A stretch of 64,000 bases of DNA from contig PCCS01000017.1 in NCBI GenBank assembly GCA_002731825.1, forward strand, positions 52,434 to 116,433. The letters run 5' to 3'. Of this stretch, positions 1 to 64,000 are shown in pieces (position 1 is the first letter of the stretch; each line of letters starts with the position of its first letter). This DNA comes from Myxococcales bacterium (GTDB lineage Bacteria; Myxococcota_A; Bradymonadia; UBA7976; UBA1532). Below the pieces are notes generated by a model, which was given only the letters and a program-made list of their open reading frames with translations, was not told where the DNA came from and did no database searches. The position numbers and the translations under genes were made by a program.

Positions 1-1
1 A

Positions 2-838
2 TCGCTTGACCCCGACTTTGACGCGCCAGAAGATGCAGCCTTCGCGAATTTCGTAAATCAATCTGTTAATCGTGGTGGTAAAGACTTTCGCCTTGCTTAT
101 GTGGGTGACCGCCTGGTCGGGGCCTTATTTTCTGGTCGCTACAAGGTCCTAGACCGCGCAGATTGGGTTCGCGGTTTCAGAATTATTGTCAACCCTCAGG
201 GGCGCGCGTTGGGAGCAGCTGATATGCTGCACGATGTGCTAAACGAGCAAGACATAGATCGGGGCCTGATTCATCGAACCGTACTGGCCGGCGAACAGTC
301 CTGCGATTCCGACCTGTTAAACGAACGGGGTTTTGAACTCGTTCAGCGCATTGTGATTATGCGTCGCTTAGGTCCACCGCCTGCCCTGAATGCATTACCG
401 TCAAATTTTTCAATTCGAGACGCAGATATCCATCGCGATGCCCCATTTATCACGCACCTGAGCAACGTCGCTAATCGTCGGAACTTTGGTTTTGCACCGC
501 TACTGGAAAGTGAGCTCAAAGAGACTGTCGATGCGCCCGGTGGCCGCCTACTGGTCCTTGAAACCAAGCAAGGTCGAGTGGTCGGTTCGACACAAACCCT
601 TCCGTTTTTTGACAATGTCGGTGTTCTCCACAGTGTCTATGTTGACCCAGAATTCCAAGGCCGTGGACTTGGACGATTTCTGGTTTTAGCCGCCTTAAAT
701 GCATTAGCTCAACACGGATACAGATGCGTTGAGCTCAGTGTTGATGAGAAAAATATTACAGCAAACAACTTGTATAGTACGCTCGATTTTGAGGTCTATC
801 GCATAGACGAAACATTCGAACGTATTCGAGCTCAATGA
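2..838 (+). CDS. GNAT-family acetyltransferase, 5'-truncated by the window edge
   Basis: The frame is open from base 2. The C-terminal GNAT domain has the acetyl-CoA motif VYVDPEFQGRGLG and a later N-x-x-A-x-x-LY motif. Confidence 0.85.
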   Translation, partial: SLDPDFDAPEDAAFANFVNQSVNRGGKDFRLAYVGDRLVGALFSGRYKVLDRADWVRGFRIIVNPQGRALGAADMLHDVLNEQDIDRGLIHRTVLAGEQSCDSDLLNERGFELVQRIVIMRRLGPPPALNALPSNFSIRDADIHRDAPFITHLSNVANRRNFGFAPLLESELKETVDAPGGRLLVLETKQGRVVGSTQTLPFFDNVGVLHSVYVDPEFQGRGLGRFLVLAALNALAQHGYRCVELSVDEKNITANNLYSTLDFEVYRIDETFERIRAQ

Positions 839-1788
839 ATTTACTCATCACGGGTGTCAGCGGATCTATCGGCCAAGCGGTTGTACACTATCTAACACAT
901 CACAACCGATTCGGACGCGTAATCGCCATCGACAGACAGCCCCCAGCCCGTCTTGGTCCCTGCCATTTTATCAAAGCCAATCTCAACCAAATTGAGTTAG
1001 CTGATATTCTGATCACCGATGATATACAGTGTGTTCTTCACCTGGCCGGATCAGGCCACACTGGGAATCCACGCATGGAGGCTCAGACAGCGCTTAAAGT
1101 GCTTAAAGCTGCCGCTGCTGCTGGATGTGGTCGCGTCGTCATTCCAAGTCGAGATTGGGTCTATCGGTCCAGCGATGAACCGAGTACTGAAGAGAGCCCA
1201 TTGAGGGCATCCAGATTGATGAGCAAGGGCTTGAGCGCGGCGCGAACTCATTTTGCAGCACGTTTGGGTTGGGCGCCGGTAGAAGCTAAGCTACTTTTAG
1301 AATCAGTCATTTCTAATTTCATGAACAATGGGGGGCGCTGCGACGTTGTTGTTCCCAGATTCTGTACCGTACTCAGTGACTCGCCAACCCTCGCTCTTCG
1401 GCAGTTGTTCGATGCCCCCTTCTTGCTCTCATCTCGGAAAAATGAGCCGCGTTTCCAATTTCTGCATATCGATGATGCGGCCCGTTTACTGATTGCGTGT
1501 ACCCGTCGAAGTGGGCTATCCGGTGCCTACAATGTGGCCGGACGCGATCAACTGACCCTGACCGCGGTCGCCGGCATTTTAGAAAAACGGATTATCCATC
1601 TGCCCAACTGGAGTTTTGGCTTCGTCTTAAACGTTTTCGCACGCCTACGTTTATTTGGATTTAGTCAGAGTGCGTTGGTGAAATTACAAATGGCATCCGC
1701 CCTCTCCGTACAGCGTGCCTCCGAGTCACTCGGCGAACCAAAGTTGACGAGCCGACAGGCACTGGCGCTGTGGCGAACCAGTCAATGA
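835..1788 (+). CDS. NAD-dependent epimerase/dehydratase (extended SDR), catalytic residues look degenerate
   Basis: N-terminal LITGVSGSIG Rossmann motif, HLAG, FLHIDDAA and GAYNVAG. ATGA overlap with the upstream gene. Confidence 0.8.
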   Translation: MNLLITGVSGSIGQAVVHYLTHHNRFGRVIAIDRQPPARLGPCHFIKANLNQIELADILITDDIQCVLHLAGSGHTGNPRMEAQTALKVLKAAAAAGCGRVVIPSRDWVYRSSDEPSTEESPLRASRLMSKGLSAARTHFAARLGWAPVEAKLLLESVISNFMNNGGRCDVVVPRFCTVLSDSPTLALRQLFDAPFLLSSRKNEPRFQFLHIDDAARLLIACTRRSGLSGAYNVAGRDQLTLTAVAGILEKRIIHLPNWSFGFVLNVFARLRLFGFSQSALVKLQMASALSVQRASESLGEPKLTSRQALALWRTSQ

Positions 1789-1880
1789 AATTAGGCCACC
1801 CATAGCACACACCTCTGCACTGGAAATCAGATTGTGAACGCGTTAGCGTCAGGCGTGAGTAATCTGGGTGAGTCGAGTTT

Positions 1881-2162
1881 ATGAGTACATCTAAAAAAAA
1901 GAAGTCTAAAGGTCGTCAAAAGAGTAAAGCCGCCGTTGAGCGGGATCGACTGAGAGGGGACAAAGCGGGCGTGAGCCAAGGGGCAAACGGCTCTGTCGAG
2001 GTCCCACAATATCGCGGTGGGATGATGAGTAACATGCGTGGTGGTTTTCAGTCAGCTGTTGGTCAAGGTGAGACCAGAGGCAAGGGAAGCACCTTGAACA
2101 ACATCGTCTGGATTGCTCTGATCGGCGCGGCCGCCTTTATGTTGGTCAAGCAATTTCAGTGA
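1881..2162 (+). CDS. Small hypothetical protein with Lys-rich N-terminus and one C-terminal TM helix
   Basis: MSTSKKKKSKGRQKSK at the N-terminus and IVWIALIGAAAFMLV at the C-terminus. GTGA overlap with the next gene. Confidence 0.7.
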   Translation: MSTSKKKKSKGRQKSKAAVERDRLRGDKAGVSQGANGSVEVPQYRGGMMSNMRGGFQSAVGQGETRGKGSTLNNIVWIALIGAAAFMLVKQFQ

Positions 2163-3058
2163 GCCGAATCCAGCGTGAACAACACACCGTATCTATTAGC
2201 GGCCTCGACTATGGACTGAATGTCTGGGACGGGGGGGGTGAGACAACCGTACTTCTGTTGCACGGGTATTTGGATTGCGGTCTGAATTGGTCCTTCTTAG
2301 TCGATGCTCTGGGGTCATTTGACTGGCATGTGGTCGCACCGGATTGGCGCGGTCACGGAGAGTCTGCTTGGATCGGGGCTGGAGGGTACTACCATTTCAC
2401 GGACTACGTTCGCGATCTCCATCAGCTCGTCAAATTCATCGGCCGTAAGCGAGTTGTTGTCGTCGGACATTCTATGGGTGCGATGGTGGCTGTCCATTGG
2501 CTGAGTACGCGCCCCACGAACGTCATCGGCTGCATCTTGGCCGAAGCCGTCGGCCCACAGCCGCTGTCGGCGGATGATTATCCAAAGAGGCTTGGTCAGT
2601 GGCTCCAGCAAACAGCCCCTTTTGACCCGTCAAAAGTCCAACGCCCACTGCGTGACCTCGCCGATGCAAGTACACGAATCGCTCGCCAGTATCGGTCATT
2701 GCCGGCAGACCGTGTCAGGCAAATCGCAATAAATACAACTCGAAAGAGAGTCGATGGACAATTGGTCTGGAAGTTTGATCCACTGCATCGAACAACTGCG
2801 CCAATGCCCGGTTTTCCAGCCATCACAGATGCCTATTTAAAGGCCATCGAGTGTCCGCTATTTTGGATTGGTGGAGAAAATAGTTTGTTTTTGAGACCCG
2901 AATTACACAAATGGCTTGACCAGGCGCAGAATATCGCCAAAGTAACGCTTTCTGACGCTGGCCATATGCTTCACACGGAAAATCCGCTATCGTTAAGCAT
3001 AGAAGTCACGCGTTTTATCCGTAGCTTAGACCCAAGCGCAGCTGAGACAAGGAGCTAA
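2159..3058 (+). CDS. Alpha/beta-fold hydrolase
   Basis: [14 protein letters not shown], nucleophile elbow GHSMG and catalytic His in DAGHMLH. Confidence 0.92.
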
Positions 3059-3059
3059 C

Positions 3060-3392
3060 ATGGCAACGTATATCACCGATGAGTGCATCAATTGTGGTGC
3101 CTGCGAGCCAGAATGTCCCAATAACGCGATCTCAGAAGGCGATGAATATTTCGTCATCGATCCAAACCTCTGTACTGAGTGCGTGGGGTTCCATGGAGAT
3201 GAAGCCTGTCAGACGGTTTGCCCCGTTGAGTGCTGTATTCCGGACCCAGATAAACGGGAAACCGAGGGTGAGCTTCTGGTAAAAGCGACAAAGTTGCATC
3301 CAGGCGAGGCCTTCCCGTCGGAAAACCAATTGGATGAAACGACATCGAGATTTCGAAATCCTGATTGGATTAACGAAGGTCGAGACGACTAA
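3060..3392 (+). CDS. YfhL-type 2[4Fe-4S] ferredoxin with C-terminal extension
   Basis: [12 protein letters not shown] and [27 protein letters not shown] upstream. Confidence 0.93.
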
Positions 3393-3422
3393 AACAGTCC
3401 GTAAACAACATCATCTCCGCGC

Positions 3423-4541
3423 CTACCCTTCCTTCAGGATGATCCAGTCACCGTATTGGTCGAGTTTATCAAATAGCGCATGTCGTCCCTCGGCTTCAGG
3501 CAAAGCCACAACCACCGGATAGGCGATCACTTGCATCAGTCGACGCCAATCAGCATGGGGGATGACCTCAGCATTTAAGACGTGCAGTAACTCTTCGAGG
3601 GGTTTCGAGCCGTCTTTCGGCACGCATCCGAACGGCACCAACCCACCCTCTTTTAGAAGAGCCAAGCTATTAAAAATTGAGACGTCTTCTCCCTGATATG
3701 TTGTCTCCCCGTCGGCGATCCCATCGATGAGAAATTCATCGTTGTAGCTGCCTATTTCCAAGTCTAATGGGATGCCCTTTAAGCGCACTCGAGCTGGGCA
3801 AAGGCGCCTGGCCCAAATGACCTCAGCTCCGCCACGTTGGCTGCGCAAACGAATTGGAACCAACTCACCTTCGCTGGCATAGTCTCCATCGGTCTCGGGG
3901 ATATCAATCCCGACTTTCTGCCATTGCAGGCGCGCGTCGCTAAATCGTCCAAGGGCTGTATAGGCGATCCCCAAGTTCCAATGACACGCTTGGTCATCGG
4001 GCCGAAATCGTAACACTGTCTCAAAGGCCGCTGCAGATGCGGCCCAATCGGTCTCAAGCTTTTTGATGACACCCAAATTAAATTGAGCACTCATATCGCC
4101 AGGTAATGCTTTAGCGGCGGTTTCAACCAATGGTGTCGCTGTGTCGATGAACTCCCATTGCAGTAACAAATGACCTAAATCGCTCTGGAAGGCTGGGCCA
4201 TGTTGTTCGGACATCGCAGAGATATGTTCCGCCACTTCTTTTGCACCGCGTCGGTCCCCGAGACCGTAGAGCACAGTCCCTATCCAATCTTCGGCGACAC
4301 GCCCCAAGCGATCGACCGGGAGGTCAGAATTCCACGCGGCCTCTAAGATGTGTAAAGAGAGCGGGTACATTCGATGCTGGCGCAAGTGGTCAAGGACTTG
4401 AAACAAGGCGGTGGCCGCTTGCCCTTCGAGCCAATCAACCAATCGTGTCCCCAGAGATGTTGCATCATCAAACTGCGGATCATAGCGTTCGATGTCCGTC
4501 TTGAGTTCAGCGGGTAATCCATCGAGTCCTTCATTCTTCAC
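3423..4541 (-). CDS. Tetratricopeptide-repeat protein
   Basis: TPR-like segments AQFNLGVIKK and ACHWNLGIAYTALGRFSDA. The GTG start overlaps the ettA stop. Confidence 0.75.
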   Translation of the reverse strand: MKNEGLDGLPAELKTDIERYDPQFDDATSLGTRLVDWLEGQAATALFQVLDHLRQHRMYPLSLHILEAAWNSDLPVDRLGRVAEDWIGTVLYGLGDRRGAKEVAEHISAMSEQHGPAFQSDLGHLLLQWEFIDTATPLVETAAKALPGDMSAQFNLGVIKKLETDWAASAAAFETVLRFRPDDQACHWNLGIAYTALGRFSDARLQWQKVGIDIPETDGDYASEGELVPIRLRSQRGGAEVIWARRLCPARVRLKGIPLDLEIGSYNDEFLIDGIADGETTYQGEDVSIFNSLALLKEGGLVPFGCVPKDGSKPLEELLHVLNAEVIPHADWRRLMQVIAYPVVVALPEAEGRHALFDKLDQYGDWIILKEG

Positions 4542-6217
4542 GAGCGGGCAAACTTCCTGTACTTGATTCGCTTAGGAATGATCGTATCTACACCAAGACG
4601 ACGTTTTTTGTCTTCTTCATAGTCTTGATAATTTCCCTCGAACCAAACGACGTCGGAATCGCCTTCGAAGGCGATGATATGGGTTGCGATTCGGTCGAGA
4701 AACCAGCGGTCATGGCTAATGATAAGCGCACACCCTGCAAAGGACAAAAGTGCCTCTTCTAAGGCGCGCAATGTGTCAACATCTAAATCGTTTGTCGGCT
4801 CATCCAGCAAGAGCACGTTGCCGCCGGATTTTAGAAGTTTGGCCAGATGTACACGGTTTCGTTCACCACCAGATAAGTACCCTACTTTTTTCTGCTGATC
4901 ACTGCCCTTGAATCCAAACGCACCCACATAGGCCCGGGAATTCATATCGTGGCGACCCATTTCGATCACCTCGGCTCCGCCCGTGATTTCTTCCCAAATA
5001 TTATGATCACCAGCCAACTCAGAACGGCTTTGATCCACGTACGCTATGTCGACCGTCTCGCCCGTTTTGATCTCACCTGAATCGGGTTGCTGCTCGCCTG
5101 TCAGCATTCGAAACAAGGTTGTTTTACCAGCGCCATTGGGTCCGATAATTCCAACGATGGCACCCGGGGGAAGCAAGAAATCTAAATCATCGACCAACAG
5201 TCGATCGCCAAACCCCTTGGTGACGGATTGAGCCTCAAAAACAGTATCACCCAAACGTGGACCTGGAGGAATTCTCAATTCTAATTTGGATCGCTGCTCT
5301 TCGTTTTGTTCATTGAGGAGTGCTTCGAAAGCACGAACACGGGCTTTACTCTTCGTCTGTCGACCTTTCGGTGATTGCCTAATCCAATCCAACTCGTCTT
5401 TTAAAGCACGCTGACGGGCAGACTCGCGTTTGTCTTTACTGGCAAGGCGGTCTTGTTTTTGGTCTAACCACGTCGAGTAATTGCCCTTCCATGGAATCCC
5501 GTGACCATTGTCGAGTTCTAAAATCCACTCAGTGACATTATCGAGGAAGTAGCGGTCGTGAGTTATGAGAACAATGGTTCCGTGGTATGTCTTGAGATGA
5601 CCTTCTAACCAAGCGACCGTTTCCGCATCAAGGTGGTTTGTGGGCTCGTCTAGGAGCAGAAGATCTGGTTTTTCTAAAAGCAATCGACAGAGAGCGACGC
5701 GTCTGCGCTCACCACCGCTTAGATGTGTAACCGCATCCTCGCCAGGCGGCAGTCGCAAGGCGTCCATCGCCACCTCGATCTGGCTGTCCAATTCCCATGC
5801 GTTGACAGCATCTATCTTGTCCTGCAAAACCCCCATTCGATCGTAGAGCTTCGCCATCTCATCATCGTCCATAGGCTCACCCATGCGTCCGGTGATTTCA
5901 TTGAACTCATCGAGAAGTGCTTGGGTTTTAGAAACACCCAATTTGACGTTCTCAAAGACCGATAAGGACTCGTCGAGTTCTGGTTCTTGAGATAAATAGC
6001 CAACGGTGTACCCCTTGGCTAACCAAGCCTCCCCGACGAAATCGGTATCCTGTCCGGCCATAATTCGAAGCAAAGTGGACTTACCTGCCCCATTGCCTCC
6101 GATGACGCCGATCTTTGCGCCAGGATAGAAGGATAATTGAATCCCTTTGAGGACTTCTTTACCGTTTAGATAGACCTTTTTGAGGTCGCGCATGTGGTAA
6201 ATAAACTGTTCAGCCAT
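4538..6217 (-). CDS. ettA: Energy-dependent translational throttle A (ABC-F ATPase)
   Basis: N-terminus MAEQFIY...LSFYPGAKIGVIG, two ABC cassettes (GAGKST and GAGKTT, LSGGER, LLLDEPTN) and the EttA-type end WFEGNYQDYEEDKKRRLG...RIKYRK. Confidence 0.97.
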   Translation of the reverse strand: MAEQFIYHMRDLKKVYLNGKEVLKGIQLSFYPGAKIGVIGGNGAGKSTLLRIMAGQDTDFVGEAWLAKGYTVGYLSQEPELDESLSVFENVKLGVSKTQALLDEFNEITGRMGEPMDDDEMAKLYDRMGVLQDKIDAVNAWELDSQIEVAMDALRLPPGEDAVTHLSGGERRRVALCRLLLEKPDLLLLDEPTNHLDAETVAWLEGHLKTYHGTIVLITHDRYFLDNVTEWILELDNGHGIPWKGNYSTWLDQKQDRLASKDKRESARQRALKDELDWIRQSPKGRQTKSKARVRAFEALLNEQNEEQRSKLELRIPPGPRLGDTVFEAQSVTKGFGDRLLVDDLDFLLPPGAIVGIIGPNGAGKTTLFRMLTGEQQPDSGEIKTGETVDIAYVDQSRSELAGDHNIWEEITGGAEVIEMGRHDMNSRAYVGAFGFKGSDQQKKVGYLSGGERNRVHLAKLLKSGGNVLLLDEPTNDLDVDTLRALEEALLSFAGCALIISHDRWFLDRIATHIIAFEGDSDVVWFEGNYQDYEEDKKRRLGVDTIIPKRIKYRKFARS

Positions 6218-6375
6218 TTCACCCTCTGTCGTGCGTTCATTGTCGTGATTGGTGCGACCCTGAAGGGGTCAAACTGCGGATACACTAGCCCCATCTAGCT
6301 CATTTACACAAGCACAACGGGCTGCTGTCGAATTCGGTGGGAAGAAAGCGCGGTGTTCGAACTCAAACAAGCGGA

Positions 6376-6507
6376 TCAGGTCGATGAAAGGCGACCATTT
6401 CGCTTCTTCTTAAGTGCGCTTGCATTACGCAACCGTGATTTTCGTAGTTTGGCCTTACGAGCTGCTTTACGACGGGCTGTGTTGCGGCGCTTATTAGCTT
6501 GTTTCAT
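6376..6507 (-). CDS. Unannotated 43-aa highly basic protein MKQANKRRNTARRKAARKAKLRKSRLRNASALKKKRNGRLSST
   Basis: Translated by hand because it is below the ORF-track cutoff. AAGGAG lies 6 nt before the ATG. 19 of 43 residues are K/R, none is D/E. A promoter-like sequence lies upstream. Confidence 0.8.
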   Translation of the reverse strand: MKQANKRRNTARRKAARKAKLRKSRLRNASALKKKRNGRLSST

Positions 6508-6541
6508 GGCCGACTCCTTTTAATCTATCAGCGTTCACTCA

Positions 6542-6605
6542 GGGCGCGCATCTTGTCTGGACTTGCTTCAGAGATCAAGTCTATCCGACCAATTTTGTTT
6601 TTTTT
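6542..6605 (-). promoter_or_regulatory. Putative sigma70 promoter with A-tract UP element and GC-rich discriminator
   Basis: Minus strand: A-tract (6591-6605), TTGATC (6578-6573), 17-nt spacer, CAAGAT (6555-6550), then GCGCGCCC. Confidence 0.55.
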
Positions 6606-6644
6606 CTGTAAAAACCAGCCTGGTTTCACCCGATTTATCTGAAC

Positions 6645-8459
6645 TCATGGTTTCTTTTTGGCGAGATAGACCCGATCGATTCGATCCGCATAGCGTGCAA
6701 CAACCCGATCGCGCCGAATCTTGAGTGAGGGTGTAAGCAGTGACTCTTGTGTGGAAAACGCCTCGGCGATCAACTCGAAGTCGCGGACGGTCTCATGCTT
6801 TGCAAGTCTCTGATTAACCCGATTCACCGACTCGTCTATAATTCGTCTAATTTTGGGTTCTCTAAGTAAGGATTCTGGATCTCGAAAGAACAGCTTCTTT
6901 TTTTTAGCCCACGCTTCAAGTTCGGTCATCGCCGGAACGATCAACGCAATGCAATACGGCCGATTATCGCCGATCAGGCACGCCTGCTCGATCATGGGCT
7001 CCAAGCGCAATAAGCTCTCAACTCGTTGCGGAGCGACGTAGCGACCCCCCGAATCCTTAAATAGATCTTTTTTCCGATCTGTAATCCAGACGAAACCATC
7101 GCGATCAACCCGACCGATATCACCGGTGGCCAACCAACCGTCGTCCGATAGCACAGCTCGAGTGATGGATGGCTGTTTCCAATACCCCTGCATCACACTC
7201 GGTGCCTTCACCATAATTTCGCCATCGTGTGCAATGCGGACCCGGACATTATCTAATGCTTGTCCAACGCTACCAAAGCGATAACTTTCCGGGCGATTGA
7301 CGCTCACGACAGGGGATGTTTCTGTCAATCCATATCCCTCGAGGATCAAGACACCGGAGGAAAAGAAGAATTCGGCGATTTCGGGAGCGAGCGCTGCCCC
7401 ACCGGAGACTAAAATCCTGAGACGGCCACCCAAACGGTCATGCAGGTCTCGGAAAATTTTGTCTCTGAGCCAAGCATATTGCCAATTGAGTGTTTTACCC
7501 GCTTGCCGACCGGCTTGGTGTTTTCGGCTTAAGCGGGCCCCGACAGACAGGGCTGCTCCCATGGCAAGGCGCTTAGCCGGCGTGAATTGCCTCCGGACTG
7601 TCTGCGCGCGTCGGTACACCTTTTCATAGAGCCGTGGCACGCCGGTCATTAACGTCGGGCGAACCTCTTCCAAATCTTCCAGAAGGCGATCCATTCCGCA
7701 TGAATAATAGATGGTCGCCCCACCGAAAAAGCATGGCATATAGTACCCTGCCATCCGCTCGAAGCTATGGCTTAAAGGCAAAAACGAGAGTAAGACGTCC
7801 TCGTGACTGATGGAAATCGCACGAAGGCAGGCCTCACAATTACTGGTCATGTTTTCGTGGGAGATCATGACGCCTTTGGGCTGACCTGTGGTCCCGGAGG
7901 TGTAGATCAGGGTCATTAAATCGCTGGGCTTGATCCCATCAATTCGACCTGGAATCGAGCTCAAATGCGTCGAGGTGCGTCCCAGGTTTTCTAGCTTGAG
8001 CAGGCTGAGATGTTCAGTGTCTAGGCCATCGAGAATTTTGACAGCCGTATGAAATGCAAACAAATGGTGGGTCTCTGGAAACCGACCCATTTCGCCGGCG
8101 ACTCGCTCCAAGATATCAGCCTCGCCGATGAACACAGCTTTGACACCCGAATCCGATAAAATCCAGTCGATATCTTCCATGGAGGCGGTCTCAGAGATGG
8201 CCACCGTAGCAGCGCCAATAGACAGAATTGCCAAATCAGCAATCACCCACTCAACGCTGCTCTGACCAATGATGGCCACGCGCTCACCAGATGCGATGCC
8301 AAGGTCTAAAAGTCCAGCTGCCGCAGCATCCACACGCTCATTGATCTGAAGCCACGTCAAGGGCCGCCAGTGCCTATCACGACGACTGTAGATCATGGGC
8401 CTGCTGTGCAGCTTTGCGACCTGCTCTCGAAAAACTGCTGGAATGGTCCGTGTCGTCAT
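6645..8459 (-). CDS. Long-chain fatty-acid--CoA ligase (AMP-dependent synthetase)
   Basis: YTSGTTGQPKG, EGYGLTET, ATGDIG and DRKKDL motifs. Start moved to MTTRTIP, which has GAGG upstream. Confidence 0.92.
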   Translation of the reverse strand: MTTRTIPAVFREQVAKLHSRPMIYSRRDRHWRPLTWLQINERVDAAAAGLLDLGIASGERVAIIGQSSVEWVIADLAILSIGAATVAISETASMEDIDWILSDSGVKAVFIGEADILERVAGEMGRFPETHHLFAFHTAVKILDGLDTEHLSLLKLENLGRTSTHLSSIPGRIDGIKPSDLMTLIYTSGTTGQPKGVMISHENMTSNCEACLRAISISHEDVLLSFLPLSHSFERMAGYYMPCFFGGATIYYSCGMDRLLEDLEEVRPTLMTGVPRLYEKVYRRAQTVRRQFTPAKRLAMGAALSVGARLSRKHQAGRQAGKTLNWQYAWLRDKIFRDLHDRLGGRLRILVSGGAALAPEIAEFFFSSGVLILEGYGLTETSPVVSVNRPESYRFGSVGQALDNVRVRIAHDGEIMVKAPSVMQGYWKQPSITRAVLSDDGWLATGDIGRVDRDGFVWITDRKKDLFKDSGGRYVAPQRVESLLRLEPMIEQACLIGDNRPYCIALIVPAMTELEAWAKKKKLFFRDPESLLREPKIRRIIDESVNRVNQRLAKHETVRDFELIAEAFSTQESLLTPSLKIRRDRVVARYADRIDRVYLAKKKP

Positions 8460-8667
8460 GAGCCTCAAATCTATTTTATTCGCACCAAGGCACACGGCCC
8501 ATGGGGCATCGCTGCGCTCCGCCGCAAGCGTTTAGAGGCAAAACATAGCAAATAAAAGCAAGCCGATGTGGATAAAGATGAGGAGCTTCTTGCCCCGGCT
8601 CCTCAGTCCATGCAAGTCTCCCATATCGGGGAGAATTTTGTCTAGATCTTGGAGGGCTTGAGACTCG

Positions 8668-11600
8668 ATGCGTCCATCTGATTTTCCAGAGGGTTATATA
8701 TCTCAGAGGGAACTCGGGGAAGGCTCGATGGGTCAGGTCTGGCTTGCGCGCACAACCGAGGGCGCCCACTGTGCCGTAAAAATTCTAAATTTACGTCAAG
8801 ATCGGAGAGGGTCGTCGGAGCGTTCGTTTAACCGAGAAGTGCGGGCGATGGCCCGTCTTTCGCACCCTGGAATCATCCAAGTTCATGATTTTGGACGCAC
8901 GCCGAAAGGTGCGCCGTTTGTCGTCATGGAATACGCATCGGGTTCGCCGCTCAATCCGTACATGCGAGGCAGTTGGACATGGCGCAGATTATGGACTCTG
9001 CTCGATGGGCTTCTATCGGCCCTCGGCCATGCCCATGCGCGGGAGCTGATTCATCGAGATCTTAAACCGGGCAACGTGATCGTGATGCCCGATCGAACTG
9101 GAGCCGGAGCGGTTAAATTAGCCGACTTTGGGATTGCTCTCGCCATGTCGGAGACAAAAATCTCTGAGCGACGAATCGAAGGGACCCCGGCCTACATTGC
9201 ACCAGAGGCCGCATCCGGTGACGTCGCATCGGTTGGTCCCTGGACCGACCTGTACTCACTGGGCGTCATGCTGTTCGAAATACTCACCGGCGATCTGCCT
9301 TATCATGGACGACATTTGCTTGCCCATCACCAGCGCAGCCCTGTGCCACCCATCGAAATTCGACCCGATGTAAAGGTCTCTCCAGAGATTATACCCATTG
9401 TCAGACGGCTCTTAGACAAGGTACCCCACAGGCGGTACCGCTCTGTGGCCTCGCTACGGAGTGCGTTGTCAGAGCTCGGTGTACCCTCACCGGCAGCCCC
9501 ATTGGGTACGCCGCCAACAACCAGCATGTTTATGGACGATGAGTTCCCAGATGAAATGGTCACTCTCCAGCCCATCTCTGGGCCCAGTGGCCCTGGACTC
9601 TTTCACATTCGACAACCACAGCTAGTGGGTCGACATGGCATCCAAGGCGTTTTGACCACCGCCGCTGAGGCTGCCATCGCCGGACGCGGGCCTCGGTTGG
9701 TCATGTTAGAGGGCCATGCAGGTGTTGGAAAAAGCTATCTCGGCGCGTGGCTGCGGGAACAATTAGAAGAGAGTGGCCGGATGCGCACACTGGTCATCAG
9801 GAGTGAGCCTCAGGCCCAAACGGGTGGTGGACTCCGAGCCGCTCTGCTGCGCTTACTGGGCGCACCTACGGCCGATCGAGAGCAAGCTGAAGACCTCTTT
9901 CTAGAAGCGTTCGACGATCCGGCATTGAGACATCTCGCGATGCGCGTTTTATGGCCTGCCGATGACCAGACCGGTCCCATGAGTGATCTGGCCATACGAG
10001 AAGCCGCTCAGCTCATTAAAGCTGTGGTTGGTGACACACCGTTTATGCTGTGGAGCGATGATTCGCAATGGTCGCCGGAAGGGCGTGTGCTGCAGCTCAT
10101 TCATCGACTGGCTCGACCAGATGGTCTGACACATCTTCTGGTCCTGGTCACTTTGAGACCGAGTGAACGCGCCGCGGTTCAATCGACCTGCCGTGACCTC
10201 ATTCGGCTGCCGGGTGCAGAGGCGCTGACCATTGGCCCTGTCAGCCCACTGGAGTTAGCCCCCGCGCTGGAATCGCTCGCTCCACTGCCAGACGGCTTGG
10301 CCGAAGCGGCAAGCATGGTGGCCGCTGGCAATCCATTGATCGCCCTAGAAGCGGTGAGAAGTTTCTTGGAGACCGAAGGCCTAGGCCATGCGCCAACGGA
10401 CCCTAACTTGGTTTTACAGCAGCGCATTGAGCGCGCCACATCTGGTGAACGTGGTGGCGAACTCTTAAGCGCATTGGCCCGAGCAACCCTCTTGGGACGT
10501 TCATTTACCCTCGGTCCACTCTGCAAACTGTGCACGGTGACCGGGGACCCCAATGCCCCTCAACTGACAGGCGATCAAGAAGTGGTCCTCAGCTTGCTCG
10601 AGGAGGCGGTCAATAGCGGTCTTGCAATCGAGCAGGGTGAACGCCGCTGGCGCTTCGGTCATGACCTAATTCGGACGCAACTCCGTAAAACCTGTCGAGA
10701 GCTCGACAATTGGCCCAGCTTGAATCACAAAGCGGCCAATATTCGAATGGACAGGGCACGGGTGGACCCAACGGGCATAGAACTTGAGGTCGTGGCACGA
10801 CACATGTGGGAAGCGAATGCGACTCAAGATGCACTTAAATTGGGTCTAGAAGGGCTTGACCGCCTTCATTCATCAGGCCTGATGGGGCATGCAAATTCCT
10901 TTGCACGCCGGCTGATACGATGGGACGATGAACACCACCTCCTCGACATGGAGGAGAAAGGTGATCTCCTGCTGATGGCCAGCGAGGCCGCCGAGCATGC
11001 GGGTCAACCCCATGAGGCAGAACAGTACGCGCGGACTGCGACCGATCTAGCACGGGATGAAAAGCTGGCCGCATTGGGTGCGCGCGCAGCGGGCCGCCTG
11101 GGCGTATTGAAATTGCAGCATGACACCCCTGAAGAAGCCGAACATTGGCTCTGGGATGCGCTTCGGTTCGCTCGCGCAAGCGGCAATCAGAGGGCCTTAG
11201 CCGACGTCAATCTGTCCCTCGGCTATTTTTATCAGCGACGCGAAAAACTCGATTTATCGAGTACGGCCTACCAGGTCTGCTTAGAACTCGCGGTCGAAAA
11301 CGAGATGAGTGTCGCCGAACTGTCGGCAAGAGCCGCTTTGGCCGGTCTCGACCGCGTCATGGGCCATCTTGACCGGGCTGAAAAAACCTTCGAGGCGGTG
11401 GCGACCCGAGCGCAAGATAAAGGTCTCGAGGTCATCGCTTTGAACGCAAGGCTCCAACTTGGCCTCTGCGCAAAGTACCGCAACGATCCGGCCTCGGCAT
11501 GGGATACCTTTGAAGAAGTACGGAGCGGCGCACGGGGTAACTTGTTCAGCATTGATTTCTTCGCGTGTCTGGGCGCGGCCTGGGCGGCGGCAGCACAGGG

Positions 11601-11802
11601 TCGCTGGCACGAAGCGGAAACCCCGTTGATGCATGCAGAAGACCTTCGCTATGATGTCCGTCTACGGGATCCTGAGGCCGAGGAAATGCGGATCTCAATC
11701 CGAAAATTAGCGACTGATGCGCGCCGTCCCGACATCGTGGAGCGCATTAAACGACTTGATATTCTGCGGACGAAGACCGGGTCTACGCAGCACTCTCTTT
11801 AG
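8668..11802 (+). CDS. Ser/Thr protein kinase fused to an AAA/STAND-like ATPase and TPR-like C-terminus
   Basis: Kinase motifs GEGSMG, AVK, HRDLKPGN, DFG and APE. Walker A GHAGVGKS, Walker B-like LWSDD, GNPL motif and helical repeats. Confidence 0.9.
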   Translation: MRPSDFPEGYISQRELGEGSMGQVWLARTTEGAHCAVKILNLRQDRRGSSERSFNREVRAMARLSHPGIIQVHDFGRTPKGAPFVVMEYASGSPLNPYMRGSWTWRRLWTLLDGLLSALGHAHARELIHRDLKPGNVIVMPDRTGAGAVKLADFGIALAMSETKISERRIEGTPAYIAPEAASGDVASVGPWTDLYSLGVMLFEILTGDLPYHGRHLLAHHQRSPVPPIEIRPDVKVSPEIIPIVRRLLDKVPHRRYRSVASLRSALSELGVPSPAAPLGTPPTTSMFMDDEFPDEMVTLQPISGPSGPGLFHIRQPQLVGRHGIQGVLTTAAEAAIAGRGPRLVMLEGHAGVGKSYLGAWLREQLEESGRMRTLVIRSEPQAQTGGGLRAALLRLLGAPTADREQAEDLFLEAFDDPALRHLAMRVLWPADDQTGPMSDLAIREAAQLIKAVVGDTPFMLWSDDSQWSPEGRVLQLIHRLARPDGLTHLLVLVTLRPSERAAVQSTCRDLIRLPGAEALTIGPVSPLELAPALESLAPLPDGLAEAASMVAAGNPLIALEAVRSFLETEGLGHAPTDPNLVLQQRIERATSGERGGELLSALARATLLGRSFTLGPLCKLCTVTGDPNAPQLTGDQEVVLSLLEEAVNSGLAIEQGERRWRFGHDLIRTQLRKTCRELDNWPSLNHKAANIRMDRARVDPTGIELEVVARHMWEANATQDALKLGLEGLDRLHSSGLMGHANSFARRLIRWDDEHHLLDMEEKGDLLLMASEAAEHAGQPHEAEQYARTATDLARDEKLAALGARAAGRLGVLKLQHDTPEEAEHWLWDALRFARASGNQRALADVNLSLGYFYQRREKLDLSSTAYQVCLELAVENEMSVAELSARAALAGLDRVMGHLDRAEKTFEAVATRAQDKGLEVIALNARLQLGLCAKYRNDPASAWDTFEEVRSGARGNLFSIDFFACLGAAWAAAAQGRWHEAETPLMHAEDLRYDVRLRDPEAEEMRISIRKLATDARRPDIVERIKRLDILRTKTGSTQHSL

Positions 11803-11818
11803 CCGACTGAGTCTTGAG

Positions 11819-12469
11819 CTATGTCAAAGGGTGTCTGCTTAGAAAACGTGTATCGAGCAAAGGGACAAAAGATTCGGTTTCGGTCTTAATCAGACGCCGA
11901 ATCCCCTCAGGACGAGCCTGTCCATCGGCGATGGCAACCACAGATAGATGAGCAGAGGACGCAGCTTTAATACCGGCGTTGCTGTCCTCGAACACCACCC
12001 CATGGTCTGGTTTTATGCCCAGTCGGTCCAATGCGAGTTGGTAGCATTCCGGATCTGGCTTGGCCCGCCGGTACATACCGGCAGCGACGATGGTATCAAC
12101 CGTATGGCCTACTGAAAAATAGTCTAGCCACCCACGGACAACCTCACCACGGCTGCCTGTGACGATGGCCACCGATCCACAGTCCGCTGCGCGAGACAAG
12201 GCGTCCAATGCACCTGGGATGGCCTGAGGATGGTCCAAAACCGTGTCCTGAAATACCGTCGCACAGGCATCTGCAAACCTCACCGGATCCACCGTTTGGG
12301 TCTGTCCAACTAAGTCGGCTATCGCCAGCCAGGTCCAGCCACCCACATCCTGTTGATGTGTCACTCTACTTAAACCGAACTGCGCCAAAACCCGTTGCAC
12401 AACGGGCCAAGTCAAGCATTCGCTATCCGATAGAACACCATCAAAGTCGAAGAAAAAGCCTGTGTACAT
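11819..12469 (-). CDS. HAD-superfamily phosphatase (beta-PGM/YqaB-like)
   Basis: FDFDGVL, VTG, KPDP and FEDSNAG motifs. Confidence 0.9.
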   Translation of the reverse strand: MYTGFFFDFDGVLSDSECLTWPVVQRVLAQFGLSRVTHQQDVGGWTWLAIADLVGQTQTVDPVRFADACATVFQDTVLDHPQAIPGALDALSRAADCGSVAIVTGSRGEVVRGWLDYFSVGHTVDTIVAAGMYRRAKPDPECYQLALDRLGIKPDHGVVFEDSNAGIKAASSAHLSVVAIADGQARPEGIRRLIKTETESFVPLLDTRFLSRHPLT

Positions 12470-12480
12470 CGATCACCTGT

Positions 12481-13773
12481 TCAGAGTTCGAGTCCTCGTC
12501 TTCGGGTGTAAGCCCACAAAGCCGCACTGCCAATAAAGGCCAAGCCGGCAATCCCGCAGAGCAGAACCAGAACAGCCCCCGTACCTGATGTGTCTTTCAG
12601 ATAGGCGATGACGAACTCCTGTAAGATCGGTCCCGCGGAGCCCAAACCGTTGATGATGGCCGATGCAACAACCGCTTTCTCCTTAGTCGAGATGTCCATG
12701 GCTGCCGTCCCTGATAGAAGTGAATCTGGCCCCATCATGGCAAAGCCCAACAAACCGAAGGTGGTGATAAAAAGCCAAACACTGTGTGTGCCGTATAGAG
12801 CCATGACGAGGGCTACGACGAACATCAGAGCCGTCATATAGAAAACCACAGGAAGCCGTCGAGACTGAAAGAGCTTATCGGATGCGTAACCGCCGGCGAT
12901 AACCCCTAAGAAACCAACCCAATCGAAGACCGTACTCCAATGCCCTGCCCTCGCGGTTGAATCTGGGCCTTTAAAGAAATCTTTGAGGATCGTCGGCCCC
13001 CAGCTATCGGCAGCATAGCGGGTGAATTTAAAGCAAAAATACAGGAGGCCCATCATGAAAACGATATGAACAACCTGATCCCAAGGCCGTCCTGAGTCTC
13101 GGGTTTTCCCATCGACAGCGACCTCTTCGATAAAGGGAGGTAACCCGACCTCTTCCGGTGTTTCCTTACCCCATAGGTAAAACAAGATCCAAACGCCAAA
13201 CAAAATGAGGCTCGCGCCCCAAAATGACCAGGCGATTCCAAGCCAACCGAGTAGAAATGCGGCGGAATGTTTCGCCAGCATGCTGCCCAACATGTAGCAA
13301 GTGCCCCACCACCCCATCACACGGCCACGCTCGGTGGGGCGTGTCCACTGTGTGAGTATACCCACGTTTCCAGGCCATCCAGTCGCTTGGGCGAAACCAT
13401 TGATCCCTAAGAAAACAACAAGCCACATGAAAATGACGTCTTTTCCAAGGGCACCCGCCGTTGTGGCTCCGATAAAGATATTCATGAGGATCGACAGAGC
13501 CATCCCCCCAAGTAACATGCGCCGGCAGGCCATCCGTTGGCCCAGTTTGGAGGCGAGAAACTGGCCCAGCATATATGTGGTCAGATAGGTCCCCCAGCAC
13601 CAAGCGAGGTTCATGTTCGTAAAACCAAAATCATCGACCAAAGTCGGCTTTACGATGCCAAAAGCCTTACGACAGAAGTAAAACCCCGCATAGGACAACC
13701 ATGTAACGGTGAAAATGCGTATTCGCCATACCGTCACCTTGCCATCTGCTATGTGAGTGTCTGATGTAGCCAA
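12481..13773 (-). CDS. MFS transporter, OPA/GlpT-UhpT sugar-phosphate family
   Basis: TWLSYAGFYFCRKAF, QATGWP, ERGRVMGWW and IINGLGS motifs, with about 12 hydrophobic segments. Confidence 0.88.
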   Translation of the reverse strand: MATSDTHIADGKVTVWRIRIFTVTWLSYAGFYFCRKAFGIVKPTLVDDFGFTNMNLAWCWGTYLTTYMLGQFLASKLGQRMACRRMLLGGMALSILMNIFIGATTAGALGKDVIFMWLVVFLGINGFAQATGWPGNVGILTQWTRPTERGRVMGWWGTCYMLGSMLAKHSAAFLLGWLGIAWSFWGASLILFGVWILFYLWGKETPEEVGLPPFIEEVAVDGKTRDSGRPWDQVVHIVFMMGLLYFCFKFTRYAADSWGPTILKDFFKGPDSTARAGHWSTVFDWVGFLGVIAGGYASDKLFQSRRLPVVFYMTALMFVVALVMALYGTHSVWLFITTFGLLGFAMMGPDSLLSGTAAMDISTKEKAVVASAIINGLGSAGPILQEFVIAYLKDTSGTGAVLVLLCGIAGLAFIGSAALWAYTRRRGLEL

Positions 13774-13901
13774 ATTCTTGCCCGAGTCATCGCGTCTAAG
13801 TGTGGGGTGGGAAATAGCACAAACGCAGGCAGACTATGGAGAAAATTTTAGCGACGGTCGAGTGACACTTTGGCGACGCCTATTCAATGGACTCGTCGAC
13901 T

Positions 13902-14663
13902 TTACGGTCGCGACTTTAACTGCCGAATGACCGACGGCGTCCAAGCAAAGGAAATGCATAAATAAGCTGCTGGAAAGATAAGGCTGCTCAAATAAAGCCA
14001 ACTGGGGATGGTCGGAAAATAAACCACCAATAACCCGATCTGAATGGTCCAGATCAAACTACCAATCTTGAAAAAGTTGGCCCATCGGACAGCCCGTGAT
14101 GGGTAAATAAAATAGATGGGCAGGACACTCAGAAGGCAAAAGAGAATCACGATGGATGTGATGATCGGACTCCCGGACGGTCCGACGACAACATCAAATT
14201 GACGTAAACTGATGTCTGTGAAGAAAACGCCGATATTCCAATAAGAGGGAAATCCACGAAAAAAGCCCAGTTCGACTGATTTCGCCCCAGAATGAACAAA
14301 TGCGAATGCACTCGACAGTAGAATACAGGCTGAAAAAAGCCATTTGGGCTCCATTAACCATCCCGAGTAGAAGAAGAACACAACGGGGATAAAGGTCCAA
14401 TTCAAGTAATCAACAATATTGTCCAGCAGTGCGCCATCGATATGTGGGAGAACATCTTTGACTCGGCACGCACGCGCCAAAACTCCATCGGTGGCATCCA
14501 CTATGACGGCGATAAGCATCCAAAGATAGGCATCGGAGATCCGCCCGCTGATGATGGCATCCAAGCTTAGAAAAGCCCAAATAACCCCCGATGCAGTAAA
14601 CAGATGAACCGCCCAGGCGCGGCAGATTGACGCCGTACTGTGGTCAATATCTTCTTGGATCAA
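13902..14663 (-). CDS. pcs: Phosphatidylcholine synthase (CDP-alcohol phosphotransferase)
   Basis: Exact Pcs-type spacing DG-x2-AR-x8-P-x3-G-x3-D-x3-D (DGVLARACRVKDVLPHIDGALLDNIVD), plus AWAVHLFTASG and FRGFPSYWN. Start set at TTG 14663 because the longer ORF overlaps the neighbouring gene. Confidence 0.82.
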   Translation of the reverse strand: MIQEDIDHSTASICRAWAVHLFTASGVIWAFLSLDAIISGRISDAYLWMLIAVIVDATDGVLARACRVKDVLPHIDGALLDNIVDYLNWTFIPVVFFFYSGWLMEPKWLFSACILLSSAFAFVHSGAKSVELGFFRGFPSYWNIGVFFTDISLRQFDVVVGPSGSPIITSIVILFCLLSVLPIYFIYPSRAVRWANFFKIGSLIWTIQIGLLVVYFPTIPSWLYLSSLIFPAAYLCISFAWTPSVIRQLKSRP

Positions 14664-14724
14664 TCCGTCCCCCGCGAGGCTGTCCAAAACACACGTTTTC
14701 CGCGACGACTCAGCCTCGAAAAAT

Positions 14725-15864
14725 TTATCGCGTAAAGATCTCTTTGGAGATAATGAGTCGCTGAATCTGACTTGTCCCCTCGTAAATCTGGAAAATCTTC
14801 GAATCGCGGAGCAATTTTTCGACGGGATATTCGGTGTTGAAGCCATTGCCGCCAAACACCTGAACCGCATCGCTTGCAACGCGATGGGCGGTATCGGCTG
14901 CAAAGCACTTTGCCATGGATGCGAGCTTGGTATTGCGACGTCCATTGTCAATGGCCCAGGCCGATTGCCAAACCAAGAGCCGCGCTGCTTCAATATCTTT
15001 GGCCATGTCGGCGATCATAAAGCTGATGGCTTGATGCGCGTACAAGGGTTTGCCCATAGACTTTCTGTCTCTTGCATACCCGCAAGCATGCTCAAAAGCA
15101 GCTCGGGCCAGTCCGACAGCCCCCGATGCAACCAACGGCCTGGTCACATCAAATGCTTTCATGGCAATTTTGAATCCATAACCTTCGTCGCCAAGTCGAT
15201 TCTCGACGGGCACTTCGACATTCTCAAAGCGCACGCCGCGAGTATCGCTGGCGCGCTGACCCATGTTGATCTCTTTCCGACCCAGGCTCACCCCAGGGGC
15301 ATCAGCGTCCACAATGAAGCCAGTCATACCGGCGTGTTTGCTCTCCAAATCAGTTTTAGCCAAAACAAAGAACCAATTGGCCTGGCCCGCGTTGGTGATC
15401 CACATCTTCTCGCCATTGATGATGTACTTATCACCCGTCCGCACAGCGGTGGTTTTAATGGCTGCAACATCACTTCCTGCATTTGGCTCGGTCACTCCGT
15501 ATGCGGCGAACAGAAAGTCATCATTCATACGCCCGAGGTATTTCTTTTTCTGTGCCTCACTGCCCGCGACGATCACCGGTGCTTGAGCGAGCGTATTGGC
15601 TTCAATTGCGGTCGATACACCGGTGCAACCCCAAGCCGTTTCTTCTCCCATGAGAACGCCCTCGACGACACCGAGTCCCATGCCTCCGTATGCCTCTGGA
15701 ATATGGGTGTTCATGAGTCCAAGTTCCCATGCTTTCTTCAGGACCCCTGATGGAAACTCACCTGTGTGATCATGATGAGCCGATACCGGCCTGATCTCGT
15801 TTCTGGCAAATTCACGAGCGAGGTCTCTCAATTGTTCCTGCTCTTGAGATAATGAAAAATCCAT
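14725..15864 (-). CDS. Acyl-CoA dehydrogenase, medium-chain type
   Basis: [27 protein letters not shown] and [13 protein letters not shown] motifs. Start MDFSLS has GGAG upstream. Confidence 0.93.
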
Positions 15865-15991
15865 CGTTAAGACTCCAATCAAACGCATGTTCTGCGAGCC
15901 AGTGTAACCACTCACGACCACAGTCACAATTGAGATCATGTAAGTTGGCGAGTGCGCGTCCTAAATCGGACCGCCAAACGCCCTCCGACCG

Positions 15992-17545
15992 TTAGAAATC
16001 AGGGGGTATGCAGACACGGACTAAGCTTCCTTCATCGTTTGGTCTCGGGAGGCAGGCCTGTCCCTGAACGCAATCGGGCGTTCGACAACATGGCCCGCGG
16101 CATACTCGCTCAACACATTGACCACTCTGACATTCGCTGTCGTCCAAACAATTTATACCATCCGCTGTGACGCCCGGCGCAATCGGCACGCAGGCAGAGA
16201 TGATGGTCCCGCCGAGACCCACGACTTGGCCACAGGTCGTATTACCCGCGCAATCGGCAGCGGTGCAGCACAAATCTGCACATTGTCCGGGCGCACCACC
16301 GATGGGGACTGGGACGCATACGCCGCTCAAACAATCGAGTTCGCTGGCGCAGCCTTGGCCCGTTCGGCCAAATCCAATGGGAACCGCATCACAAATGGCC
16401 CGTGCCTGTTGTCCCACCTGCCGAAAAACACACGCTTGGCCACCGCAGTCAGCGCTCGTGCAACACAGCCCCAAACATTGATCGCGACCTAAATTGCACA
16501 GTCCGCTTTGACACGCCCTTGCTCCAGGCCCGCATGCCTGGCCTCGGACGGCATCAAAGCTATAACCAGCCGGATAGATTCGACTTGGTAGACATACTTG
16601 AATGCCCATGGTGTCTCGACAACCAAAACCCGGTGGACAGTCAAATTCACTGCAACATGGCTTGGCACAAACAACGTGACTTTCTGTCTCGACAGTCACA
16701 TCTAGACAAAGTCCACTCTGGCAGTCAGCAGACCGATCGCATAAGGCGCCTAGGGCGCCATCTCCGGGCACGCCCAGGCATTGACCGGTATCCTGGTCAC
16801 ACGCTGCGCCACCCTGGCAGCCATCAAAACGACAGTCAAAATTTGGGCGACATCGGCTCGACTGGGGATCGCATTCAAATCCATTAGGGCAGGACGACAC
16901 ACGACAATCAGGCGGAACTGAAACACAGAGTCCATCAGAGCGACGGCAACCATAGCCCATTGGGCAGTCCAGGTTAGAGCAATCATCAGGCAGCGCGCGA
17001 CACACGCCCATCGCAGAATCACAATACTGGCCACTGGCACAGCCATTGGTGTCACACGCATCTGTGTTCGAGTCAGCACAGCGCCCTGTTTCTAATTGAC
17101 AGATCTCGCCCGGTCCACATCCGGCTGTTCGGCAATTGTCTGCACAGACACCATTTAAACAAACATCAGAGTCTCTCTGGCAATCATCATCACCCGTACA
17201 ACTCTCTGGCTGGGTGTTCCCGTTCATATTGGCCGCATCATCTTGACCGACAGGGGGACGACACTGCCCGCTCACGCACCGCTCAGACAGACAATCTCTA
17301 TCTTCACGACATTGAAACGTGCACCGACCCGCATCACTACAAAATAGCTGCGGTAGACAATCACTATTGAGTCGACATCGAGACCCAGTGGCATCGGTCC
17401 GTCCCGGTGGCTCCGCATCGACGAGGAGCTGCCGATCGCCGGCATCCGCCGCCCCGCTGCTCGTGCTTTCATCGTCACAACCCAAAGAGACGACGGTCAT
17501 CACCAAGCAAGCGACGAGACACCAATGGTGAAAAGTGCGCCTTAT
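15992..17545 (-). CDS. Cysteine-rich repeat lipoprotein (start uncertain: 17506, or ATA at 17545)
   Basis: Hydrophobic stretch ending in SLGC followed by DDES. Many short Cys modules and four C-x3-CC-x3-DC units. Confidence 0.8.
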   Translation of the reverse strand: MRRTFHHWCLVACLVMTVVSLGCDDESTSSGAADAGDRQLLVDAEPPGRTDATGSRCRLNSDCLPQLFCSDAGRCTFQCREDRDCLSERCVSGQCRPPVGQDDAANMNGNTQPESCTGDDDCQRDSDVCLNGVCADNCRTAGCGPGEICQLETGRCADSNTDACDTNGCASGQYCDSAMGVCRALPDDCSNLDCPMGYGCRRSDGLCVSVPPDCRVSSCPNGFECDPQSSRCRPNFDCRFDGCQGGAACDQDTGQCLGVPGDGALGALCDRSADCQSGLCLDVTVETESHVVCAKPCCSEFDCPPGFGCRDTMGIQVCLPSRIYPAGYSFDAVRGQACGPGARACQSGLCNLGRDQCLGLCCTSADCGGQACVFRQVGQQARAICDAVPIGFGRTGQGCASELDCLSGVCVPVPIGGAPGQCADLCCTAADCAGNTTCGQVVGLGGTIISACVPIAPGVTADGINCLDDSECQSGQCVERVCRGPCCRTPDCVQGQACLPRPNDEGSLVRVCIPPDF

Positions 17546-18444
17546 TCTTGAGAGTTGGGCTTTGATGAAAGGGCCTCCCAGCTCATGGAAATCATACTAC
17601 CAAAATAGAACTCGCCTGTTCGATAGGCATCCTCAAAATAGCGTGCGAACAGAAAAAGTGCTGTTAGACGACGCTCACGCAACCAGCCAGGTCGATAGCC
17701 GACGACGCCGCCACCAATATGGCGTCGAACGTTGGTCTTTTCGACCCAATGCCCCTGCCATAAGCCTCCCAGCAGTAAGTGTTCCTCCGAAAAAGGTGTA
17801 CCCGACACATACCAGCCGACCAGTGAATCCACTCGGTGAGCCTGGTCATTGCGCGCCAGTAGAAGGTCATCACTGGATTCATACCAGCTTCCGCCAAGTC
17901 CAATATCAGCCTGATACAGTCCAAATGTATACTGGGTCATCAACGCCAACCCTTCATAAAAAATACGAAACTGAGCCTGGGCTTGTGCGCGGATAGCCGT
18001 TTCATGACGACCGCCAGTAATCGACTCTTGCCTGACCTCATCCCGCCAATCGGGCTCAAGACCATCGTATTCGCTGAGATTGCCAAAGAGACCAAAATAA
18101 CGGAGTTGCTGAACTCGCAATCGAAGGACTAATGGCGCTATGGGAACAAGGGTCACATACATTCCGGGGTGGAATGAAGCTGGGCTGACCGCCCCTAAAA
18201 AGCCCGTCTCGATGTGCGTGCCCTTTAAGAGTAAGTGGTCTGAATCAGATAACGAAATCCGATACCCTAGAGCGGGTCTGAGTGCCAACCCGACGGGATT
18301 TACGCGCGACGCCAGTTTCAGCTCTAGGCGCCAAACACCTTGACCGTCCGGTTCAGTGTTACTGAGCCCGGTGGCTGGCAGGAGTGTCACCAAGCTGGTG
18401 AGAATTATAGTGATTAATGTGCGCAAACGAGTCACCGGTACCAA
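17542..18444 (-). CDS. Exported hypothetical protein, possible outer-membrane beta-barrel
   Basis: Signal-peptide-like N-terminus and amphipathic strands (ALGYRISL, LVLRLRVQQLRYF, VGWYV), rich in G/Y/W. Confidence 0.55.
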   Translation of the reverse strand: MVPVTRLRTLITIILTSLVTLLPATGLSNTEPDGQGVWRLELKLASRVNPVGLALRPALGYRISLSDSDHLLLKGTHIETGFLGAVSPASFHPGMYVTLVPIAPLVLRLRVQQLRYFGLFGNLSEYDGLEPDWRDEVRQESITGGRHETAIRAQAQAQFRIFYEGLALMTQYTFGLYQADIGLGGSWYESSDDLLLARNDQAHRVDSLVGWYVSGTPFSEEHLLLGGLWQGHWVEKTNVRRHIGGGVVGYRPGWLRERRLTALFLFARYFEDAYRTGEFYFGSMISMSWEALSSKPNSQE

Positions 18445-18635
18445 GTCCTTGTGTAGCTCTAGTGTGACATGTCTTATGGTCGCGCGGGTAGGATCATTGT
18501 TTAAATCTCCGAAATATGAGGTGGGAAAGACCGCTTGAAAAGGGTCGGCCAGGCGTTTACGGGTGACGATTGCTATGGATCTCTTGGGCGTAACGAGTCA
18601 CACTCTGTTTGTGATTGGGTGGGCTAGGGTTCTCG

Positions 18636-20510
18636 ATGCCAAAAGAAGTGTTGGTCGCGCGTCGCTATACGTTGCTAGACAGAATTGGTGTCGGCGGTAT
18701 GGGAGAGGTTTGGCGAACACACGACCAGCTGACAGGGCAAACGCTGGCCATTAAAATCCTGAGGCCACCCATCGCAGCTGCGCCGGCTGCTGAACTTCGC
18801 TTCCAACGAGAAATTAGAGCCATGGCGCGCTTACATCACCCGCGCATCGTTCCAGTGGTCGATGCGGGTACAGATCCCGACGTAGGCTTGTTCTTTGTCA
18901 TGGAACTCCAAAGGGGTCGTCCGCTTCATGAAGCCGCGGTCAAATGGCGCGGTTGGAATGAAATTTGGCCCGTGCTGGACCAAATATTGGAAACCCTCGC
19001 ACACGCACATTCGCACTCTGTGATTCACAGAGATATTAAACCTGACAACATTTTAGTCGATGAACTTGGGGAAGCTGTTCTACTGGATTTTGGCGTGGCA
19101 CGCTTGCGTGATCGAGCGCGGAGCGGGACCTCGGCTTACGATTTGCTGGGCACCGTCGACTATGCCGCTCCAGAGCAGGCCACCGGTAATCGACGTCGAA
19201 TCGGACCCTGGACCGATTTGTATTGTTTCGCCATCGTCCTCTACGAAATTATCTGCGGCCGCGTTCCATTTTGGGCATCCAGCCCGGTTCAATCACTGAT
19301 CATTCGGCTGGACTCGGGCTGTCCGACGCTGGACCCGAGGCCCGGATTCACAACCCCGGTCGGTTTGTGGGAGGTCTTAGACCGCATGCTACAACCCGAA
19401 CCCTTCGCGCGGTATAGAACCGCAGCCGAAGCACGCGCAGCATTGGCCAGCTTGGTGGACCAACCTCTCGAAGTTCTGACACCAGAAATTGACGGCGTGC
19501 CTACAGGCAGCCACGAGGTTGTCTATCGTGAGCAAGTCACAGATGATGAAGCGGCCGTTCTATTTGAGCATCGAAAGTCGCTTCTTACATCGACCTTCGA
19601 AGGGAGTCTTGGGACCCGACCCCCTGAAGCGCCTCTACGGACGTCGACGTTGGTCGGCCGCGATGAACTCTTGCTGAGCTTGTCTCGAGGCCTCGACCAT
19701 TGGATCAGTGAACCATCACCGGGCATTCTCGTTCTGACCGGGGCAAAAGGCAGTGGCAAAACCCGATTACTAACTGAATTACTGAGTCCATTCCTGGCCC
19801 AGGGAGAGGTGGAAGCCCACCAGCATCAGTGGCGCTACGGTCCCAGTATTCGATCGACAATGACGAGCATATCTGGCGGCATCGGAATGCAAGCAGAAGC
19901 TCTGCAAGAGCACTTGGAGTGGTTTTTGGATGGCCATGGTGCCTCACCCGACGAAAAAGCGAAACTTGTTGAATGGCTCATGGAGGATGACCGTGGGCAG
20001 AGTAATAATCGGGATATGGACTGTATCGAACTGTTTGTTCGAGCCTGCTGCGACCAGCGTCCATTCATTTTGGCAATCGATGGCGTAGACACCATAGATG
20101 ACCAAATCTTGGCTATCATTAAAGCGATTCGAAATGCGAAGTTACCCGTCATCGTCGTTCTCGCCGGAAACAACCCTAAGGTGCTGGCCGGCGATCGGAT
20201 GCCCAGTTGGTTGGCCAGTGCGAGACGGACGTTAGAGCCCCTAAACGAAGAAGAATTAGGTCGAATTGCAGACGAGCTAATCAAGCTTGACACCTATGAA
20301 AAAGAACGTGTTGTGGCTATGGCAAATGGCAATCCAAAGCGCTTATTCGAGCTGATATATGAGCTCCGTCGACACGGTGACGTCATTCCAGCCAGCCCGC
20401 GTTGGTTAATGGCACCAGAGGGCTGGGTGCCCATCGATGCAGCCGCCTCGGGAATGTATTCCATGAGTGGAATCGATCTATCCATCGCAATCGACGAAGA
20501 CATGTATTGA
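18636..20510 (+). CDS. Ser/Thr protein kinase with P-loop ATPase domain
   Basis: GVGGMG, LAIK, HRDIKPDN, DFG and APEQ motifs. Walker A GAKGSGKT and GNP motif. Confidence 0.9.
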   Translation: MPKEVLVARRYTLLDRIGVGGMGEVWRTHDQLTGQTLAIKILRPPIAAAPAAELRFQREIRAMARLHHPRIVPVVDAGTDPDVGLFFVMELQRGRPLHEAAVKWRGWNEIWPVLDQILETLAHAHSHSVIHRDIKPDNILVDELGEAVLLDFGVARLRDRARSGTSAYDLLGTVDYAAPEQATGNRRRIGPWTDLYCFAIVLYEIICGRVPFWASSPVQSLIIRLDSGCPTLDPRPGFTTPVGLWEVLDRMLQPEPFARYRTAAEARAALASLVDQPLEVLTPEIDGVPTGSHEVVYREQVTDDEAAVLFEHRKSLLTSTFEGSLGTRPPEAPLRTSTLVGRDELLLSLSRGLDHWISEPSPGILVLTGAKGSGKTRLLTELLSPFLAQGEVEAHQHQWRYGPSIRSTMTSISGGIGMQAEALQEHLEWFLDGHGASPDEKAKLVEWLMEDDRGQSNNRDMDCIELFVRACCDQRPFILAIDGVDTIDDQILAIIKAIRNAKLPVIVVLAGNNPKVLAGDRMPSWLASARRTLEPLNEEELGRIADELIKLDTYEKERVVAMANGNPKRLFELIYELRRHGDVIPASPRWLMAPEGWVPIDAAASGMYSMSGIDLSIAIDEDMY

Positions 20511-20583
20511 GCGTCCGCTGATAGCCGGACGGCCGCTTGCGAGATGAGGTGATGACAAAGTTCTGGGTGGAGACGTACAAATC

Positions 20584-21693
20584 ATGACACTCGACGAGCT
20601 GACCTGTGTTCTTAAGCCTGCCGGCGGTGGCATCCATGTTGTGAGCACAGGAGTCAATGAACTTCTCGCCTTGCAAACCCAATTATATCGTTGTCAGACA
20701 GGGGACGAAGTCAATGCTCTATGGCGAGCATCATTGGAGCAGCTGGACGGCGCGAAGAGCGCGTTACTTGGGGTACCGTCGGATGCGGGAGCCGGTTTTA
20801 CGCGGGGGTCTAACCGCGCACCCGGTGCGATTCGCCGCCACCTCATGACCGATACCGCCCACCCTATTTGGGATGGGCGTGTACTGGACATGGGCGATGT
20901 TCTGACTGTCCCCCAGCTCTTGAGCGAAGAGATGGTCTCGATGGAGCAACGCCAGCGTACGGAACAAGCACTCTATGGTGACAGCCTCAAATTAAAGAGT
21001 CGCGTCATCAGCCCACTGGGCATTTGTCGAGCGGTCTTAGAATACGCCTATCGACAAAACCCCGCGATTGTACCCATTGTCATCGGTGGCGATCACAGTG
21101 TCGGCTGGCCAGCCTTCGCAGCGGCGTTTGACCACTGGGAGACCAGACTGGGCCGTCGGATTGGCCTCCTGCATTTCGATGCCCATACGGATCTGCTCAG
21201 CGAGCGCCTCGGGGTCAAATACTGCTTTGCAACCTGGGCCTATCACGCCAATGAAAAACTGGGGCGCGATGGACGTCTGGTGCAAGTGGGGATTCGGACG
21301 AGTGGCCGGACCAAAGCGCACTGGGAGACAACCTTGGGTGTCAAACAGGTCTGGGCCGAAGAGGCCAATACCAAAGGTCCTCAAGCACTTATCGATGAAA
21401 TTTCCGCTCGGTTTCACAAACTGGGCGTCGATGCGTTGTACGTGAGTAACGATATCGATGGGACCGATCCGGCCTACGCTGCGGCGACGGGAACCCCCGA
21501 ACCAGGGGGGCTAACTCCCGACCTTGTCTCAGCACTGACACGGGGTCTCGGTAAACGGTTTCCGCTCATCGGAGGTGACTTGGTCGAGGTCGCGCCCCCC
21601 CTCGCATCTGACCGACCTCATGAACCTAAACGCACTCTGGATACAGCAGGTCGTTACATCGCCGATTTACTGGACCTGGCATTGACAATATGA
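20584..21693 (+). CDS. Arginase/agmatinase-family ureohydrolase
   Basis: GGDHS, DAHTD, SNDIDGTDP, TGTPEPGG and DLVEVAP motifs. Confidence 0.92.
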   Translation: MTLDELTCVLKPAGGGIHVVSTGVNELLALQTQLYRCQTGDEVNALWRASLEQLDGAKSALLGVPSDAGAGFTRGSNRAPGAIRRHLMTDTAHPIWDGRVLDMGDVLTVPQLLSEEMVSMEQRQRTEQALYGDSLKLKSRVISPLGICRAVLEYAYRQNPAIVPIVIGGDHSVGWPAFAAAFDHWETRLGRRIGLLHFDAHTDLLSERLGVKYCFATWAYHANEKLGRDGRLVQVGIRTSGRTKAHWETTLGVKQVWAEEANTKGPQALIDEISARFHKLGVDALYVSNDIDGTDPAYAAATGTPEPGGLTPDLVSALTRGLGKRFPLIGGDLVEVAPPLASDRPHEPKRTLDTAGRYIADLLDLALTI

Positions 21694-22238
21694 TCAAACC
21701 AAACCCGCCCAAGGGGCAGACCCTCTATCGAGAAAGACGATTTAGCCTGAGGGCCTGCGACTTATCTTTTGGGGGTGGACCAGTAGAGCGACGCGCCGTA
21801 GTCATTCATCATGGATCAGTCGTCATTTTACCGATCACAAACGACGGGCACGTGGTCATGATCGAAAATAAGCGATGGCAAATTGGGGCCCGTATCCTTG
21901 AACTTCCAGCGGGCACCATAAACCAATCCGAAGACCCAATGGTCTGCGCGTCGAGGGAATTGGTAGAGGAGACTGGCTATCGGGCAGGCCAACTAGAGCA
22001 TCTGCAAAGCATGTTTGCCTTACCCGGTCTGACAACCGAAGTCATGCACGTGTATCTTGCCCGTGAGCTGACTTGGGTGGGGCAATCCCTCGAAGATGAC
22101 GAAGATATCCGAGTCCGCCTCTTGACCTTAGACGACCTTCGTAAACGCATCACCCGAGGGGCAATCATCGACGGTAAAACACTCGCCGTCCTCTCCTCAT
22201 TCCTTCTGCGACAAGCAGACATCAAAGAAACGTCCTAA
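21690..22238 (+). CDS. NUDIX hydrolase (ADP-ribose pyrophosphatase-like)
   Basis: Nudix box ELPAG...ASRELVEETGY, followed by DEDI and DGKT. Confidence 0.9.
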   Translation: MIKPNPPKGQTLYRERRFSLRACDLSFGGGPVERRAVVIHHGSVVILPITNDGHVVMIENKRWQIGARILELPAGTINQSEDPMVCASRELVEETGYRAGQLEHLQSMFALPGLTTEVMHVYLARELTWVGQSLEDDEDIRVRLLTLDDLRKRITRGAIIDGKTLAVLSSFLLRQADIKETS

Positions 22239-22952
22239 AAGCTCCGTACTCTCATCTTGGTCTGGCAAGAACATGTCCGCCTTGCTTTCAGCCGAGGGAT
22301 CGAGTCGCTCTGCAAAACCTTGTCGATAGGCAAGATAGCGATAGCGTGCTTCAGCCCCCGTCATATCGGGGTGGAATTGAACGGAATAGACCCGAGAACC
22401 ACGGACGTGAAACGCCTGAGTTGCGGTCGCGGCATTTGAAGCCAAAAGGTCCACACCTGGCGGCACACCGCTGACGTGGTCGCTATGTCCAGAATGAACA
22501 CGAAACCGTGGTTGAAAATCTTGGAACAAAGCAGACCGATGCCCGGTCTCCGTCAACTCAACGGTCACTGTTCCCAATTCTGCATGGTTTGGATCAGTGA
22601 TCACATCATTCCCCAGATGTTGACCGAGTAGCTGATGACCAAAGCAAATCGCAAAGCACGGGATATCGTTGCTCAAAATACCATCTATGACCGCACGCAA
22701 CGGGGTCACCCAAGGCTGAGACTTTGGATGATGAACACTGAAATCACCAGACCCGCCAATGACAACACCATCGACGTCATCAAGCCACCGGGGATCAGCG
22801 ACATCGACCACAGCGTTACGACGTGTCAAATTAAGCTGGCGATCACCAAACCGACTACGGACGCATGCAAACTCATGGTCCAGCATGAGATCGTCGGGGG
22901 CGCGGACCTGGATGAGCAAGACGCGTTGTTTTGGTTTGTCGGTCATAAGCAC
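22197..22952 (-). CDS. Stand-alone class I glutamine amidotransferase-like protein
   Basis: IGGS, nucleophile AICFGHQ and VQFHPD. The start may be the ATG at 22946. Confidence 0.88.
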   Translation of the reverse strand: MLMTDKPKQRVLLIQVRAPDDLMLDHEFACVRSRFGDRQLNLTRRNAVVDVADPRWLDDVDGVVIGGSGDFSVHHPKSQPWVTPLRAVIDGILSNDIPCFAICFGHQLLGQHLGNDVITDPNHAELGTVTVELTETGHRSALFQDFQPRFRVHSGHSDHVSGVPPGVDLLASNAATATQAFHVRGSRVYSVQFHPDMTGAEARYRYLAYRQGFAERLDPSAESKADMFLPDQDESTELLGRFFDVCLSQKE

Positions 22953-23006
22953 TCACGATGAGACGTAGAGGACAAGTGTACGCCAAGGCAAGCGATGCGT
23001 CTAGAT

Positions 23007-24269
23007 TCAGCGGGTTGGCCGACTCGTGTCCTGGCTTTCAATTCGCCGGGTGTACAGGGGGAGAATTTTCGCTGTTAGCCATAGCCAGCCCAGGACGGCG
23101 AGTACGGAAATCCCCACCAGCAACTCGGGCGATGAGCTCAGTGCGCCGAGCGCGATGAGCAAGGCTGCAGCACTCGCTTTGGCAACCCGATAGATCATCA
23201 TATCGATCACCGCCTTACCCTGTGCCCGCTCCCGATGATTCAAAGGCAGATAGAGGGCTTCCTTCGCCGTTCGATAAACCGAATAGTCCATCGACTTACC
23301 CGCCACAAAGGCAAATGAGATCAATCCGACGGTCGGAATGATGGCGAAAGCACTCAGACAGATGAGTAGAACAACAGGTACGCCCACAAGGACGCCACCA
23401 ACACCGATAACTGAGATGATTAAACCACCCCCAAGTTGCATACATAGGGCAGCTGCATCGATGTATCCATAAACGGTGCCAAAAGCCGCCGTTTTGTCTT
23501 CACTGCTTGCATAGTTGGCCTCAATCATGGACGTCAGCTGATAATCGACCAAGTTCAAGGCGAGCTGAATCAGCGCGATGATACCCAAGAGACATAAGAG
23601 ATACTTGGTTCTCATAACCAGCCTAAACCCCGATGCAAAATCGACCGGTGTTTCACCGCTGCCTTGCGATTCGGGCGCCATGTTTGGCATAAAGCTGATC
23701 AGGGCGGCTGTACCCAAAAGCATGGGCAATACAAGCCAGGGCGCATGACCCGTACCTAATTGCTCTGCGAGCCCCCCCACTGAGAAATTTGCAGCCATAC
23801 CACCCAACGTACCCACGCTTAAGAACACCCCGTAAATCCACTTCGCGGTTTTCAGCTGAAAGACCGAATTTGCAAAGGTCCAAAACATCTCAATGAGGAC
23901 AACGATGTAGACGTCCTTCCAGACAAATAGGAGGAAGACAGCCCAGGTTAAACCAGAATGATATAAGACCAGGCCCAAGATTAGAACAGCGCAGATCCAA
24001 AGGACCGCCCGTTGATATAATTGCTTCAACTCCATCCGAGCGGTGGCTCGGCTGTAGACGGCAACGGTGAGGGTCACGCCAATTGCGACAAGGATCCAAG
24101 CGTACGGTACAGCGTCTTTACCGTAGTGATCGACAAGTAATGCTTTCAGGGATGGCCGTGCGATGGCATAGCTGCCAAGAACAAGAAATGAACACGCACT
24201 GAGGACCCAAATCATCGCTTTATTTGGTTTATTGATCTGCTGGGCAGATTGCTCATCTGATATGTGCAT
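23007..24269 (-). CDS. Npt/TLC-like (ATP/ADP translocase-related) MFS transporter
   Basis: FWTFANSVF...AKWIYG, SMDYSVYRTAKEALYLPL and KAVIDMMIYRVAK, with about 12 TM segments. Confidence 0.72.
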   Translation of the reverse strand: MHISDEQSAQQINKPNKAMIWVLSACSFLVLGSYAIARPSLKALLVDHYGKDAVPYAWILVAIGVTLTVAVYSRATARMELKQLYQRAVLWICAVLILGLVLYHSGLTWAVFLLFVWKDVYIVVLIEMFWTFANSVFQLKTAKWIYGVFLSVGTLGGMAANFSVGGLAEQLGTGHAPWLVLPMLLGTAALISFMPNMAPESQGSGETPVDFASGFRLVMRTKYLLCLLGIIALIQLALNLVDYQLTSMIEANYASSEDKTAAFGTVYGYIDAAALCMQLGGGLIISVIGVGGVLVGVPVVLLICLSAFAIIPTVGLISFAFVAGKSMDYSVYRTAKEALYLPLNHRERAQGKAVIDMMIYRVAKASAAALLIALGALSSSPELLVGISVLAVLGWLWLTAKILPLYTRRIESQDTSRPTR

Positions 24270-25690
24270 CAGCTGCCGGGTCCCTGCGTGTGCGACGTGG
24301 ACTGAGCGGTCTCACCCCCAGTCGACTTAAACGAACCGCGGTCAACGACACGACGCACGCCATAGAGGACAACCCCTCCCGCGACGAAGTAGAGCCCCAT
24401 AATGATGCGCGCCATGGGTGTATTGAATAAGAGCCAAGAGCATAAACCAATAGCGATCAAGGGAATCACCGGACCACCAGGTACACGAAAATCACCGTTC
24501 GATGGAGAATCAGCGTCCGATCTACGCCTGAGAACCATTACAGCGAGGCATGTGGGAATGTATTGAAGAAATCGAGCGACCACACCGACCACGGCCAGTT
24601 CGGCAAATGACCCACTCAAACACAAGATGCACGCCAGTGCCCAAGTGAGAACTATGGCCGCTCGTGGTGTCCCCGAACGACCGTCTAGCCGAGCAAATAT
24701 GCGGGGTAAGTCCCCACGCTCCGCCATCGCAAAGAAACGCCGCGGACTGACGAATGCCGCACCTGCATTTGTACCAAATACAGAAATGGCGATCCCGATG
24801 GCGATCACCAGTCCTCCGGTGGCGCCCATGAATTCATGGGCGCTGGCAGCAACTGGGTTAGGGTGACCCGCGAGGCCATCTAGAGTTCCGATGGCAACGC
24901 TGAGGACGCCCACATACACAACGGTCACAACAACCATGACCACCAATAATGCCAGGGGAACATTTCGCTTTGGGTTCTCCATCTCGCCTGCGGGGACCAC
25001 CAAGGTTTCAAAACCAACATAGGCGTATAAGAGAACCATCGTGGTTTCTCCAAAACTACCCCATCCTTGTGGTGCAAAGTCTGAAAACCGGCCCCCTTCA
25101 ATAAAGAATAACCCGACCAATACAAACATGACCATTGGAGCAAGTTTTGCCACTGAGAAAACCGTTGAGATGGCAGCCCCTTGACGGGCACCGAAGAGGT
25201 TGACCACCATGAGAACAGTCATCACGACGATGGCAACAGTCTTTTGAAAAACATCCGCTGAATTGCTGGCATCAACCCAAGGGACAACCCCAGTAAACCA
25301 ATCAACCCCACCTTGCCAATAGGTTGGCATCAGGCCCGATAGGACGACCATGAGGCCATTGGCCAAGGCGGCCCATGAAATCACAGCGATACAGCAGGTT
25401 ATCCACCCAACCTGAAATCCCACAAAGTCGCCATAGGCGCGACGTGCATACACATAGGCGCCGCCCGTTTCGTCAAAACGGCTTGCCACCTCGGCGAAAC
25501 AAAGGGCGATTAGAAAGCAAAGGACGCCACCAAAAATCAGCGATATCAATGAGGCTGGCCCTAAAAAGCCTGCAGCCTTACCGGGTAGTAAGAAAATCCC
25601 CTGCCCGATGACACCATTGATGCCAAGTGCGACGACAGCCGTAAAAGACAAGCTCCGTTTAAGAGAGGCTGTATTATGCTCCTCATTCAT
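24269..25690 (-). CDS. APC-family amino-acid permease
   Basis: LGINGVIGQGIF, FAEVASRF..TGGAY and YAYVGFE...AGEMENPKRNVP. Confidence 0.92.
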   Translation of the reverse strand: MNEEHNTASLKRSLSFTAVVALGINGVIGQGIFLLPGKAAGFLGPASLISLIFGGVLCFLIALCFAEVASRFDETGGAYVYARRAYGDFVGFQVGWITCCIAVISWAALANGLMVVLSGLMPTYWQGGVDWFTGVVPWVDASNSADVFQKTVAIVVMTVLMVVNLFGARQGAAISTVFSVAKLAPMVMFVLVGLFFIEGGRFSDFAPQGWGSFGETTMVLLYAYVGFETLVVPAGEMENPKRNVPLALLVVMVVVTVVYVGVLSVAIGTLDGLAGHPNPVAASAHEFMGATGGLVIAIGIAISVFGTNAGAAFVSPRRFFAMAERGDLPRIFARLDGRSGTPRAAIVLTWALACILCLSGSFAELAVVGVVARFLQYIPTCLAVMVLRRRSDADSPSNGDFRVPGGPVIPLIAIGLCSWLLFNTPMARIIMGLYFVAGGVVLYGVRRVVDRGSFKSTGGETAQSTSHTQGPGS

Positions 25691-25742
25691 AAGTGGTGTC
25701 CTTTTTTCGCTTTTTTGGGTGTTTTTAGAGCGTGTTCTCTAC

Positions 25743-27023
25743 TTAACTTCGCCGATATTTTGCCGGATTTAAGCCCTCTTTTGAGACCCATCTATACGCT
25801 TGCTGCCGATGGACGCCTAGGTCCCGTGCAACCTTCGACATATTCCCACCGTGAATGCGTAATAGGTCTTCGAGTTTAGAGAGAGATGGCGGACCAGAGA
25901 CCTCATTGGATGTACTTCCAGTCACATGACTCGGTAGGTGTGAGGGATGTACTGAGCCAGCCTGCTGTGCAAATAACCGAACGTATTCAGCCACATTCTT
26001 TAACTCGCGTACATTCTCTTTCCACTTATACAAAAGAAGCCGTTCGGCCACCGTAATGCCAAAGGGAATCCCCTCCACAAAGTCATCAAATAGAGCGAGA
26101 ATTTCATCGCGCCTACGACTCAACGCTGGAAGCTGAATGGTGACGCCTCGCAATCGCGCTAAGAGGTCTTTGCGAAAGGTTCCAGCGGTACACATAGAAT
26201 CCAAATCCGTATGGGTAGCAGCCACGATGCGCACATTGACCGATTGGTCACGATCGGCCCCAACCGGTCGAATGCGGCCTGTCTCACACGCCCTTAATAG
26301 CGCTGGTTGTTGCTCAAGGGGCAGCTCCGCGATTTCATCGAGGAACAATGTTCCACCATCGGCAGCCGCAAATAAACCCGTCCGTGACGATTGAGCCCCA
26401 GAGTACGCACCTTTGACATGACCAAACAGCTCGCTGCCTAAAAGCTCGCTACTCAATGCGCCACAATTGAGGGATACCAAACGGCCTTTGCGCCGACTCA
26501 TGAGATGGATACGCTCCGCCATGCGCTCTTTACCAGCGCCGGTCGGACCATAGATCAGCACGGGCAAGTCAGAGCCGGCTGCACGATCGGCAATGCCTTC
26601 GACGATCGCCCTCGACAAACTGAGACGCGGTGACAAACTTGGAATCGGTGTGCCTGGACCCAAGGCAGCTCGAACATAGACAAAAATACTACGCCCGGTG
26701 CGGATGACACTGCCGTCATCTAGCTTGGCGCTCGTCACTCGGCTTCCATTCACAAAGGTCCCGTTGCTGCTGTCCAAGTCGGACACCATATGGGCGTTTG
26801 AGCGTCTATCGAAACTGACCATGGCGTGCCGACGACTCGCCTCACCATCAGCGATGGTCAGACCATTTCGATCGTTGGGTGCGCGTCCGATAACCAGTTC
26901 AGACGAACCGATAGCGATCACCCGCGCTTCACTGATGGGATAGACTTGGCGCAACAAATAGACAGCACGGATGATACCCATCTCACCCGTTGCCATCGGC
27001 GGTTTGGTAACTGGCTGGTTCAC
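25743..27023 (-). CDS. FHA-domain sigma54-dependent enhancer-binding protein with C-terminal HTH
   Basis: FHA motifs IGR, SRRHA and SSNGTFVNG. Walker A GPTGAGKE, ELFGHVKGAYSGA, FLDEI, NVREL and a Fis-type HTH. Confidence 0.92.
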   Translation of the reverse strand: MNQPVTKPPMATGEMGIIRAVYLLRQVYPISEARVIAIGSSELVIGRAPNDRNGLTIADGEASRRHAMVSFDRRSNAHMVSDLDSSNGTFVNGSRVTSAKLDDGSVIRTGRSIFVYVRAALGPGTPIPSLSPRLSLSRAIVEGIADRAAGSDLPVLIYGPTGAGKERMAERIHLMSRRKGRLVSLNCGALSSELLGSELFGHVKGAYSGAQSSRTGLFAAADGGTLFLDEIAELPLEQQPALLRACETGRIRPVGADRDQSVNVRIVAATHTDLDSMCTAGTFRKDLLARLRGVTIQLPALSRRRDEILALFDDFVEGIPFGITVAERLLLYKWKENVRELKNVAEYVRLFAQQAGSVHPSHLPSHVTGSTSNEVSGPPSLSKLEDLLRIHGGNMSKVARDLGVHRQQAYRWVSKEGLNPAKYRRS

Positions 27024-27098
27024 ATCGCGGAGATTAACACAGAAACACCTGAATCGTCGAACAAGCGACTGCGCTTTGTATTCCTTGATGCAACGACT

Positions 27099-28175
27099 TT
27101 ATAGCGACTCGCAGAAATGATTCTCAAATGAGGCAAGTTCAAGAGTTTCGACGGCATCTGCGGGCCAGGAATTGAGACCTGAATCAACCATCCACAGGCA
27201 CGCGTCATCGGGATTTGGGTCGACTGTGCCCAGTACATAGGACGCCCCATCAGTCGAGACCGTCAAGGTTCGTAATGCCCCGTAATTGGGTTTAATGTGT
27301 GCGGCAAGTTCAGGCATTAATTTCTGGCACTTCTTATGCTGTGTATGGCCGCAAACCTGGTGTAGTCCACCGGGTAGGTCGTGAATATTAAAACGACGTA
27401 GTGCCCCCACATCGCCGCTTTCACCAGGGTCTTCTGTGGTTGGGCGATGATACAAAAGCCCCCGGCCTTCCCGACCTGGTCGACCCGCCTGGTGTAAAGG
27501 GCTGAGGTCTAGGGCCGCTGCACGACCCATGCGCCACGCCTCGGCCACTGCATCCACGGCCCGATCTAGGAACCCATTGAGAGCGTCTGCAATCACTCTT
27601 GGCTCAGCGCCGCGACAATCCAGCTGATCCAATTCTCGATTTGTCACCCCTGCATGCGTGACCAAAACGGCATTGCCAAATTTGGTCTCACCGACACAGG
27701 CAAGCCGAAAACGTCTTTGGAGAAGCAGGCTTTGGACCAAGCGCCTCTGCTCAACTGTAAACGCCGAGAAGTCTCTTTGGACAACGCCTAAAGCGGGCAG
27801 ATCAGGGAAATGTTCAAATAACGCCTCTTCATCACCTGTCTCGGCGATACGTCGCGCTTCAGAGAAATCTGTATCGGAGAGACGATAGAGTTCCATAACC
27901 CGGCACACATCGTGGTTGCCCATAATCATGACGACCTGCTCGCCAGGCTGGTCTAACAGCCACTCTAGAATTCTGACGCCCTCGCGTTGAGCCTGCTCCA
28001 GGTCGACGCCTTCACGACCAAAGTCAAAATAATCGCCTATGGTGATCAATCCGACATCGGGTCGCAATTGACAGCTCTCTGTCAACAAGCCGCGGTACCC
28101 CAAAACAGAGATGAATTGCTCGAAGGTCGTCTGCGGATCACCGACGACGCCAATTCGAGTGAACTTTGATTTCAT
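27099..28175 (-). CDS. Calcineurin-like metallophosphoesterase
   Basis: GDPQ, GDYFD, GNHD, THAG and GHT motifs. ATGA overlap with the upstream gene. Confidence 0.8.
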   Translation of the reverse strand: MKSKFTRIGVVGDPQTTFEQFISVLGYRGLLTESCQLRPDVGLITIGDYFDFGREGVDLEQAQREGVRILEWLLDQPGEQVVMIMGNHDVCRVMELYRLSDTDFSEARRIAETGDEEALFEHFPDLPALGVVQRDFSAFTVEQRRLVQSLLLQRRFRLACVGETKFGNAVLVTHAGVTNRELDQLDCRGAEPRVIADALNGFLDRAVDAVAEAWRMGRAAALDLSPLHQAGRPGREGRGLLYHRPTTEDPGESGDVGALRRFNIHDLPGGLHQVCGHTQHKKCQKLMPELAAHIKPNYGALRTLTVSTDGASYVLGTVDPNPDDACLWMVDSGLNSWPADAVETLELASFENHFCESL

Positions 28176-28942
28176 AGGCCACACTCCGCGTCGACGAGAC
28201 GACGAAAGGCGCCGTGAAGTTCTGCACCGATGGGACCATGTCCTGACAGTGCGCGCCCGTTACATTCGACCACGGGCGATAGTTCTTTCAATGTCGATGC
28301 AAGATAGAGTTCGTCGAAGTCGCTCTCAACGTGTAGGGCGGTCTCCACGACGTCGATTTGGGCGGCGTTTGCCGCATCCATCAGAGCCTCACGAGTCACG
28401 CCAGCCAGCTGTCGACCATCCAGGGGCGGCGTGACCAATCGACCGTCGACCACAGCAAAAACATTGGACCGATTGGCTTCTAGAATATGTCCGTTGGGAT
28501 CGACCAGTAAGACCTCGTCGACCTGGGCTTTACGCGCAGCCAAGAGCCAGGCCGCGCGACATCCATGTTTGACAGCACCTGGCAAGGATGGGGGATTGAC
28601 CCATGAGAGCGACGACACCCGAACGTGTCGACCCGCCGTACCAGCTGGGATAAGCGACCGTTGTAGTATAATATTACCGCCCGCTGTGACCGTGTAACGG
28701 ATGGAGACGTTGCCCTGACAAACGGCTAAGATCTCCGTCCTGATTTGCTCTATGGGAGGCACGCTTAAGCCCATGGCATCCGCCGAGCGTTGCAAGCGGA
28801 GAAGATGAGGTTCGAAACGAAATGGAATGCCGTCATAGGTCCGAAGTGTCTCAAACGCCGTTAAGCCAAAAAGCAGCCCAGGATCGTCGCCTGGGATCTG
28901 GCCACCCTCACGACCATTAACCCAAATTGTTGACTCACTCAT
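28172..28942 (-). CDS. Class IV PLP aminotransferase (PabC/IlvE-like)
   Basis: GLLFG..AFETLR, HLLRL..SA, EANRSNVF and LAGVTR motifs. Start moved to MSESTIWVNG. Confidence 0.88.
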   Translation of the reverse strand: MSESTIWVNGREGGQIPGDDPGLLFGLTAFETLRTYDGIPFRFEPHLLRLQRSADAMGLSVPPIEQIRTEILAVCQGNVSIRYTVTAGGNIILQRSLIPAGTAGRHVRVSSLSWVNPPSLPGAVKHGCRAAWLLAARKAQVDEVLLVDPNGHILEANRSNVFAVVDGRLVTPPLDGRQLAGVTREALMDAANAAQIDVVETALHVESDFDELYLASTLKELSPVVECNGRALSGHGPIGAELHGAFRRLVDAECGL

Positions 28943-28955
28943 CACAGTCGGACCC

Positions 28956-30587
28956 TCATGCGCCCTGTGGTGATGCGCGGCGTAAGACCGCATCGATATC
29001 GACGCCCTTCGAAAGGGTGCCAAAACAGGCGAAACGGTCCATGTTCAATCTTGATTGCACGAACGCGTCTGCAATGGCGTCATCCCCAGAGGTCAGCAGA
29101 ATAGACCCCTGCAGGGCCAAGGCCAACATTTCAACAAATCGTCTGGCGTCGCTTTGGCCGATAGATGCTTGGGTGAGGCCGTCGATGCGCTCTAAGAGCT
29201 GGTCGTACAGTGAATGGTATCCTCGAGCTGTTCTCAGCTGTTCACGAAGCGCTGAGAAGGCATCAGGTTCTTTGACCACAGCTCGAAGAACATCCAGACA
29301 AATCACATTGCCAGAGCCTTCCCAGATGGAATTGAGCGGAGCCTCTTTGTATAAACGGCCAATGCTGTGTTCGGTGACATACCCATTACCACCATGGGAC
29401 TCCATGGCTTCATAGGCGACCCAAGGGACTCGCTTACACACCCAATATTTTCCGATTGCGGTTGCGATACGGGCAAATTGAGCCTGCATTGGATCTGTAT
29501 GTCCCAATTCATACGCACGCGCCAATTTGAATCCCAAAGCCGTGGCAGCCTCGGCTTCGAGGGCGATATCAGCCAACACATTTCTCATCAGTGGTTGTTC
29601 GATGAGCGCCTTACCGAACGCGTACCGGTGTTGAGTATGGTGGCAGGCTTGGGCGACGGCCTGCCGCATCAGCCCCGCACTGGCGACGACGCAATCAAGG
29701 CGTGTGTGGGCCACCATATCAATGATGGTCCTCACGCCTCGGCCCGGTTCCCCTAGACGACGTGCATAAGCCTGGTCGTACTCGATCTCACTGGATGCAT
29801 TAGACCGATTGCCCACCTTCTCTTTAAGGCGCTGCAAGTTCATGTTGTTTGGCTTGTCATCCGGCGTCCAGCGAGGCACGACAAAGCAGGACAAGCCATC
29901 GTCCTCATAGGCTAGAGTAAGAAACAAATCAGACATGGGCGCAGAGCAAAACCACTTGTGTCCAACCAGACGATAACTTCCATCGGCCTGACGAGTGGCT
30001 CGCGTTGCATTCGCTCTCACATCTGAACCACCCTGTTTTTCAGTCATGGCCATCCCGGCTGTATTGGCCGTTTTAGCCGACGCGGACCGATTGCTGGGAT
30101 CATACTCATTGGCCGTCAGTCTCGGGATCCATTCTGATGCGATGTCAGCGTCATGCCTCAAAGCAGGTATCGATGCAAAGGTCATCGTAATGGGACAACC
30201 ATGACCAGGCTCCACCTGACTCATCATATAATTCTTAGCAGCTCGGACGACTAAACGTCCCTCTCGTTCAGACCGCCATGGCATAGAATGAAGCCCATGA
30301 GTCATGCTCGTCGACATTAAATGGTGATAGCTAGGGTGATACTCAACCACATTGATTCGATGCCCGAATCGGTCAAACGCCTTTAAAGTCGGCGGGTTTT
30401 CATTGGCAAGACGTCCATGCTCTTGCATGTCAGCTGAGCCGATCAGCTGACCAAAATCCGTCAACGAGTCGAGACCCCATTGACCCCCTTCTCTTGCCAC
30501 TGCATCGCTCAGCGCCACATCGGTGGTATAGAGATTATAGTCGTGTAGCGGAGGAACTTGATTCTTCACCTCATGAGTCGGCATCAA
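28956..30587 (-). CDS. aidB: AidB-like acyl-CoA dehydrogenase
   Basis: THEVKNQVPPL, CPITMT, MTEKQGGSDV, GHKWFCSAP and NSIWEGSGNVICLDVLR motifs. Confidence 0.9.
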   Translation of the reverse strand: MMPTHEVKNQVPPLHDYNLYTTDVALSDAVAREGGQWGLDSLTDFGQLIGSADMQEHGRLANENPPTLKAFDRFGHRINVVEYHPSYHHLMSTSMTHGLHSMPWRSEREGRLVVRAAKNYMMSQVEPGHGCPITMTFASIPALRHDADIASEWIPRLTANEYDPSNRSASAKTANTAGMAMTEKQGGSDVRANATRATRQADGSYRLVGHKWFCSAPMSDLFLTLAYEDDGLSCFVVPRWTPDDKPNNMNLQRLKEKVGNRSNASSEIEYDQAYARRLGEPGRGVRTIIDMVAHTRLDCVVASAGLMRQAVAQACHHTQHRYAFGKALIEQPLMRNVLADIALEAEAATALGFKLARAYELGHTDPMQAQFARIATAIGKYWVCKRVPWVAYEAMESHGGNGYVTEHSIGRLYKEAPLNSIWEGSGNVICLDVLRAVVKEPDAFSALREQLRTARGYHSLYDQLLERIDGLTQASIGQSDARRFVEMLALALQGSILLTSGDDAIADAFVQSRLNMDRFACFGTLSKGVDIDAVLRRASPQGA

Positions 30588-30603
30588 CAGTAGACCTCCA
30601 ATG

Positions 30604-30629
30604 GTTTTACAATGCGCTCAAAGTAAAAC
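30604..30629. promoter_or_regulatory. Inverted repeat GTTTTAC-N12-GTAAAAC just upstream of aidB (candidate operator)
   Basis: Perfect 7-bp arms in the hflX-aidB intergenic gap, next to the GGAGG RBS. Confidence 0.4.
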
Positions 30630-30681
30630 ATCAACCGGTTTTGACTTTCAATGTCGGTGTGCGCAGCAGACACAGAAAGGC

Positions 30682-32334
30682 TCAATCAGGGTTCGCCCAT
30701 TGCGCCTTCTTTTCCTCTTGCCAGAGGCGGGCTTCAAGGGCGTCGAGTACGGGTCGAAGCGTCTTTCGCTCCAAAGCCGACACACCAAAAGCGCCATAGA
30801 GACGGCACAGATTAGTCGCTATCTCTGCATCTAATAGGTCGGTCTTATTAAAGACCAAAATGACTGGTTTTTGGTCCAGATCAGTTTCAAGCAAGATCCG
30901 TCGAACAGAGTCGATCTGTTCCTCCATCTGGGCATCTGCGATGTCTACGACATGCACGAGGACATCGGCCTCATGTGCTTCTTCAAGTGTCGCCTTAAAC
31001 GCGTTCACAAGACCGTCGGGTAGGTCCCTGATGAATCCAACAGTATCTGTGATGACAAGTTCACGGTCCCGAGGAAACCGCAAGCGTCGCGTGGTCACAT
31101 CGAGGGTCGCAAACAACTTGTCTTCAGTAAGGACTTCACTTTGAGTGATCGCATTGAAGAGCGTACTCTTTCCCGCATTGGTATAGCCGACAACAGCCAC
31201 CGTGGGCACATGGCGAGCATTCCGACGCCGACGACGATTCTGCCGTTGTTTAGCGGCGGTCTTCAGCAATTTAGTCAACGCGCTGATCCGGTCTCTTGCG
31301 CGCCGCCTATCGATTTCAAGTTTTGTCTCACCGGGTCCCCGACCGCCGATGCCTCCCGCAAGCCTCGAGAAGGCGGAACTGCGCTGTGCCAGTCGGGGCA
31401 ACAAATACTTCAACTGGGCTAACTCAACGGCTAACTTACCCTCGCGAGTGTGGGCTCGACGGGCAAATATATCCAGGATCAGCATGCTCCGATCAATGAC
31501 TTTTAGATCTGTCGCCTCGGCGATCGCTCGCACTTGGTTCGGCGTTAAATCTTGGTCGAATATCACCAATTCGCAGTCTTGCTGCATAGACCGTAGTAAA
31601 AGGTCGTCAAGCTTACCTTTACCGATCACGTATCGCGGGTCATAGCTGCGACGCTTCTGGATGATCACATCCACTAGGGCGACATCTGCTGTACTGGCCA
31701 GCTCGGACAATTCCATCAACGCCAAATCCGGTTCGATGGTGTCGCTTGGCAGGCTGACATGGACTGCGATGGCCCGCGTTTGACCCTCGGTCTCGACAGC
31801 GCCAATGGTACGACGACTAAACTCGTCTTCCAGATCGCTGATAAAACCGGAAAAGTCGATTTTATCATCCCAGATGGTCGTCTGAGTGGGCTGCGCATAG
31901 GGCGTATCACTGCCATGGGGTAATAAGTGAGAGTGATAGAACTGGCTGGGCCGTCCATCGTGGCCAACACCGACAGCTGCGATCAAATCAAGGCGTAAGC
32001 GAACAAGATCCGTGAGGTCATCTTGGCTGAGGGGTTCATCTCGTAAATGCGTATGGACCAGGCGGATCCCACGAAAACGACCTTCGCCTGCGCGCGAACG
32101 ACCCAAATCGGGGATAAATAACTGATCGGCATCACCAACGATGACATGCAGCACACGGCCTCGACGGTCCAAGGTAATCCCGATCTGACGCCCTATTTCA
32201 TGAGAGAGTTCGCAAAGTGAGTTTGCCAAGGGTGGTGAGACGATAAGATTAGTCGGGACTTTTCGGTTGTATAGTAAACCGAGCCGATGACGTTGTTTAG
32301 GTTTCAGACCTTGAAGGTTTCCGTGGACTTTCAG
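30682..32334 (-). CDS. hflX: GTPase HflX, long form, proposed CTG start
   Basis: ILDIFARRA, GPGETKLEIDRR, GYTNAGKST, DTVGFI and NKTD motifs. The frame stays open 35 codons upstream of the called start, to a CTG with AGGAG 7 nt before it. Confidence 0.93.
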   Translation of the reverse strand: MKVHGNLQGLKPKQRHRLGLLYNRKVPTNLIVSPPLANSLCELSHEIGRQIGITLDRRGRVLHVIVGDADQLFIPDLGRSRAGEGRFRGIRLVHTHLRDEPLSQDDLTDLVRLRLDLIAAVGVGHDGRPSQFYHSHLLPHGSDTPYAQPTQTTIWDDKIDFSGFISDLEDEFSRRTIGAVETEGQTRAIAVHVSLPSDTIEPDLALMELSELASTADVALVDVIIQKRRSYDPRYVIGKGKLDDLLLRSMQQDCELVIFDQDLTPNQVRAIAEATDLKVIDRSMLILDIFARRAHTREGKLAVELAQLKYLLPRLAQRSSAFSRLAGGIGGRGPGETKLEIDRRRARDRISALTKLLKTAAKQRQNRRRRRNARHVPTVAVVGYTNAGKSTLFNAITQSEVLTEDKLFATLDVTTRRLRFPRDRELVITDTVGFIRDLPDGLVNAFKATLEEAHEADVLVHVVDIADAQMEEQIDSVRRILLETDLDQKPVILVFNKTDLLDAEIATNLCRLYGAFGVSALERKTLRPVLDALEARLWQEEKKAQWANPD

Positions 32335-32446
32335 TGTTGGTCTCCTGCTCTACTTATAGTAATGGACTGTTCATCCGAGTATACTGCATTGCTGCGTCGC
32401 CCGTAAGTCTGCACGCAATTCTATCTCGAAACCAGAGAGGTCGTCT

Positions 32447-33982
32447 GTGACTCCGCGCCACCATTTGCTCTCAAAATCCATTGCGTTTGCAATGGTCGCT
32501 GCGGGCTTCATCGCACATGCGCTCTACTTTAATTTTCTAAATGATGATGCGTTTATCTCTTTCCGTTATTCGGACAATCTGGTTCGACACGGTGAACTGG
32601 TTTTTAATCTCGGTGAACGCGTTGAGGGCTATACTAATTTTCTCTGGACCGTCGCGATGGCCGGCGTCATCAGCGTCGGTCTTGACCCGGCTATTTGGAG
32701 TCGGGTTATCAGTATCGCTCTGGGTATAACGACTCTGTTTCTCGTCATGAACTTCATGGCGAAATTGCGGGGTAAATCCTCTCTCAGTGATGTCGTGCCT
32801 GCCGCGCTCTTAGCCGCATCCCCCGCATACGCTTGCTGGGCAACTGGTGGACTGGAAACCCAATTGTTCACAACGCTGGCCGCCCTGGCTGTCTTCGATT
32901 ACATCACGGGCAGTCTGGGTGAATCAAAAGCCTTGCTCAGGAGTGGTTTTTGGTTTGCCTTGGCCTCGATGACCAGGCCTGAGGGCATGCTCTTGCTTGG
33001 GCTGGTCGGTGTCTACCATATGGGGGCAATGTTTTCGGAAAAGCGACTTAAACCGAGTCTTTTGGAATTCAAATGGGCTGGGGTCTTTCTCATAGTGTTC
33101 GTGCCGTTTTTTGCGTGGCGTTGGACATATTACGGCTGGCCTTTTCCAAACACCTATTATGTGAAGACCGGTGCGGATGGCTTTTGGAGTCCTGGCCTCC
33201 GATATTTGCTCAGCTGGATCAACACCCACGGACTGTGGGTCCTTCCCATTCTCGGCTATATCGGCTGGCGTAAAGCCACGCCGGCAACAAAGCGATTTTT
33301 AGGACTGAGTACACTGGTGCTATTGGGACTCAGCATTCATGTTGCGCGGGTCGGCGGAGACTTCATGGCATTACACCGCTTTTTGGTGCCCTTAATGCCC
33401 TTGGTCAGCCTCATTGCAGCTCTTGGATTGGTGCTGATTTTCGCTCGGGTCTGGGCTTTTAAACCCGGCTTATGCGGCTGTGTCATCGTGGGATGCTTGG
33501 GTATATCGAGTGTTCATATCGCCAAAATTGATAGCCACGCGATGAGCACGGGCAGCGACCAAGGCGTCGACCGAATTGGCTGGCTTAAAACATTTCACGA
33601 ACAATGTACTGCAATCGGTCAATGGCTGGCTAAAAACGCTGAACCAGACATGTCTATCGCCACCACAGCGGCTGGAATTATCCCCTATTACTCTCGCCTG
33701 TATACTGTCGACATCCTGGGCCTCAATGATGAATGGGTCGCTCATAATGTGCCGGCTCGAGGTCAGCGACCGGGTCACACCAAAAGTGCGCCGCTTTCCT
33801 ATATTCTAAAGAAGGACGTTGATTTTTTGATCTACCACCCAACGATTTCAGAAAAAGAGCCCAGGCGGTCGGGTGCCGAACGTGCAGCATGGGCGCGTCG
33901 GGGCTACACATGGAAAACCATTAAGGTCGACGGACTCGAACCGCCTTGGTGGGGTGTGTGGGTCCGGAACCGAGACCGATGA
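32447..33982 (+). CDS. Polytopic GT-C-type membrane glycosyltransferase-like protein
   Basis: DDAFISFRY...GERVEGYTNFLW, GLET, TRPEG, PNTYYVK and DILGLND motifs, with many TM helices. Confidence 0.7.
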   Translation: MTPRHHLLSKSIAFAMVAAGFIAHALYFNFLNDDAFISFRYSDNLVRHGELVFNLGERVEGYTNFLWTVAMAGVISVGLDPAIWSRVISIALGITTLFLVMNFMAKLRGKSSLSDVVPAALLAASPAYACWATGGLETQLFTTLAALAVFDYITGSLGESKALLRSGFWFALASMTRPEGMLLLGLVGVYHMGAMFSEKRLKPSLLEFKWAGVFLIVFVPFFAWRWTYYGWPFPNTYYVKTGADGFWSPGLRYLLSWINTHGLWVLPILGYIGWRKATPATKRFLGLSTLVLLGLSIHVARVGGDFMALHRFLVPLMPLVSLIAALGLVLIFARVWAFKPGLCGCVIVGCLGISSVHIAKIDSHAMSTGSDQGVDRIGWLKTFHEQCTAIGQWLAKNAEPDMSIATTAAGIIPYYSRLYTVDILGLNDEWVAHNVPARGQRPGHTKSAPLSYILKKDVDFLIYHPTISEKEPRRSGAERAAWARRGYTWKTIKVDGLEPPWWGVWVRNRDR

Positions 33983-33985
33983 ACG

Positions 33986-35320
33986 CTACAGACCGGGAAG
34001 AGGGCCTTGCCTAAAATCTAGGTGCCCGAAATGACGCCCATCCACATTCATCATGTTTAAAATTGAGTGAAGAAGCCGTAGGTGGTTTTCATCTGTGTAC
34101 TTGAGGTGCCGACCGGTCTGAAGCCGCCCGCCCGCGCCCCCTGCCAATAGGAATGGCATATCGCTGTGGCTGTGGGTATTGCCTCGGCTGATTTCATTGA
34201 CACAGAAGACCAGGGTGTTATCGAGTAAGGTTTTGTCACCCTCAGGTATGCTCGCCAGGCGTTCTAAGAGATAGGCTTGCTGCTCACTATACCAAACCAA
34301 CATCTGATCCCACTGCCCCTGAAGAGGTTCATTGGAGTCTCCCGAATGAGACAAACTATGACCCTCATGGTCGTTCAGCCCCATGAACGTGAAGCGCAGT
34401 GCATTGACAGCCGAAGAGCATTGGATGCTTCCGAAACGAGTGACGTCGCACGCAAAGGAATTGACCATCACATCGATTTGCGCCCGGAGCAGCTCTCTGA
34501 ACTCGGCTTCACCCATGATGTCCATCGTTGTCGGTTGTGCCGGCAGACAATTGTCTTGGCGTTCCACGATAACAGCCAACCGGCGTTCCAGATCCCGAAG
34601 TGAATCTGCATGGTTCTCCAACTTTCGGCGATCATCGACCCCGAGCTCACTCTGGAGAGCGGCAAAGTCCTGATAGACAAAATCCAAGACAGACCGTCGG
34701 CGACGCATCAGCGTTTCCATATCACCGCTCGTCTCAACCAGTTGGCCACTTCGCCCAAAGGCACGCTGGTAAGCCTCCACGGGGTCATTGATGGGTGCGA
34801 CGGGTTGTTCTTTACCCCGGTAGATGATTCGCGACCGCGGGATCGCTTCTTTGACACGGACGCCCAACTCCAATGAACTCAATGGCGTCGATGGCTGTAA
34901 GGTGTCGACCATGTATTGGTCTAAGGACGGACCTCCACCCCAACCTGCACGACGCCCATCACCACCGACAAAGTCTCCCTCGGTAATGGCTTCACCGGTT
35001 AAAAGAGATGCCATGCCGCGCTGATGGGGTCCACCAGGCCCAAGACCGGCGATGGCCATGTCGACCCCGTCGATCACGACGAGTTTGTCTTTGAAGGCGC
35101 TGAGCGGTTGAAGCAGGGGACCCAATTCAAAGGCGCCGCTGGTGCCATCGGAACCCGGACTCCAGCCTTCCTTCTTTGTTCCGTTCGGCTGATAAAAAAT
35201 CACGAACCGCTGAGGGAATTGGGATGGGCTGTCAGCCGCAAAACTTCGGAATGGGCCCGACACGAGCGGCAGGGCTAATGCACCCGCAGCTCCTTTTAGA
35301 AAACGGCGTCGACTAATCAT
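33986..35320 (-). CDS. DUF1552-family protein with Tat signal
   Basis: SRRRFLK twin-arginine motif, PQRFVIFYQPNG, SLELGV, RRRSVLD and LLDNTLV. Confidence 0.88.
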   Translation of the reverse strand: MISRRRFLKGAAGALALPLVSGPFRSFAADSPSQFPQRFVIFYQPNGTKKEGWSPGSDGTSGAFELGPLLQPLSAFKDKLVVIDGVDMAIAGLGPGGPHQRGMASLLTGEAITEGDFVGGDGRRAGWGGGPSLDQYMVDTLQPSTPLSSLELGVRVKEAIPRSRIIYRGKEQPVAPINDPVEAYQRAFGRSGQLVETSGDMETLMRRRRSVLDFVYQDFAALQSELGVDDRRKLENHADSLRDLERRLAVIVERQDNCLPAQPTTMDIMGEAEFRELLRAQIDVMVNSFACDVTRFGSIQCSSAVNALRFTFMGLNDHEGHSLSHSGDSNEPLQGQWDQMLVWYSEQQAYLLERLASIPEGDKTLLDNTLVFCVNEISRGNTHSHSDMPFLLAGGAGGRLQTGRHLKYTDENHLRLLHSILNMMNVDGRHFGHLDFRQGPLPGL

Positions 35321-36930
35321 CTGCCCGCCCCTCCCCGATGTCTGAAATTTGGGTGCATCGCTAACGACTTCACCAAGGCTCGAAAGTCGTACCCACTGTC
35401 GACGTAAGACTCGTAGACCGATTCCAAGGTGCAGCCATCTTCGCTCCGCTCTCCACGGCCCATTGCATATCTGAAGACTTGCGTGGTCACACAGCGATGA
35501 ACCTGGTCGCTTGTCGCTAAGCGCACCGCCAGCTCATCAAGGCCGTAGAACGGTCCGTTTATGTCCGTGGTTGCCAGGACCTCTCCTGACGCATCGACAG
35601 CCCGGCCGTTCTGAATTTCACGCCATTGCCCAATGGCATCGAAATGTTCGAACCCGAGACCTAAGGGGTCGATGAGTTGATGACAGCCCGCACAATTGGG
35701 GTCTGCGCTGTGTGCCTCGAACAACTGTCGCGTCGTCAAGTTGGGGTCTGGATCGGGCGCCACCACCATCAGGTCGGGCGGTGGGGGCGGAAGCGCTGTA
35801 CAGAGAAGTTGCTCGCGCACGAAGATCCCCCGGTGAATGGGCGATGTCATGTTTGGTTTGGAGGTGGCGGCCAAGATCGCTGGATGACTCAAGATGCCAA
35901 CACGCCGGACATCGGCTGGGTCATCGCCGTCTTTAAAAACACGCGTGAACAGCCGCTCCACGGTTCCGCCATCTGACCAGACAGCCTCTTCGATGAACGC
36001 TTTCGCATCGGCTTTCATGGCCCGGGCTGAGGCCGAGTCAAAGTCGGGATAGTAGCGCGGATCTCGGTCAAGGTTTTCGACACCATCGAGATGAAGCCAC
36101 TGTTCAAAAAAGTGCCAGAACCCAGCATTCGCCTTGGGGTCTTGAAGCATTCGATCGACCTGTCGGGCGAGACCTGCGTCTGTAACCAGCTCTTGGTTCT
36201 CTGCGGCCAAAAATAGAGCATCATCGGGCATGGTGCGCCAAATAAAGTACGACAGCCGCGAGGCTACTTCGTAATTGGTCAGTTCGACAATGTCATCATG
36301 GCCGTTCGACGGTGTCCCAACTTCGACGCGGTATAGGAAACTCGGCGACTGCAAGAGCGCCGTTATCACTAGGCTCACACCTTCTCTGTGGGTCTCACCA
36401 GCGGCCACGGCGCCTCGATAGAGTTTGAGCAGCGCTGTCCGTTCGAGGGCATCCAGGGGCCGGCGCCAAGCCCGCACACCGATGGCATCTAAGTAGCGTT
36501 CAAGGCATCCATCGGCCTGTTCGTTCGCCGTGCAGGGCATCTGTTCATCGAGATCTTCGGTCGCGGCCTGGGCGATCAACTCAGCTGCATACATGTACCG
36601 TTCAGTATGCAGCGGCGTTGCCTGTAGGGCACGAGCGTTATTGTCGAAACCGAGCGCTTCTTCCTCCGGGGGGAAGACGATACCATCAGGTAAATCAAGG
36701 CCGAAGAGGTCTTTGATGGAGCTTTCGTACTCATCGTTGGTCAGGCGTCTGGGCAGAGTTGACCCGGGCTCCAGTGTGTGGACGTCAAGACAGGGTTTTG
36801 GAACGAGGTCGATGTTCGGTTGTGTCCCGGGGGCATCCACGCTCATCGACTGGAATTCAGGCGCAGGATTCTCTTCACACCCGGAGGATACGAGACACAC
36901 AACCATTGCAGCGATAAGTCTTTTGGCCAT
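35317..36930 (-). CDS. DUF1592/DUF1588-type (PSD) lipoprotein with one CxxCH motif
   Basis: Lipobox-like SSGC, RRLTNDEY, LQSPSFLYR, ASRLSYFIW, TSPIHRG and CAGCHQLIDPLG. Confidence 0.88.
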   Translation of the reverse strand: MAKRLIAAMVVCLVSSGCEENPAPEFQSMSVDAPGTQPNIDLVPKPCLDVHTLEPGSTLPRRLTNDEYESSIKDLFGLDLPDGIVFPPEEEALGFDNNARALQATPLHTERYMYAAELIAQAATEDLDEQMPCTANEQADGCLERYLDAIGVRAWRRPLDALERTALLKLYRGAVAAGETHREGVSLVITALLQSPSFLYRVEVGTPSNGHDDIVELTNYEVASRLSYFIWRTMPDDALFLAAENQELVTDAGLARQVDRMLQDPKANAGFWHFFEQWLHLDGVENLDRDPRYYPDFDSASARAMKADAKAFIEEAVWSDGGTVERLFTRVFKDGDDPADVRRVGILSHPAILAATSKPNMTSPIHRGIFVREQLLCTALPPPPPDLMVVAPDPDPNLTTRQLFEAHSADPNCAGCHQLIDPLGLGFEHFDAIGQWREIQNGRAVDASGEVLATTDINGPFYGLDELAVRLATSDQVHRCVTTQVFRYAMGRGERSEDGCTLESVYESYVDSGYDFRALVKSLAMHPNFRHRGGAGR

Positions 36931-37011
36931 CGTTCTTTGAAAACTATCTTCTATAGTCTGCAGTATTGGGTTTTCTTGAGGCTTCGTCAAACCAATCTAC
37001 AGCCCGTTACG

Positions 37012-38157
37012 CTATGACTCGAGGGCGAAAGCCAAGTCCGCAATCAAATCATCCACATGTTCTATCCCTGTGCTGATGCGAATCAGACCATCATCGATTC
37101 CTAATTCTTGCCGAATTTCAGGGGGTACGCTGGCATGGGTCATAATCGCCGGGTGCTCGATGAGACTTTCGACACCACCGAGGCTTTCAGCAAGGGTAAA
37201 GATTTTACATCTCTTCAACAATCGTGTCGCCGGCTCGAGGCCACCCTTTACGACGAAACTCATCATTCCGCCAAATCCATTCATCTGTCTTTTCGCTAAT
37301 TCGTGCTGAGGATGAGACTCTAGCCCCGGGTAAATGACACGTTCAACGGCCGGATGAGCATCAAGCCAGGCTGCAATTCGCCGCCCGTTCTCATCATGCT
37401 GTTTCATCCTAACCGCCAGCGTTTTTGTGCCCCTGAGAACCAGGAAACAATCCATCGGACCGGGTGTCGCCCCCACCGACTTTTGGATGAAGTGGAGGTG
37501 TTCGGCAATGCCATCATCATCGGTTATAGCAACGCCCATGACAACATCACTATGGCCGCCCAAATACTTAGTGCAACTGTGCACAACGACATCAGCGCCG
37601 AAGCTGAGTGGTTGCTGAAAATAAGGAGACATAAAGGTGTTATCAACGATGACTTTGAGCCCATGTCGCTTTGCCCGCTCGACCACAGCTTCAATATCAA
37701 CAAGTTTCATCAATGGATTTGTGGGCGTCTCGATCCAGACTGCGGCCGTCTCTGGCTTGATGTGCTGCTCAAAGGCATCCAAGTCCGTCAGATCGACAAA
37801 GTCGAAGGTCCGAGCCGCTTTGCTAAATACCTGGGAGAACAGGCGGCGAGTTCCTCCGTAGACGTCATCCATGCTGATGATATGAGCCCCCTGGCCCAAC
37901 CAATGGATCACCGCTGCAGTCGCCGCGCAACCGCTGGCAAAACAAATCCCATGTCGGGCGTTTTCCAAAGACGCCAGATTTTGTTCAAGGGCGGTCCGGG
38001 TCGGGTTATCAGCTCGACTGTAATCATACCCCTTATGAACGCCAGGTGCAGACTGGGCGAACGTACTGGTCATGTAGACCGGCGTACAGACAGCACCATA
38101 GGCAGGTTCTGGCTCTTGACCGGCGTGGATGGCGCGTGTTTCAAAACGTTGGCTCAT
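37012..38157 (-). CDS. Cystathionine gamma-lyase/synthase
   Basis: FETRAIHAGQ, YSRADNPTR, ETPTNP, VDNTF, HSCTKYLGGHSD (PLP Lys) and AESLGGVESL. Confidence 0.93.
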   Translation of the reverse strand: MSQRFETRAIHAGQEPEPAYGAVCTPVYMTSTFAQSAPGVHKGYDYSRADNPTRTALEQNLASLENARHGICFASGCAATAAVIHWLGQGAHIISMDDVYGGTRRLFSQVFSKAARTFDFVDLTDLDAFEQHIKPETAAVWIETPTNPLMKLVDIEAVVERAKRHGLKVIVDNTFMSPYFQQPLSFGADVVVHSCTKYLGGHSDVVMGVAITDDDGIAEHLHFIQKSVGATPGPMDCFLVLRGTKTLAVRMKQHDENGRRIAAWLDAHPAVERVIYPGLESHPQHELAKRQMNGFGGMMSFVVKGGLEPATRLLKRCKIFTLAESLGGVESLIEHPAIMTHASVPPEIRQELGIDDGLIRISTGIEHVDDLIADLAFALES

Positions 38158-38170
38158 GGGCGGCTCTCTC

Positions 38171-39550
38171 CTAAATTTGTCGTCGATGTGCGAGAAAGTC
38201 GATGACATCGATCTGAGTGATCAAGCCTCGGACTTCACCGCGTTCCCATACCACAATGACTTTGCCCTGGCTGAAAACGTGATTAAATAGGCCAACGGGC
38301 GCATCTGGATCTGCAACTTCATACGTGTCGCTCGCAACCGTAGCGACAGGTGCATGCAGTGCTTCCATTCCGTCGTTTAACAAGGTTTGGAGCAAAGCGG
38401 ATTCATTGACGATGCCGACCAGGTGGCCGCGGTCGATAACAGGCACTTGGCTAATGCCTTCGGCTTTCATGAGTTCGATGACATCGACCACTTTAGCATC
38501 GCGGTCGACCGTCAAAACGCTCGGCGGCTTATTGGCCAGCAAATCGCGAATCGTACCCAGATTACCCTCCGGATCGAGGAATCCATTTTCGCGCATCCAC
38601 TCATCGTCAAAAATCTTGTTTAAGTATCGGCTTGCACTGTCCGGGAGTAGGACGACGATATTGGCCTCACGGTCAATTTTCTCTGCATAACGAATCGCCC
38701 CGAGTACAGCGGCGCCACCAGACCCACCTGTATAAATGCCTTCCTGCCGGGCCAAAGCGCGTGTTGCGTCGAAACATTCTTTGTCAGTCAGCTGTATGAC
38801 ATCGTCAATGATGCTCAGGTTGATGGTGCTGGGAAAGAAATCCTCACCGATGCCTTCGACTTTATAGGAGTAGGCCTCAATCACCTCTCCGGTCTTCCAA
38901 AAATCGTAATAAATGGACCCTTCGCAATCGACACCAACCAGTTGGATATCGGCCTTTTGCTCCTTGAGGTAGCGCCCGGTTCCGGTGATGGTACCACCCG
39001 TTCCAAGGCCAGCGACAAACGCATCGATCTCGCCACCCGTTTGGGTCCATAATTCCGGCCCAGTACTGATATAATGCGCCTCTGTATTGTCGGCATTATG
39101 ATACTGGTTTGCGTAGAACGCGTTGGGCGTCTCGTCAGCGATCTTTCGGCTCACTGAATAATATGACCGCGGATCCTCCGGCTCAACATTGGTGGGCGTA
39201 ATCACCACCTTAGCCCCGGCTGCGCGCAGCGCTTTGACCTTTTCCATCGATTGCTTGTCCGGCATAACGAACACGCATTTGTAGCCTCGTAAGGCCGAGA
39301 TCATGGCCAACCCCATACCTGTGTTGCCACTGGTCGCTTCAACGATGGTCCCGCCAGGCTTTAATTCCCCGCGCTTTTCCGCTTCGTTAATAATGTTTAA
39401 AGCAATGCGGTCCTTGACCGATCCGCCCGGATTTAAGTAACCCAGCTTGCAATAAATGTTGGCTTTTAGCCCGGCCGCTAAACGGTTGAGCCGAACGAGC
39501 GGAGTCTGCCCAATCGCCTCGGACACATCGGCCACTGCACCCTTCATCAT
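38171..39550 (-). CDS. Cystathionine beta-synthase with C-terminal CBS-domain pair
   Basis: NPGGSVKDR, EATSGNTG, GTGGTITG, VEGIGEDF and RYLNKIFDDEWM, followed by CBS domains. Confidence 0.92.
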   Translation of the reverse strand: MMKGAVADVSEAIGQTPLVRLNRLAAGLKANIYCKLGYLNPGGSVKDRIALNIINEAEKRGELKPGGTIVEATSGNTGMGLAMISALRGYKCVFVMPDKQSMEKVKALRAAGAKVVITPTNVEPEDPRSYYSVSRKIADETPNAFYANQYHNADNTEAHYISTGPELWTQTGGEIDAFVAGLGTGGTITGTGRYLKEQKADIQLVGVDCEGSIYYDFWKTGEVIEAYSYKVEGIGEDFFPSTINLSIIDDVIQLTDKECFDATRALARQEGIYTGGSGGAAVLGAIRYAEKIDREANIVVLLPDSASRYLNKIFDDEWMRENGFLDPEGNLGTIRDLLANKPPSVLTVDRDAKVVDVIELMKAEGISQVPVIDRGHLVGIVNESALLQTLLNDGMEALHAPVATVASDTYEVADPDAPVGLFNHVFSQGKVIVVWERGEVRGLITQIDVIDFLAHRRQI

Positions 39551-39697
39551 ATCGCCATCTCCATTCCGTAGTCTATGCCCCAAGACGGTTGTCCGTTATT
39601 CACACAGGTCTTGTCAATATGCCGACTCAGTAAGCGGCATCAAGTTGCTCGAATATTTATCATTTTATTGTTCTGTAAGCGGTTTCTCAGAAAAAAC

Positions 39698-39713
39698 AGC
39701 GATTTTCTTGCCA
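39698..39713 (-). promoter_or_regulatory. Possible sigma54 (-24/-12) promoter for the cystathionine genes
   Basis: Minus strand TGGCAAGAAAATCGCT fits GG-N10-GC, about 150 nt upstream of the start. Confidence 0.35.
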
Positions 39714-39758
39714 AAAGTAACACTCTATCCTACATGTAAGAAAACGTAGGAGGTAACC

Positions 39759-40073
39759 ATGACTCAGTTCAATGGTCGAGAGCGCCGTCGCCACAGACTT
39801 TTCGTCACCCAGAACACCGAATATCATCTCCGTGAGCAATTGTGCGTCGGTGTCCGTGATCTCTGGAGTGGTCGATGGAGAGACGACCATCCGGCTGTCG
39901 GACGTCGCCTATTCGGTGCAGTCGTGCCCGGACCCGATGGCCTGGAACCCATCAATGAACCGTCGGTGAACTGCCTGCTCTGGTTTGAAAACGGCGAAAA
40001 TGACATTTTGACGAGTCGATTAACAGCCATCACCCGGCCTCCGAAAAACGTCCTGGTCCGCTACGCCGCATAA
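39759..40073 (+). CDS. Small hypothetical protein
   Basis: Strong RBS AGGAGG, 104 aa, fills the intergenic space. N-terminus ERRRHRLFVTQNTEYH. Confidence 0.75.
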   Translation: MTQFNGRERRRHRLFVTQNTEYHLREQLCVGVRDLWSGRWRDDHPAVGRRLFGAVVPGPDGLEPINEPSVNCLLWFENGENDILTSRLTAITRPPKNVLVRYAA

Positions 40074-40176
40074 TCCCCCCTTTTTTGTGTCATAAATCAG
40101 CGCTCTGAGACACACACCTCGGGCCCCGAACGCGTCTACAAACTCGACACCGGGTGACGCAATGAAATCACTAGAC

Positions 40177-40205
40177 TAGACACGGGCCGCGCACATCGTT
40201 ATACC
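40177..40205 (+). promoter_or_regulatory. Putative sigma70 promoter
   Basis: TAGACA-N17-TATACC, 31 nt upstream of the ATG at 40237. Confidence 0.45.
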
Positions 40206-40236
40206 TGCTCGTTCCAGAAAACAGGGAGATACCGTA

Positions 40237-41250
40237 ATGGGATTGTTCGGAAGCGGACATTTGCGACGTCAGATCACGGCCATGGGTGAGGAGTTAGCCT
40301 CGCTTCAGCAAGAGATCGCGACGGTGCGCACAGAGAATGGCGAGATTAAAAAACAGCTCTCGGATCGAGAGTCGGCGACACGAGACGTACGGGATGCGAA
40401 GAAAAAGGTCGATCAGAAGCTTGAGAAAGTGACATCGGCTCGGCATGCCGCAGAGAGCAAGTTAAAAAACCAGGATTCAGAGCTCAAGAAACTTCGAGAC
40501 GAGGTCCAGCAATACCGAGCTGATCTGAGACAGACTCGGGAGGAACTCGACAAGGCTTATGGATCAAAGCGGACAACCACAGCTGTCGTAGCTGAGGTAC
40601 GTGAACCGACACCTGTCGACGCTGAAGAGACCGAGGCGCGGACTGAAGCTCAGCCGGCGCCTGTTGAAGTCGACCCGCATAGAGTTGACCGACGCATCGA
40701 AAGGCTCCAAGAACAACTCAACCGAGAGCGCGACAAATTCAACGAGATTAGAGAGCGGGTTGCTGGTGCAGAAAAATCAACCCGTGATGCCGACAAACGG
40801 CGGATCAGTGAACTGAACAAGGCCGAGGCCGTCGTGCGAGACCTACAGCATGCTATCCGAAGCGAGCGCAGAGCATACAAAGTATTACAGCTTCAATACG
40901 AAACACTGATGGATGCGGCCAAGGCTCAAGGCTTGACACGACCGGAAAACAGTCCAATCCCTGAGACTGCTGTCTCCGAGGCGCCTCAAGAGGTCGCCGC
41001 AGTGGTCAACGACGATAAACCTGATGCCGAACCACCGGTACAGCCTGATGAGGCTGTCAAAGACGTTGCGTCTGATGCTGCGCCCGAGGACGCGCCGGTG
41101 GCCGATACTGCGACTGAAGATGCGCCGGCGGTCGACGCTGCACCTGAGGATGCTGCGTCTGAAGATGCGCCTGCTGTCGACGCTGCTCCTGAAGATGCTG
41201 CGGCTGCCGACAAAGTCAAACCCCAGGAATCTGAGGCATCTGCCGAGTAA
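40237..41250 (+). CDS. Coiled-coil protein with acidic low-complexity tail
   Basis: Two E/K/R/L/Q heptad-rich segments and a D/A/P/E tail. RBS GGGAG. Confidence 0.8.
   Translation: MGLFGSGHLRRQITAMGEELASLQQEIATVRTENGEIKKQLSDRESATRDVRDAKKKVDQKLEKVTSARHAAESKLKNQDSELKKLRDEVQQYRADLRQTREELDKAYGSKRTTTAVVAEVREPTPVDAEETEARTEAQPAPVEVDPHRVDRRIERLQEQLNRERDKFNEIRERVAGAEKSTRDADKRRISELNKAEAVVRDLQHAIRSERRAYKVLQLQYETLMDAAKAQGLTRPENSPIPETAVSEAPQEVAAVVNDDKPDAEPPVQPDEAVKDVASDAAPEDAPVADTATEDAPAVDAAPEDAASEDAPAVDAAPEDAAAADKVKPQESEASAE
41074..41208 (+). repeat. Nine degenerate 15-nt coding tandem units (DAAPE/DAPAV pentapeptides)
   Basis: DAAPE DAPVA DTATE DAPAV DAAPE DAASE DAPAV DAAPE DAAAA. Confidence 0.8.
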
Positions 41251-41394
41251 ATGGCGTACACGCCAGCCCAAGTGAGACGGCCACTCGCGAGTGCCAAACT
41301 CACTGGGACCAGCCCATGGACAGACATGAGCTGATGGCGAGCCCTGGGGCTCAACCGCGGATGATTTGCCCCTCAACAGACAACACGTCGCTGT

Positions 41395-42414
41395 TCAGCA
41401 CTCTGGTTCTTCAGGGTGCTGAATGCGATATACAATGTCTCTTAACTGACGGATCTCGTCAGCCCAAAATGCGTCATTCAACACATGTGCAAAGGTGTTT
41501 TGGAAAGTGGGATCGTGCCATCGCATGGCGATCCAACCGGAATATCTAATGATGCGCAATGCGCGTAGGGGTTCAACTAATTGCAACCAATAATCACTGA
41601 AATCAAGGACATCCCGATAGCCATCGAGTATTTTTGAGCGCCGGAGCCGACCGGTTGCATCACTGGACGGAGCCAACATCCATATATCCTGGACAGCCGG
41701 TCCATGAACCATGTCATCAAAATCAAAATAAACAGGGGTTTTATCGTCCCAAACCAAGTTGGAATGATGGCAGTCACCGTGAATTCTATGGGTTGGCACT
41801 CCGTCAAGACCAGCGGCGACGTACTCAAAAATGGTCTGAGCAATGTCACTGTACGCCGCGTCCATCGGGAGCGGCAGTAGACCGGATGCAACAATCGCCT
41901 CCAGGGCAGGCTGTCCCCAAGCCTCTACGCTCAGGGTCTGCCGGTGATCAGCGTCTCGGCGGGCACCAACCGTATGAATCGCAGCAATACTCCGGCCAAG
42001 CTCTACAAGCTTTTGCGAATTTGGTTCGTCGTCCAGCCGGCCGGCAACTTTTTCAAATAAAGCGTAATTAATTCCAGCCGCCTCACCGTCGAGTGTCTCC
42101 AAAGAATAGCCACCGTCGAGGACCAAAGGTTTGGACACCGAAATGCCGTCATCAGCGAGTTCAAAAAGAAAGTCATGCTCGTCTTCGATGGTATCGACCG
42201 ACCATCGCCCGGGCCGATAAAACTTCGCGATGACCGCCGGGCCATCCTCAACATCGACCTGATAAACTCGATTTTCGTAGCTATTCAGAGCCAAAAGCCG
42301 ACCGGTGCAGGCAAAGCCTGCTGATTCAACAGCAGAGATCACTTGATGGGGTCCGAGGCATTGAAACTTCTTTGCCAGTGGGTGGTCGGCAAGTGTGCTG
42401 CGCTGTTCTGACAT
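41395..42414 (-). CDS. srkA: SrkA/RdoA (YihE) stress-response kinase
   Basis: LNSYENRVY, KFYRPGRWS, IHGDCH, DFDDMVHGPAVQDIWML and RWHDPTF motifs. Confidence 0.9.
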   Translation of the reverse strand: MSEQRSTLADHPLAKKFQCLGPHQVISAVESAGFACTGRLLALNSYENRVYQVDVEDGPAVIAKFYRPGRWSVDTIEDEHDFLFELADDGISVSKPLVLDGGYSLETLDGEAAGINYALFEKVAGRLDDEPNSQKLVELGRSIAAIHTVGARRDADHRQTLSVEAWGQPALEAIVASGLLPLPMDAAYSDIAQTIFEYVAAGLDGVPTHRIHGDCHHSNLVWDDKTPVYFDFDDMVHGPAVQDIWMLAPSSDATGRLRRSKILDGYRDVLDFSDYWLQLVEPLRALRIIRYSGWIAMRWHDPTFQNTFAHVLNDAFWADEIRQLRDIVYRIQHPEEPEC

Positions 42415-42474
42415 CCGGTCCCCTAAGCGTCTATGGTCTGAGATCTGCGACGCAAGATATGATTTCCTGGTCGC

Positions 42475-42828
42475 TCATTTCGCCAAAAGGTCCTGCGCGG
42501 TCGGCAAGTCATTTCCGATCACATAATCACCATCGACGATCAGAATTGGCCGTTTGAGTAAATTGTTCGCCTCAGCTATCAGTGCGACCGCGTCTGCTTT
42601 GCTCGGCGGGTTGGCCGATAGTTTTCGGTCTCGGTAGACAACGTTCCGAGTATTCAGGAAGGGTTTGACCGGACGCGAACCGATAAGTGCGTCAATCTCG
42701 CTTGCCTCGAGGGGATCGGCATTGATTTCTCGACTGATGTATTCGACGCCCCATGCGTCCAACTGTTTCTTATAGCGACGGCATGTGTCGCATGACTTCT
42801 TCCATATAAACCGAATAGGCGCTGTCAT
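42475..42828 (-). CDS. ArsC/Spx-family thioredoxin-fold protein
   Basis: SCDTCRR, LNTR and LLKRPIL motifs. Confidence 0.85.
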   Translation of the reverse strand: MTAPIRFIWKKSCDTCRRYKKQLDAWGVEYISREINADPLEASEIDALIGSRPVKPFLNTRNVVYRDRKLSANPPSKADAVALIAEANNLLKRPILIVDGDYVIGNDLPTAQDLLAK

Positions 42829-42845
42829 TGTCTTTGCCTCCCTGC

Positions 42846-43373
42846 CTATGCGTTGGCTTCAAGATAAGCCGTCAGGGCCTTTGATGTTTTTTCGAAATTG
42901 GGAGCGACAAGTTTCGAGACAAACTTCTCGATTCCCGCTGTCGCTTTTCCCAGTAATAATCTTGGAACCAGACCCTTTAGGTCGAGTTCGAGTTCGCCGT
43001 GTATCCGCATCTCAGTCCGCTCAGTGTCAATTGTGTGATACGACGTCACACCAGTGCATGAAATTCGATCGGCCATAAAACCCATTTCAAGACGCCATGA
43101 GCAAGCGAGTTCATCTGCATTCCATTTAGCGTGGTCGATCCAATAAACACTGGCGGGATCGACGAAGGGTCGAGCGACAGCTGGAATTTCCGTTGCTGCT
43201 GCGTTCCATCGATTGACCAAGTGAACCAGCCCTCCGTCCAGCTCCTCGCGTAAAGTCACATCTATAGACTTCACATTGGGCATATATTGAGCCAGCTCGG
43301 GCATGTGGTCGCGCATAGCAAGAAACACATCTTGTATGGGAAATGGGATTTCACTGACAACGCTGATGTCCAT
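42846..43373 (-). CDS. SRPBCC/START-like hypothetical protein
   Basis: 175 aa with a helix-grip-like pattern (V...P...VF..MRD...YMPNV) and a C-terminal amphipathic helix. RBS GGAG. Confidence 0.6.
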   Translation of the reverse strand: MDISVVSEIPFPIQDVFLAMRDHMPELAQYMPNVKSIDVTLREELDGGLVHLVNRWNAAATEIPAVARPFVDPASVYWIDHAKWNADELACSWRLEMGFMADRISCTGVTSYHTIDTERTEMRIHGELELDLKGLVPRLLLGKATAGIEKFVSKLVAPNFEKTSKALTAYLEANA

Positions 43374-43619
43374 TATTCACTCCGCTCGATTGTCTGTTAA
43401 AGGCGATACACGCCCATCTACTCAGGCCAGTCTGTATCTCGGATAGCGAGCGAAAGTCCAGACCAGTTGTCCATATTTAACCTGTGATGCGCATCAAAAA
43501 GCATGCTCGTTTAGCAGGCCGGTGTCTTAGGCCATCTACACAATGAGACCCAAGTCAGCTATGAATCGTGCGCGATCATGACCACCGTTTAAAGTCTGAA
43601 TCAGCGACTCGATCTGCTT

Positions 43620-46600
43620 CTATTCATCCCAATCAACATCCGGGTCGATACCCAAACGACCTAAATGAACCCGAATTTTGCGATTGGACAAAAGAACGGC
43701 GATGACAAGACTGAGACCACCCATCACCTGCAGGCCGGCAGGTAAAACATCGGGTGGCAGCGGCTTCAGATAGGGAAAGCTAATCAAGACAAAACCGGTT
43801 GTCAGATAGCCAAACAGTCCTAAAAGCCAGCCGCGTCGGCGTCCACCCAGGAGCCCAACACCACCAAAACACAAGATGAGTCCGGCAATGGATGGCGCGA
43901 GTCCGAGCCTGAAACCCAGGATGGCCAATGCTAAGCCTGCCACAAAAGCAACCACCCCTCCCAGGGTCAGAATGCTGCGAACTCCACCCGATGCAGGGAC
44001 AGACAAATGCGCTCGAAATCCCTCGCTGAGTTCCGAGTCATGACCACTTCCGGTCCCGGCTTGAACCGAAAACTGTTCCATGGAATCCTCCGAGCTTTGT
44101 GGATCCTGAACAGTTGATTCAGGCTGAGGCATACTCGGGATTGCGGTCAGTGGATTAAAGGGCTCACCGGCCGCGGGCTCAACGGGATCGTCCATGGATT
44201 CATCGTGCATTAAAGAATCGGGAAATTCATATGTCTGCATGAGTTCTTCGATCCTCGATAGACGGTCCAGCTCAGCTTGGTCGGCGTCGGGTCTAGATGC
44301 GCGCTGGTCACTTGGCCCTTCGCTCTCGGGCTTACCGATCAATTTTGCCAGTGCAAACCGGTATTTCTTGGAGACGGCCCCGATGAAACGGCGCGCTCGT
44401 TTTTCGCCCTCATGGGCTAAGATCTTTTCGGTTTGTGCAATAACAGAATCATATTCATCGAACACTGCCGGCGCGGAGAAACGGCCCCGTTTTGATGAGA
44501 GCGCACGAACTGCAGCCATTGCAAAATGTTCATGAGCCTCTGGTAAGCCACCACTCGACTTGATCCGTCGATACGCTTGGTCGCAGAGTGCGACGAGCTG
44601 TTCACGGGCAGTGACAGGCTTCAAATGCCCAACCGCTGAAATGGCTAAAATAAGGCCGTTCCCGTCTCGACCACCTGCTTCAAACTCATCGAGTTTAGCC
44701 TTGAAATACTGCGTCGCCACAATCCCGACAATCTGGTCTTTGACAAAGGCATTTAGCTCCGCCAACCCCTCTAGGCAACTGGGTGAGCCAGAGACACCAT
44801 CCATCCAAAGGGCAAAGTCAACGTCAGGCGTAAGACGGGCCACTGGAGCTGCAATCTCTGCATCTTGAATGGACTGCAAGGTTCTTAAATCTCTATGGGT
44901 TGGTACCGGAAACAACGGGTCTGCCCGACCAAGAGCCATCGCCTCGGGCTTGATCGCTGCTGGCGCAGATGTCCAAACGTCATCTTCTTTGTCTGCCATC
45001 CCTGCCGTCCATTCCGATCTGTGTGTAGCTGACTCATCCTGACGAGGGCCAGCCTTGGTCCTCGCCGTGTGCCCATGGTCGGGGTCGGTACTGACCATAG
45101 CATTCATCTCAGAAAAGTGGTCTTTCTTGTGAGCCGAATCCTCAAATGCCGGGTCTTGGACGCGCTCATCTGCGTCCGAAGTGCGGTTATCATTCGCGAT
45201 GGACAATTCTGAGAAACGTGCGGCGCCCGCCTTGTCCACGATGGTTTTTATTTTGTCGACAAATGGCGGCCGGGATGTGTCTTGGCCAGTTACACCATCG
45301 TGGCCATCGCCATGTGCCGTTGCAATGTCAGCTGCAAGCCGATTTGTCTCATGTCTATACGCCTCATCGTTCTCCCCTTCAAAAGGCTCATCCACCGTCG
45401 CTTCAGACTGAGCGTTTAACGATTGGGTCGACCCCAGTGATTGATCTGGGGGACCCAGCAGAGCAAGTCTGGCCTGGGACAAGCGCTCCGCAGTGGTTCG
45501 ATTGGGTGTGAAAACAGACTCAAATCCATCTTGAATGTCCGTTTGGTCACTTGATTTAGCAAATAACTCATCCCCTTCATTGGACGTTTCAAAACGCCCC
45601 AGAGATTGGGCGTGAACACCGTCATTTAGGGATGATTGGCCCCCCTTATTCTCCGTAGCATCAAGACTGATTGCAGTCCCAATTTCATCGACGAGCAGCA
45701 AAGGCTCAAGGCGACTGTAGCTCGATTCTGACAAAATCTGTTCGGAGACAAAGCCAAGGAGCCTGATTTCGGCATCGGTCTGAAATCGGAGTAAAATGGA
45801 ATGAGACCCCGCCAAGAGGTCGATATTACGGTATTCCATCCCTTTTTGAGTTCGAACCAAGTAGATCCAGGAATCAGCAGAGTCATCGCTGATGATATCG
45901 AGCAAACGCTCGCGCGAATCCAGTTCACAGACCAGATTCGCCGTATGTTCAGTCACTTGATAAAGTCCGTTTTGGGTACCAAAGAGCAGCGCGTTTTCTG
46001 TTCCATTTCGAGAACAAATGACCGACCCGCCCGGGGCACCATGAATGGGCGCCGCCGTCCGAGAGGGCACGTCAAGTCGCAGTAATTGTCTTCCGTCCGA
46101 TGCAGACGACCCCATTAACCAAACCTGCGTCCCACTCAAATCTGTGACAGGCCGTTGGTCAGTATCAAAGCGATATGGGGTCTCGATGAGTTCGAATCGT
46201 CCTGCCTGTTTCGAGCGGGGTGCGACCGAGTCTGCGGCTCCGGTTCGACCCGGAATAATCAGTCCAAGCTGAGAGGCGTTATTGGCATGCTCAAGCTGGA
46301 CGAGCAGGCGCGTGTCACTGCCTAGAAACACAGGTGCATGATACCGCTGAGATTCAAGCGCCTGATTGCCAATGCGTAGATTGATACGAAACGCATCGTC
46401 AGTGTCTTCAATATCGTAGACGTAGAGCGAACTCTGAGCGTTCGTGTCCATAAGACAGACGGCGAGAGATTGCCCACTTTGACTGACGGCCATGTCGGTG
46501 ATTTGCCCGTCGAGCCCATCGGGTTCGATGAGGCTCTGAGTCTGCCCATCAGTCATCCGGATCCGTCTCAGCTCAAACCGCTTTTGCGGACCGGTCAGAT

Positions 46601-46739
46601 ATGCGTAAGCCCGGCTGCAATCGAGAGTGAACTCGGGCTCATCGTGCTGAAGATCGGCGATAAACGTCCGCTGCCCAGAGTGAAGATTGAGACCTGTTAA
46701 GCGCGATCTGCCGTCCTGCGACTCTGCAACAATGAGCAC
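43620..46739 (-). CDS. Large hypothetical protein: propeller-like N-terminus, acidic linkers, four C-terminal TM helices
   Basis: 1039-aa ORF with beta-rich blades (MAVSQSGQSLAV, LYVYDI) and a hydrophobic C-terminus. Confidence 0.7.
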   Translation of the reverse strand: MLIVAESQDGRSRLTGLNLHSGQRTFIADLQHDEPEFTLDCSRAYAYLTGPQKRFELRRIRMTDGQTQSLIEPDGLDGQITDMAVSQSGQSLAVCLMDTNAQSSLYVYDIEDTDDAFRINLRIGNQALESQRYHAPVFLGSDTRLLVQLEHANNASQLGLIIPGRTGAADSVAPRSKQAGRFELIETPYRFDTDQRPVTDLSGTQVWLMGSSASDGRQLLRLDVPSRTAAPIHGAPGGSVICSRNGTENALLFGTQNGLYQVTEHTANLVCELDSRERLLDIISDDSADSWIYLVRTQKGMEYRNIDLLAGSHSILLRFQTDAEIRLLGFVSEQILSESSYSRLEPLLLVDEIGTAISLDATENKGGQSSLNDGVHAQSLGRFETSNEGDELFAKSSDQTDIQDGFESVFTPNRTTAERLSQARLALLGPPDQSLGSTQSLNAQSEATVDEPFEGENDEAYRHETNRLAADIATAHGDGHDGVTGQDTSRPPFVDKIKTIVDKAGAARFSELSIANDNRTSDADERVQDPAFEDSAHKKDHFSEMNAMVSTDPDHGHTARTKAGPRQDESATHRSEWTAGMADKEDDVWTSAPAAIKPEAMALGRADPLFPVPTHRDLRTLQSIQDAEIAAPVARLTPDVDFALWMDGVSGSPSCLEGLAELNAFVKDQIVGIVATQYFKAKLDEFEAGGRDGNGLILAISAVGHLKPVTAREQLVALCDQAYRRIKSSGGLPEAHEHFAMAAVRALSSKRGRFSAPAVFDEYDSVIAQTEKILAHEGEKRARRFIGAVSKKYRFALAKLIGKPESEGPSDQRASRPDADQAELDRLSRIEELMQTYEFPDSLMHDESMDDPVEPAAGEPFNPLTAIPSMPQPESTVQDPQSSEDSMEQFSVQAGTGSGHDSELSEGFRAHLSVPASGGVRSILTLGGVVAFVAGLALAILGFRLGLAPSIAGLILCFGGVGLLGGRRRGWLLGLFGYLTTGFVLISFPYLKPLPPDVLPAGLQVMGGLSLVIAVLLSNRKIRVHLGRLGIDPDVDWDE

Positions 46740-46960
46740 CGGTCCCCCTTCTCATACGGCACGCCGTCTTGCCTGTCCGTCCCTGCCCAAACAGTATGCG
46801 ATGCCGTCGCTTAGATCGCCATAGCATTTTTTGCTTAATCTGTACCCGAATCATCGGCAATGGCCCCGTCTATTTCACTAAAATTACAAAAACCTGTTTG
46901 GTCCAAACCGCCGTTTCGTGCGATCATCAAGGCAACATCGAGAACCTTAAGGGCTTGGCT

Positions 46961-49900
46961 ATGAGTCTTTTGTCGGGCTACACGAGCCTGCGTTATCTGA
47001 GCAGTAACTGCCTATCTATTATTTCGTTGGTCTTTGGGATATTTTTTTTCGGATGCAGTGAAGAAGAGATCGCCGGGGCGACTCGGGTCTGCCAATCAGA
47101 TCTTGACTGCAGAACAGGAACGACGTGCATCGGCACCGCCTGTATTCCCATCGAGAGAGTTGATGAAGACGGAGACGGCATCCCCGACCATATCGAAGAG
47201 GAACTCGGCACCGATCGCCGACAGCGTGATTCAGATGGTGATGGCGTGCCCGACAATGAAGAGCTGCAATACGATCCGATGAATCGGAGTTGGGCAGCAC
47301 CAGATGGCGATGAAGATGGGGTTCCTGATGCACTAGAACCAGACGATCGCGACCGCGATGACGACGGCGTGCCAGACGCGGTCGACCCATGTGATGACGA
47401 TCCAGACTGTCCGGTTGTCGGCGGCGCTCACCCACCGTGCCGAATGTTGGAAGACCAGCCATGCGCGGCTGGCATTGGCCAATGCGCTGTGGTTGGACGA
47501 ACTCAATGCTCAGAGGATGGTCAGGATGTCATTTGCATTGGCGAAGAAAATCAACCCGTCAATGAAATCTGCGATGGCCTTGACAACGATTGCGATGGTG
47601 AAGCCGATGAACTCTTTTTGGAGCTGGGCGACGAGTGTCCTATCGGGCTTGGTACCTGTGCTAGCATCGGACGGATCGTCTGCGACGATGACGGCCAAAC
47701 CGTTTGTGCAGGCACACCGCTCCCACCGACGTTGGAACTCTGTGATGGCCTGGATAATGATTGCGACGATGCGGTCGACGAGAGCTTCGACCAACTGGGA
47801 ACCCCATGTTTTGTTGGCCAGGGTGGATGCCTGATCGAAGGCATTACGGTCTGTGACTTAGAGACCGGAGAGACCAGCTGCAGCTACGAAGAGACACCTG
47901 AGACAGCCGAGCTCTGCGACGGGGTGGATAATGACTGCGACGGTAATATCGATGAGACTTTTCCAGACCTCGGGTCCGATTGCACACTGGGCCTCGGCAT
48001 CTGTGCACGGAGTGGCATTTTTCAGTGTTCTGCAAACGGACAGGACGCCCTCTGCGATTCCATTCCAGGACCACCAGCCGGAGAGCTCTGTGATGGGCTG
48101 GATAATGACTGTGATGGAGAGACAGACGAGGTATTTGGAGGCTTAGGGAGCCCATGTGCCATCGGCCGCGGCGCGTGTCGCCGAGACTCTATGACAGTGT
48201 GCGCAGAGGACGGCTCGGGGACCATATGTCCGGTTATCGCAGGGCAGCCAGAATTTGAGCAATGTGACCGATTAGATAACGATTGTGATGGTGAGGTCGA
48301 TGAAGACCTTGGGGCCGGCGAACCCTGTAGCGTCGGGGTCGGCGCCTGCATCCGGGTGGGCCAATCGGTCTGTAATCCAGATGCCAACGCCCTTGAATGC
48401 AATATTGAGCCTGCGCCGGCCATGGCCGAACGCTGTGATGCTTTGGACAACGACTGCGATGGCCAAACCGATGAAGATTTCGATGCTTTAGGGCGCTTTT
48501 GCGAGGTCGATCGAGATGGCTGTATCTTGCCTGGCGCTTGGCGCTGCAGCGAAGATGGTGCGGGGCGAGAGTGCATTGCGGATCCTGAACTCGTCTTGGA
48601 AGAGCGCTGTGACCAACGCGATAATGATTGCGATGGCCTCGTCGACGAAGAACTCGGCCTGGGCGAGGCATGTGTTGCTGGTGAAGGACTATGCGAGGCC
48701 AATGGACAAAGAGCATGCTCTGCCGATGGGTCTGTCTATTGCGAGGCCATCGGTCCCCCTGGAACACCAGAAGTGTGCGATGGCATAGACAACGATTGTG
48801 ATTTTAGAGCTGACGAAGATTTTGTCGATCTCGGGCTGGGTTCAGGCTGTACGACAGGGGTTGGTACATGCGCTGCCAACGGGGTACTCCAGTGCGATGA
48901 TGATGGAAATGGGCTGGTCTGCGTCGCCGAGTTAGGTCTGCCCAATCCAGAGGTGTGCGATGGGCTGGACAACGACTGCGACGGTGCCTTCGACGAGACG
49001 TTCTTAGACCTTGGCAGCGTCTGCGAAGTTGGTCTTGGAGCTTGCCGACGGGCCAGTCGACTCGTTTGTAGCGAAGATACGCTCGACCTGTCCTGCCCAG
49101 CAGTGCCGGGTGACGCGGCCGAGGAGATATGCAACGCATTTGACGATGATTGCGATGGCACTGTCGACGAGTCATTTGCGGGTTTAGGTGACGCCTGCTC
49201 AGCAGGGATTGGCGCGTGCCGAAATGACGGTATCATCCAATGCACCGAAGATGGCCGTGACGTTGCATGCAGTGTCTCTGCCGGTGACGCAACTCCGGAA
49301 ATTTGTGATCAGATAGATAATGATTGCGATGGGGAGGTTGATGAAGGTTTCGATGACCTCTGCAGACTGACAGCGCAAGCGATTAGCGCCGGTGGTTATG
49401 GAACCTGTGCAACCCTCAATGACGGGCAAGCAACGTGCTGGGGTAGTGTGCGACGGCGTCCTCCTGAAGTCGCATTGGTCAGTCTGAGTGCGGGTGGAGA
49501 TACCTACTGTGGACTTGATGCCGAAGGTCTGATCCGATGCTGGGGACAACCGGTCGATGTTCCCGGCGAGCTGGGTATCGTGCAAGACATCGCCGTCAGC
49601 GCCAATGCTCAGGTCTGTATTCTCAGAGCAATCGATAACCGGGTTCGTTGCTTTGGTCGCCCCCTACCCGACGATGTGCCCGCGCCCGATGTACCGCTTC
49701 AAAATCTAACGGCGGGCTTCGATTTTGCCTGCGCCATCAATCGGGTGGACCGACGGCCACAATGTTGGGGTACCGCGGATTTCGGTGTCTTGGACGTGCC
49801 CGATATGGAGATGACCATGATCGATTCCGGGTCCAGCGCGACGTGTGGATTGATTGATGGTGGTGCGATTCAATGCTGGGGTGAAGACATCGGTGGCCAA

Positions 49901-50185
49901 TTAGATCCCCCTGATGGCGAGTTCGTATCGTTATCAATGGGCGGCTATACGGGCTGCGCCATCAACCGAGAGGGAGATGCGCAATGCTGGGGCCTGGGCA
50001 GCGTTGAGGATGGGCGCCAATATGGTCAGGGGCTACCGCCGTTGGAACGCTATTCAACGGTGTCCATGGGCGCGGCTCACGGCTGCGGATTAACGGAGAC
50101 AAACGCCGTCATCTGTTGGGGGGCCGGTGGACCCGATGATGGCAATGCGTTTCCTCATTCGGGCCAGTCAACACTCCCACGCTGA
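46961..50185 (+). CDS. Lipoprotein with DxDGDG calcium-binding repeats, 11 MopE-type Cys repeats and an RCC1-like head
   Basis: FFGC lipobox-like motif, DEDGDG/DSDGDG, 11 copies of E-x-C-[DN]-x2-D-[ND]-DCD-x3-DE, and SAG...C....G...CWG blades. Confidence 0.85.
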   Translation: MSLLSGYTSLRYLSSNCLSIISLVFGIFFFGCSEEEIAGATRVCQSDLDCRTGTTCIGTACIPIERVDEDGDGIPDHIEEELGTDRRQRDSDGDGVPDNEELQYDPMNRSWAAPDGDEDGVPDALEPDDRDRDDDGVPDAVDPCDDDPDCPVVGGAHPPCRMLEDQPCAAGIGQCAVVGRTQCSEDGQDVICIGEENQPVNEICDGLDNDCDGEADELFLELGDECPIGLGTCASIGRIVCDDDGQTVCAGTPLPPTLELCDGLDNDCDDAVDESFDQLGTPCFVGQGGCLIEGITVCDLETGETSCSYEETPETAELCDGVDNDCDGNIDETFPDLGSDCTLGLGICARSGIFQCSANGQDALCDSIPGPPAGELCDGLDNDCDGETDEVFGGLGSPCAIGRGACRRDSMTVCAEDGSGTICPVIAGQPEFEQCDRLDNDCDGEVDEDLGAGEPCSVGVGACIRVGQSVCNPDANALECNIEPAPAMAERCDALDNDCDGQTDEDFDALGRFCEVDRDGCILPGAWRCSEDGAGRECIADPELVLEERCDQRDNDCDGLVDEELGLGEACVAGEGLCEANGQRACSADGSVYCEAIGPPGTPEVCDGIDNDCDFRADEDFVDLGLGSGCTTGVGTCAANGVLQCDDDGNGLVCVAELGLPNPEVCDGLDNDCDGAFDETFLDLGSVCEVGLGACRRASRLVCSEDTLDLSCPAVPGDAAEEICNAFDDDCDGTVDESFAGLGDACSAGIGACRNDGIIQCTEDGRDVACSVSAGDATPEICDQIDNDCDGEVDEGFDDLCRLTAQAISAGGYGTCATLNDGQATCWGSVRRRPPEVALVSLSAGGDTYCGLDAEGLIRCWGQPVDVPGELGIVQDIAVSANAQVCILRAIDNRVRCFGRPLPDDVPAPDVPLQNLTAGFDFACAINRVDRRPQCWGTADFGVLDVPDMEMTMIDSGSSATCGLIDGGAIQCWGEDIGGQLDPPDGEFVSLSMGGYTGCAINREGDAQCWGLGSVEDGRQYGQGLPPLERYSTVSMGAAHGCGLTETNAVICWGAGGPDDGNAFPHSGQSTLPR

Positions 50186-50194
50186 CCGGCGATA

Positions 50195-51208
50195 CTAATA
50201 GACGAACTCGATGCCACGTCGATAGAGGGCTGCGACGTCCATGGTCGTTGCGATCACCCAATGACTCATCGCACCAAGGAAAAATGATCGATGGTGCCAG
50301 GCCAGGACACCCAAAACCAAACCGGCTGCGACTGCACCGAGAGTCTCCGGTATGGGTTTTCCGAGATGCCCAAGTACATAGGGCATGATCATAAAAAAGA
50401 GACCATTTTTACCCAGCTCTTTGGTCGTCCCAAAAAGAATGAACCCACGCCAGAATGCCTCACCGCTAAAGTAAAAGGCAAAGGATGCAACCAGATACAC
50501 AACGAGCAATTGAACAGTAATGGTCCCATCGATGATACCGGGCTTACACCAAGGATACTTACGGAGAAACGCCGGCAGAGTCGATGCATAGAAGATCACG
50601 ACGAGCGCCATGGAAAGGGTTAAAAACGCATAAATCCACCAACCTCGCATCATGCCCGTGACACGATACCCAAAATCGCTGACCGCACGTTTGTAGACGA
50701 ACACGATCAACAAAACTGGAATAACAACGCGGGCGAGAATGCTTGTGGACACGAAAAAATAATAAGGTAACAAGCCTTTATGGCCGCCCCAGGATGGGTA
50801 GAAGTCGAACCAAAAACGAAAGCTTGTTCTCCGACCATAGAGCCAGAATAAAGACAAAATGAGCATTGAACCCACGATGGTGATGTGAGTCCGATACGAA
50901 ATCTGTCGAAGTCGCACGGCACAGAGAAAACGCAGTCCGAGGTAGAATAGACAGACGCCTACCCAAAAGAGCAGCACAACCAGTCTCGACTTATCCAAGC
51001 CCAAAGTCGCTAACCATCGACCCATATCTGTACTACGAATGGCATACCAACCAATGGATGCACCGACCGAGTAGACCGTCATCAAGCCAGCGAGAACAGG
51101 ACTGAAGCGAACGGGTGCGTCTTCGCCAAGACGACGCCAATGCAGACCCATATTGTTTAACAAATTGCCCATGGCCTGTTTTTGCATCGGCTTGGCCCCG
51201 AGAGTCAA
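50195..51208 (-). CDS. CPBP (CAAX protease/Abi) family intramembrane protease, start uncertain
   Basis: EAFWRG, HLGKP..E and a C-terminal His (SHW), with multiple TM segments. Confidence 0.78.
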
Positions 51209-51322
51209 CGAGGCTTTGCGTTTAACCGAAAAATAGTTGCAGCAGAGCCTGCCTATAATTGGGGATTGTCAGAGACGCTCTCGGCGTTCATACTCCCCAA
51301 AACTGTGACTCGGGAGGCTCCG

Positions 51323-52723
51323 ATGACGCGACTTCGGATCAAGACTATTCTCAGCGGCCAAATCGACCTAGATAGGTCAATCACCATCGAGGGCTGGGTT
51401 CGAACCCGCCGAGATTCAAAGGCAGGCATTTCGTTCCTGCAAATCCATGATGGGTCGTGTTTCGCTGCTCTCCAAGTGGTCGCAGGGACAGAGTTGTCAA
51501 ACTATGAGGACGAAGTGATGAAGCTCTCAGCGGGCTGCTCAGTAAGGATAAGAGGCCAGCTCATAGAATCCCAAGGTAAAGGTCAATCATACGAAGTGGT
51601 GGCGGACCTGGTCGAGGTCATTGGTTGGGTCGAAAACCCTGAGACCTACCCGCTTCAACCCAAACGACACTCCATGGAGCACTTGCGCGCAGTCGCCCAT
51701 TTAAGACCTCGGACCAATCTCATTGGCGCTGTGACCCGAGTTCGCCATTGTCTGTCCCAAGCGGTCCATCGATTCTTTCACGAGCATGGGTTCTACTGGA
51801 TTCACACGCCCATCATCACCGGTGCCGACTGTGAAGGTGCAGGCGAACAATTCCGTGTTTCTACGCTCGACTTGGCGAATCTGCCTCGAACGGACAAGGG
51901 CGCTGTGGATTTCTCGAAGGACTATTTTGGTCGTGAGACCCATTTAACGGTGTCTGGACAGCTCAATGTGGAATCGTACTGTCTGGCCATGACCGATGTC
52001 TACACGTTTGGACCGACATTCAGGGCAGAAAACTCCAACACCAGACGACATCTCTCGGAATTTTGGATGATCGAGCCTGAGATCGCATTTGCCGATCTGG
52101 ACGCAGACGTTGAGCTAGCAGAAGAGTTTCTTAAGTACATCTTCAGCGCCGTACTCGAGGAACGAGCTGACGACCTTGAGTTTTTCGAAAAGCGGGTCGA
52201 TAAAACTTGCATAGACAGACTCCGTTCAGTCGTCGATTCAGATTTTGCTCGCCTGGATTATACTGAGGCTATCAAGATTCTTGAATCAACATCCGCGTCG
52301 TTTGAATACCCGGTAAAATGGGGTATGGACCTCCAAGCTGAGCATGAGCGCTATTTATCAGAGACGCATGTAGGCGGTCCCCTAGCCGTCGTCAATTATC
52401 CGAAGGACATCAAGGCCTTCTACATGAGGCTGAACGATGATGGTCAAACGGTTGCTGCGATGGATGTCCTGGCACCCGGTATAGGTGAGATTATCGGCGG
52501 GAGTCAGCGCGAAGAACGCTTAGACGTACTCGATGCCCGAATTGCGCAAACAGGCATGCCCATCGAAGACTACTGGTGGTATCGGGACCTGAGGAAATAT
52601 GGAACGGTCCCTCATGCTGGCTTTGGACTCGGATTCGAGCGGGCCATTCAATACGCGACGGGTGTCGACAACATACGAGATGTTATTCCATTCCCACGCA
52701 CGCCCCGAAATGCTGCCTTCTAG
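51323..52723 (+). CDS. asnS: Asparaginyl-tRNA synthetase
   Basis: [43 protein letters not shown] and [16 protein letters not shown]. Confidence 0.97.
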
Positions 52724-52770
52724 AAAGACAATCGAGCGGATTGTCTGTCACATTGATGTCTCAAAACCCG

Positions 52771-53259
52771 CTACTTATTTGGTTTCTTGCGGGCGGTCCC
52801 GCGCATGCCGATGGCGTCGCCACCGCCCGATAGACTCCCCAATTTGCTCAGAAAGTCACTGGCTGCATCGGAGACATCACGGGTCCTCTTTTCAGTGGCT
52901 GCTTTTCTTTCGGCCGAGGGCGCAGGACGGTCACTGTCCCGATTATTTGTACCCGTCGATGGACGCCTGGATTGACGGTAGTCAGCCCGCGCCACATCAC
53001 GGGCAAAGGTCCCGGCATCTATGGCTCGCTGAATTCGTTCCCAATACTGTTCGAGCGTGACCAATCGTTGTATCAAATTACGATGTTTAAACTTATCAAC
53101 AGCATTATTTTGGGGCGTATAACGCCGAATATCTCGACTGACTTGCGCCCGCATAGCCAGTGGGGGCCGCTTTTCAAGTCCGAGAAAAAAACGCTCATAT
53201 TCGACTCTTAAAGACTCGAGTTGTTTATGCAGTCGACCGATTGCTTCGACCATTTTCAT
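52771..53259 (-). CDS. Hypothetical helical protein resembling a conserved myxobacterial family
   Basis: LRVEYERFFLGLEKRPP...YWERIQRAIDAGTF. Family similarity is from recall and was not searched. Confidence 0.65.
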   Translation of the reverse strand: MKMVEAIGRLHKQLESLRVEYERFFLGLEKRPPLAMRAQVSRDIRRYTPQNNAVDKFKHRNLIQRLVTLEQYWERIQRAIDAGTFARDVARADYRQSRRPSTGTNNRDSDRPAPSAERKAATEKRTRDVSDAASDFLSKLGSLSGGGDAIGMRGTARKKPNK

Positions 53260-53384
53260 CCTCGCGTATCTGGCAAAAGACCAGCCTCAGAGTATCGTGA
53301 CGCTGCGCTGCATACAATCCCCTGTTCTTGACGACCTATAGCCCGGGTGCTAGCCTCTCCGGGGCTGCAAAATACGAGATCATC

Positions 53385-54644
53385 ATGTTTAATTTTCAAT
53401 GTCTCCGACGACTCTTAAGTTCGATCGGTTTGGCCGCGGTCATGGTCGGCTGCTCAATCGATGGAGAAACCCTCTCCACGTGGTCGAGAGTACCCAACGG
53501 GCATCAGCGTTTAAGTGCCTATTTGGCCGATACAAATCGTCCAGAAGAACTTCGAATACACGCTGCACTGGTCCTGTTAGACTCCGACCGAGTCGCCGAA
53601 CTTGTCTATGTCATTCGGAATACATCACCCAGAGACCGTCGACGACTGGTACAGGCACTGGCCAACATTATTGTCCAATACATCGACAAAGAAGACGACC
53701 CCATGAAAATGCGGGCCGCCAGCTTTGCCTATTACTTATTCCAGTTCTCCGGCGAACTCAGGGGTCAAAACTACAATGAACCACAAGACAAAGTCTTAGT
53801 TGAACGGGTCGTCGGTTGGCTTCTTGAACGGCTGAAAATCTACGACAGTTTGCCTAAGGGGTTACAACCACCCGAGGAAATCTTACTGGCCGCAGCTCAT
53901 GCTCACCCGACCCTCACGCTACCCATGATCTACAACTATTTAGAGAACCCACCCGATCTGAAGAGATTTCTCATTGTAAATCGGGTTTTGACCAAGATCC
54001 CGTCGAAGGATGTCCGTCAAAAACAGGCCCGCCTTCTGCTCAAGTATGCCAAGACCTTGTACCCGAATATCGGCCCTGAGCTGGCCATCGTCATGTCGAA
54101 AAATCAAAACGAAACGCTGCTGCGGTTCTTACTCGATTCAGTCAGGGATTATCGCGTCCCGAGCACAACCCGACTGGTGGGCCTGAAGGCGACAGAATTA
54201 CTGAAAGAAAAAGCGCTTCCCGGGCTCATGCAAGTTCTGCGAACAGATGATCCTAAAAACGATAATCTCAACCGACTCAATGCGCTGGACCTCATCTGGA
54301 ATATCGGTGGCGTCAACACTCTGGCCGCGGCACTCGAAGCGCTCCCCGCAACTGGAACATGGTGGCCAAATGGCATGGAGTTCAAAGCGCAAGTTGATGA
54401 GTTTTGCGACAGTAAGCTGAAACCGGCTGCCGATGCAGTCAGGCCCATTCTACTTTCGTTGATCGACCATGCAAACTGGGTGACCAACGTCTATGCAATG
54501 GAATGCGTCGTCCGCCTCTATGCCGATGCCTCAGACCTTCTCGAGCCACTTGCAAGTGACCCACAGGTCTTAAAAGGGTGGGCCGAAGACGGTGAGATTA
54601 CCGTGGGAGACTACGTAAAATCTCTGGCGGCGCAACAACCTTAG
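53385..54644 (+). CDS. Alpha-helical (HEAT-like) lipoprotein
   Basis: Signal MFNFQCLRRLLSSIGLAAVMVGC followed by a Leu/Ala-rich helical body. Confidence 0.7.
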   Translation: MFNFQCLRRLLSSIGLAAVMVGCSIDGETLSTWSRVPNGHQRLSAYLADTNRPEELRIHAALVLLDSDRVAELVYVIRNTSPRDRRRLVQALANIIVQYIDKEDDPMKMRAASFAYYLFQFSGELRGQNYNEPQDKVLVERVVGWLLERLKIYDSLPKGLQPPEEILLAAAHAHPTLTLPMIYNYLENPPDLKRFLIVNRVLTKIPSKDVRQKQARLLLKYAKTLYPNIGPELAIVMSKNQNETLLRFLLDSVRDYRVPSTTRLVGLKATELLKEKALPGLMQVLRTDDPKNDNLNRLNALDLIWNIGGVNTLAAALEALPATGTWWPNGMEFKAQVDEFCDSKLKPAADAVRPILLSLIDHANWVTNVYAMECVVRLYADASDLLEPLASDPQVLKGWAEDGEITVGDYVKSLAAQQP

Positions 54645-54660
54645 CGGAGTCCCACGAAGC

Positions 54661-56484
54661 ATGGACGTTTGGTGGAGCATCATCGCATTGCTTGGATTGT
54701 TTGCCCTCGCGCTGCTCGTGAGTCGGACTTATGATGCAGGACAAATTGACGATGAACTCGTCGATGTGCAACCCGACCGAATCAGGGGCTTGTTGGTTCA
54801 ATTGAGGCTAGAGTCCCAACGACAGCAGCGCTTGCTCAATCAAATTCTCGCCCTGGGTCCCGATATTGTACCGGCCGTGATTAAGGAACTGCGAACGGTT
54901 CGCGCCAATGAAGACCCGTCATCGGCTCACTATCTGGCCTCTTTAGAGACCTTACTCAGTGATTTCGGCCTGGTCGCTGTTCCACCAATCTGTCACGAAT
55001 TAGGTCGTTTGCCCCTCGGGTCTCCCGTCATCGGACACTTGACGAGAGCATTACATCGCATCGGACCGACGGCCATTCGGTCGGTGCTGACCGCCGCTGC
55101 GCGTAGTCCGTCACCGGCCCCGCACCTACTGAGTGTACTGAATCGCTGGCCCGATGAGTCGATTCACTCTGCATTTCGTCGCATGCCAGCCAGCGATTCG
55201 AAGGCCTTGATGACGCTACTGGCCCCCATTTACATGGGGCAGAATACCCACCTCATTTCGCTCTGGGAAGCGGCGTGTATTGATAAGCGGACGGACATCA
55301 TAAACTGGGCTACAGATTGGCAAGCAGCAAACCTGGACCAACTCATTGAACGCGCTCTGGTCAGCCATGACAGCGGCTTACGATATAGCGCGACCCGAGC
55401 GGCTCGGCTCACTCACAGCCAGAAAATCATCGATACCTTAGTCTCGGCCTGGAACGGAGCTGAGACCGAGCAGCAGAATTTTATTGAGGCTTTGGTCTCT
55501 CAAGGGGCGAGGGCAGAAGTCGAAGAACTGGTTGGGTCCGGTTTGATTAAGAGTGCAGACTCTCTTTCAGACGCACTCTGTGCCTTGGTCACCAAAGCGG
55601 ATGCAGAGTTTTATTTCGAGACATCAAATATCGATCTATCCGATTCGCATTTACCTGATTTCCTCGCTCAGAGTGTGATGGTCAACCAGTGGGATATCGA
55701 TTCACTTTTTGGTCTTGTTGAGACCGGTGAAGACCCATTGATACGCTTTTATATCCACACTCTGTCACTTCGAGCGGCGACAACACCACGCGTTCGCGAG
55801 CGACTGATACGACTTGCAGAAACCGGCCACACCAAAGTCAAAACGTGGGCGATTCTCGCCCTGGCTAAAAACAATGATGAAATGGCATCAGATGTACTCA
55901 TCAAGGCCGTTCATTCCGGCGATGATGACACGGACTACCTGACTTTGCGAGAGGCGGCTCAATACATAGGTCCGTCGCTTAATGGCCCTTTGTTTCGACG
56001 TTTTTCTGAACATCGGGTTCACACTCGCCAGCAGATCTTGTGCATCGTCAGAAGTCTCACCGGAGGAGACAAGGTCGATTATTTATTACAGGCACTAGAA
56101 GATGTTCGCGACGAAAGTGGTCGCATCGAGCTCATTCAAACGGTGGCCGCCAGCGCCCGTGTCGGGCGCACGACCATCGAAGAGGCTCTCAAGCAACAAC
56201 GAAAGGGCTTAGTTGTGCCGGCATTGCGATTTCTCGCCGCCCATTGCCGAACCAGCGATGCCCCGCTCCTACTTCATGTATATGACAATCAACTCACGCT
56301 GCGGAACTTGGTCTTGAGCGTACTCGAATCCTTGGGGTCTGATGCAGTGGATGCCATGGAACAACATATTCAAGCGGGTGGGGATGATCTCGCCCTTGAA
56401 GCCTTAGAACGTCGTTTGCTCATTCTTGATCAATGCCTCAATTATTTCGGCTATGATGAGCAGGCAGACCATTCTATTGCTTAG
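54661..56484 (+). CDS. Membrane-anchored HEAT-repeat protein
   Basis: N-terminal TM helix and HEAT-like units (LGPDIVPAVIKEL, FGLVAVPPICHEL, IGPTAIRSVL, LGSDAVDAM). Confidence 0.7.
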   Translation: MDVWWSIIALLGLFALALLVSRTYDAGQIDDELVDVQPDRIRGLLVQLRLESQRQQRLLNQILALGPDIVPAVIKELRTVRANEDPSSAHYLASLETLLSDFGLVAVPPICHELGRLPLGSPVIGHLTRALHRIGPTAIRSVLTAAARSPSPAPHLLSVLNRWPDESIHSAFRRMPASDSKALMTLLAPIYMGQNTHLISLWEAACIDKRTDIINWATDWQAANLDQLIERALVSHDSGLRYSATRAARLTHSQKIIDTLVSAWNGAETEQQNFIEALVSQGARAEVEELVGSGLIKSADSLSDALCALVTKADAEFYFETSNIDLSDSHLPDFLAQSVMVNQWDIDSLFGLVETGEDPLIRFYIHTLSLRAATTPRVRERLIRLAETGHTKVKTWAILALAKNNDEMASDVLIKAVHSGDDDTDYLTLREAAQYIGPSLNGPLFRRFSEHRVHTRQQILCIVRSLTGGDKVDYLLQALEDVRDESGRIELIQTVAASARVGRTTIEEALKQQRKGLVVPALRFLAAHCRTSDAPLLLHVYDNQLTLRNLVLSVLESLGSDAVDAMEQHIQAGGDDLALEALERRLLILDQCLNYFGYDEQADHSIA

Positions 56485-56558
56485 ATGGACAAGGCGAAAC
56501 ACCATGAGAAAGCCATCTTGTATGAATGCTTTTCTAAGTTCTTTTTGTGGAGCTTGAT

Positions 56559-57485
56559 ATGAATAAAATGAGCGCGGCCGATATCGATGCAGCCCACGCC
56601 CGTATCCTAAAATGGATTCGGATTACTCCGGTTATACGCATGCAAGGTCCGGGTGCCAGACCAGTTGTATTGAAGTTGGAAGGCTTACAACGGTCAGGCT
56701 CCTTTAAACTGCGAGGTGCGCTAAATAAATTGCTGGTCTTGGGTTCGAAGGCCCATGCGGGTGTCGTCACAGCAAGCGGGGGCAATCATGGCCTGGGCGT
56801 ATCGTGGGCTGGTTGGCTCTTGGACGTTAAAGTACACGTCTTTGTCCCAGGAAATACCCCGACATTCAAAATCGACGCGCTGGAACGAGGCAATGCTATC
56901 GTTCGAAAGGTCGATGGTAATTATGCGGATGCAGAGCGGGAAGCCAGACGCGCTGCAGAAGAACATGGCCTACCCTACATTCACGCCTATGACGATCCGG
57001 ACGTGATCGCGGGACAGGGGACGCTGATCCGAGAGTTCCTCAGCCAGGCACCCGAAATTGGCACGACCGTCGTGGCCATCGGTGGCGGTGGGCTTGCATC
57101 GGGCGCATCCCTCGCTGCAGATGGACGGCGCATCGTCGGCGTTGAACCCATTGGGGCTGCGACAATGCATGCCGCCTTTGAAGCAGGCGGTCCCGTCCAT
57201 ATAGGACACATTAATTCCATAGCCGCTGATTCGCTGGGCGCAGCGATGGCCGGAGGATACACCTATGACATTTGTTCGCGAGGCATTGACCGAGTCGAGC
57301 TGGTCAGCGACTCCTCCCTCATAAAGGCTCAAAAATGGCTTTGGGACCACCTTAGGTTTGTATCGGAATTGGGTGCGGCCGCCGGCTTAGCGGCCTTGAC
57401 CAATGGCATTTTAGACCAAGACCCCGGACCCATTGGAATCGTGGTTTGTGGCTCTAATGTACACCCTAAGAAATTTATCAGCTGA
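56559..57485 (+). CDS. PLP-dependent serine/threonine dehydratase
   Basis: KLEGLQRSGSFKLRG, SGGNHG, IAGQGT, GGGGL and ADSLGA motifs. Confidence 0.9.
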   Translation: MNKMSAADIDAAHARILKWIRITPVIRMQGPGARPVVLKLEGLQRSGSFKLRGALNKLLVLGSKAHAGVVTASGGNHGLGVSWAGWLLDVKVHVFVPGNTPTFKIDALERGNAIVRKVDGNYADAEREARRAAEEHGLPYIHAYDDPDVIAGQGTLIREFLSQAPEIGTTVVAIGGGGLASGASLAADGRRIVGVEPIGAATMHAAFEAGGPVHIGHINSIAADSLGAAMAGGYTYDICSRGIDRVELVSDSSLIKAQKWLWDHLRFVSELGAAAGLAALTNGILDQDPGPIGIVVCGSNVHPKKFIS

Positions 57486-57520
57486 CCGGCCCTTTGATAC
57501 GGGGGTCCCAAGGCACTAGG

Positions 57521-60500
57521 CTAAGGCCTTTGCCAATGGACTCGGACTTGCTCCAGTCTGGGTTGGACTTCATCTTGCTGACGGGTCAGTCGAACCTCGA
57601 TTTCGATCCATCGATTGTACGGAGTGTACCCGCTTTCTAGGTTGGGACCAGGAATCCGCATGGGTGTCTCGAAGGCTCGAGCAGACCATGTAGCAGCACT
57701 CAATCCGGCCCGCGACGCTGCTGTTCTTACGCGGGCATCGACGAATGCATCATCTGGAAATGCACCAGCCCAGTCGACGCGGTCCCATAGAACATCATCG
57801 GATCCTCCGTTGACTTTGACGCTCCAACGACCGCTTCTCATGGTAATGTTGAGCAATTGCATGCCCGTCATATCGCTGTAGGTATATAGAGAAGGGAGCC
57901 TGGAAACGGAGCATTCGAGTAGGCCTGTGCGCGCGTTAAATCGTTTCGCGGAAGACCCTCCAACAGCCCAAATACCGTTCTCGCCATCGACTGCAACTCC
58001 GACGGCACTGGCACTGGGTACAGTCAGCAAATGCTCACCGTCCGGAGACATTTTATAGAGTGAGCCACCACCGCCCCAAATATTGCCTTCGAGGTCAACG
58101 GCCACACCGCGGGTCGTTCCACCACCATGGAAAAAAGCGTGCATCTCATGGCTCTCGCCATCAACGCGCACAAGATAGCCGGCCGGAGAGGTCACCGCGT
58201 ACCAGACATTATCGTTTCGGTCGATGGCGATACCGTAAAATCGAGCTGAGATATACTCGCCATCATTGGGTCCTCCGACGGCCAAAGCCTGACCGGGAAC
58301 TCGACCTACAATTTCACCATCACGGGTATCAATTTTGGTCGGTGAGGTCGCGGTCCAGAGAAAGCCTTTCGAATCAATTGCAGCGCCATAAGCAGGGCTT
58401 GGTAGATCCACTTCTTGCAAAATTCGGCAATCAGGGATGCCATCTACGGCATCTCCCGGCTCGACCTCGACGCCACTCACTCGATAAATTTTTCGCCTAG
58501 ACCAGCTTCCGAGCCACGCGTTGCCCTCTTGGTCGATGGCCGCGGCTCTGACCGCTACACCACCCGAGGCCGCCCCCGATGTGATGCGGGCGCGGCAAAT
58601 CAAGCTGCCATCAACATCCAGGTGGACCGCGTTCCCGTGAGAGTAGTCAGCGGCATTGCCGCCATGCATGCCCCGATTGCCAATCCAGACGCTGCCGTTT
58701 ACGGCAACCGCCGTTCGCGACGGGCTGAAACCAAAAGACGGGTGAACGTCAGCGATTTCGCAGGTCCGGGTGTCGATTTTGACCACTTCTCGATTTGTGA
58801 AGGCGGCCGCCCAAAGGTACGAATCACCTCGGACTTCCGTCGACCCCAAGGTCAGCGCATTGGGCGCCCCATCGGGTGCGATTAGATTGACAATGCTGCC
58901 AAGCTCCCAATCCTCCTGGTCGTCGAAGACCTGAGTAAAGCAGCTTTGACCACATGTGCCGCAGTAGTTCACTGTGCCTTCGTCTATTAAGCCATCGCAG
59001 TCGTTATCTTGGGTGTCGCAAACCTCTTGCGGCAAGGCACCACATTGTCCGCACGCGTTGCTGACGCCCTCGTCGGTGAGCCCATCACAATCGTTATCTT
59101 GTCCATCACAGAGTTCAACCGGTGGGCGTCCACAGGTGCCACAGGCGTTTCCGTCCGACGGGTTCTCATCGGTTCGGCCGTCACAATCATCATCGCGTCC
59201 GTTGCAAATTTCATACTGAGGCCCAACCCAGTCGCGGCAGCCGGATAGATCGCCTTGCTGAAGCATATTGCCCGGTATGCATTGAAACGTACCCATTCGA
59301 CATTCGCCAACGCCGACGGTCTCTGGCGGGCCGCCATAGCACGGCTGGGGCGGGCCTTTGACGCACCCGCAAACTTCTTCAACACGACCATCACAATCAT
59401 CATCGAAGCCATTACCACAAATCTCGACGTTGTCTTCAGCACGACAGCCACACGGACCGCGAACACCTTCATCGGCGTTGCCGTCACAATCATTATCGAT
59501 TGCGTCACAGACCTCGGCCGATGGCGTGCAAAGGGTATCTGGACAGCCTTCATCGGTCTGCCCATCACAATCATTATCGCCACCATCTCCACACACTTCT
59601 TCAGTGGGTAAGACCTCGTTGTCGCACGCCATAACCTGACCCTCTACGCAACGAGAAAAGCCGCCCATGCACAGGCCTTTTCCCAGTGTCTTGGGTAAGC
59701 CGCTATAACACGGTTGGCGACTGCGACCGCTGCAGTTACAGCCTTCATCGATGATCCCGTCACAATCGTCATCCAGACCATTTCCAAAATCGCCGTTCGG
59801 ACCGGCACAGCTCTCAGCCGGCGCAGCACCACACTCGCCACATTGATTGGTCAGAGCCTCATCTGTCAGACCATCGCAGTCGTCATCGATTCCATTACAT
59901 TGTTCGTTTTGCTCTGTGATTTGATTCATACAGCGGTTGCGCTGTCCATCGATGCAGAGCCAGTAGCCAACTCGACATATCCCGACTCCCTTTGTGCCAG
60001 GGCTACCCGTGTAACAAGACTCGGAGACCGAGTCTAGGCAGAGGCATGACTCATCGATATCACCGTCACAGTCGTTATCGATGCTGTCGCAGTACTCTTC
60101 AGGCTCCAAGCCACATTGACCACAGGCATTCAAGACCCCTTCGTCGATTTGGCCATCGCAATCATTATCGGTCAGATCACAGACTTCGGACGGGAGATCG
60201 CCGCAGGCTCCGCAGGCATTGACCACACCCTCGTCGGTTTGGCCATCGCAATCGTCATCGGTTCCATTACAGAGCTCATCAATGGGCAATCTGGATTCTT
60301 CGCAGGCACCGAGCTGGCCTCCGCGGCAGATCTGAAAGCCTTGTCGACAACGGCCAGTGCCAATGGTTTCTTGCGGACCCGGGTAACAGGGTACTGATTC
60401 ACCGTCGTTACAGCCGCAGCCTTCATCGACTTGATCATCACAATCGTTATCCGCCCCATCTCCGCACTGCTCAGTCGCGCCCGGATGCGACGCACTTCGT

Positions 60501-60736
60501 CCGTCATCGCAATCGGAGCCACGGTCGCAAAACTGTCCGTAGCCGTCACCGTCACGATCGATACATCTGGTTTGCGGCTCGTCTATGGGAGCTGCATCGG
60601 GTGCTGTCATCATGCGAAAACTGGAATCTTGCTCGTCTATCTGGGAAAGGGAGGTCGATTCGCTGGTCGAGTTTCCGCAGGCGGCAAAAGAAAGAGCCAT
60701 GACTAAACACAAGCCGGCTCGTAAACTCTGACTCAT
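57521..60736 (-). CDS. Lipoprotein with 12 MopE-type Cys repeats and a C-terminal beta-propeller/beta-sandwich head
   Basis: FAAC lipobox-like motif, 12 D-[ND]-DCD repeats, blades AVAVNGSVW/AIDQEGNAW/AVDLEGNIW and YTYSDMTG. Confidence 0.85.
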   Translation of the reverse strand: MSQSLRAGLCLVMALSFAACGNSTSESTSLSQIDEQDSSFRMMTAPDAAPIDEPQTRCIDRDGDGYGQFCDRGSDCDDGRSASHPGATEQCGDGADNDCDDQVDEGCGCNDGESVPCYPGPQETIGTGRCRQGFQICRGGQLGACEESRLPIDELCNGTDDDCDGQTDEGVVNACGACGDLPSEVCDLTDNDCDGQIDEGVLNACGQCGLEPEEYCDSIDNDCDGDIDESCLCLDSVSESCYTGSPGTKGVGICRVGYWLCIDGQRNRCMNQITEQNEQCNGIDDDCDGLTDEALTNQCGECGAAPAESCAGPNGDFGNGLDDDCDGIIDEGCNCSGRSRQPCYSGLPKTLGKGLCMGGFSRCVEGQVMACDNEVLPTEEVCGDGGDNDCDGQTDEGCPDTLCTPSAEVCDAIDNDCDGNADEGVRGPCGCRAEDNVEICGNGFDDDCDGRVEEVCGCVKGPPQPCYGGPPETVGVGECRMGTFQCIPGNMLQQGDLSGCRDWVGPQYEICNGRDDDCDGRTDENPSDGNACGTCGRPPVELCDGQDNDCDGLTDEGVSNACGQCGALPQEVCDTQDNDCDGLIDEGTVNYCGTCGQSCFTQVFDDQEDWELGSIVNLIAPDGAPNALTLGSTEVRGDSYLWAAAFTNREVVKIDTRTCEIADVHPSFGFSPSRTAVAVNGSVWIGNRGMHGGNAADYSHGNAVHLDVDGSLICRARITSGAASGGVAVRAAAIDQEGNAWLGSWSRRKIYRVSGVEVEPGDAVDGIPDCRILQEVDLPSPAYGAAIDSKGFLWTATSPTKIDTRDGEIVGRVPGQALAVGGPNDGEYISARFYGIAIDRNDNVWYAVTSPAGYLVRVDGESHEMHAFFHGGGTTRGVAVDLEGNIWGGGGSLYKMSPDGEHLLTVPSASAVGVAVDGENGIWAVGGSSAKRFNARTGLLECSVSRLPSLYTYSDMTGMQLLNITMRSGRWSVKVNGGSDDVLWDRVDWAGAFPDDAFVDARVRTAASRAGLSAATWSARAFETPMRIPGPNLESGYTPYNRWIEIEVRLTRQQDEVQPRLEQVRVHWQRP

Positions 60737-61058
60737 CTCATCTCTACCCATTTGTGGATTCCTAGCTGGACGCTTTAAACACCTAATCTGGCCAGACCAA
60801 TAAAAACAAAGATCTTACCATTAATATAGTAACAGATTTGGGGGCATTATTTGCCTATCCCTGACCTCCACTCATGTCCATGAATCCGTTGATTGAGCCG
60901 ATCGCCGCGCTCCGAGTCTGACAAAGAGAGTGAAAGCGCCCGCAGGTAAAGGGAAAATAAGACGATCTAAAAGCGAGCCCTGAAAAACCGTAAACCATTA
61001 ACTATTATTAACTTTATTAATTTTTTAAGCGGATCTAAATCTGCATAAATCTCGGCTA

Positions 61059-61075
61059 CTGACAGGTTCTGTCAG
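61059..61075. promoter_or_regulatory. Perfect palindrome CTGACAG-N3-CTGTCAG upstream of imuA
   Basis: Read directly from the sequence, in an AT-rich intergenic region. Confidence 0.5.
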
Positions 61076-61120
61076 CAGATGAAGTCTCGTGAGTGTATTT
61101 ATGGATAAACACACGATAAA

Positions 61121-61136
61121 CTGAACATATGATCAG
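61121..61136. promoter_or_regulatory. Putative LexA (SOS) box of myxobacterial type
   Basis: CTGAACATATGATCAG is one mismatch from CTGAAC-N4-GTTCAG and sits at the head of imuA-imuB-dnaE2. Confidence 0.7.
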
Positions 61137-61932
61137 TGAAAAAATCAGAAAAAAACTGTACACGACCAGGCCCATGGATCCACGTGTTCATCGATCGATG
61201 AGTCCGATTGTCGATCAACTGCTTGGTCATAGTATCACCAGTGGGGCAATGATCGAATGGACCGGAAACCGTTCATCGGGAAAAACAGGCGTTCTTTGGG
61301 TTCTTGTGGAGGGCTTGAGGGCCTCTGGATTAAACATCGCGTGGATAGATACAAAATCGACTCTATGTGCGTCTGACTGGGATACACAGCACCGTGGTCG
61401 ATTCTGGCTTATCCGTCCTCCTAAGCAGAGAGATGTCCCCTTCTGTGCAGAGCTGCTGATGCGAACCAACAGCTTTAGTTTACTCGTAATCGATGGCGTC
61501 CATTCCTTACCTATGACTCGGACACAGCGATTGAAGCGAATTGCTCGACAAACAAATACGACCGCAATTTTTGTCCACTCAACCGGCGTAAAATCACTGG
61601 CCGATGCCCAATGCCGATTTAGATTCCAGGCGTTTGTGAAAGCCCCACTGGACGCCCTCGAACAACGCGGACCGTGTACATGGTCGATTATTGGACGTCG
61701 AACTCAAACAGCCACTGCTTTACACAGTGCAAAGCTCACATTGAGTGATCAACACACCGATCGTCTGAGTTTGATCCCACTGGCAAATGATCGGTTATCA
61801 AGGGAAAAACAGACGGCCCCCAAACCTTTAAAAGAGGACGCAAAGCAATCACCAACGACAGGATCAGTCATTGAGTTGAAAACATCGGCATCGGCAAGCA
61901 ATGCAGCAAAAACCAAGAGACAATTGTCATGA
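61129..61932 (+). CDS. imuA: ImuA (RecA-like mutasome subunit), true start may be 61174
   Basis: EWTGNRSSGKT, AWID and FSLLVID RecA-fold motifs. Lies directly upstream of imuB and dnaE2. Confidence 0.8.
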   Translation: MISEKIRKKLYTTRPMDPRVHRSMSPIVDQLLGHSITSGAMIEWTGNRSSGKTGVLWVLVEGLRASGLNIAWIDTKSTLCASDWDTQHRGRFWLIRPPKQRDVPFCAELLMRTNSFSLLVIDGVHSLPMTRTQRLKRIARQTNTTAIFVHSTGVKSLADAQCRFRFQAFVKAPLDALEQRGPCTWSIIGRRTQTATALHSAKLTLSDQHTDRLSLIPLANDRLSREKQTAPKPLKEDAKQSPTTGSVIELKTSASASNAAKTKRQLS

Positions 61933-63434
61933 CGTGGCGAGTCGCCTGTGCTCTGGTTCCAGATTTCGTTGTCAACATTCTGAGTCGCCAACTGCCACTA
62001 AACCAACGTCAAATGCCGCTCGTGATCGTCGAAGCAGATCATCACCGACGAGTAAAAGACATGAATCAAGCTGCTTTTAATGAAGGCATTCGTCATGGCT
62101 ATAGCTCATCTCGTGCACGCGCTCTATGCCCAGAATTGATTTGTTTAGCATGGCAATCTGAGACCATCTCACATGAGTCAGAGAGATTAGTCGAGGCACT
62201 CTCACTTGTCTCACCGATAGTCCAGCCATTGCCCGATACCTATGGACGGTATTGGTTAGATGCACGAGGCATGTCTTTACTTGGTGGAGAAACTGCATTT
62301 GTCAGTAGAACCATTAAAACGGCTCGTCAGCTCGGCTTTGAAAACTTAAGAATAGGACTTGCTGATACACTTCAAATGGCAGAACTCTGCGCTCTTAAAA
62401 CAAGTGTAGACCACCCTTTTAGAATTATATCTACAGACGAATCAGACATGTTTATGGAGCAGTTGCCACTGGACTACATGCCCATCGATGAGGCTATGCG
62501 AGAGATTCTAAATGCACTTGGAATCAAACATGTACATGACCTGAAACGACTCCCCAAATGTGCATTAACAAGTCGGTTTGGGCACCGTGGTGCTCGAGTT
62601 TGGGACGACGCTCATAACCTGGACCCAAGGCGACTGAATCAAACCAATGAGTCCATTAACCTACAGGTAAGCATGGTCCTTGAGACCCCTGTCTCCGAGC
62701 TGGGTTCACTGATATTTGGTGTGAATCAATTAGCGGATGACCTTGGCAAAAAACTATCGGAGAGAAACCTCGCAGCCCACTGCATAGGCCTGACATTCCT
62801 ACTGGAGGATCGAAGTGAATCCACCACCCTGCTCCATCCCAGTCGGCCACTTCAGACAGGTACGAGACTTTTTGAATTGGTCAGAGACCGACTCGAGCGT
62901 CAGCAACCAGAATTGAATTCAAATGTCATTGAAGTTCGTCTGACCGCACTCGAGACAGGCCACCGGGATGCACAGCAAATCCAGATGGGGACAAGTCGCT
63001 GGGATCAAAGCGCTGTGGAGAAAGCAATGGATCGATTATCCGGGCGATTCGACGAATCGATCATTTATGAAACTCAATCTCAGCTCAGCTCTCGCCCTGA
63101 ACAAAAAGCGAGGTGGGTTCCTGTCGATCTCCATCGAAGAGACAACTTTCCATCGCCTCAAGTTCGACCCAGGGCGCGGGTGATCCGACGACAAATCCAG
63201 AAACCAGCAGAACTGCGTGTAAAGGGTCAGAGCCTAAGTGCACCTGATGCCATTGAGATCAACGGGCGCTGGCATCCATTCAATGCGTATGGTCCAGAAA
63301 GGTTATCCGGTGACTGGTGGCAATCAGAGTATGCCTATGAAGACTATCGACTCGTCACGCAAGAACACGAGGTGTTTTGGGTTCGATATCAACCCGCAGA
63401 CTCCAAATGGACCATCCAAGGTTGGTTTGATTAA
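61929..63434 (+). CDS. imuB: ImuB (catalytically inactive Y-family polymerase)
   Basis: Y-family-like N-terminus without the catalytic acidic motif (A...GIRHG....ARALCPEL, SPIVQ, WLDARG) and C-terminal GPERLSGDWW. Confidence 0.88.
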   Translation: MTWRVACALVPDFVVNILSRQLPLNQRQMPLVIVEADHHRRVKDMNQAAFNEGIRHGYSSSRARALCPELICLAWQSETISHESERLVEALSLVSPIVQPLPDTYGRYWLDARGMSLLGGETAFVSRTIKTARQLGFENLRIGLADTLQMAELCALKTSVDHPFRIISTDESDMFMEQLPLDYMPIDEAMREILNALGIKHVHDLKRLPKCALTSRFGHRGARVWDDAHNLDPRRLNQTNESINLQVSMVLETPVSELGSLIFGVNQLADDLGKKLSERNLAAHCIGLTFLLEDRSESTTLLHPSRPLQTGTRLFELVRDRLERQQPELNSNVIEVRLTALETGHRDAQQIQMGTSRWDQSAVEKAMDRLSGRFDESIIYETQSQLSSRPEQKARWVPVDLHRRDNFPSPQVRPRARVIRRQIQKPAELRVKGQSLSAPDAIEINGRWHPFNAYGPERLSGDWWQSEYAYEDYRLVTQEHEVFWVRYQPADSKWTIQGWFD

Positions 63435-63437
63435 CTC

Positions 63438-64000
63438 ATGTCAAAATTGGAATACGCAGAATTGCATTGCCACAGCGCATTTTCACTACTGGACGGCGCA
63501 TCGCAACCCGAGTCCCTCATCGATAGAGCCATCGAACTGGACTTGAAGGCGCTCGCACTCACAGACCATGACGACCTGGGAGGCATCGTCAGATTCGCCT
63601 CCCATGCAAAAGAGCGTGGGAACTACCCTGCAATTATTGGTGTAGAGTTGACCCTCGTTGACGGGGATAGAGAGCAACATCTCACTTTGCTCTCAAGAAC
63701 CCGTGATGGGTATTTAAACCTCAGTAAACTTGTCGGAATCGGACGGGCCTCTGCAAACCGTGGTCGACCTGGTGTCACGCTGCAAACGCTTCAGTCTCAT
63801 TATAAAGGGCTCTTATGCCTAAGTGGATGCCCCCATGGAGCCGTAACTCAAGCCATTGCCCGTGGAGATCAGCTCAAGGCCCGCCGTAGCTGCCAGGATT
63901 TGAGAGAGATTTTTGGCGAACACTTCGCCATCGAAGTCATGGACCACGGCCTGCCAGAAGAATCATTATGGGCTAAAGAGCTGGTGTCGCTCGCCTGTGA
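63438..64000 (+). CDS. dnaE2: Error-prone DNA polymerase III alpha subunit (ImuC), 3'-truncated by the window edge
   Basis: Hand translation gives MSKLEYAELHCHSAFSLLDGASQPESLIDRAIELDLKALALTDHDDLGGIVRF (PHP domain). It starts 3 nt after the imuB stop. Confidence 0.92.
   Translation, partial: MSKLEYAELHCHSAFSLLDGASQPESLIDRAIELDLKALALTDHDDLGGIVRFASHAKERGNYPAIIGVELTLVDGDREQHLTLLSRTRDGYLNLSKLVGIGRASANRGRPGVTLQTLQSHYKGLLCLSGCPHGAVTQAIARGDQLKARRSCQDLREIFGEHFAIEVMDHGLPEESLWAKELVSLAC

Follow-up and report, generated by a model that had tools for sequence, protein, structure and literature searches.

The question raised by this locus is whether a very short open reading frame (ORF) upstream of ettA, in a stretch of DNA analysed over its whole length of 64,000 nt (the window), is a gene and, if it is, what its product might do. 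A sequence-only reading had claimed an ultra-basic ORF of 43 amino acids here. The ORF is present (Table 1) and its translation, MKQANKRRNTARRKAARKAKLRKSRLRNASALKKKRNGRLSST, agrees letter for letter with the peptide of that reading, having 9 K and 10 R (K+R = 44%) and no residue of D, E, F, W, Y or Cys. On the evidence set out below it is a real, independently transcribed gene and a member of an undescribed family, whose proteins are ~38-53 aa long, extremely basic and restricted to some uncultured Myxococcota lineages.

Table 1. Coordinates, in the window, of the small gene, its putative expression signals and its downstream neighbour.
Feature	Position	Strand	Remarks
CDS of the 43-aa basic protein	6376..6507	minus	ATG 6505-6507, stop TGA 6376-6378; ORF listing and translation
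Shine-Dalgarno site AAGGAG	6514..6519	minus	6 nt before the ATG
GC-rich discriminator GCGCGCCC	6542..6549	minus	just downstream of the -10 element
-10 element CAAGAT (family consensus CAnAAT)	6550..6555	minus	sequence check and relatives
-35 element TTGATC	6573..6578	minus	17-nt spacer to the -10 element; sequence check and relatives
A-tract AAAAAAAACAAAATT, possible UP-like element	6591..6605	minus	upstream of the -35 element, directly after the small hairpin found behind the acyl-CoA synthetase gene
ettA (ABC-F translation factor), downstream neighbour	4538..6217	minus	ATG 6215-6217; context only

The first search for relatives, in which the peptide was compared with six-frame translations of 41 related genomes, returned strong matches in most genomes of the family and the order. 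The ATG is conserved across these relatives and the in-frame sequence upstream of it is unrelated, while at the other end a C-terminus of the form ...LKKKxNGRL(S/T)S(T/S) is conserved and is followed by the stop. With a profile built from 25 sequences (A1) and a threshold of E <= 0.001 for the order-wide count, exactly one match per genome was found in 28 of the 31 genomes of the order and in 14 of the 15 that are of high quality. The three without a match were G009 (93% complete), G013 (70%) and G019 (72%). An earlier weak match in G009 was rejected as a low-complexity artefact at a contig end, so that the gene is either absent from G009 or was not assembled. The gene is nearly universal and single-copy in its own order.

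Analysis of selection was based on 35 loci with 23 distinct coding sequences. Between the window and its closest relative (L001 and L002) 15 of 132 nt differ without a single amino acid change, 13 of the differences falling at third codon positions and two at synonymous first positions; the same 15 differences would alter between 4 and 14 residues in each of the other five frames. Across all 253 pairs of distinct coding sequences the median pS was 0.548 and the median pN 0.266, ratios that are less telling in the high-GC genomes because codon bias depresses pS there. The stop codon is TGA in 21 of the 23 sequences. On the opposite strand, the antisense ORF 6353..6523 is not conserved in relatives. 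The gene is clearly conserved, with purifying selection acting on its protein sequence, and the search across Myxococcota that the sequence-only reading had proposed as a check on its frame has come out in its favour, both in the number of genomes of the order that carry the small ORF and in the synonymous-only changes against the closest relative. Individual basic residues are kept as well. K20 and K35 are always Lys in 28 of 28 distinct proteins, from genomes of 44% to 74% GC, and K14, K23, R12 and R27 show the same constancy in 27 of 28, despite GC contents that would favour Arg. Lys and Arg are thus not interchangeable at these positions, which points to a defined binding site rather than to charge alone.

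The distribution of the gene is narrow within its class and patchy in the phylum. Of 113 genomes of the class 28 carry it, all in its own order, and the A1 search found it in none of the 82 genomes outside the order, several of which consist of a single contig. Across the phylum A1 matched 25 of 401 genomes, six of them in other parts of the phylum, and the six outlying ORFs, of which MKTAKKPSKTSRRNAAHKHKLAKKNRRLAGLLKKKHNGGHSSW is one, have in common the core [KR]xxARRKAAxKAKxxKxxxRxxxxL[KR]K[KR]xNGRL. A wider profile, A2, raised the count to 60 of 401 genomes, 19 in the order and 41 elsewhere; 22 of the latter matched at E < 1e-5 and 16 at between 1e-4 and 1e-3, so that some of these 16 may be chance matches. 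The A2 matches cluster in a handful of families, f51 and f32 among them. The sister families of the class gave no match, and neither did families f11 (0/29), f17 (0/29) and f26 (0/19); in the large, probably cultured, Myxococcota families among the 401 genomes A2 did not find the gene.

Searches of the public sequence collections gave a similar picture. A collection of species representatives yielded 16 loci, all from metagenome-assembled genomes (MAGs) and labelled Myxococcota, Myxococcales, Bradymonadia or Deltaproteobacteria, with three labelled only 'bacterium'. Against 1.84 billion protein representatives A1, searched without a limit on length with fused forms in mind, found 19 clusters, all of 35-81 aa. 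Against 5.8 billion proteins A2 gave 124 matches, and the 120 listed are of 36-93 aa. Among the matches listed every name given was 'hypothetical protein', none had a Pfam domain and all were from MAGs where the source was labelled. As every labelled carrier is a MAG, the function will be hard to test soon. Some public MAG records already include homologues under the name 'hypothetical protein', and the family is unnamed rather than wholly unseen.

Evidence on the expression of the gene comes chiefly from its upstream region. Every signal that the sequence-only reading had listed there (the AAGGAG site, TTGATC-N17-CAAGAT, the discriminator and the A-tract) lay at the position it had given when the minus strand was checked. 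A GGAG core is found, by eye, in the same place in most of the printed upstream regions of relatives, and with it, 22-40 nt ahead of the ATG, TTGATC-N17-CAnAAT and then GCGCGSCC recur in upstream regions that are otherwise unalignable between genera. Patterns were counted in 28 distinct upstream regions and in 500 mononucleotide shuffles. The strict pattern TTGA[CT]N-N17-CANNAT[GC]C occurred in 17 of the 28 (shuffles: mean 0.00, maximum 1), a looser pattern with a G/C-rich discriminator in 23 (shuffle mean 0.05) and the loosest in 25 (shuffle mean 0.37), although the regions are related, the counts are not independent trials and the point lies in the contrast with unconserved flanks. A scan of 6100-6800 for sigma-70 consensus promoters found no promoter-like site; it missed this one because CAAGAT agrees with TATAAT at no more than 3 of the 6 positions, and the case for a promoter therefore rests on conservation and not on closeness to the consensus. 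The small gene thus has a conserved sigma-70-type promoter and a Shine-Dalgarno site, and its transcription would start near 6540-6544.

How far this promoter is of the ribosomal style that had been proposed is less certain. A GCGCGSCC-like discriminator follows the -10 element in genomes of family f1 from 52% to 74% GC, and this part of the claim stood; the A/T-rich tract upstream of the -35 element, however, is confined to the four low-GC genomes of the genus, in which it is A-rich (L001 and L002) or T-rich (L003 and L004). The sister family f2 has a near-consensus promoter (TTGACA-N17-TATAAG, TGTAAG or TTTAAA) without a GC-rich discriminator; two of its three genomes are of 44-48% GC, and for the third a value of 73% comes from a short locus. 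In E. coli a GC-rich discriminator is the mark of promoters under stringent control, and by analogy with that other phylum the promoter of the small gene might be called ribosomal-style and stringently controlled. A search of its own genome found the strict composite motif twice, here and once before an unrelated 412-aa ORF, and the motif is thus essentially unique there; a looser pattern occurred 240 times, mostly by chance. On the minus strand the small palindrome AAACCAG-G-CTGGTTT (6610-6629), with T residues after it, lies between the stop of the acyl-CoA synthetase gene (6645) and the A-tract; it may be a weak terminator of the acyl-CoA synthetase gene and was not listed by a terminator scan.

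RNA libraries also contain the locus, the comparison having drawn on contigs of four runs. In one marine metatranscriptome study, and in a second library whose RNA origin is a guess, contigs span 6229-6508 and 6179-6539; they differ from the window at one letter at most, and at none in the pieces over the ORF. Such contigs give no levels or ends, and DNA carry-over is possible. They reach 6539 and none extends beyond, which is a few bases from the expected start and a weak hint. Parts of ettA are covered by contigs in other runs. The upstream acyl-CoA synthetase gene had no contig cover in the four runs, which proves nothing. One contig (run X1) links 6479 on one strand with 6539 on the other, in all likelihood an artefact of assembly or of fold-back in the library.

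Codon usage was compared by a synonymous log-ratio between 23 ribosomal protein genes (with EF-G added in G000) and a background set, the small gene contributing 42 codons. The probability that a background draw scores at least as high was 0.027 in G000, 0.001 in G026 and 0.003 in G004, so that the small gene was ribosomal-protein-like in three of the five genomes, and was 0.067 in G001 and 0.155 in G016, in which it was intermediate; in the four relatives among the five the background sets are tiny, of 3-6 ORFs. AlphaFold2 predicted a helix over residues 2-31 and a short C-terminal hairpin around the invariant N-G turn (mean pLDDT 80.6), although for a peptide such as this the predicted helix-hairpin fold is a weak statement.

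Comparison with described families placed the protein in none of them. Pfam and NCBIfam, searched with the 43-aa protein and the 25 members, gave only stray sub-threshold matches (NOA36, AsnRS_N and GraF, E > 0.04). Against PDB chains the best match of profile A1 had an E value of 6.6 (fragments of eL38 and bL19) and A2 had no match at E <= 10; the PDB was taken to include the published mycobacterial ribosome structures. Foldseek found nothing in the PDB at E <= 0.001 with the predicted model. In the ESM Atlas the nearest clusters were unnamed and the named leads, DUF6800 (0.81) and COX24_C (0.77), were within the range of chance. Both leads were rejected. In five carrier genomes DUF6800 (PF20607) had only two sub-threshold matches (E 0.6 and 1.4), both in long unrelated ORFs away from the small gene, and bS22/mS38 (COX24_C, PF08213) had none at E <= 10 in the six-frame translations of these genomes and none in the protein and its 25 members. 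No publication describing the family was found in a literature search at the level of titles and abstracts, nor, at the level of titles, a Myxococcota ribosome structure. The suggestion that the protein is something undescribed holds in the sense that no family model, solved structure or publication covering it was found.

The small ribosomal proteins were compared individually, with Pfam scans at E <= 10. bL34 resembles the small protein in its length of ~44 aa, MK start, extreme basicity and G-R-x-L-like C-terminus, but the bL34 model (PF00468) did not match the small protein and a canonical bL34 is encoded elsewhere in five of five genomes, including G000 (C6:174888-175016, E 2.4e-22). bL36 (PF00444) likewise failed to match and is present in canonical form elsewhere in five of five genomes. 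bL35 (PF01632) failed to match and is present in four of five, the miss being G000 (81.6% complete). The earlier impression that the peptide does not look like bL34, bL35 or bL36 was accordingly borne out. bS21 (PF01165) gave no match and was found in 103 of 113 genomes of the class and in 26 of the 30 genomes of the order besides G000. Since canonical bS21, bL34, bL35 and bL36 are present, the small protein is an addition to these and not the replacement of a lost ribosomal protein. One irregularity was seen among the ribosomal protein genes themselves. In the S10 cluster at locus L052 (G000, contig C40, 4635-5580), rplD (L4) comes immediately after rpsJ (S10), and rplC (L3) is missing from between them. 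The L3 model found no match in G000, a genome 81.6% complete, and in four relatives it matched elsewhere in the genome over model positions ~204-290 only.

The reading put forward here, tentatively and as somewhat short of an even chance, is by analogy that the gene encodes a lineage-specific small ribosomal protein or one that binds the ribosome or rRNA. The small protein would be abundant and would bind structured RNA, most likely on or in the ribosome. A long amphipathic basic helix at the N-terminus (residues ~2-31) would lie against rRNA and the conserved C-terminal LKKKxNGRL turn would close a specific contact, in a manner analogous to bL37, bS22 or bTHX. Ribosomal-protein-like codons in three of five genomes, the fixed Lys and Arg positions and the strong conserved Shine-Dalgarno site and promoter are hints that fit a small abundant RNA-binding protein. 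The narrower form of this reading is held a little more doubtfully: the family may be a new ribosomal one, a helix-plus-turn peptide of ~40 aa in an rRNA pocket, patchily gained or retained in several uncultured Myxococcota lineages.

Several results count against a place in the ribosome. No homologue was found among ribosome structures when PDB chains were searched with A1 and A2, there are no adjoining translation genes, the promoter motif is not shared with other genes of the genome and the distribution is patchy; as the gene was not found in the sister orders or in the large families, a ribosomal protein of this kind would be dispensable for Myxococcota ribosomes in general. A comparison of the 16S and 23S rRNA of two carriers (G016 and G026) with 3-4 non-carriers (G044, G073, G035 and G031) revealed no clear difference: short indels in variable hairpins were all that separated the two groups, and phylogeny is a confounder there.

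A role of another kind is unlikely, though it deserves serious consideration. The protein might regulate or form part of a protein complex, act as an RNA chaperone or be the partner of another ribonucleoprotein, with a charge that is incidental to ribosome biology. The neighbours of the gene are variable, its distribution in the phylum is patchy and its relatives are unnamed or called 'hypothetical protein', all of which would be in keeping with such a role, and none of the analyses is specific for the ribosome. A protein that is 44% Lys and Arg, with no acidic, aromatic or Cys residue, however, would offer little surface to other proteins, save for nucleic acids or very acidic partners, and codon usage together with the strong Shine-Dalgarno site and promoter point to abundance.

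A peptide of the nucleoid, condensing or coating DNA in the manner of a protamine, is improbable. Its extreme charge and long predicted helix, and a gene that stands alone without translation genes as neighbours, could be accounted for in this way. The fixation of Lys or Arg at most of the basic columns, already described, speaks against it, as do the fixed non-basic NG turn at the C-terminus and the lack of repeats, which are unlike what is seen in low-complexity binders that depend on charge only.

The position of the gene beside ettA bears on an alternative that is more improbable again, namely that the protein is a non-stoichiometric accessory of translation, linked to EttA and the E site or to hibernation or rescue, and binds the ribosome according to its state. 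Here the two genes are co-oriented on the minus strand with an intergenic distance of 158 nt to the ATG of ettA, exactly as had been noted, and the association exists to that extent; elsewhere it amounts only to partial synteny. In 7 genomes ettA is the next gene downstream and has the same orientation; it lies 0.9-6.7 kb downstream on the same strand in 5 more and ~5 kb away in divergent orientation in 4 more. It was not found in the flanks fetched (~8 kb where the contig allows) at 2 of 2 loci of f2 and 4 further loci of f1, nor within ~3-6 kb on each side of 6 of 6 loci from distant lineages. In addition, ettA appears to have a promoter-like motif of its own in the 158-nt spacer, conserved in the genus. 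The linkage looks like partial, decaying inherited gene order, which argues against a functional tie.

Some features of the neighbourhood may be recorded. The promoter-like sequence in the spacer is TTGTGT (6306-6311), N18 and TAGTGT (6282-6287) on the minus strand and is conserved in L001-L003; a perfect 5-bp hairpin, GACCC-TTCA-GGGTC, lies at 6256-6270 (minus) in the presumed ettA 5' leader. At other loci the neighbours are heterogeneous and mostly metabolic, among them glyoxalase II, cobalamin adenosyltransferase, QueG, a sulfatase and ATP synthase beta, and neither a ribosomal protein gene nor an rRNA gene adjoins the small gene at any of the loci examined. In f1 the loci L023-L025, L032, L044, L045 and L049 share a loose neighbourhood of glyoxalase II, cobalamin adenosyltransferase, a MoaC-GNAT fusion and a large PPC-domain protein, with ettA at a variable distance, and in L023, L024 and L044 cobalamin adenosyltransferase begins a few nt downstream of the small gene. 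In both f2 genomes examined QueG (epoxyqueuosine reductase, a tRNA modification enzyme), and not ettA, is the adjacent gene, directly upstream (L040 6573-7832 and L041 8401-9717). A leader or attenuator peptide of ettA, of the type known for ABC-F genes, was considered and rejected, as ettA adjoins in only 7 genomes, other genes follow elsewhere and the peptide is strongly constrained.

That there is no functional protein at all, the signal being instead an ettA leader or attenuator, a conserved non-coding RNA or a chance ORF, is very improbable and already largely refuted, for although the ORF is short and the antisense frames are often open (in 15-16 of the 23 distinct coding sequences, with stops in 7-8), the closest pair differs synonymously only, the protein is kept across genomes of 44-74% GC while the downstream genes differ, Rfam found nothing meaningful in 6150-6700 (one sub-threshold miRNA match, E 0.73) and the gene is single-copy and near-universal in the order.

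If the ribosomal reading is true, the composition of the ribosome would differ between sister orders of one class. The discovery of bS22, of bL37 and of bTHX was in each case an accident of structural work, and the small gene, a clean candidate for a new ribosomal mini-protein, suggests a route to such proteins from sequence: a conserved single-copy micro-ORF, fixed Lys and Arg, codons like those of ribosomal protein genes and a strong promoter of its own. Such a route could be used even for clades known only from metagenomes. Should the role prove to be another, this would still be a well-defined, selected and apparently well-expressed family of small proteins, annotated only as 'hypothetical protein', and a family model would be worth making so that gene callers no longer overlook the gene. 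Tiny lineage-specific ribosomal proteins are reported to lie near functional centres and to be able to alter the access of antibiotics (PMC10081302).

The closest parallels are with ribosomal proteins of similar size. The likeness to bS22/mS38 is that both are short helical peptides rich in Lys and Arg. bTHX of Thermus is a 26-aa protein of the small subunit, a lineage-specific mini-protein that fills a cavity in the rRNA, and the protein described here would be of the same kind, differing in that it has no match in Pfam or NCBIfam and that its ribosomal location is only hypothesised. bL37, a protein of the large subunit, is described as having 24 aa with an N-terminal helix and a C-terminal loop, as restricted to the Actinobacteria and as discovered only by cryo-EM (PMC5876184). 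The Myxococcota protein shares no sequence similarity with bL37 in the profile search of the PDB, is nearly twice as long, belongs to another phylum and is known here from genes alone. Both, however, are tiny, very basic, restricted to a lineage and missed or left unnamed in annotation, and going by that description (PMC5876184) and by the AlphaFold2 model both have an N-terminal helix and then a non-helical C-terminal piece. Tiny basic lineage-specific proteins are a known kind, to which this gene family, itself undescribed, adds a member.
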